Below are positions 1 to 28,532 of a stretch of 28,532 bases of DNA, one piece after another. A model generated the notes under the pieces. The model searched no databases, was not told the DNA's origin, and was given only the letters and a program-made list of their open reading frames with translations. Origin of the DNA: Candidatus Odinarchaeota archaeon (GTDB lineage: Archaea > Asgardarchaeota > Odinarchaeia > Odinarchaeales > Odinarchaeaceae); assembly GCA_038826135.1 (NCBI GenBank), contig JAWBON010000010.1:1-28532 (forward strand), given 5' to 3'. Both the position numbers and the translations under genes were made by a program. Position 1 is the first letter of the stretch. Every line of letters starts with the position of its first letter.

Positions 1-122
1 AAAATTTAAAAAGCTTTATTTAATTTTTTAAACTTTTTTAATCCTTCAATTTTGAAAATAAATTATTATAATAGATTTTTTAAACACGTATGTTGATTAA
101 TCGAACATAATAAATGTTAATG

Positions 123-151
123 ATTAGTTTAAAACGCGACATTTTTTAAAA
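123..151 (+). repeat. Left copy of a 29-bp imperfect inverted repeat (ATTAGTTTAAAACGCGACATTTTTTAAAA)
   Basis: 134-151 (ACGCGACATTTTTTAAAA) is the exact reverse complement of 3602-3619. The adjacent 11 bp match at 8/11, giving 26/29 overall. Confidence 0.75.
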
Positions 152-295
152 CGCCGGGTTTACAATAACATCATACTGGTCAATTTTTTTCAAAGAAGAT
201 AAATTTTAAGCTAAACTGGTTTACCGCACGTAAAAAAATTAGATAAAGTGCAATGCATTTTTAAATAGAACGCTTACTAACGATTAGCGACCGCT

Positions 296-1714
296 ATGAA
301 TAAAATAAAAAAGATATTAGTGGTTTTAATTATAGTGAATCTAATTTTATTCGGTCACAGAATTTTAGGAAATTCAAGTGAAAGAGATGGTACAGGTGAT
401 AATATTCTTATCCTGTACTATCAGAATAACAGTCAAACAACAGGTTCTTGGTGCAGTTTTTTAAACCGTTATGGATATAATGTGTCAACCCTACCAGTAC
501 AGATTATATTAAGTAATCCAAATTTACTGAAAAACTTTGATTTAATAATACTTGATAACAGCACTAACAATATAAACGGTGATCTTCTAACAGCGGATGA
601 GTATAGATTAATAGCGGATCAGGGAGTCCCGATTATACTTAATGGGTTCGCTGGTTGGCTGATCCTTAAGCTTAGCGAATTCAATTTAATGAAATTATAT
701 GATAAAACATCTATTCTAAAAGTCAATTTAGAGGATTATAAGCTAAACATTTTTCACACGCCTTACGAAATAGAGTTTATTAATCAAAGCTCATTTCTAG
801 CGGTTAAAATAACCGAATACTATTATAATTCAACTATTTTCCTCCCAGCGGAAATAAACATGTTGGAGACATATTTTTACAGGTACTATGATTGCGCGAT
901 CGGTAAATATAGCGGCTACGCTAATAATCCGAATATATTTTTCAGCTTTATCTATACTCCTACAATCCTCTCAGATAACGGTGAAAAAATATATATTAAC
1001 CTAGTCGAATGCGCTTTAGACCGTTCACTAGAAAGAGAGAAAACTTTGTTAACAGTAAAATCCCCTCAAAAAGTGCATGTGAATGAAACCATCTCGGTGG
1101 AAGCTAAATTATTAGACTGTTTTCTAACCCCTCTTATCGGTAGACGTGTGGACCTTTTAATTAACGGGTATTTATATGCTAGTAATATAACTGATTTCAA
1201 TGGTTCAACGATTTTTCCAATAATATTTTCAAAAGCCGGCTCCTATGAGGTAACTGTCACATACAACGGGGATGTGGAATACAGTAACTGCTCCGCCAAA
1301 CAGATAATATTAGTTGAACGCACTTATACAAAAATCTTGTTAAGCTTTAAAAAAGATGTTGCGGATGAAGCGTTCACGGTTACTTTACAATTATTAGATG
1401 AACACGGACAGCCGCTTAGCAATCAAAGCATACTTATTTTAGTGAACGGGGTTAGAATACAGGAACTTATAACAGACAGGGAGGGTAGAATTATCTACAG
1501 GATAAGTTTCGGAGAAAACCTGAAAAAAGTAAGTGTTGAATTCAAATACGAGGGAAACGAAATTTATGATGCTTCTTCTAGGATATGGGAGCTACCGTTA
1601 GAAAATAATATTATGCTAGACTTAGCTGTGCCGATGGGATTGACAGCTATAGCTGGATGCGCTGGTCTGCTAATTATATTCCTAAAAAGGTCAAACGGGT
1701 TTAACAGTTTTTAA
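296..1714 (+). CDS. Membrane-anchored surface glycoprotein with two Ig-like repeats
   Basis: N-terminal signal/TM (KKILVVLIIVNLILFG) and an alpha/beta domain (NFDLIILDN). Two similar beta-sandwich repeats follow (PLIGRRVDLLING..TDFNG..YNGDVEY and PLSNQSILILVNG..TDREG..YEGNEIY). C-terminal TM followed by KR. 11 N-X-S/T sequons counted. Confidence 0.7.
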   Translation: MNKIKKILVVLIIVNLILFGHRILGNSSERDGTGDNILILYYQNNSQTTGSWCSFLNRYGYNVSTLPVQIILSNPNLLKNFDLIILDNSTNNINGDLLTADEYRLIADQGVPIILNGFAGWLILKLSEFNLMKLYDKTSILKVNLEDYKLNIFHTPYEIEFINQSSFLAVKITEYYYNSTIFLPAEINMLETYFYRYYDCAIGKYSGYANNPNIFFSFIYTPTILSDNGEKIYINLVECALDRSLEREKTLLTVKSPQKVHVNETISVEAKLLDCFLTPLIGRRVDLLINGYLYASNITDFNGSTIFPIIFSKAGSYEVTVTYNGDVEYSNCSAKQIILVERTYTKILLSFKKDVADEAFTVTLQLLDEHGQPLSNQSILILVNGVRIQELITDREGRIIYRISFGENLKKVSVEFKYEGNEIYDASSRIWELPLENNIMLDLAVPMGLTAIAGCAGLLIIFLKRSNGFNSF

Positions 1715-1727
1715 TCCGAGATTTAAG

Positions 1728-1735
1728 TTTTTTTT
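1728..1735 (+). terminator. Archaeal oligo-T terminator candidate
   Basis: T8 run 14 nt after the stop codon at 1714. Confidence 0.45.
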
Positions 1736-1816
1736 AATTAATAACACTAAAATTTATCAACAAGTAATTTGAATAATAAAAGTAAATATTATCAGCAATA
1801 AGGAAGAGGCAGATGA

Positions 1817-3607
1817 TTGCTGAAAAAAATCTTACATGTTGATCTGAGTAAAAGAGAGTATAATACATTAAATTTAGACAGTAAAGTGCTATTCGAATAT
1901 CTAGGCGGCTTAGGGCTAGGAGTGTACTACCTTTATAGGAACGTAACCCCGGCGATAAATCCGTTCAGTCCACTAGCATCGTTAATACTGCTATGCGGGC
2001 CTTTAAGCAGCCAGTCTATATCTTGGAGAAGATACGGGTTATTTTTCAAATCACCTTTAACAGGTATAATAGGGGAAAGCTACTCTTACGGATTGATTTC
2101 AGAGACTCTAAGCGCCTTAGGATATATGGGTTTAATAGTTAAAGGATACGCGGAGAAGCCAACATGGCTGCTAATAAGCGAGAATGGTGTTAACTTTAAT
2201 GACGCTTCCGGTTTATGGGGTGTTGACGCCCCGTCTACATGTAAAGAAATAAGTAAACAGGTGAAATCTAGAAATCTAGGCGTATTATCGATAGGCCCTG
2301 CCGGTGAAAACCTTGTAAGATACGCTTCTATTATTGTAGACGGTAAGTATATGGCTCCACGTTGCGGTGGTGGAGCGGTTATGGGCTCTAAGAACCTGAA
2401 GTCTATAGCAATAGACGCTCCTGTAATTGAAAGAGAGGAGAACAGTGAGATGGAGAAAATAGAGGAGCAGATTACAGAGAGTATTAAAACCGCGCAGATG
2501 AGAAAGGATCAGTTCGCTTTAACAGGGGATTTAGCGCTAGTTGATATAGCTAATCAAATAGGCGTGTTCCCGACAAAGTATTGGAGATACAGTTACTCAG
2601 AAGAATATTTAAAATTCAACGCCTCTAAAATAGCATCCACTATACTAGAAGAAAGAGAGGGCTGCGGCAACTGCCCTATTAAATGCAGATATATATGCAG
2701 AGATCCGGGTGGTAAAGCAGGTGATAAATATCATCTTACATATGAGACGGTTAATGCATTCGGAGGCTTGTGCGGATTAGATGATTCTGAAAGAATAGCT
2801 AAAATGAATGGCTTATGCTTCAGACTCGGCGTGGACCCGGCTTCGCTGAGTAATATGATCGGGTTCGCTATCGAATTAGTAAGTAAAAATAAGCTTAAAC
2901 CAGTTGATAAACTAGAATACGGGGAGTTAGAGGACCTGATGAGATTAACTGAACAAATATGTTACAGAGACCAGTTCGGATTCTATTTCTCAGACGGGTT
3001 GAGAATAGCGGCTAAGAAAATAAATTACAATGACACTCTTATAGAGGTGAAAGGGTTGGAGCCGATAGGTTTAGACCCCCGCGGCTTAGTAATGCAACCT
3101 TTAATAATAGGTGTAAGCCCTTCCGGCGGCAACTATGGTAGTACAAGCATATTCATAGAAGAATTATTAAATAATCAGGGAAAACGCGAGAGAACACCTA
3201 AAATAAGTGATATAATCGCGCTGGTTGATAAAATATGCTTAGTCAACAGTTTAATGGTGTGCGATATACTATCCACTTATATAAATCTACAACAGCTATC
3301 TGAAATATTATCTATATCATTAAATATACACTACGGGGAGGATACCTTGAAAAAAGTGTGTGAAAAAATTATAAACGTCTCCCGGCATTTTCTGCTCAGA
3401 GAAGGGTTGAGATCATCAGACGACCTGCTTCCGGAACTATTCTATGAGCAACCGATAGTTATAGGGGCTTCAAAAGGCAAAGTAATGGATTTCGACATCT
3501 ATAAGAAAAATCTTGAAGAATATTATTTTAGAAGAGGATTCAGTAAAGAAGGGGTCCCCCATAAAAAATCAGAGTTAGATGATGAGGGGGTTACATATTA
3601 TTTTTAA
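1817..3607 (+). CDS. Aldehyde:ferredoxin oxidoreductase (AOR/WOR) family protein, divergent
   Basis: Motifs KSPLTG, IGPAGENLVRYASI, GGGAVMGSKNLKSI, CGNCPIKC (CxxCxxxC), YETV, distal Cys in NSLMVC and C-terminal YYFRRGFSKEGVP. TTG start. Confidence 0.85.
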   Translation: MLKKILHVDLSKREYNTLNLDSKVLFEYLGGLGLGVYYLYRNVTPAINPFSPLASLILLCGPLSSQSISWRRYGLFFKSPLTGIIGESYSYGLISETLSALGYMGLIVKGYAEKPTWLLISENGVNFNDASGLWGVDAPSTCKEISKQVKSRNLGVLSIGPAGENLVRYASIIVDGKYMAPRCGGGAVMGSKNLKSIAIDAPVIEREENSEMEKIEEQITESIKTAQMRKDQFALTGDLALVDIANQIGVFPTKYWRYSYSEEYLKFNASKIASTILEEREGCGNCPIKCRYICRDPGGKAGDKYHLTYETVNAFGGLCGLDDSERIAKMNGLCFRLGVDPASLSNMIGFAIELVSKNKLKPVDKLEYGELEDLMRLTEQICYRDQFGFYFSDGLRIAAKKINYNDTLIEVKGLEPIGLDPRGLVMQPLIIGVSPSGGNYGSTSIFIEELLNNQGKRERTPKISDIIALVDKICLVNSLMVCDILSTYINLQQLSEILSISLNIHYGEDTLKKVCEKIINVSRHFLLREGLRSSDDLLPELFYEQPIVIGASKGKVMDFDIYKKNLEEYYFRRGFSKEGVPHKKSELDDEGVTYYF

Positions 3608-3630
3608 AAAATGTCGCGTATTCAACTAGT
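3602..3630 (-). repeat. Right copy of the 29-bp inverted repeat, overlapping the AOR-family stop codon
   Basis: The minus strand reads ACTAGTTGAATACGCGACATTTTTTAAAA, 26/29 identical to 123-151. Confidence 0.75.
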
Positions 3631-3754
3631 TTTTTCACATTATTTTTAATAATATCTTGAAACACTCCGATAAAACATCTTTTCAGAAGCCGCGTTGAGC
3701 GTTTGATACTTCAAAAACAGGTTTAAATAATTTCAGCTAACTTCACACTTCAAG

Positions 3755-5326
3755 GTGGCATCCATGAGTAAACTATTTAAAATACTAGTGAAACTGGGAA
3801 TTAAAAAATTTTATACTCCACTTGAAAAAGCTGTTGAGAACCCGTATGAATCACAGGAGAGAGTGCTTCTCAAAATTATTAATAATAATAAATACACTTT
3901 TTTCGGTAAAAAATATGGTTTCAGTTCAATCCACTCAATCAAAGAATATCAGCAGAAGGTCCCCGTATTAAAATACGCTGATTATAAGCCGATGATAAAG
4001 CGTATAATCCAAGGTGAGGAGAATATTTTAACCCCTTATAAGATAGTGCATCTGGCACAAACCTCGGGGACCACGGGGACACCTAAAATACTTCCGTTAT
4101 CAAAACAGTCTATAAAAGAATTCGGTAATATGTCAGCTAGAATATTCGCCTCATATATAAATGAGAATTCTGAAAACAATAGAATATTGGATGGAAAATT
4201 TCTTTTATTTATGGCTCCTGCATTCGACCACTACATAAATAATTTACCTGTAGGGTATATTTCAGGTATAAACGCGGTAAACCAGAGTAAAATATTTCAA
4301 AAAAGAATTATACCCCCATTATCAATAATTAACGAGAGAGATTGGAGTGTGAAATTTTATAAGACAGCTCAATTAGCTGTTAAAAATAATATCACACTTG
4401 CCGGTGGAGTGACGCCGTTATTATTATCACTATTCCGGAAAATATTAGAAGACCATGGTAATCCGCTGCCTTACGATTACGTGAAAAATTTAAGCAATGA
4501 TAATTTCGGGGACTGTTTATCTAAGCTCTGGCCTAATTTTAAAGTATTATTACACAGTGGTGTTAATGTTAAACCCTACATGGGGTGGATGCGCGAAATA
4601 TTTAATGAACAGGTTGATTTTAGAGATTGCTACGGTGCAACTGAAGGTGTGTTCGCATTTCAAACAAGTGAAAGAGAGGGGATGACACTTAACTTAGACA
4701 CGTATTTTTACGAGTTCATACCGGAATATGAAATTAAAAATGAGAACCCTGAAAGATATCTTGCAGATGAAATTAAAAAAGGTGAAAAATATACTATGAT
4801 AGTCACAACCTCGAATGGTTTGTACTCTTATTTAATATCAGATATGGTTGAGGTGGCTAGCACCGATCCTGTTACTATAAAGGTTACAGGAAGACTGGGG
4901 GGTGAAATCAACTTAGCGGGTGAGAAAATGAGCGAACAGTGTATTTCGGAAGCCTTATACGAGACCAGTTTATTCTGCAAGCTTCAAATAAATGATTTTT
5001 CAATAATACCTGTCTACGATAATAAACCCAGATACAGATTCCTCATAGAGTTTAAGAATCAGCCGCAGGACCCTGTAACATTTCTTAAAACCCTTGATAA
5101 AGCATTAAGCTATCATAATGGAATCTACGATCAATGTAGGCGGATGAGTTTAATAGCAAATCCTGAGATGGTGATTCTACCAGCAGGTACATATGAAAAA
5201 TACAAGGAGAAGCAGGCTGCTATAGGCTCCCCTATAGGGCAGATGAAAATCCCGCGGGTGGCGTCAAATAGTTTAATAGAGGAGACTGTTAACTTAAATA
5301 ATAAAATAGATGTGTTATCATATTAA
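3755..5326 (+). CDS. GH3 (auxin-responsive GH3 / acyl-acid amido synthetase) family protein
   Basis: QERVLLKII..NKYTFFGKKYGF, adenylation P-loop TSGTTGTPK, YGATEG, YSYLISD, GEKMSE and C-terminal GQMKIPRV. The true start may be ATG 3764 (GGTG 6 nt upstream). Confidence 0.85.
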   Translation: MASMSKLFKILVKLGIKKFYTPLEKAVENPYESQERVLLKIINNNKYTFFGKKYGFSSIHSIKEYQQKVPVLKYADYKPMIKRIIQGEENILTPYKIVHLAQTSGTTGTPKILPLSKQSIKEFGNMSARIFASYINENSENNRILDGKFLLFMAPAFDHYINNLPVGYISGINAVNQSKIFQKRIIPPLSIINERDWSVKFYKTAQLAVKNNITLAGGVTPLLLSLFRKILEDHGNPLPYDYVKNLSNDNFGDCLSKLWPNFKVLLHSGVNVKPYMGWMREIFNEQVDFRDCYGATEGVFAFQTSEREGMTLNLDTYFYEFIPEYEIKNENPERYLADEIKKGEKYTMIVTTSNGLYSYLISDMVEVASTDPVTIKVTGRLGGEINLAGEKMSEQCISEALYETSLFCKLQINDFSIIPVYDNKPRYRFLIEFKNQPQDPVTFLKTLDKALSYHNGIYDQCRRMSLIANPEMVILPAGTYEKYKEKQAAIGSPIGQMKIPRVASNSLIEETVNLNNKIDVLSY

Positions 5327-5610
5327 CAGATATGAATTTATTTAGTCTCAGAATTTTAAGTCCTCAGTTATTTTTCAAAAAACGTAGTATATAGTATATT
5401 TTACGTGGTTTATTGTTTGAGGAGTTTGCTCTTCAAGTAACATTGATTAACCTGACCGTGGCAGATAACTAGTTTGAAAAAGACAGTTTGTTTTTCAGAA
5501 GAACCGGGTCCCCCAACACTTATTATTAAAAGATATGTTTTAAATTAATTAAAATATTAACTTATTATTAATATAGGTTTAGCTATAAATATTCAGATAG
5601 AGGATTTTAA

Positions 5611-6303
5611 ATGAAACTATATGATTTATATATTATTTACAGGGATGGAAGAAATATTTTTCATAAAAGTTTCTGTGAGACAGCGCTGGATGAGTCGATT
5701 ATAAGCGGATTCTTAAGCGCGCTCACAGAGTTTTCAAGAGAGGTTCTCCCCTCAGAGGGTTTGCTTAAAGTGATTGAAAAAGGCAGTATAAAGGTTATTT
5801 TCAGCCATGGGAGAAACCTTCACATGGCACTTATTAGTGATGCTGTTGATAGGAAGGAAATATTATATTTGAATAACCGGTTAATAGAGTTAACTGATAG
5901 GCTTGAAGCTCAATATAAAAGTTTATTAGATGATTGGAGTGGGGATCTATCAGAGTTTAAAGGTTTAGACGAGATTGTATCCGACTCTTTCCGTGATATT
6001 GTGAGATTAAGCCAACCACCAAATATAAAAGAACTTGCGGATAAGAGAAAAATGTATTTTTACACTGTTGACGAGGATGGGACTAACATATTCAATGCTT
6101 TCTATAAGGGTTCATGGAGTTTTACAGAATTTCTGAAAAAGTTTTCTATTCCAGATATATTAGTAACCCAGCTTCTTAGCCGGTTAAAATCAACATACTT
6201 AACCTTAGACGAGATTAAAACTGAATTAAGCGTCGACGAGGATACTCTTCTTAAGCTTTTAAGGAATCTTACTTTAAGGGGGATAATAAGTGTCTGCACA
6301 TAG
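5611..6303 (+). CDS. Longin-like domain fused to a C-terminal winged helix-turn-helix
   Basis: LYIIYRDGRNIF..ISGFLSALTEFSREV..WSGDLSEF is the Asgard longin pattern. The C-terminal LTLDEIKTELSVDEDTLLKLLRNLTLRGII is wHTH-like. Confidence 0.7.
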   Translation: MKLYDLYIIYRDGRNIFHKSFCETALDESIISGFLSALTEFSREVLPSEGLLKVIEKGSIKVIFSHGRNLHMALISDAVDRKEILYLNNRLIELTDRLEAQYKSLLDDWSGDLSEFKGLDEIVSDSFRDIVRLSQPPNIKELADKRKMYFYTVDEDGTNIFNAFYKGSWSFTEFLKKFSIPDILVTQLLSRLKSTYLTLDEIKTELSVDEDTLLKLLRNLTLRGIISVCT

Positions 6304-7420
6304 CCAGCTGCCGATGGATATTAATATATCTAAAGTTGCTAGAGGACTCACCTCGTATATTAAAAGACTCTTGATTCAAACAGCGTTGGCGGAAGGCTTC
6401 CCTGATATTTTAAATGATTATAAGAGTATTCTAGATCTCGCTAATTACACTGACACAAAGGATTTGAAGATGCTTAGGGAGCTTGTAGTTTCACTTGTAA
6501 AGCTTGGTATAATAGATCAGAAAGGGGATTTATTTAAATGGATAGGCGGCGAGATCCGGGTGACAGAGGATGAAGAATATGTTAAGCCGCTGGCTGAGCC
6601 TTGGATTACAATGTTGCAGACTTATATGAAGAAGTTCCCTGATCTGCTTAAAGGTAGAAGCCGCCTATCACTTAAAGAACCGGGTATATGGGACAGCGTC
6701 TACTCAACTCCGATATACCAGTTTATATGGTTGAACACGATTAAACAATTAAATATCACTAATGATTCGGTGATACTAGATTTAGGGTGTAAAACCGGTT
6801 GGAATACGATAAATATACTTAATAATTATGACCCTAAAAATGTGGTTGCGGTAGATGTTAACCAGGATTTTTTAAATGTAGCTGATGAAAACATATGTAA
6901 TTTCGCATTTGAGAAAAGGTTTAAGGTTACACTAATAAGACATGATTTTACTAATGAAATAGATTTAACAGGATGCTTAGGGGATGAGAAGCCGGATAAG
7001 GTGATTGTATCCTACTTGTTCCACTGGTATCCTGAAACAGATTACTTGAATATTTTAAGTAATATAAGAAAGGTTTTAGCTGAAGACGCGGAGATAGTGT
7101 TCATCCAGCCCCATATAGTTTACAGGAACCAGTCGATATTCTTTCAGCTCCCCTTATATGTGGAGGATGGTTTTAAAGGATACCCGCTGTTAGAGACTTT
7201 AGCGAACACTATTATCGCGTCAGGTTTCTCTATGCCTAAAAGAGAATACAATATTTGCCTTTACTCTAAGATGGGGGGCGAACAAACTAAACCGCTAAGG
7301 ATTTCAGCGGATCCACCTAAGTATTGTAAGATTTGCGGGGGAGAGCTTCAGGAGAATGCTTTCTTCTGCGCTTATTGCAGGAATACAGTTGATTTTAATG
7401 TTAATCTTCCCTTACTATGA
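6290..7420 (+). CDS. Class I SAM-dependent methyltransferase with N-terminal wHTH-like domain and C-terminal zinc ribbon
   Basis: Motif I VILDLGCKTG, VVAVDVNQDFL, RHDF and SYLFHW. N-terminal LRELVVSLVKLGII. C-terminal CKIC..CAYC. Overlaps the upstream gene by 14 bp. Confidence 0.8.
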   Translation: MSAHSQLPMDINISKVARGLTSYIKRLLIQTALAEGFPDILNDYKSILDLANYTDTKDLKMLRELVVSLVKLGIIDQKGDLFKWIGGEIRVTEDEEYVKPLAEPWITMLQTYMKKFPDLLKGRSRLSLKEPGIWDSVYSTPIYQFIWLNTIKQLNITNDSVILDLGCKTGWNTINILNNYDPKNVVAVDVNQDFLNVADENICNFAFEKRFKVTLIRHDFTNEIDLTGCLGDEKPDKVIVSYLFHWYPETDYLNILSNIRKVLAEDAEIVFIQPHIVYRNQSIFFQLPLYVEDGFKGYPLLETLANTIIASGFSMPKREYNICLYSKMGGEQTKPLRISADPPKYCKICGGELQENAFFCAYCRNTVDFNVNLPLL

Positions 7421-9241
7421 TTTAAGCAAAGACTCTTTAATCTTAATTGCCAGCTTATAGCTGACGCCTAATTTTTTAACCAAATTATCCGGTGACTCGC
7501 TTCGGAGGATTTCAAGATCAGGATAGTTTAAGCGAATACGCTTTTTAAGCTGTTCACCTATACCAGTAATATTGTCAAGCACTGATTCGAAAAATTGTTT
7601 AGCTCTGAGCTTCCTATGATAGTTGACAGCGAACCTGTGAGCTTCATCGCGGATATATTGAAGTATTTTTTTAAAACCAGAATCGTCTGGGAAGATGAGG
7701 GGTTCTTTAGAGAAAGCAGTGTAAACTTCTTCTCTCTCTTTAGCTAATCCAATTACAGGGATATTTAATCCAAGGTTTTTTAAAACCTCTAAAGCCGTAT
7801 TTAACTGGCCTCTACCGCCGTCAACAACTATTAAAGCAGGTATTTTATCATTCTCTAAACCTATTTTTCTAAGTCTTCTGGTAAGAACCTCCCTTAACAT
7901 ATCATAGTCGTCTTGTGCTTCAACGGTTTTAATCTTGTACATTCTATAACTTTTCTTAAACGGGTACCCGTCTAAGAATACCACTTTAGAGCCTACAGGT
8001 TGCCTGCCTCTAATATTTGAGATGTCAAAAGCCTCTATTATTAGAGGGTGTTTGTTAAAATCATAGGCGGGGAACAGTGAAGACAACTCTCTGACGGTTT
8101 CTTCAAGCCGCTTTCTATCTGATAGCTCTTTTATAAGCCTCCTCTTAAATTCAGCTGCGGTCGCTTCTCTCAGTAAACTTAAATATTCTTTATCTAGCTG
8201 TGAAAGGCATTGTGTAACTGTAACCTGTCTGTTATTTAATCCAAGTAACTTGCCTAGAAGGGACAGTAGGTTGCCATCATCACTATCTATTATTATTTTA
8301 CTAGGCGTCTCAGCTGTATTAAAATATAATCTTGTGATCAATGTTTCAAACACTTCACTATCCGTGTTAAATTCGTTAACTTTCACTTTATAGTATCGCT
8401 GGCTCGCTATCCCTTCACTGGTAACTGATAGCACCCCTACAAGGGCTTCATTATACTCTCTTACAAGTGTGATGAAGGCTATGCTCTCCCCACCGCCAAG
8501 CTTAACTTTTCTACTGTCAAGTATCTTATTCACAGCGAATAGGCGATCTCTCATTAAAGCAGCCTTCTCAAACTCTTGTCTAGAAGCAGCCTCTTCCATT
8601 TCACGCTTCAGATTCTCTATTAGAGTCTCCCCTCTACCTTTAAAGAATAATTTCATATATTCCAGCGACTTAGAGTATTCAGCTGGATCAACGTATTGGA
8701 AGCATGGGCCAGGGCATCTTCTTATACTGTATTGTAAGCACGGTCTTTTTCTACCAAGTTCGATTATCTTATTTTTACAGTTCGCAAGCGGGAAAAATGA
8801 GCGTAGATAGTTAAAGGTTCTTTTCAGATCTTCAACGTTCGCGAACGGGCCTATAAACTCAGCGTTCTGATCCTCTCCGACTTTAAGTTTTCTCACCATT
8901 AACATACGAGGATATTTCTCGGATACGGTGATCTTAACATAAGGATAGGATTTATCGTCTTTGAATGAAACGTTATATTTAGGGTCTAATTCACTTATCT
9001 TCCTCTGCTCTAAAATTAATGCCTCCACCTCGTTCGGAGTTAGAATAAAGTCTATTCTTTCAACCTCTGATATTAACTGTTTCTCCTTTCTGTCTTTGGA
9101 ATTATAGTGCTGTAACACTCTTTTCCTTATACTTTTAGCTTTACCAGTATAGATGCACTCGCCTTGTTTATCGTAAAATATATAGATTCCTGTCTTATCA
9201 GGTAACTGTTGAATATCGTTTAATAAGTTTAAGACGCCCGT
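7415..9241 (-). CDS. uvrC: Excinuclease ABC subunit C; 5' end extended from the supplied ORF (GTG 9118) to a probable ACG start at 9241
   Basis: In frame upstream of 9118 the sequence reads [30 protein letters not shown] (GIY-YIG). Downstream are EALILE, the Cys cluster ([16 protein letters not shown]), a UVR motif ([10 protein letters not shown]), the RNase H-like motifs IEAFDISN / DGGRGQ / RDEAHRFA and a HhH. The gene call is certain; the start position is inferred. Confidence 0.93.
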
Positions 9242-12066
9242 TTCAACACACCTCTTAAAAACAAGCCTGTATATGAATTCTTGTTTTCAGCCACCTGCTC
9301 CGGTGTGCCCTGCGCTATTACCAAACCACCGTTTTCACCACCCTCCGGGCCTAAGTCTATGACGTAATCAGCGCTTTTAATAACATCCAGGTTATGTTCT
9401 ATGATTATAACTGTGTTACCAGAGTCTACAAGCCTGTTCAGAACATCAAGCAATTTCTGTATATCGGAGAAGTGTAAGCCTGTGGTGGGCTCGTCAAGTA
9501 TGTAGAGGGTTCTACCGGTCTCCCTTTTACTAAGCTCCCTGCTCAGCTTTATTCTCTGCGCTTCGCCGCCTGAAAGAGTTGGAGCCTGCTGGCCTAGTTT
9601 AACATACCCGAGGCCAACATCTTGAACTGTTTTCAATATTCTTGTTATTTGAGGAATATTACTGAAAAACTCCATTGCTTGGTTAACACTCATGTTAAGA
9701 ACATCGTGTATATTCTTATCCTTGTATCTTATTTGAAGCGTCTCGACATTGAATCGCTTGCCATCGCACACCTCGCATGGAACGTAAATGTCTGGTAAAA
9801 AGTGCATCTCTATTTTTTTAAGACCCTGCCCCTCGCAGTTTTCACATCTACCGCCTTTAAGATTGAAACTGAAGCGGCCGGGTTTATATCCCCTCTTCTT
9901 AGCATCCGGGGTTTGAGAGAACAGATATCTTATCGGAGTCCAGACGCCTGTGTAAGTAGCTAGATTAGATCTAGGAGTTCTGCCTATAGGTGATTGATCA
10001 ATCATTATTACCTTATCTATTTTTTCTAATCCTTCGATACTATCGTGCTCGCCTGGAACGATTTTAGATTGGTGTAATCTCCTCATTAAACCTCTATATA
10101 AAACCTCATCTACAAGTGAGCTTTTCCCACTTCCAGAGACACCCGCCACCGCACAGAACACGCCTGTTGGAAAATCAACTGTTATATTTTTAAGATTATT
10201 GGCTCTAGCCCCTACGACTCTTATATATCCTTTAGGTTGTCTACGCTGTTCAGGTACCTGTATTTTCAATTCTCCGCGTAAATACTTAGCTGTTAAAGAC
10301 TCTTTACTGTTCATGATTATTTCTTCAGGCGGTCCGCAAGCTACAACCAAGCCGCCTTGCTCTCCAGCCCCCGGGCCTATATCAATTAAATAGTCAGCGT
10401 TTCTCATAGTTTCCTCATCATGCTCCACTACTAGAACCGTGTTGCCGAGATCTCTTAGAATCTTCAATGTGTTTATAAGCCGTAGATTATCTCTCGGATG
10501 TAAACCTATACTAGGTTCATCTAAAATGTAGATGACGCCCATAAGCCCTGAGCCGAGTTGGGTTGCTAGTCTAATACGCTGAGCTTCTCCGCCTGCTAAA
10601 GTCCTGCTTGAACGGCTTAAGGTTAAATAGTCTAAACCGACATTAATCAAGAACTCCAGGCGCTTCTTAATCTCTTTCAATATCTTATCAGCTATCATTA
10701 ATTCGAAATCTGATAATTTAAGATCGTTGATGAAATTGTAAAGCTGTTTTATCGACATATCTTCTAGTTCACTGATATTTTTCCCATGAACTTTCACAGC
10801 TAAACTCTCAGGCCTAAGTCTTTTACCATTACAGGATGGGCATGGAAGTTCAGCCATATACTGTTCTATTTCAATACGAGCAGCCAAGGATGGAGTCTGC
10901 CTGTATCTTCTTTCAAGATTAGGTATCACCCCTTCAAACTGTTTTCTAGTCTCCCAGTAATTACCGTTTCTTCCATTATAGGTGAATAATATAGGCTCCT
11001 CGCTACCGTACAGTATCAGATTCTGATATTTTTCATCAAGCTTGTTAAAAGGAGTATCTAGGCTGAAACCGTAGTGTTCAGCTAATGCGCGTAGCATGCT
11101 ATAATAGTAGGTGTTAGTAAATCCGCTGCCGAACGGTTTAATAGCGCCTTCAGCTATTGAGAGAGATTTATCAGGGACAACCAGGTCAGGGTCGATTTTC
11201 AGCAGAACACCTAATCCCTCACAAGTAGGGCACGCTCCGTAAGGTGAATTGAATGAGAACATTCTTGGAGTGAGTTTTTCTAATGTAACACCGCAATATG
11301 AGCAGCCGAAACTCCTACTTAACAGTATACTCTTATCCTCATCCACAAGGTAAACTATAACTAAATCTTTAGAATAGTTTAAAGCGGTTTCAACAGAGTC
11401 GGCTACTCTACGCCTAGTTTCCGGTTTAGCATCCTCTATAATCAGCCGGTCAATTACTATTTCAATATTATGCGTCTTATATTTATCAAGTTCAATGCTT
11501 TCCCTATCTAAACTATAGAATTTGCCGTCAACTCTCACTCTTATGAAACCGTCTTTCATTAACTGGTTTAAAAGATTCTGGTATTGTCCTTTTCTACCTC
11601 TTATGATCGGTGATAAAATCATTAATTTTTTACCGGTATATTTTAAAACTTCCTCTATTATCTGATCGGTTGTTAAAACATTTATCTCCCTGCCACATAT
11701 CCAGCAGTAAGGTCGCCCTATGTTTGCGAATAATAAGCGGAGATAGTCATGTATCTCTGTAACTGTTCCAACTGTTGAACGCGGATTTTTACTAACCGAT
11801 TTCTGATCTATCGCTATCGTGGGGCTTAAACCTGTAATCTGATCCACATCAGGTTTATCCATCTGCTCTATGAACTGGCGTGCATACGAGGAGAGGGACT
11901 CTATGTATCTACGCTGGCCTTCTGCATATATGGTATCAAATGCTAGAGAGGATTTACCGCTACCGCTTACACCAGTTATAACCACTAATCTGTCGCGTGG
12001 TATTGTAACATCTATATTCTGAAGATTATTCACCCTTGCACCTTTAACGATAATGCTTTTATTCAT
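9229..12066 (-). CDS. uvrA: Excinuclease ABC subunit A
   Basis: Two ABC ATPase modules (GVSGSGKSS twice, [27 protein letters not shown] twice) and intact zinc-finger Cys pairs; 945 aa. Confidence 0.98.
9249..9254 (-). promoter_or_regulatory. Shine-Dalgarno-like GAGGTG 7 nt before the in-frame ACG of uvrC
   Basis: The minus strand reads AGAGGTG-TGTTGAA-ACG. Other genes here have GGTG 5-8 nt before their start (21050, 21726, 23655, 25947). Confidence 0.55.
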
Positions 12067-12075
12067 ATATTATCA

Positions 12076-14061
12076 CTAACGATGATGGGCTACTAGATTC
12101 TTCTCCAATACTTTGATTTTATCCCTTATTTCAGCTGCTTTCTCAAATTCCAAGTTTTCAGCAAACTCATTCATCTTCATCTTTAAGCTTGTGACGTATA
12201 GATCAATGTCCGAGTCTGATAGTGCTAGAAGTTCTCTACGGGTTTCCTCGTCTAATACTTCAATGGTTTCCTGCATAGATGGTGCTATGTCACTTATCTT
12301 TTTAGTTATTGTGACCGGTATAATTCCGTGAAGCTGGTTGTATTCCAACTGAATCCTACGCCTTCGATTATTCTCTTCAATAGCTTTTCTCATAGAGTCC
12401 GTGATCTCATCAGCGTATAAGATGACGCGACCGTTAATATTCCTGGAAGCGCGTCCAATAATCTGGGTGAGGGAAGTATCTGAGCGTAGAAAACCCTCTT
12501 TATCAGCGTCTAGTATAGCTATAAGGGACACTTCAGGTAAATCCAGACCCTCTCTTAAAAGATTTATACCCACGACAACTTCGAATTTACCACTTCTAAG
12601 GTTTCTAAGTATTTTAACTCTTTCAATAGTATCCACTTCACTGTGAAGATACTCTGCTTTTATACCCGCTTCTATTAAGTATTCTGAGAGCTCTTCAGCC
12701 ATTCTCTTAGTCAGGGTTGTTACAAGCGTTCTCTCATTATTCAAGCGATTCTTGTTTATCTCGCTTATTAAATCATCTATCTGGTTTCTCGTTTCTCGAA
12801 CCTCTATAACAGGGTCTAGTAACCCGGTCGGTCTTATTATTAACTCTACTACCTGCTGCGCTTTCTTAAATTCGTATTCGCCTGGTGTAGCTGAAACGTA
12901 AACGACTTTCTTCAAGTATTCTTCAAACTCTTCGAATGTTATAGGCCGATTATCATAAGCGGAGGGTAATCTGAAACCGTAGTCGACTAGGTTCTTTTTA
13001 CGCATATAATCGCCGTGGGCCATAGCGTGGATCTGTGGTATTGTGAGATGAGATTCATCTATGAAGATGAGAAATTCCCCGTTAAAGTGATCTAGTAGGC
13101 AATAGGGTTTCTGACCAGCAGTTCTCCCGTCGAAATGTCTTGAATAGTTTTCTATACCTGTGCAGAACCCCATTTGCTTAAGCATTTCCATATCGTGTCT
13201 GGTGCGTTTCTCAAGCCTCTCCGCGTATAGATGCTTACCCATAGAGTGCAGTTCTCTAAGTCTCTGATTTAACTCCTCTTCGATTGTTGTAAGAGCTCGC
13301 TCGATTTTACTTTTAGTTGTGATGAACCTGCTGCCGGAGAAGACTTCAACCGCGCTGGCTTCCTTTAATGTTTTATAATTATAAGGTTCTAGAATGAGAA
13401 TTTTATCTATCATGTCTCCGAAGAACTCGAATCGGGCTATTTCATCACTATAAGAGAAATAGAGGTCAACTATGTCCCCTCTTACCCGGAATGTTCCCCT
13501 GTGAAAGTCGAAGTCATTTCTCTCATACTGTAGGTCAATAAGATCAGTGATGAAATTTTCCCGACTTATTTTCTGGTTTACCATGAATGTTTTACTTGTC
13601 ACTCTGAAATCTTCTGGTGAACCGGCTGGATAAAGACAGGAAACTGTAGCCACCACAGCTACGTCACGCCTTGTCGCCAAGGATTTCATTGTTGAAATCC
13701 GGAATTTCTCTATCTCCTCGTTTATAGAGTAGTCTTTAGCGATGTAAGTGTCTGTTGAAGGGACGTATGCTTCAGGCTGATAATAATCATAGTAGCTGAC
13801 ATAGTATTCAACCGCGTTCTCTGATAAGAACGACCTAAGCTCGGCTGTAATCTGAGCTGCTAAAGTCTTATTAGGCTCTATTATAATTGTAGGAAGATTA
13901 AGTTCAGCTATCACATTAGCTATCACGAATGTTTTACCGGAGCCGGTTATCCCGTACAGTACTTGATGACTTAAACCTTTTCTGAGGCCGTCAACTAATT
14001 GTCGAATAGCTTTCGGCTGATCCCCTCTTGGAGTTAGATCGGATGTTAATTTGAAACTCAT
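12076..14061 (-). CDS. uvrB: Excinuclease ABC subunit B
   Basis: GDQPKAI, GITGSGKTF, YYDYYQPEAYVP beta-hairpin, DESH, GINLLREGLDLPEVSL and C-terminal UVR LEFEKAAEIRD. Confidence 0.98.
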   Translation of the reverse strand: MSFKLTSDLTPRGDQPKAIRQLVDGLRKGLSHQVLYGITGSGKTFVIANVIAELNLPTIIIEPNKTLAAQITAELRSFLSENAVEYYVSYYDYYQPEAYVPSTDTYIAKDYSINEEIEKFRISTMKSLATRRDVAVVATVSCLYPAGSPEDFRVTSKTFMVNQKISRENFITDLIDLQYERNDFDFHRGTFRVRGDIVDLYFSYSDEIARFEFFGDMIDKILILEPYNYKTLKEASAVEVFSGSRFITTKSKIERALTTIEEELNQRLRELHSMGKHLYAERLEKRTRHDMEMLKQMGFCTGIENYSRHFDGRTAGQKPYCLLDHFNGEFLIFIDESHLTIPQIHAMAHGDYMRKKNLVDYGFRLPSAYDNRPITFEEFEEYLKKVVYVSATPGEYEFKKAQQVVELIIRPTGLLDPVIEVRETRNQIDDLISEINKNRLNNERTLVTTLTKRMAEELSEYLIEAGIKAEYLHSEVDTIERVKILRNLRSGKFEVVVGINLLREGLDLPEVSLIAILDADKEGFLRSDTSLTQIIGRASRNINGRVILYADEITDSMRKAIEENNRRRRIQLEYNQLHGIIPVTITKKISDIAPSMQETIEVLDEETRRELLALSDSDIDLYVTSLKMKMNEFAENLEFEKAAEIRDKIKVLEKNLVAHHR

Positions 14062-14080
14062 AAGCTATCCTTCGAATAAT

Positions 14081-14094
14081 TTTATCTAGATAAA
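14081..14094. promoter_or_regulatory. Perfect 14-bp palindrome TTTATCTAGATAAA upstream of uvrB (candidate operator)
   Basis: Self-complementary; lies 20-33 nt upstream of the uvrB ATG at 14061. Confidence 0.4.
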
Positions 14095-14333
14095 TATTTT
14101 ATTAAACTTCAGAGTTACAGACATTAACATGTGTATTTTAAAAATATGATATTTTTCCCTGGCAGCTTGCTCGCTATTAATTTATGAAATATAAGCGTTT
14201 TAATAAACGTTACGCAGCTTATTGAATAATGGTTTTATAGAATTAGAGCATATATTGAAGTGATAGCTAAGATTAGGAGGTTACGATAATAGAGACGAAG
14301 CGTAAAATTTTCGCTCTTATAAGAGATATAAAC

Positions 14334-14837
14334 ATGAAGTTAGCGGAAGAGTATCCTTTCGAGGGATTGGAGGGTTTTAAACAGCCGGAGCTGTCTAAGC
14401 AACTTACAGAGGTTTTAGAGAAAGCTTTAATCAGCCTTAATAATTTAACAAGCATATTAGAGAAGAGGCTTAAATTTCACAGTAACATGTGTGATATATA
14501 TAATATGTTAAGTAGAGAAGAATCGGAAGTTGACTTTAAAAATCTCGGTTTACTTTACGAGGCGGCTACTGGGGAAGTTGAAAAATTGATGAATGAGATG
14601 AGTGAGGGGATTAAGAAGTTAGAGGAGGATTTACCTTTTCTAAAACGATTGATCAATACTATAGAGCTCACTGTCAGCAGAGTTAACTTGTATAAGAAAA
14701 TCGTCGAGTACAATGAGGAGAAAGGTAAAAGCAAACTTTCCACACTGGCTAAACTATTAAAGAATAGTAAACTCGACGAGATAGATGAACTTGTAGAATA
14801 CGTTTATGATAGAATCAGAAACGCAGATAAGCTTTAA
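14334..14837 (+). CDS. Hypothetical all-helical/coiled-coil protein (start possibly about 45 nt further upstream)
   Basis: 167-aa ORF with heptad-like Leu/Glu/Lys pattern and no recognised family. The frame is open back to the TAG at 14274, just around an AGGAGGT motif. Confidence 0.6.
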   Translation: MKLAEEYPFEGLEGFKQPELSKQLTEVLEKALISLNNLTSILEKRLKFHSNMCDIYNMLSREESEVDFKNLGLLYEAATGEVEKLMNEMSEGIKKLEEDLPFLKRLINTIELTVSRVNLYKKIVEYNEEKGKSKLSTLAKLLKNSKLDEIDELVEYVYDRIRNADKL

Positions 14838-15448
14838 ATTAAATCAAGACCGCAATTCGGGCAGAAACGAGCCCCGTTCAATGTGATTTTAAAACCGCAG
14901 TGAGGGCAGAATATACCAGTTGAAGCGGCGGGCGGGTAGGGTTTGATGTCTAAGGGGATTCTTTCAAACTCCGCTTGACTTTTATTATTTAACGGTATGG
15001 TAAAACTAGGTTCAATTACAACCGGTGTGACTGTTTCAGACTCCTTTCTAGGTTTCTCTCTTACAGGTCGACCTAGCTCCACGTTTGTCTTTTCTAAAAG
15101 CTCGTCCTCTTTTTTAGAAAGCTTACGCCAGTCACTTAAACTATAGGTTTTTTTAAGAACCTGGTATTTAGGGATAGGCCCGGTAAGTTCGATAACAGAC
15201 TTGTCGCGAAGCTTAAGGATCAGCTTATTCTTCTCTTTATAAATGTATTCTTTAACTTTGTAATGCGGGATCAGATATATTCTATCATCATTATTTTTAT
15301 AGTATAATCTATAGTTTGTTAAAATAAAATTATCCCAGTAAACTACTACTTTTTCATTTAACAATCTAGGGTATTTTATTAAAAAATCTAGTACTGTGTC
15401 GCTGAGACTTTCATCCAGCGGCCAATCGGAAAGAGGTTCTTTAGACAT
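14834..15448 (-). CDS. PH-like (bPH/GRAM-type) domain protein with Pro-rich linker and C-terminal zinc ribbon
   Basis: FILTNYRLYY (LTxxRL) followed by beta strands; C-terminal CPHCG..FCPNCG. Confidence 0.55.
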   Translation of the reverse strand: MSKEPLSDWPLDESLSDTVLDFLIKYPRLLNEKVVVYWDNFILTNYRLYYKNNDDRIYLIPHYKVKEYIYKEKNKLILKLRDKSVIELTGPIPKYQVLKKTYSLSDWRKLSKKEDELLEKTNVELGRPVREKPRKESETVTPVVIEPSFTIPLNNKSQAEFERIPLDIKPYPPAASTGIFCPHCGFKITLNGARFCPNCGLDLI

Positions 15449-15524
15449 ATTTGATCGCTTCTAGTTTTTTCATTTTCATATACTCACACGTTTATTTAAG
15501 TTTTATGTAGTAAAACTACATATT

Positions 15525-16325
15525 CTAAATCATTTCGATCAGTCTCTGACGATTAAAAACTCTCACACTAACAAATATTAAAACAATAACAATACAAGCA
15601 ACCACCACCAAATAGATAGCAATCACAAGCAGAGATAACGGAACAGCCCCAAATATTTGAGTAAAGAATAATATCAGTATCGGAATAATAACCACTCCGC
15701 CAACCTGGGACGCTTCTCTAACACGTTGAACCTTACTTGACACAATAACCATCGCGAAAACTGTTAACAGACTCATAAGAGGGATTCCGATAATATACAG
15801 TATCATAATCGGTACTACAGGGTAAATTATAAAACCGAAGACTGGGAAACCGATAATATTAAGGGATATAATACTAAGAGATGTTGAAAGACAGCTGGCA
15901 GCTAAAGCCGGTATTAGAGATGTTAAAGTTTTACCGAGTAATAATTCAAAGTCTGTTATAGGAGCCGCTAGAACAGGTTCAAGTGTTTTACGCTCCTTCT
16001 CACCTGCGAAACTGTCAGCGGCTATGTAAACAGGTATCATTAAAGGTTGAACTAGGTTAAGAAGACCCCCGTAAAGGTTTATGAAGAAAATATAGAATTG
16101 CCCACCAGAAGGTATTAGATCCCAGTTAGGTGTAAGCGGTGGTATAACGTAACCTGGAATCGTTTCCCCTATCATAGGAAGCGAAATCCAGGCTAAAATA
16201 GTGGGCATTAAAAAACCCAGTACTACAGGAACAGCTAAAATCATTGAAAGAATCAGTTTACTCCGAAGAACAATTTCTCTAAGCTCTTTTCTAGCAACTG
16301 TAATAGATAATTCTAGTCTGATCAT
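15525..16325 (-). CDS. ABC-2 type transporter permease
   Basis: ARKELREI, AADSFAGEKERKTLEPVLAAP, LLLGK and about 6 TM segments; abuts the ATPase gene. Confidence 0.92.
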   Translation of the reverse strand: MIRLELSITVARKELREIVLRSKLILSMILAVPVVLGFLMPTILAWISLPMIGETIPGYVIPPLTPNWDLIPSGGQFYIFFINLYGGLLNLVQPLMIPVYIAADSFAGEKERKTLEPVLAAPITDFELLLGKTLTSLIPALAASCLSTSLSIISLNIIGFPVFGFIIYPVVPIMILYIIGIPLMSLLTVFAMVIVSSKVQRVREASQVGGVVIIPILILFFTQIFGAVPLSLLVIAIYLVVVACIVIVLIFVSVRVFNRQRLIEMI

Positions 16326-17270
16326 TCACTCGCCTCTAATCAACGTCATATATAGATCTTCTAAAGTTTTCTCGCTCTCACTTAAAGAAATAATTTGAGC
16401 ACCAGCTTGAACAAGTGTTTTTATAAGAGATGGGTTAACTTTATCAGCGTCACTGCATTTATAATAGATTTTATTATCTGAATATTTGATATCACTTATT
16501 CCAGTTACACCTTCCACAATCTTTTTTAATTCAGGCTTAAACTCTAACAATTTAACTTCGAATTCGCGATAACCCCAAATCTTTCTCTTCAAATCAGCTA
16601 TTCTACCCACAGAGACGACTTTCCCCTTATTAATGACAGCGATCTTAGAGCACAGGTTTTCAATCTCAGCAAGGTGATGGCTTGATATTAGAATCGTGGT
16701 TTTCACACTACTACTTAATTTTTTAATATATTGTTTCAATTTAGCGCTCATAGCAGGGTCAAGATTACTTGTAGGCTCATCTAAAAGTAAAAGTTTAGGC
16801 TGATGTATAAGCGCTCTAGCTAACGCCACTTTCTGGCGCATACCCATACTGAATTTTCCAACAAACGTGTTTTTAACATCCTGCAGATCTAGAAAAGAAA
16901 GCAGTGAATCAATACGGTTATCAAGGTCTACACCTTTCAAACCATACAGTTTACCGTAAAACTCAAGGTTCTCTTGAGCAGTTAATCTATCGTAAAGAGC
17001 TCTGTTCTCAGGCAGAACTCCTACAATTGAACGGATGACATTAACATCTGTGCTCAGCTTATAGCCGTATATTTCAGCATCACCATCAGATGGTTTAATC
17101 ACTCCTGCTAGTAATCTAATCGTGGTGGTTTTACCAGCCCCATTAGGGCCAAGTAAACCGAAGATAGAGCCCTCCTCTATCTCATAAGAGTTTTGATCTA
17201 AAGCAATCTTACCGTTGAAACTCTTAGTTAACTTATCTAAAACCACCACACTACTCCTCGTCGGAGACAT
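16326..17270 (-). CDS. ABC transporter ATP-binding protein (ABC-2/exporter type)
   Basis: Walker A GPNGAGKTT, signature FSMGM, Walker B LLLLDEP and H-loop SSH. The likely true start is a GTG after GAGGAG a few codons in. Confidence 0.95.
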   Translation of the reverse strand: MSPTRSSVVVLDKLTKSFNGKIALDQNSYEIEEGSIFGLLGPNGAGKTTTIRLLAGVIKPSDGDAEIYGYKLSTDVNVIRSIVGVLPENRALYDRLTAQENLEFYGKLYGLKGVDLDNRIDSLLSFLDLQDVKNTFVGKFSMGMRQKVALARALIHQPKLLLLDEPTSNLDPAMSAKLKQYIKKLSSSVKTTILISSHHLAEIENLCSKIAVINKGKVVSVGRIADLKRKIWGYREFEVKLLEFKPELKKIVEGVTGISDIKYSDNKIYYKCSDADKVNPSLIKTLVQAGAQIISLSESEKTLEDLYMTLIRGE

Positions 17271-17314
17271 GAATACAATATTAAAAGTTTCCTATTATAA
17301 ACATTACAGTGTAT

Positions 17315-18553
17315 TTAAGTTTTAAACAAAAATTCATCAAGCCTCTTCTGATTTTTAAAGAACTTGTATAACCTGCTTTTATTAACCCAAAGTTCAAAAC
17401 TTATTTTTAATCCTTCACACGCAGCTTTTAAAGCTGTTTCAAAGTCGCTGTAGACTGAAGGCGGGTTTTTTAAAGCGTACCTCACATTCTCCCTAATCTG
17501 CCAGACACCCACAGGTATGGTGTATTCAGGTCTGATCTCTCTTAAAATTATCACAGCCGCTTGACGCCTTATCTTATAAAGATACTCGCAGACGGCTAGA
17601 CGGGAAGCATAGTAGGCGCCGGCTACAGAGCTCGCGTAATCTTTTCTTCCCTCGTAAAACTCACAGTCACCTATGATGACGGGGGTTGAAGCCCACTTGG
17701 ACCAAACTGTTCCAGGGGACCAGGCTTCTAACTGTTCAAAAGCCCAGGCCGCAGGTATTAGAATTATCCTAAACTCGTTATTCAGGTAAGATGATTTAAA
17801 GAGAAGAACACTATCAATTATTTTATTATATTTAACTTCCTCTAATAATGTATTTGAAATATTCGAGTCAACAGCCGTTATACTCCACCTTGTTGGCACA
17901 ATCCGCCTATTTTTCCCCAGACCGATAAGCCCGGAACTTAAAATCCGCGTTATAAAGCTTACTGAGAAACCCTCCCTGTACAGTAAGGTCATAGCTTCAC
18001 GGGAGTTTAAGTCAATGTCCCTGTAGACGTAGTCGACTTTAGGATGTATACTAGGATTTTCCTCAACATTAACTTCAGCTATCTTTCCGGAAGCCCCCCA
18101 CGGTGCTGAGACACTGTCAAAGCTTATACGCGTAGAATATATTTTCTCAACTTTAACCGATGTTAAAACTGGTTTACAAGCCATGGCTATTAGAAAACTG
18201 TTTTCGAGAAGCTTACTATTCAACGCTGCGCGGTTTAAATTAAAAGATGACCGGAAAAGCATACCTCTAAGTCTTACTATTTCATGAATACTCTTACCAA
18301 ACCATCGATCTGTTTCATCAATATCATTTAGCTTGGAAACAGGTTCTAACGCTATAAGAGGCCCTAAAGATACTTGCGGGTAATTATAATGGCCGACGAA
18401 CACCCCTGGAGGGCTTTCCGATGTGAAATCTCTGGTCAACTTCAGTTTCCTAATATTTTTCAAAATAGGAAGCCTTAACAGTATAGGACATGTAGGCTCA
18501 CCGCATAGTAGTCGGGAGCCTTTACATATAACGCATAGAGATGGGTGCTTCAC
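17315..18553 (-). CDS. nreA: Nre family DNA repair protein (PCNA-interacting)
   Basis: N-terminal CVICKGSRLLCGEPTCP, SPPGVFVGHYNYP, RRIVPTRWSITAVDS, AGAYYASRLAV, PVGVWQIRENVR and C-terminal PIP box QKRLDEFL. Confidence 0.93.
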   Translation of the reverse strand: MKHPSLCVICKGSRLLCGEPTCPILLRLPILKNIRKLKLTRDFTSESPPGVFVGHYNYPQVSLGPLIALEPVSKLNDIDETDRWFGKSIHEIVRLRGMLFRSSFNLNRAALNSKLLENSFLIAMACKPVLTSVKVEKIYSTRISFDSVSAPWGASGKIAEVNVEENPSIHPKVDYVYRDIDLNSREAMTLLYREGFSVSFITRILSSGLIGLGKNRRIVPTRWSITAVDSNISNTLLEEVKYNKIIDSVLLFKSSYLNNEFRIILIPAAWAFEQLEAWSPGTVWSKWASTPVIIGDCEFYEGRKDYASSVAGAYYASRLAVCEYLYKIRRQAAVIILREIRPEYTIPVGVWQIRENVRYALKNPPSVYSDFETALKAACEGLKISFELWVNKSRLYKFFKNQKRLDEFLFKT

Positions 18554-18636
18554 TAGCCCACACCACCATTAATATAATAGAATTATATGTTTAATAAGTT
18601 AATACACTACTTGTCAATATCAGGAAAGATAGGGAT

Positions 18637-19782
18637 ATGAAGATTCAAAGCCAAGATATTTACATATTAAGCGAGTTACAAAAGAATCCTTATCAAAGCA
18701 TTAGAGCACTGGCTAAAAATATTAAAGTGAAAAAGGATAGGGTTTTCCGCTCCTTAAAAAAACTTAAAACATGTCTTGGATTGCAACACGACTACTGGGT
18801 TAACTATCCTAAGATAGGTTTAAAACCGTTCACTCTCATTGTGAAATGCCCATACCAGAAAACAGGAAGAGTGGTCGCTGTTCTCAAAAACCCTTATCTT
18901 TTAGAGCTGTTCTTCAGTGCAAGCGGTGAAGGGGTATATATACTAGCTAAATACGTATTCCCTGATAATTTTAACATGAAACCGATACTCGGTCTTATGA
19001 AAAGCTGGAATTGGATAAAGGAAAGCTATTTAACCTATGTTAAATCCGAGGGATATAATCTATCGTTCCACTATTTTAACCGTCTAAACCAGTCCTGGGT
19101 TATTAAATGGTTATACTGGGGTTTAATGATAAAAGATGTTTTAATAAATCAAGAGGCCTCCGAACTATTCCCACAAGCGAATATGATTGATTATTCAAAA
19201 AGCGGGTATGATACTCATACTATGAGAAATATAAATTTGTTAAAAGAGATTACTTCGAACCCGCAGAGTTCAATAAGCAAAATAGCTGTTTCTAATAAGC
19301 TTAAACTATCGGAAGCTTACAATATTAGAAGGTTTTCAGTAGATGAGGGGGTTCTTAAAAAATTTTATAGAGTTAACTATAAGATGACTGGTTTAAGAGA
19401 GAGAATCGCAGTTATAGTTAAGACTGCTGATTCGAACACTATGAGAAGTATTCTAAACGGATTCTTATTATTACCTGAATGTTGTTTCTACAACATTACA
19501 GGAGAGTTAGAAGGACTTATAATTTTACTTTCACTCCCCTACGGTGGGCTGGGTAAAATTCATAACATACTCTCAGACTACTTATTTGATCAGCTTGACA
19601 GTTACTGGCTTCTACCCCTATTCAAAGAGCAGAAAATTAACCACATCCCGTCGACAACACTTTTAGATGAAAATTTAAACTGGAGGCGTTTAACAATTAT
19701 CAAAGATAAAAAAATCATTTTATACGAGGACTACGCTGAAAACTTACGCCTCCCTGAACTTAAGATAGGAATACAGGGTTAA
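18637..19782 (+). CDS. Tandem (internally duplicated) Lrp/AsnC-like wHTH transcriptional regulator
   Basis: HTH 1 is DIYILSELQKNPYQSIRALAKNI; HTH 2 is NINLLKEITSNPQSSISKIAV. Each is followed by a YRVNY/YWVNYxKxGL linker and an alpha/beta domain. Confidence 0.7.
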   Translation: MKIQSQDIYILSELQKNPYQSIRALAKNIKVKKDRVFRSLKKLKTCLGLQHDYWVNYPKIGLKPFTLIVKCPYQKTGRVVAVLKNPYLLELFFSASGEGVYILAKYVFPDNFNMKPILGLMKSWNWIKESYLTYVKSEGYNLSFHYFNRLNQSWVIKWLYWGLMIKDVLINQEASELFPQANMIDYSKSGYDTHTMRNINLLKEITSNPQSSISKIAVSNKLKLSEAYNIRRFSVDEGVLKKFYRVNYKMTGLRERIAVIVKTADSNTMRSILNGFLLLPECCFYNITGELEGLIILLSLPYGGLGKIHNILSDYLFDQLDSYWLLPLFKEQKINHIPSTTLLDENLNWRRLTIIKDKKIILYEDYAENLRLPELKIGIQG

Positions 19783-21050
19783 TCTCCCTGCCCTATAAGT
19801 TTATCATCTATCATTTTTAAAGCCTGCTCTAAAGCTGTAGCCTCCACTGTTTGAAGCTCTAATCTTTGAGAAACTTCCTTGCTTAAGATATAGTTCGCCA
19901 CCGTGTCAACGAATAATTTTCGATCTTTAATAGGTAGAAGAATTATACCATAGTGTTCTGCAAGTTCCTCAGCTTTCGATTCAAATCTCGGTATGCCCGC
20001 GAGCAGTTTTATTCTACAGTCGATGTCCTGAGCTTTAACAGCGAAATTCAACACTTTATCAGCGGTGATACCGGTGGAGGATGTGAACACTTCAAGTATA
20101 ACATCCGGGTCTACTGGTAGAATCGCTTCAATCCCACCTCTCTTAAACCAGAAACCTGAGGAAAACTGATGAATCAACCCGGAGACGCCTATAATAAAAG
20201 CGGGAATTCTTGAAACCCATCCTTTTTCACCAAGCCTGTTCGCAAGCTCCTTTAACGGTATAGTGATATTCTCATATTCACCGATAAAATTCATATTCAG
20301 AGTATACGAGTAAAGCGTTTGAAAGACCGCTTGCTGAAGTTCGAAAATAGAACCACAGTCGCCACAACTATAGGTAGCTAGAGGTTCATCGAAAAATTTC
20401 AGGCAAGCTGAGCATTTAAACCATGGACCGTGCTTCTGATAGTCTACACCAAGACTTTTCAAAGCGGAATTACAGTGAGGGCATAAGAGTTCAGAGTCTT
20501 TTTTAAATTTTAGTTCAAAATCCATGTGATGACATTTGAAATGCTCAATAACCTTCCCTTTATCAAAAGCCGGAGATTGACAGTAGGGGCAAACATACTG
20601 TGCTACCACATTGTTAGAACGGCATCGGGGGCATTTAAGAGATTTAGAATAAGTAGACGCGGATAATACATTAGCCTCCACTAACTGATCGATTAAGGCT
20701 ACTGTATCAGCTGGGGAAAGCCCTACGGTTCTCTCAGCTTCCGGATACCGCACACCATACTCCTTATCAAGAATTGGTATAAGCTTCTTTATTCTTTCAT
20801 CAAGAAAGGCGGTTAATAATCTCTGGGTTTCACTTCTCTCATATAAGGCTGCTCGCTCCTCGGTAAGAGAATCCTCGGACACCGATTCCTCCAATTGCTT
20901 GTGTAAAGCTCGAATATACTCCTCTAACCTACTCTTCCATTTATTATATTGAGCTTCATCAACCTCTTTTTTAAAGTACTTATCCTCTAACTCGCTAAGC
21001 GCTTTCTCCGCCTTTAACTTCAAGTTTTCCAGTTCTTGGCGAATAGACAT
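19779..21050 (-). CDS. TackOD1-like multi-zinc-binding protein with N-terminal SHOCT-like helix pair and C-terminal degenerate restriction-endonuclease-like domain
   Basis: CPRC, CPYC, IEHFKCHH, CPHC, GVDY, CSAC, CGDC. C-terminal GVSGLIHQFS..LLAGIPRFESKAEELAEHYGI. N-terminal LEDKYFKKEVDEAQYNKWKSRL. Confidence 0.7.
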   Translation of the reverse strand: MSIRQELENLKLKAEKALSELEDKYFKKEVDEAQYNKWKSRLEEYIRALHKQLEESVSEDSLTEERAALYERSETQRLLTAFLDERIKKLIPILDKEYGVRYPEAERTVGLSPADTVALIDQLVEANVLSASTYSKSLKCPRCRSNNVVAQYVCPYCQSPAFDKGKVIEHFKCHHMDFELKFKKDSELLCPHCNSALKSLGVDYQKHGPWFKCSACLKFFDEPLATYSCGDCGSIFELQQAVFQTLYSYTLNMNFIGEYENITIPLKELANRLGEKGWVSRIPAFIIGVSGLIHQFSSGFWFKRGGIEAILPVDPDVILEVFTSSTGITADKVLNFAVKAQDIDCRIKLLAGIPRFESKAEELAEHYGIILLPIKDRKLFVDTVANYILSKEVSQRLELQTVEATALEQALKMIDDKLIGQGD

Positions 21051-21058
21051 TAAAACAC

Positions 21059-21616
21059 CTAACTTTTAACGCTCTCCTTTCTAGTTATATTTAATTGAAT
21101 AATTTTTTTCAGCAAAGTTAAAAAGGCTTGATCAACATTTTTACCTGTTTTAGCGCTTGTCTCAAAATATTCACAGCCTAGTTTTTTAGCTAGTAAACTA
21201 CACTGTTCAGAAGACACTTCACGCTGATCCTCCACATCAACCTTGTTACCGAGTAATACAACAGGTATTTTCTCACCGGAGTATTCTGTTAACTCCCTGT
21301 ACCACTCATCCACATTATGAAATGTAGTGCTTCTAGTCAAGTCGAACACGATTATAGCACCCTGAGTGCCTTTATAGTATTGTTTTCTAACAAGATCAAA
21401 TTTCTGTTGACCTGCTATATCCCATATGATCAGGGTTATCATAGTTTGGCCTAGATTAAAATCCTTAGTGTATATGTCAACTCCTAAAGTAGGTATATAA
21501 TCAGTTTTAAACTCTTTCTTAACGAATGTAAGAGTTAAACATGTTTTACCAACACCGCCATCGCCTAAAACCACCATTTTATAAACAAATTTTAAAGGAG
21601 CGCTCACTGAAATCAA
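21059..21616 (-). CDS. Rab-like small GTPase (Ras superfamily)
   Basis: G1 GDGGVGKT, G2 YIPTLGVD, G3 WDIAGQ, G4 NKVD and G5 ETSAK; Rab-like YYKGT and IVFDLT. No C-terminal Cys. Confidence 0.95.
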   Translation of the reverse strand: MISVSAPLKFVYKMVVLGDGGVGKTCLTLTFVKKEFKTDYIPTLGVDIYTKDFNLGQTMITLIIWDIAGQQKFDLVRKQYYKGTQGAIIVFDLTRSTTFHNVDEWYRELTEYSGEKIPVVLLGNKVDVEDQREVSSEQCSLLAKKLGCEYFETSAKTGKNVDQAFLTLLKKIIQLNITRKESVKS

Positions 21617-21725
21617 CCCGTTATTGCGGTTTAACGTAAATAATAAAATTTATCTTATTAGCCTATTTATTAGTCTATTATAATATATAAGTATTATAAA
21701 ATATATTCGAGGAAACGGTGTTAAA

Positions 21726-22817
21726 ATGATTAACGAGGTTAATATATATCATATAACAGGTAAACGCTTATTCAGCAGCAGCTTCACTGATAAAAGAGAA
21801 AGCCAAACACTAGAAGAGAATATAATAACAGCTATTGTGAAGAAAACCAGTGAAGCTGAGAGTAAAATCGCTTATTTAACAATCGGCACCACTAAAATAA
21901 TTTTTAGAATAGAAGGCGAGATAGCCAGCGTAATTTTTTCAGATAAAGATGATATAGAAACTGTGTTAGAAGATTACGCTTATAGAATAATTAAACGTTA
22001 TAGGTTAAGATACGGAGATTCACTGGAGGGGGTCCCAGAGGATGAAATGGAAAACTTCGCATCTATTTTAAAAAGGCTTATCACATCACCTACAATAGCT
22101 CTTAAAATCGTTATGATAGGTGAACCTAACACTGGTAAAACTTCCATATTAAAAATTCTAAGCAACGAGGAGCCTAGTAAAATATATATACCGTCAACAG
22201 ATGCGAGCGGAAATACTTTTTCAGATATAACAACAGAGGCTGTGGTTAACCTCTGGGATTTACCAGGTAGAGAAGAGCACCGCTGGTTATGGGAAAGGCA
22301 CACTATAGGCTGCGATATCATTCTAATAGTAACCGATTCAACCACTCCGAACCTATTATCCACGATGGAGACATGGGGATTATTTAAAGAGCATGTTGAT
22401 GCGAAAGTGGCGGTGGTAGGTCTTGCTAATATGCAGGATAAAAAAGAAGCCTTAGACCCAAATATTGTAAGCAATATTTTAGGTTTCAAAACATACCCTA
22501 TAATATCTAAGAGCTTAGAGAATAGAAAAGATATTTTAAATGTTTTTAAAGAAATCTGTGAAAACTATATTCTCCACGGTTTAGAAGAGAAAACCAGCGA
22601 GGTTAACCTGGATAAAAACCAGATATTAGAAAATATTACATCGATAAAAAGCGGATTAGAGCGTTTAATACCACCAAACCATCCTATATTAATAAGCATC
22701 AACGGATGGATTGAACGAATTAAATCAAAGAGTGAACTAAGCGATGAAGAATTTAACGAATTAGATAAAGCGGTTAAAAACTGGACTGCTAAATTAGAGG
22801 AGCTAATAAAAGGCTAA
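21726..22817 (+). CDS. Longin-like domain fused to an Arf-like small GTPase with a C-terminal helical extension
   Basis: The N-terminal ~120 aa have longin topology (VNIYHITGKRLFSSSF..). G1 GEPNTGKTS, G3 WDLPGR, Arf-like WERHTIGCDIILIVTDS, G4 ANMQD. Confidence 0.75.
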   Translation: MINEVNIYHITGKRLFSSSFTDKRESQTLEENIITAIVKKTSEAESKIAYLTIGTTKIIFRIEGEIASVIFSDKDDIETVLEDYAYRIIKRYRLRYGDSLEGVPEDEMENFASILKRLITSPTIALKIVMIGEPNTGKTSILKILSNEEPSKIYIPSTDASGNTFSDITTEAVVNLWDLPGREEHRWLWERHTIGCDIILIVTDSTTPNLLSTMETWGLFKEHVDAKVAVVGLANMQDKKEALDPNIVSNILGFKTYPIISKSLENRKDILNVFKEICENYILHGLEEKTSEVNLDKNQILENITSIKSGLERLIPPNHPILISINGWIERIKSKSELSDEEFNELDKAVKNWTAKLEELIKG

Positions 22818-23539
22818 AATGAGGTTTTAACGCTTAGATCAAAATATCTGTTGATTAAATCATATACGTTAAGAAAGTTTTTAAGATTTTCAACCCTGTA
22901 TAATCCACTAGGATGACTTATAGTCACCTCTATTATTATCTTCCCACGCCTCCGCATAAGCTCGATATCTACAACGTCCTCTGTAGCATACTCTTTAAAT
23001 GTTAAAGGTTTATGACCCGCAACTCTTACATGGGAGATATCTAATTTATCAGATAAAGCCACAATCGAAGAGTGTGCTGTGCTGGGTAAAACCTTTCGAG
23101 GGGAGTGCTCGGCTATAGCATGACAGATAATACTTTTAATAAGATTCCCGTTATCAAAATCCTTGAAATATTTATTCAAAATATTGAATCCGATTATAGC
23201 ACCGGCTAAAGCGTGCTCCTCCCTATTTACAAAGTTACCTATATCATGCATGTAACTTGCGATTAGAAGCGCGAGATTCATAGATTCTTTATCCAGTAAT
23301 TTATAAACTTCAGCTCTTAGATTAGTTCCTTGAACAAGTTTTATAAGTTCAGCGCAAATACACATCGCTCTAAGAGCGTGAGAGTAATCATGAGGGGTTT
23401 CCAATTCAATCCTTGACATTAAATCGCCGATCTGGTATATTTCTCTAATTTCAGAGTCATTTAGCACCCGGTCTAAGAGAACAGCTCCCTGTTTAGATAG
23501 AAGCTTGCGAAAAACATTTTTGTCAAACTCGAAGTTCAA
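22814..23539 (-). CDS. HD-domain metal-dependent phosphohydrolase
   Basis: HDYSH, MHDIGN, EH, HAIAEH and DKLD; TTG start after GGTGG. Confidence 0.85.
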   Translation of the reverse strand: MNFEFDKNVFRKLLSKQGAVLLDRVLNDSEIREIYQIGDLMSRIELETPHDYSHALRAMCICAELIKLVQGTNLRAEVYKLLDKESMNLALLIASYMHDIGNFVNREEHALAGAIIGFNILNKYFKDFDNGNLIKSIICHAIAEHSPRKVLPSTAHSSIVALSDKLDISHVRVAGHKPLTFKEYATEDVVDIELMRRRGKIIIEVTISHPSGLYRVENLKNFLNVYDLINRYFDLSVKTSF

Positions 23540-23654
23540 ATTTCCACCGGCCTATGCCGCCAAGGTTTTCCAATACTATTTTATTTACGGTTTTATAATA
23601 ATATAAATATTAACAACCAGTCAATATTATATTTATATAATCGGTGGCGGTTTA

Positions 23655-25862
23655 TTGGCGGTTGAATTATTATTATCAATTGCTTTCAACATAATCCCTA
23701 TAGGCGTAGCGTTAATACCTTATCTTGCTTTCAGAAAAAAAAGAGTGTGGGGTTCTTTCTATCTGAGATTACTAATATGCTTCTCGTTTTTCTGGGTTTT
23801 CTACGATCTGGTGCCAGCGGTCTTATTCCAAGTAAGCGGTAAAACATCTACAACACTCCTGGTTGCATCCACTCCCCTCGATGTTCTGGGGGTTTTAGGA
23901 TATTATCTAACTATGACCACGGATATATTCTTCAACATATTTAATTTTCTAATCAGTTCCTGGCCTTTCATATTCGTAGGCGCGCCTATGATAGCTGTAG
24001 TGATTATAGCATTACATTTACGGGGTGAAAAAGGCGGTGTTAGAGAGAAGTTTTTCAAGGTGGGTTTCGAGTTTAAGGATAACCCGCTTAAAAATATTAG
24101 GGAACGGCTTGAAAATAATTCCTGGGGCGATGAAAAAGCCCTTATAAAACTGCTGATAGTTTTACTACCGTTATCACTTTATCTGTTAACCGGAGTGTTA
24201 TCAGCGATAGGCGGTGCAACGGATACATTAGCACCATCATCTGAGCTAGGATGGTTCATAGAAGTCTTCATAGTGTATTTACTTGTACCGATAACCGCTG
24301 TACACCTACTGTACTACAGTAAAGCATCCTATGAGGGAAGATTCTTCGGAGATAAGATAAGAAGATCTGTATTCTACTATTTAATATCTATAGGAGCTGT
24401 TCTATCAGGGTTAAGTATCATACTCTTCATACAGCAGAATCCGGCTTCAATATCCACGATAATATATTTTGTCTCATATTATGCGATGAGTACTATAGTA
24501 TTCGCCGCCTTCCTCCCAGTTTACGAGGCGGTTTCAGCTTTTCTACTAGTTAAAATATCAAATGCCATAAAAAAAGAGGATTTTAAAAACGAGTCCCGAA
24601 AAAGCTTTATCGACGAAGTTAAAAGCTACACTGTTGTAATAGGTCTCCTCCTATTCTTCATAATATTAGCTTTAAACTTAGCGCTCTCAATCCTCTGGAC
24701 GGTGTCGACGGGTGCTGGAAGCTTATTCTTCAATCAATTCCTTTTCGAAAATCCTGTTGGCCCCAATTTTATTGAGCAAATATCACTGGAGTTTAACATA
24801 ATTTTAAGCTTCACCCTGATCTTCATAGGATTAATCGGATGGAGCGCCGCATCATCTTACTTAACGCGGAGCGCACCCTCTAAAATGTACTTGTCTATAA
24901 CGATCTCATTCATACTTTCATTTTTAATAACAATAATTATACTAAACATAGATATCCCATTCATATATGGGAGAAGCGCATACTGGGTTGTACCAGCCCC
25001 AGCCTCGATAAACATACAGGAATATATAATCTTCACTCCGAGAATGGCTCTCCTCCAAGTTCCTAGCGGAACATTATTCCGTTTCGCGGCGTATCCCTTC
25101 GACATTGTAAAAGCGTTATTTTCAATAATTATTCTAAGCACCATAATATATTATCGCGGAGTTCCCTTCAAAACCAGATTGGAAGAGGCTGGAACAAGGA
25201 ACATAGGTGTAGTTTACTCTAAGATATCATTCACTCCAAGCTTTAAATCTATTAAAAAATTAACCTACCTTTTAACAGCGAGTGAAAATACCGTGTTAAA
25301 CACATCTGACCCTGATGTTTTAAACTTATATAATATTCTTAAAGAAGGTTTCTACATATTCCCGGAATTAGTTTCAAAAATAGGCGGAGAGGAAGCGAAC
25401 TTATACTTGAATCTCCGGAGGCTATCAGTATATAATTGTTTAAGCATTTATCAAGCAGAGTTCAACTTCATATTTTATAAGGCTGTGTTAAAAAGCTTCT
25501 ATATAGTCAGTCATGACGGTCGCAGTATATTCAGCTACTCTTTTTCAGAGGAGCTTACCACAGAGCCTGTTCTAGTAGCTGGTATGCTCTCAGCTATTTC
25601 ATCATTTGTAAGAGAAACCACTAAGAGCCGTGAATTATTGAGGAGTATAGATCACGGTGACACTACACTTTTAGTAGAATATGGAAAATACTCTTTCGCT
25701 GCTCTTCTCGCAGACAGAGAGACAACAGAGCTGCGAGGAAGACTTCAAAAATATATCGTTGAATTCGAGAAAACATATGAGGACACCCTTGCAAATTGGA
25801 ACGGGGATGTTGAACCATTTGAAAAAGAGGCGGCGAGAGTGGCGGAGCTCTTTACAGAGTAG
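23655..25862 (+). CDS. Polytopic membrane protein (about 11-13 TM) with cytoplasmic wHTH-like segment and C-terminal longin-like domain
   Basis: Hydrophobic segments run through residue ~500. They are followed by FPELVSKIGGEEANLYLNLRRL and FYIVSHDGRSIF..VAGMLSAISSFVRE..SIDHGD..WNGDVEPF. Confidence 0.75.
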   Translation: MAVELLLSIAFNIIPIGVALIPYLAFRKKRVWGSFYLRLLICFSFFWVFYDLVPAVLFQVSGKTSTTLLVASTPLDVLGVLGYYLTMTTDIFFNIFNFLISSWPFIFVGAPMIAVVIIALHLRGEKGGVREKFFKVGFEFKDNPLKNIRERLENNSWGDEKALIKLLIVLLPLSLYLLTGVLSAIGGATDTLAPSSELGWFIEVFIVYLLVPITAVHLLYYSKASYEGRFFGDKIRRSVFYYLISIGAVLSGLSIILFIQQNPASISTIIYFVSYYAMSTIVFAAFLPVYEAVSAFLLVKISNAIKKEDFKNESRKSFIDEVKSYTVVIGLLLFFIILALNLALSILWTVSTGAGSLFFNQFLFENPVGPNFIEQISLEFNIILSFTLIFIGLIGWSAASSYLTRSAPSKMYLSITISFILSFLITIIILNIDIPFIYGRSAYWVVPAPASINIQEYIIFTPRMALLQVPSGTLFRFAAYPFDIVKALFSIIILSTIIYYRGVPFKTRLEEAGTRNIGVVYSKISFTPSFKSIKKLTYLLTASENTVLNTSDPDVLNLYNILKEGFYIFPELVSKIGGEEANLYLNLRRLSVYNCLSIYQAEFNFIFYKAVLKSFYIVSHDGRSIFSYSFSEELTTEPVLVAGMLSAISSFVRETTKSRELLRSIDHGDTTLLVEYGKYSFAALLADRETTELRGRLQKYIVEFEKTYEDTLANWNGDVEPFEKEAARVAELFTE

Positions 25863-25946
25863 CGGAGCAGCTTAACTGTGTTTTAGAAGTGAAATGAATA
25901 ACTTTTAATATCTCATAATATGGTAATATAATTAGGTGATAGCCTC

Positions 25947-26672
25947 TTGAAATATAATAAGTTAGAGGCTGAAAACACTTTAAAAGAACACTGGAAAGTT
26001 ATATTAGCGGTGGTCGTATCCGATTTAATCTTAACAGGAGTCATACTATTATTCGGTAACATTAACGTGTTTTTAGCAATAAACAGAGGATTACAAATAC
26101 CTCAGTTAGACCCCGCTATAGCACTAATATCCAATTTCGGTGTGATAATACTATTAGCGGGCGGGGTTTTAATATTTACATTAGACTATAAGTATAAGTC
26201 TATCGGAGCGTTAACACTTATGTTTATCGGGTTCTGGCTTGCAATATTCTTAGGTTACACTCTTAAAACTTACTTTGATATATTAAGACCATACTACCAA
26301 GTGGCGCACACCAGGACTTTAATATACACCACACCTGATTTAGGAGGCTCATTCCCTTCATCTCACGCGTTAATAGCATTCTTCTTATGGACTATAATAA
26401 CGGTAAAAGCTAAAAAATACAGTATACCAACATTGATAGCCGCCAGCCTCATCTCGTTTGGAAGAATATATGTAGGCGTCCACTACCCTCTAGATGTTAC
26501 AGTTGGCATTCTTATAGGCATCAGTATAGGCGTATGCTTACTAGCGGTTGAACTGATTGCTAAGAAACTAAACAGTAGGCCGAGCGGTGGAGGTGGAGGT
26601 AACAAACTGTTTTTAACTGTTACCCCTACCTTTTACACTGTAATTAAAGAACAGGCGTGTTTTTACCTATGA
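25947..26672 (+). CDS. PAP2-family (phosphatidic acid phosphatase type 2) membrane phosphatase
   Basis: C1 KTYFDILRP, C2 FPSSH and C3 GRIYVGVHYPLDV; about 6 TM. Confidence 0.92.
   Translation: MKYNKLEAENTLKEHWKVILAVVVSDLILTGVILLFGNINVFLAINRGLQIPQLDPAIALISNFGVIILLAGGVLIFTLDYKYKSIGALTLMFIGFWLAIFLGYTLKTYFDILRPYYQVAHTRTLIYTTPDLGGSFPSSHALIAFFLWTIITVKAKKYSIPTLIAASLISFGRIYVGVHYPLDVTVGILIGISIGVCLLAVELIAKKLNSRPSGGGGGNKLFLTVTPTFYTVIKEQACFYL
26591..26634 (+). other. Stem-loop (14-bp imperfect stem, 13-nt loop) followed by a T-run at the PAP2/AsnB-like convergent junction
   Basis: AGGTGGAGGTAACA (26591-26604) pairs with TGTTACCCCTACCT (26618-26631) with one mismatch and one G-U pair, and runs into TTTT. 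Confidence 0.4.
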
Positions 26673-28098
26673 CACCCCGCTCACTGATAACTCTTAGATA
26701 AAGTCTTTTCAAAAACTCGGTTATCTTATATTGTATCATTGAATCTTTTAAGGTGTTACTAGATATTTTTTTAAGTGCTTTCATAGCACCAGAGCCATAT
26801 TGCATAGCCACCTTCCCGGCGAATATGTTTTCAGGTATACCAAGTTTTTCACCTAGAATTCTGAGCACATATTTTGAGATTAAAGAGTTTCCAACCAGCT
26901 TCAACTTATAAGCGTCAGGAATACTTCTAACATATGACACTACAGCAGGGTCTAAGTAGGGATATTTAATCTCTAAGTTAAATTTAAAAGCTAACTTCAT
27001 CTCTCTTTCAAGATTCCTATTCGATAATGAAAAAATATCTTGATCGCTAAGTTCCCTGACAAGTAAACCTTTTCTAAAAGCTTCCGTATATTTATGATAG
27101 CCGTAAAATATTTCATCAGCCCCTTGACCTGTGAAAATAATTTTTAACCCGTTTTCCTTAGCCTCATTAAAAGCAAAGTATTCGGGTATAGCTAGGCTGA
27201 CATTTAAAGTATCATATCGTTCAATTGTTAAAAGTATTTCAGGTAGAATACGCGCACAGTCTTCAACATTAAATAACACTTCTTTAACAGGCAGATTAAT
27301 TAATTTACGTGCTGCTCTAACATTCCGAATATCCTTAGAATCCTTTAAACCCGCTGTTATCAGTATTATTTCATTGTTAAAGGACTCATTAATTTTCATA
27401 ATTAACTTAGATAAAAGCAGTGAGTCTAATCCGCCTGAGAACATTATTCCAATTCTGTTATTTCCAGGTATACGTTTTAAAATGGATTCTGTTAAAAGTT
27501 TTTCAAGCCTTATAATAATAGACTGTGCGTCGGCAATTTTCTCTATAGTACTTGACGGAATCACAGGTTTAGGATAGTAATCTAATTCGGTTAAAGGTGA
27601 AGCACCAATTCTCCAAATATTTTTTTTAACATTAGAGTATATCTTAAAATCCGGGGTGGAATAGTATGTTAGTGGATAATGTCCCAAATGATCACCTATA
27701 ATCTTAACTTTATTGTTAACAGTGGTGACCGCTATAAACTTGGTGAAAAAAACGGATAAATTTTCTCGCAGATAATTATCATCATAAACATAGTTCTCTA
27801 AACATTTTCGGATACTGGTTGAAATCTCACTTAAAGATGATTCAGTCAAGTCTGTTCTTAACTCGCCGTATAACACTGCGGGGGTAATTGTTGAAATATT
27901 ATTGTTTAGATAGTTAATTATTTCATTGTCTGTTTGAAGCCCCACCGCGATATTAAAATCAGAGATTTTCACCATGAAAGAGGAGGCGCTGGCTCTCTCA
28001 CCGTTAATCCATAAATGAGTATATTTAAAGTCGTCCCTAATCAGTTTCTTTAATATTAGATTAGGGTTCTTTACGGTTAAGACCGCGAAAAGATTCAA
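26644..28098 (-). CDS. Asparagine synthetase (AsnB)-like ATP pyrophosphatase protein lacking the N-terminal catalytic Cys
   Basis: FSGGLDS, TGQGADEIFYGY, NLERE, YPYLD and KYVLR; the N-terminus MNLFAV lacks Cys1. Confidence 0.85.
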   Translation of the reverse strand: MNLFAVLTVKNPNLILKKLIRDDFKYTHLWINGERASASSFMVKISDFNIAVGLQTDNEIINYLNNNISTITPAVLYGELRTDLTESSLSEISTSIRKCLENYVYDDNYLRENLSVFFTKFIAVTTVNNKVKIIGDHLGHYPLTYYSTPDFKIYSNVKKNIWRIGASPLTELDYYPKPVIPSSTIEKIADAQSIIIRLEKLLTESILKRIPGNNRIGIMFSGGLDSLLLSKLIMKINESFNNEIILITAGLKDSKDIRNVRAARKLINLPVKEVLFNVEDCARILPEILLTIERYDTLNVSLAIPEYFAFNEAKENGLKIIFTGQGADEIFYGYHKYTEAFRKGLLVRELSDQDIFSLSNRNLEREMKLAFKFNLEIKYPYLDPAVVSYVRSIPDAYKLKLVGNSLISKYVLRILGEKLGIPENIFAGKVAMQYGSGAMKALKKISSNTLKDSMIQYKITEFLKRLYLRVISERGVIGKNTPVL

Positions 28099-28147
28099 GT
28101 TAATCCCTAATTAATTTAAAAATAAAAGAGAAGTGGAAAGAAGAGTT

Positions 28148-28532
28148 TTACTTAGACTTCCTCCCGGTTTTTTTAGCTTCTTCTTCATGTTTTTTCTGCA
28201 TTTCTTCTATGATTTGAAGCATTTCCTTGGATTCTTTCTTACTGTTCCAGATTACAACACCGACAGCCGCCATTAAGACGAACCCTATAACTGCATCCAC
28301 TACGACAGCGCCGACTTCGCCTGCTGCTATCGCAGCCCCAGCGTCCACTAAGCCGTATGCTATGAGCGGAGCGATTAGCAAGGATATTAGGTTGATCACT
28401 TTAATCATAGGGTTAATCGCCGGTCCAGCTGTGTCTTTTAACGGGTCACCCACTGTATCACCTATAACACTGACTTTATGCGCCTCTGAGTGTTTACCAC
28501 CGTATAATCCAGCTTCTATAGCTTTCTTAGAG
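28148..28532 (-). CDS. hppA: Membrane-bound H+/Na+-translocating pyrophosphatase, C-terminal part (gene continues beyond the window)
   Basis: The frame is open to the window edge: [44 protein letters not shown]. The supplied ORF 28148..28453 is only its tail. Confidence 0.95.

Follow-up and report, generated by a model that had tools for sequence, protein, structure and literature searches.

A Rab-like GTPase and TackOD1 gene pair neighboring a membrane longin gene in an Odinarchaeial genome

The window analyzed in this work is a 28,532-nucleotide stretch of DNA from the small, 1.3-Mb genome of a hot-spring member of the Odinarchaeia, which encodes many small GTPases and longins, including approximately 8 Rab-like and 3 longin-GTPase genes. 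Six consecutive genes occupy 6.9 kb of the window (19779-26672), and their ORF limits, together with Pfam and fold evidence, agree with the domains that an earlier, sequence-only reading had assigned to them. On the reverse strand, the gene encoding a Rab-like small GTPase (185 aa, 21059..21616) lies 8 bp upstream of the gene encoding a TackOD1 protein (423 aa, 19779..21050). The Rab-like gene diverges, across a 109-bp spacer, from a forward-strand gene encoding a longin-Arf-like GTPase (363 aa, 21726..22817), which is in turn convergent with, and overlaps by 4 bp, the reverse-strand gene of an HD-domain phosphohydrolase (241 aa, 22814..23539). The set is completed by a polytopic membrane protein with a longin tail (735 aa, 23655..25862, forward strand) and, 84 bp downstream on the same strand, a PAP2 lipid-phosphate phosphatase (25947..26672). 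Based on strand and spacing, the six genes define four transcription units on alternating strands. Two libraries labeled as metatranscriptomic yield short contigs over scattered pieces; they are probably DNA, and are uninformative on transcription.

The Rab-like protein matches the Pfam Ras family (1.9e-58) and presents all five G motifs of the Ras superfamily: G1 (GDGGVGKT), the switch I Thr, G3 (WDIAGQ), G4 (NKVD) and G5 (SAK). Its C-terminus reads ...RKESVKS and lacks the cysteine prenylation motif, in line with its previous description as an unprenylated Rab; with no C-terminal cysteine, it is hence called here Rab-like rather than Rab.

The TackOD1 protein is composed of an N-terminal coiled coil, a TackOD1 domain (residues 70-251; 20298..20843, reverse strand) and a C-terminal nuclease-fold domain (residues 252 to ~395; 19866..20297, reverse strand) with a long terminal helix. 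The TackOD1 domain, in which an HTH-like segment precedes CxxC zinc ribbons, matches PF18551 (1.4e-33) with 116.5 bits (cut-off 32), and the alignment of 10 TackOD1 homologues reveals 11 invariant cysteines and a nearly invariant His170. This pattern agrees with the published description of TackOD1 as a domain of approximately 190 aa with 11 conserved cysteines (five CxxC) and HxxC (Galperin et al. 2018, PMC5847659).

For the C-terminal domain, AF2 predicts (pLDDT 84) the restriction-endonuclease-like core fold of the PD-(D/E)xK superfamily (Foldseek E 5.3e-4). Its closest structure is AF1548 (1y88; Z 11.3 over 116 residues, rmsd 4.0), with further matches to Can2 (9.8), NucS (9.3), Bax1 (Z 8-10) and type II restriction endonucleases (8-9). 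The catalytic D...(D/E)xK motif is absent: strand 2 carries His instead of Asp and strand 3 reads E-V-F without Lys, and both the alignment and the model place a conserved Lys in the helix following strand 3. Since these canonical residues are missing, nuclease activity is uncertain. The output protein looks directed at nucleic acids and not at membrane remodelling.

The longin-Arf-like GTPase comprises a longin (residues 1-112), a G domain (113-285) and a helical tail (286-363) bearing a conserved PPNHP motif. The Pfam Arf match (2.8e-14) spans residues 113-260 of 363, that is, the G domain only. Profile comparison points to a longin at the N-terminus, upholding the earlier call: residues 1-125 align to the profile of the membrane longin with an hhalign probability of 98.4% (E 4e-15), and members of the longin-Arf family match PF19036 (Fuz_longin_1; 6 of 15) and PF01217 (5 of 15). 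With a 112-residue longin preceding the G domain, the protein does not present the N-terminal amphipathic (myristoylated) helix of Arf proteins, nor does it retain the canonical Arf catalytic Gln in G3 or NKxD in G4. The window and its close relatives have DLPGR and NMQD instead, the latter without the G4 Lys. A more distant Odinarchaeial contig (L083) has DMPGK and NKQD, and the catalytic Gln is missing from G3 in all Odin orthologues. The neighboring HD protein (Pfam 7.4e-08; 33.1 bits against a cut-off of 22) contains the metal-binding H...HD...D residues, and its orthologues were found in Odinarchaeia only. A defense island combining the nuclease fold, the HD protein and a GTPase was also considered. 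PADLOC reported only trivial P-loop and HD matches among the six proteins, base composition is even across the stretch and no mobile-element gene is found among the annotated genes; this reading was therefore dropped as unsupported.

The 735-aa membrane protein shows approximately 11 membrane segments in a hydropathy scan, followed by a cytoplasmic tail (residues 501-735) that ends in a longin (residues ~611-735; 25485..25859, forward strand). The protein has no Pfam match and its orthologues are annotated as hypothetical only. Its last ~125 residues are predicted to fold as beta-beta-alpha-beta-beta-beta-alpha-alpha (pLDDT 77), and the best structural matches of this model are CPLANE Fuzzy (Z 14.3), Sec22 (13.8) and VAMP7 (13.6), compared to Z 9-10.5 only for roadblocks. 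The predicted tail hence has longin topology and lies nearer to solved longins than to roadblocks, as the sequence-only reading had proposed. Its structural neighbors also include Mon1-Ccz1, TRAPP (TRAPPC4) and BLOC-3 (Z 9.6-11.4), SRX (Z 10.2-10.7) and MglB (Z 9-10.5). A PDB sequence-profile search with the membrane longin returned nothing significant, and the same search with the full protein yielded wHTH matches only (E 0.11-0.84), making a putative wHTH between the membrane part and the longin a weak lead (E 0.11). ESM Atlas provided sub-0.9 longin or roadblock leads for both longin domains of the locus and no lead for the membrane part. The downstream PAP2 protein (Pfam 1.5e-18) preserves the PAP2 motifs KTYFDILRP (KxxxxxxRP), PSSH (PSGH in the family pattern) and GRIYVGVHYPLD (R...H...D; SRxxxxxHxxxD in the family pattern), and its match to the NCBIfam undecaprenyl-diphosphatase SepP (2.1e-21, score 76.7) falls under the cut-off of 250.

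The sequence-only reading had united all six genes in one membrane-to-GTPase pathway, in which the two longins would form a heterodimer that, tethered to the membrane, serves as GEF for the Rab-like GTPase, with TackOD1 as the output and the HD and PAP2 proteins as modulators. Mon1-Ccz1, the TRAPP core, BLOC-3 and CPLANE are eukaryotic longin-heterodimer Rab GEFs, and the resemblance of the membrane longin to the first three is consistent with this pathway, as is the fact that the two longins are genuine members of a single Asgard longin family. Furthermore, the six genes are still contiguous at 55% membrane-longin identity (L084). Such contiguity, however, is confined to close Odinarchaeia, whose genomes are also colinear in the flanking ABC, Nre, HTH and AsnS genes. 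In L083 (44% identity for the membrane longin, 41% for the longin-Arf protein and 49% for HD), the block splits exactly between the HD and membrane-longin genes. There, the HD, longin-Arf, Rab-like and TackOD1 genes keep their internal arrangement approximately 6.6 kb away from the membrane-longin and PAP2 genes, from which they are separated by the housekeeping genes AsnS, H+-PPase and GalT. The two modules lie within approximately 8 kb of each other in all the Odinarchaeia sampled, L083 included, so that a looser functional link between them may exist.

Beyond the Odinarchaeia block, the membrane-longin protein is an orphan family across the phylum, present in six families with mostly unrelated neighbors. 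The sister family f2 keeps the membrane-longin and PAP2 pair, and TackOD1 and orthologues of the HD and longin-Arf proteins were not found in its three genomes (78-91% complete). Four other families (f8, f9, f13 and f15) encode the full-length membrane-longin protein with no neighbors in common, and PAP2 adjoins it only within the order. The longin-Arf type of the window was found in two families only (f1 and f8), and its nearest orthologue outside Odinarchaeia (G012) has none of the HD, Rab-like or TackOD1 genes as neighbors. Within the genome, moreover, the longin of this GTPase is the copy most divergent from the membrane longin and is not among its detectable paralogues, whereas four other longins are. 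These phyletic patterns argue against an obligate pairing of the membrane longin with the GTPase-fused longin, and the co-occurrence that a longin-heterodimer Rab GEF would entail is not observed. With the split in L083, the five other families encoding the membrane longin without the remaining genes, the four transcription units, the Odinarchaeia-only HD orthologues and the order-only PAP2 adjacency all against it, the notion of one pathway appears very unlikely.

TackOD1 relatives were collected by family search of 251 Asgard genomes. Rab-like and TackOD1 genes adjoin in four families: f1, f5 (G009), f13 (G017) and f28 (G239). The other flanks differ among them, and in G239 the order is reversed, with TackOD1 upstream and overlapping the Rab-like gene by 4 bp. 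A P-type ATPase upstream of the pair, common to G009 and G017, was judged to be residual synteny. In f19, TackOD1 genes adjoin longin-Arf-like GTPases inside a GTPase island, and longin-TackOD1 fusions are found in two families (G009:C13, E 9e-17; G016, E 5e-7). The TackOD1 proteins of f6, f19 and f28, like the Arf-like protein of G239, have N-terminal domains that resemble uDENN or longin by eye, but their comparison with longin profiles was not significant (E 0.005-0.4). Order conserved beyond genome colinearity was seen for the Rab-TackOD1 pair and not for the six-gene set, and the synteny survey envisaged by the sequence-only reading sustains this pair and an Odinarchaeial four-gene block.

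These adjacencies could also be residual synteny of independent genes, without any coupling, packed in a small genome rich in GTPases and longins. Consistent with this, gene order rarely identifies the partners of Asgard GTPases, whose genes as a rule share no operon with those of their regulators (Tran et al. 2024, PMC10933270), and the genome carries the many Rab-like and longin-GTPase genes counted above. Furthermore, the TackOD1-adjacent Rab-like genes do not form a single clade in a 51-row Rab tree, the backbone of which is unresolved and the starred branches of which demand at least three changes of label (TackOD1-adjacent or not). The tree thus carries no orthology signal, and best-hit margins are only 3-4 bits, which leaves an ancient conserved Rab-TackOD1 pair no more than a possibility. 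No GTPase was found within 1.5 kb of the 15 TackOD1 loci of f12, nor of the f18 and f26 loci, and neither of two loci sampled in f6, the family with most TackOD1 genes, has an adjacent GTPase. Against an absence of coupling, the Rab-TackOD1 adjacency persists where other neighbors differ, even with the order reversed; gaps of at most 8 bp or overlaps point to co-transcription; and the longin-TackOD1 fusions independently tie the domain to GTPase platforms.

Prediction of the complex between the Rab-like and TackOD1 proteins is also relevant here. The pair scored 0.54 (runs of 0.44, 0.66 and 0.54), above all controls (best 0.00), with at least 84% contact agreement between runs and a partner pLDDT of at least 82. 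This score falls in a weak band: 58 of 80 solved complexes attained the mark, as did 2 of 110 mismatched pairs, and values of 0.60 or less among those over the mark came from 7 of the 80 solved complexes plus both passing mismatches. Taken together, these data make a complete lack of coupling improbable. Of the single GTPase signaling system put forward previously, the Rab-TackOD1 link thus survives, through four-family adjacency, fusions and a weak complex score, and the grouping of all six genes does not.

The rearrangement in L083 further suggests that the four genes encoding HD, longin-Arf, Rab-like and TackOD1 proteins might constitute a functional unit in Odinarchaeia, in which the longin-Arf protein would, through its longin, serve the Rab-like GTPase as platform or as regulator (GEF or GAP) and HD would process a nucleotide signal. 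The block moves relative to its surroundings with its internal arrangement kept, the Rab-like and longin-Arf genes share a divergent 109-bp spacer, and Arf-like GTPases with an N-terminal domain recur next to Rab-like or TackOD1 genes in f28 (G239) and f19. The missing catalytic Gln of the Odin longin-Arf proteins would also fit such a role. Nevertheless, a single rearrangement, seen in a single contig, provides thin evidence; the G012 orthologue lacks the neighbors that the gene has in the block; the pairs of G009 and G017 have no adjacent Arf-like GTPase or HD gene; and no longin is detected at the N-terminus of the Arf-like protein of G239. We therefore regard the four-gene unit as possible but doubtful.

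The account that we favor, and hold to be somewhat more probable than improbable, is that separate modules lie side by side in the 6.9-kb stretch: a GTPase switch with a nucleic-acid-directed output, and a separate membrane-longin module. The core of the first would be a two-gene operon, Rab-like GTPase then TackOD1 protein, working as a switch-plus-output pair in which the unprenylated Rab-like protein, depending on whether it carries GTP or GDP, would control the TackOD1 protein through direct binding. The longin-Arf GTPase and the HD hydrolase would probably be lineage-specific accessories of this pair in Odinarchaeia, for instance as regulator or platform. The second module would consist of the membrane protein with its cytoplasmic longin tail and the downstream PAP2 phosphatase; this tail is a candidate platform for the docking of small GTPases, its partner not being given by gene order. 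The unresolved Rab tree, the TackOD1 loci without a nearby GTPase, the weak band of the complex score and a nuclease fold without the canonical motif all weigh against this account.

The roles and targets of Asgard Rab-, Arf- and Rag-like GTPases matter as a question in eukaryogenesis, and a GTPase gene found repeatedly beside, or translationally coupled to, one uncharacterized output protein provides a concrete pair for biochemical testing. With its nucleic-acid-directed look, this output would be a warning not to assume trafficking functions for Asgard Rab-like GTPases, and treating the six genes as neighbors and not as one machine guards against an over-interpreted "proto receptor-GEF-GTPase-effector" claim. 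The membrane-longin family, in turn, might anchor GTPase platforms to the membrane. A bolder proposition, which we consider conceivable though rather unlikely, is that a DNA-directed TackOD1/PD-(D/E)xK effector has the Rab-like GTPase as its dedicated input switch and that the membrane longin is a true membrane docking receptor for small GTPases predating eukaryotic Ragulator- and SR-type anchors. If true, no GTPase of Asgard archaea would have been matched to its effector before, and a Ras-superfamily switch would have taken the place of a two-component receiver domain on the same output module.

Several known systems bear comparison with this locus. Eukaryotic longin-heterodimer Rab GEFs share the longin fold, with Fuzzy of CPLANE as best match; here, in contrast, there is no tri-longin architecture, the heterodimer is only hypothetical, one longin is the tail of a protein with approximately 11 membrane segments, its counterpart being fused to a GTPase, and the two longin genes do not co-occur across lineages. 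MglA-MglB and SRbeta-SRX likewise pair a small GTPase with a roadblock- or longin-fold partner, but there is no sequence-level membership in these systems here, and the membrane anchor lies on the longin protein and not, as in SRbeta, on the GTPase. Longin/roadblock-GTPase fusions (Rag- or Arf-like) have been described in Asgard archaea (Liu et al. bioRxiv 10.1101/2020.10.19.343400; Tran et al. 2024, PMC10933270), and the 363-aa protein shares this architecture as part of a multi-copy family represented three times in this genome. This copy differs as an Odinarchaeia-centred paralogue with a helical tail of 75 aa, DLPGR (instead of DxxGQ) in G3 and NMQD (instead of NKxD) in G4. The conserved Asgard LAMTOR1-like/Rab-like/DENN operon (Liu et al.) is likewise a gene cluster in which a Rab-like GTPase accompanies a candidate regulator or effector; where that cluster has DENN and roadblock proteins, the partner here is a TackOD1 protein with a nuclease fold, and no DENN domain was detected at this locus.

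The output invites comparison with the REC response regulators of Thaumarchaeota, in which TackOD1 is the output domain (Galperin et al. 2018, PMC5847659). The protein described here differs from them in adding a coiled coil and a PD-(D/E)xK-fold domain, and in that its switch would be a separate Rab-like GTPase gene instead of a fused receiver domain. In both cases, a PF18551 output with 11 conserved cysteines and a His is coupled to a small molecular-switch module, and control of TackOD1 by the Rab-like GTPase would, by analogy, parallel the action of the phosphorylated receiver domain on TackOD1 in the thaumarchaeal regulators.

The open reading frames of the six genes fill 19779-26672 exactly, as the sequence-only reading had placed them, and Pfam matched all five of the labels that it had assigned to the TackOD1, Rab-like, Arf-like, HD and PAP2 products. 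The genes encode a TackOD1 protein (19779-21050, minus strand; Pfam TackOD1, 1.4e-33), a Rab-like GTPase (21059-21616, minus strand; Ras, 1.9e-58), a 363-aa longin-Arf-like GTPase (21726-22817, plus strand; Arf, 2.8e-14, residues 113-260), an HD protein (22814-23539, minus strand; HD, 7.4e-08), a 735-aa membrane-longin protein (23655-25862, plus strand; no match in the Pfam search) and a PAP2 protein (25947-26672, plus strand; PAP2, 1.5e-18). The Rab-like and TackOD1 genes share a strand with a gap of 8 bp, the Rab-like and longin-Arf genes diverge across a 109-bp spacer, the longin-Arf and HD genes converge with a 4-bp overlap, the HD and membrane-longin genes diverge across 115 bp, and 84 bp lie between the membrane-longin gene and PAP2 downstream of it; these strands and spacings predict four transcription units. 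The catalytic motifs of the HD and PAP2 sequences are intact. The PAP2 frame and a convergent asparagine-synthase gene share 29 bp (26644-26672). The C-terminal ~30 residues of the PAP2 protein, including a run of five glycines, have no match in orthologues of 210-217 aa, and the true C-terminus may be lineage-dependent. Base composition is even throughout the window (contig C10 of a genome of 1.26 Mb, 93% complete), and its DNA is present in hot-spring metagenomes.

All six genes are contiguous in three genomes of the same genus and in two further Odinarchaeial contigs, whose membrane-longin proteins are 66% and 55% identical to that of the window. At the same five loci the flanking ABC, Nre, HTH, AsnS and H+-PPase genes are contiguous as well, and the six-gene contiguity in close Odinarchaeia is general colinearity. 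Synteny of all six genes across Asgard archaea, put forward as a check on their forming one pathway, did not hold. On the more distant Odinarchaeial contig L083 (identities of 44% for membrane-longin, 41% for longin-Arf and 49% for HD), the internal arrangement HD(+)/longin-Arf(-)/Rab(+)/TackOD1(+) is kept, with this four-gene block lying beyond AsnS, H+-PPase and GalT, ~6.6 kb from membrane-longin and PAP2, and the breakpoints coincide with its borders. The sister family f2 retains only membrane-longin adjoining PAP2; TackOD1, an HD orthologue and this type of longin-Arf were not found in three f2 genomes (78-91% complete). The phyletic distribution, together with the rearranged order on L083, speaks against an obligate partnership between the membrane longin and the Arf longin, the two that the sequence-only reading had joined into a membrane-tethered GEF. 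The favoured reading of the six-gene stretch is a set of adjacent modules.

The membrane-longin protein, with PAP2 downstream of it in this order, is best read as a separate, widely distributed family, annotated in public records as hypothetical proteins; full-length orthologues in families f8, f9, f13 and f15 are 27-33% identical and share no neighbours. A hydropathy scan yields ~11 membrane segments, and the positive-inside rule predicts that the 235-residue tail is cytoplasmic. The structure of the last 146 residues, aligned with nine orthologues, was predicted at pLDDT 77 with the topology beta-beta-alpha-beta-beta-beta-alpha-alpha. An exhaustive structural search ranked CPLANE Fuzzy first (Z 14.3), followed by Sec22 (13.8), VAMP7 (13.6) and then AP mu/sigma and TRAPPC4, with roadblocks lower at Z 9-10.5; Foldseek was concordant, bearing out the assignment of a longin to the end of this protein. 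The cytoplasmic longin is plausibly a GTPase-docking platform, for which gene order names no partner. Its closest paralogue in the genome is the N-terminal longin of a 230-aa protein (5611-6303, plus strand; E 2.9e-13), which has a weak HTH-like match after the longin and an ORF overlapping the next gene. On L083, the gene for a 213-aa Roadblock/LC7 protein (6861-7502, minus strand) lies upstream of the membrane-longin gene at a distance of 2.5 kb; it is absent at the corresponding position in the window.

Residues 1-112 of the Arf-like protein had no match in the Pfam search. Aligned with 14 paralogues and orthologues, this N-terminal domain matched the membrane-longin profile (hhalign probability 98.4%, E 4e-15), and within the family 6 of 15 members matched PF19036 (Fuz/Mon1/HPS1 longin) and 5 of 15 the AP sigma longin family, in agreement with the longin proposed for this GTPase. 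Among the longins of the genome it is the least similar to the membrane longin. Two other longin-GTPases are encoded in this genome (G000 C57:1953 and C2:3542). In the G domain (22062-22580, plus strand), G3 reads DLPGR and G4 reads NMQD, so that Arg replaces the catalytic Gln and Met replaces the G4 Lys. These substitutions are restricted to close Odinarchaeial relatives; the orthologues of L083 and genome G012 carry DMPGK with NKQD and DLPGQ with NKQD, respectively. Judged from these motifs, the protein may hydrolyse GTP slowly or be a pseudo-GTPase.

Motifs G1-G5 are all complete in the Rab-like protein, which ends without a C-terminal cysteine, consistent with the unprenylated Rab of the sequence-only reading. 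In the alignment of the TackOD1 protein 11 cysteines are invariant and a His is nearly so, a pattern that agrees with the description by Galperin et al. (PMC5847659). Its C-terminal 172 residues are predicted to adopt a PD-(D/E)xK nuclease core (pLDDT 84), with structural matches to AF1548 (Z 11.3), the Can2 nuclease domain (9.8), NucS (9.3), and Bax1 and several type II enzymes (Z 8-9), and a Foldseek value of 5e-4. His and E-V-F replace the canonical Asp and ExK, with a conserved Lys in the next helix, which makes nuclease activity uncertain.

PF18551 occurs in 83 of the 251 Asgard genomes searched. A Rab-like gene directly adjoins TackOD1 in f1 (the window's family), f5 (G009), f13 (G017) and f28 (G239, where TackOD1 lies upstream with a 4-bp overlap), and the remaining neighbours differ among these loci. 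In four f19 genomes a longin-Arf-like gene adjoins TackOD1, and one locus of this distant Asgard family (L025, G040:C1:3325000-3344999) is a 20-kb GTPase island holding three tandem longin-Arf genes, one Rag-like and one Rab-like gene, and two genes each for TackOD1 proteins, KaiC-like ATPases and longin-containing proteins. The TackOD1 loci of f12, f18 and f26 have no GTPase within 1.5 kb. N-terminal longins are fused to a second G009 TackOD1 protein (L030 6623-7756, G009:C13; E 9e-17 against the longin profile) and to one from G016 in f12 (L029 6934-8289, G016:C25; E 5e-7). Adjacent GTPase genes and longin fusions therefore tie TackOD1 to small-GTPase machinery. The TackOD1-adjacent Rab-like genes do not form one clade in a tree with an unresolved backbone, and their reciprocal best-hit margins are 3-4 bits.

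Further features were observed at these loci. The N-termini of f6, f19 and f28 TackOD1 proteins look uDENN-like, below significance. KaiC-like ATPases, 38% identical, adjoin Arf/Rab/TackOD1 genes in two families (L087 7529-10916, G239:C150; L025 8989-13841), the G239 layout being KaiC > Arf-like >< Rab < TackOD1. An earlier study reported TackOD1 (arCOG06883) from the type IV pilus loci of thaumarchaea, with KaiC-family ATPases as the predicted regulators there (PMC4858521), and KaiC, GTPases and TackOD1 may be linked. In two different Asgard families the Rab-TackOD1 pair has a P-type cation ATPase gene 2-2.3 kb upstream (G009, L088 5970-8681; G017, L089 4800-7211); the two ATPases are 34% identical, and the arrangement is probably residual synteny.

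A complex of the Rab-like protein (7-row alignment) and the TackOD1 protein (10 rows) was predicted alongside three controls. The pair scored 0.54 (runs of 0.44, 0.66 and 0.54; best control 0.00), which lends weak support: of 80 solved complexes 58 pass the score mark, against 2 of 110 mismatched pairs, and passing scores of 0.60 or less comprise only 7 of the 80 solved complexes plus both passing mismatches. Contact agreement among runs was at least 84% and partner pLDDT at least 82. Combined with the gene-order prior, this modelled score modestly raises the odds of a direct Rab-TackOD1 complex.

At the core of the proposed mechanism, the Rab-like/TackOD1 operon would act as a nucleotide switch whose output is probably directed at nucleic acids; in Odinarchaeia it is joined by the HD hydrolase and by a longin-Arf protein without the catalytic Gln. 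Published work already describes longin-GTPase fusions and puts forward Asgard longin/roadblock modules as GTPase regulators (Liu et al., bioRxiv 10.1101/2020.10.19.343400; Tran et al., PMC10933270), and TackOD1 has been reported from "Ca. Odinarchaeota" (PMC5847659). The term TackOD1 is very rare in the literature searched, and the Rab-TackOD1 pairing thus appears to be undescribed there. Among known systems, the REC-TackOD1 response regulators provide an analogue of the Rab-like/TackOD1 operon.
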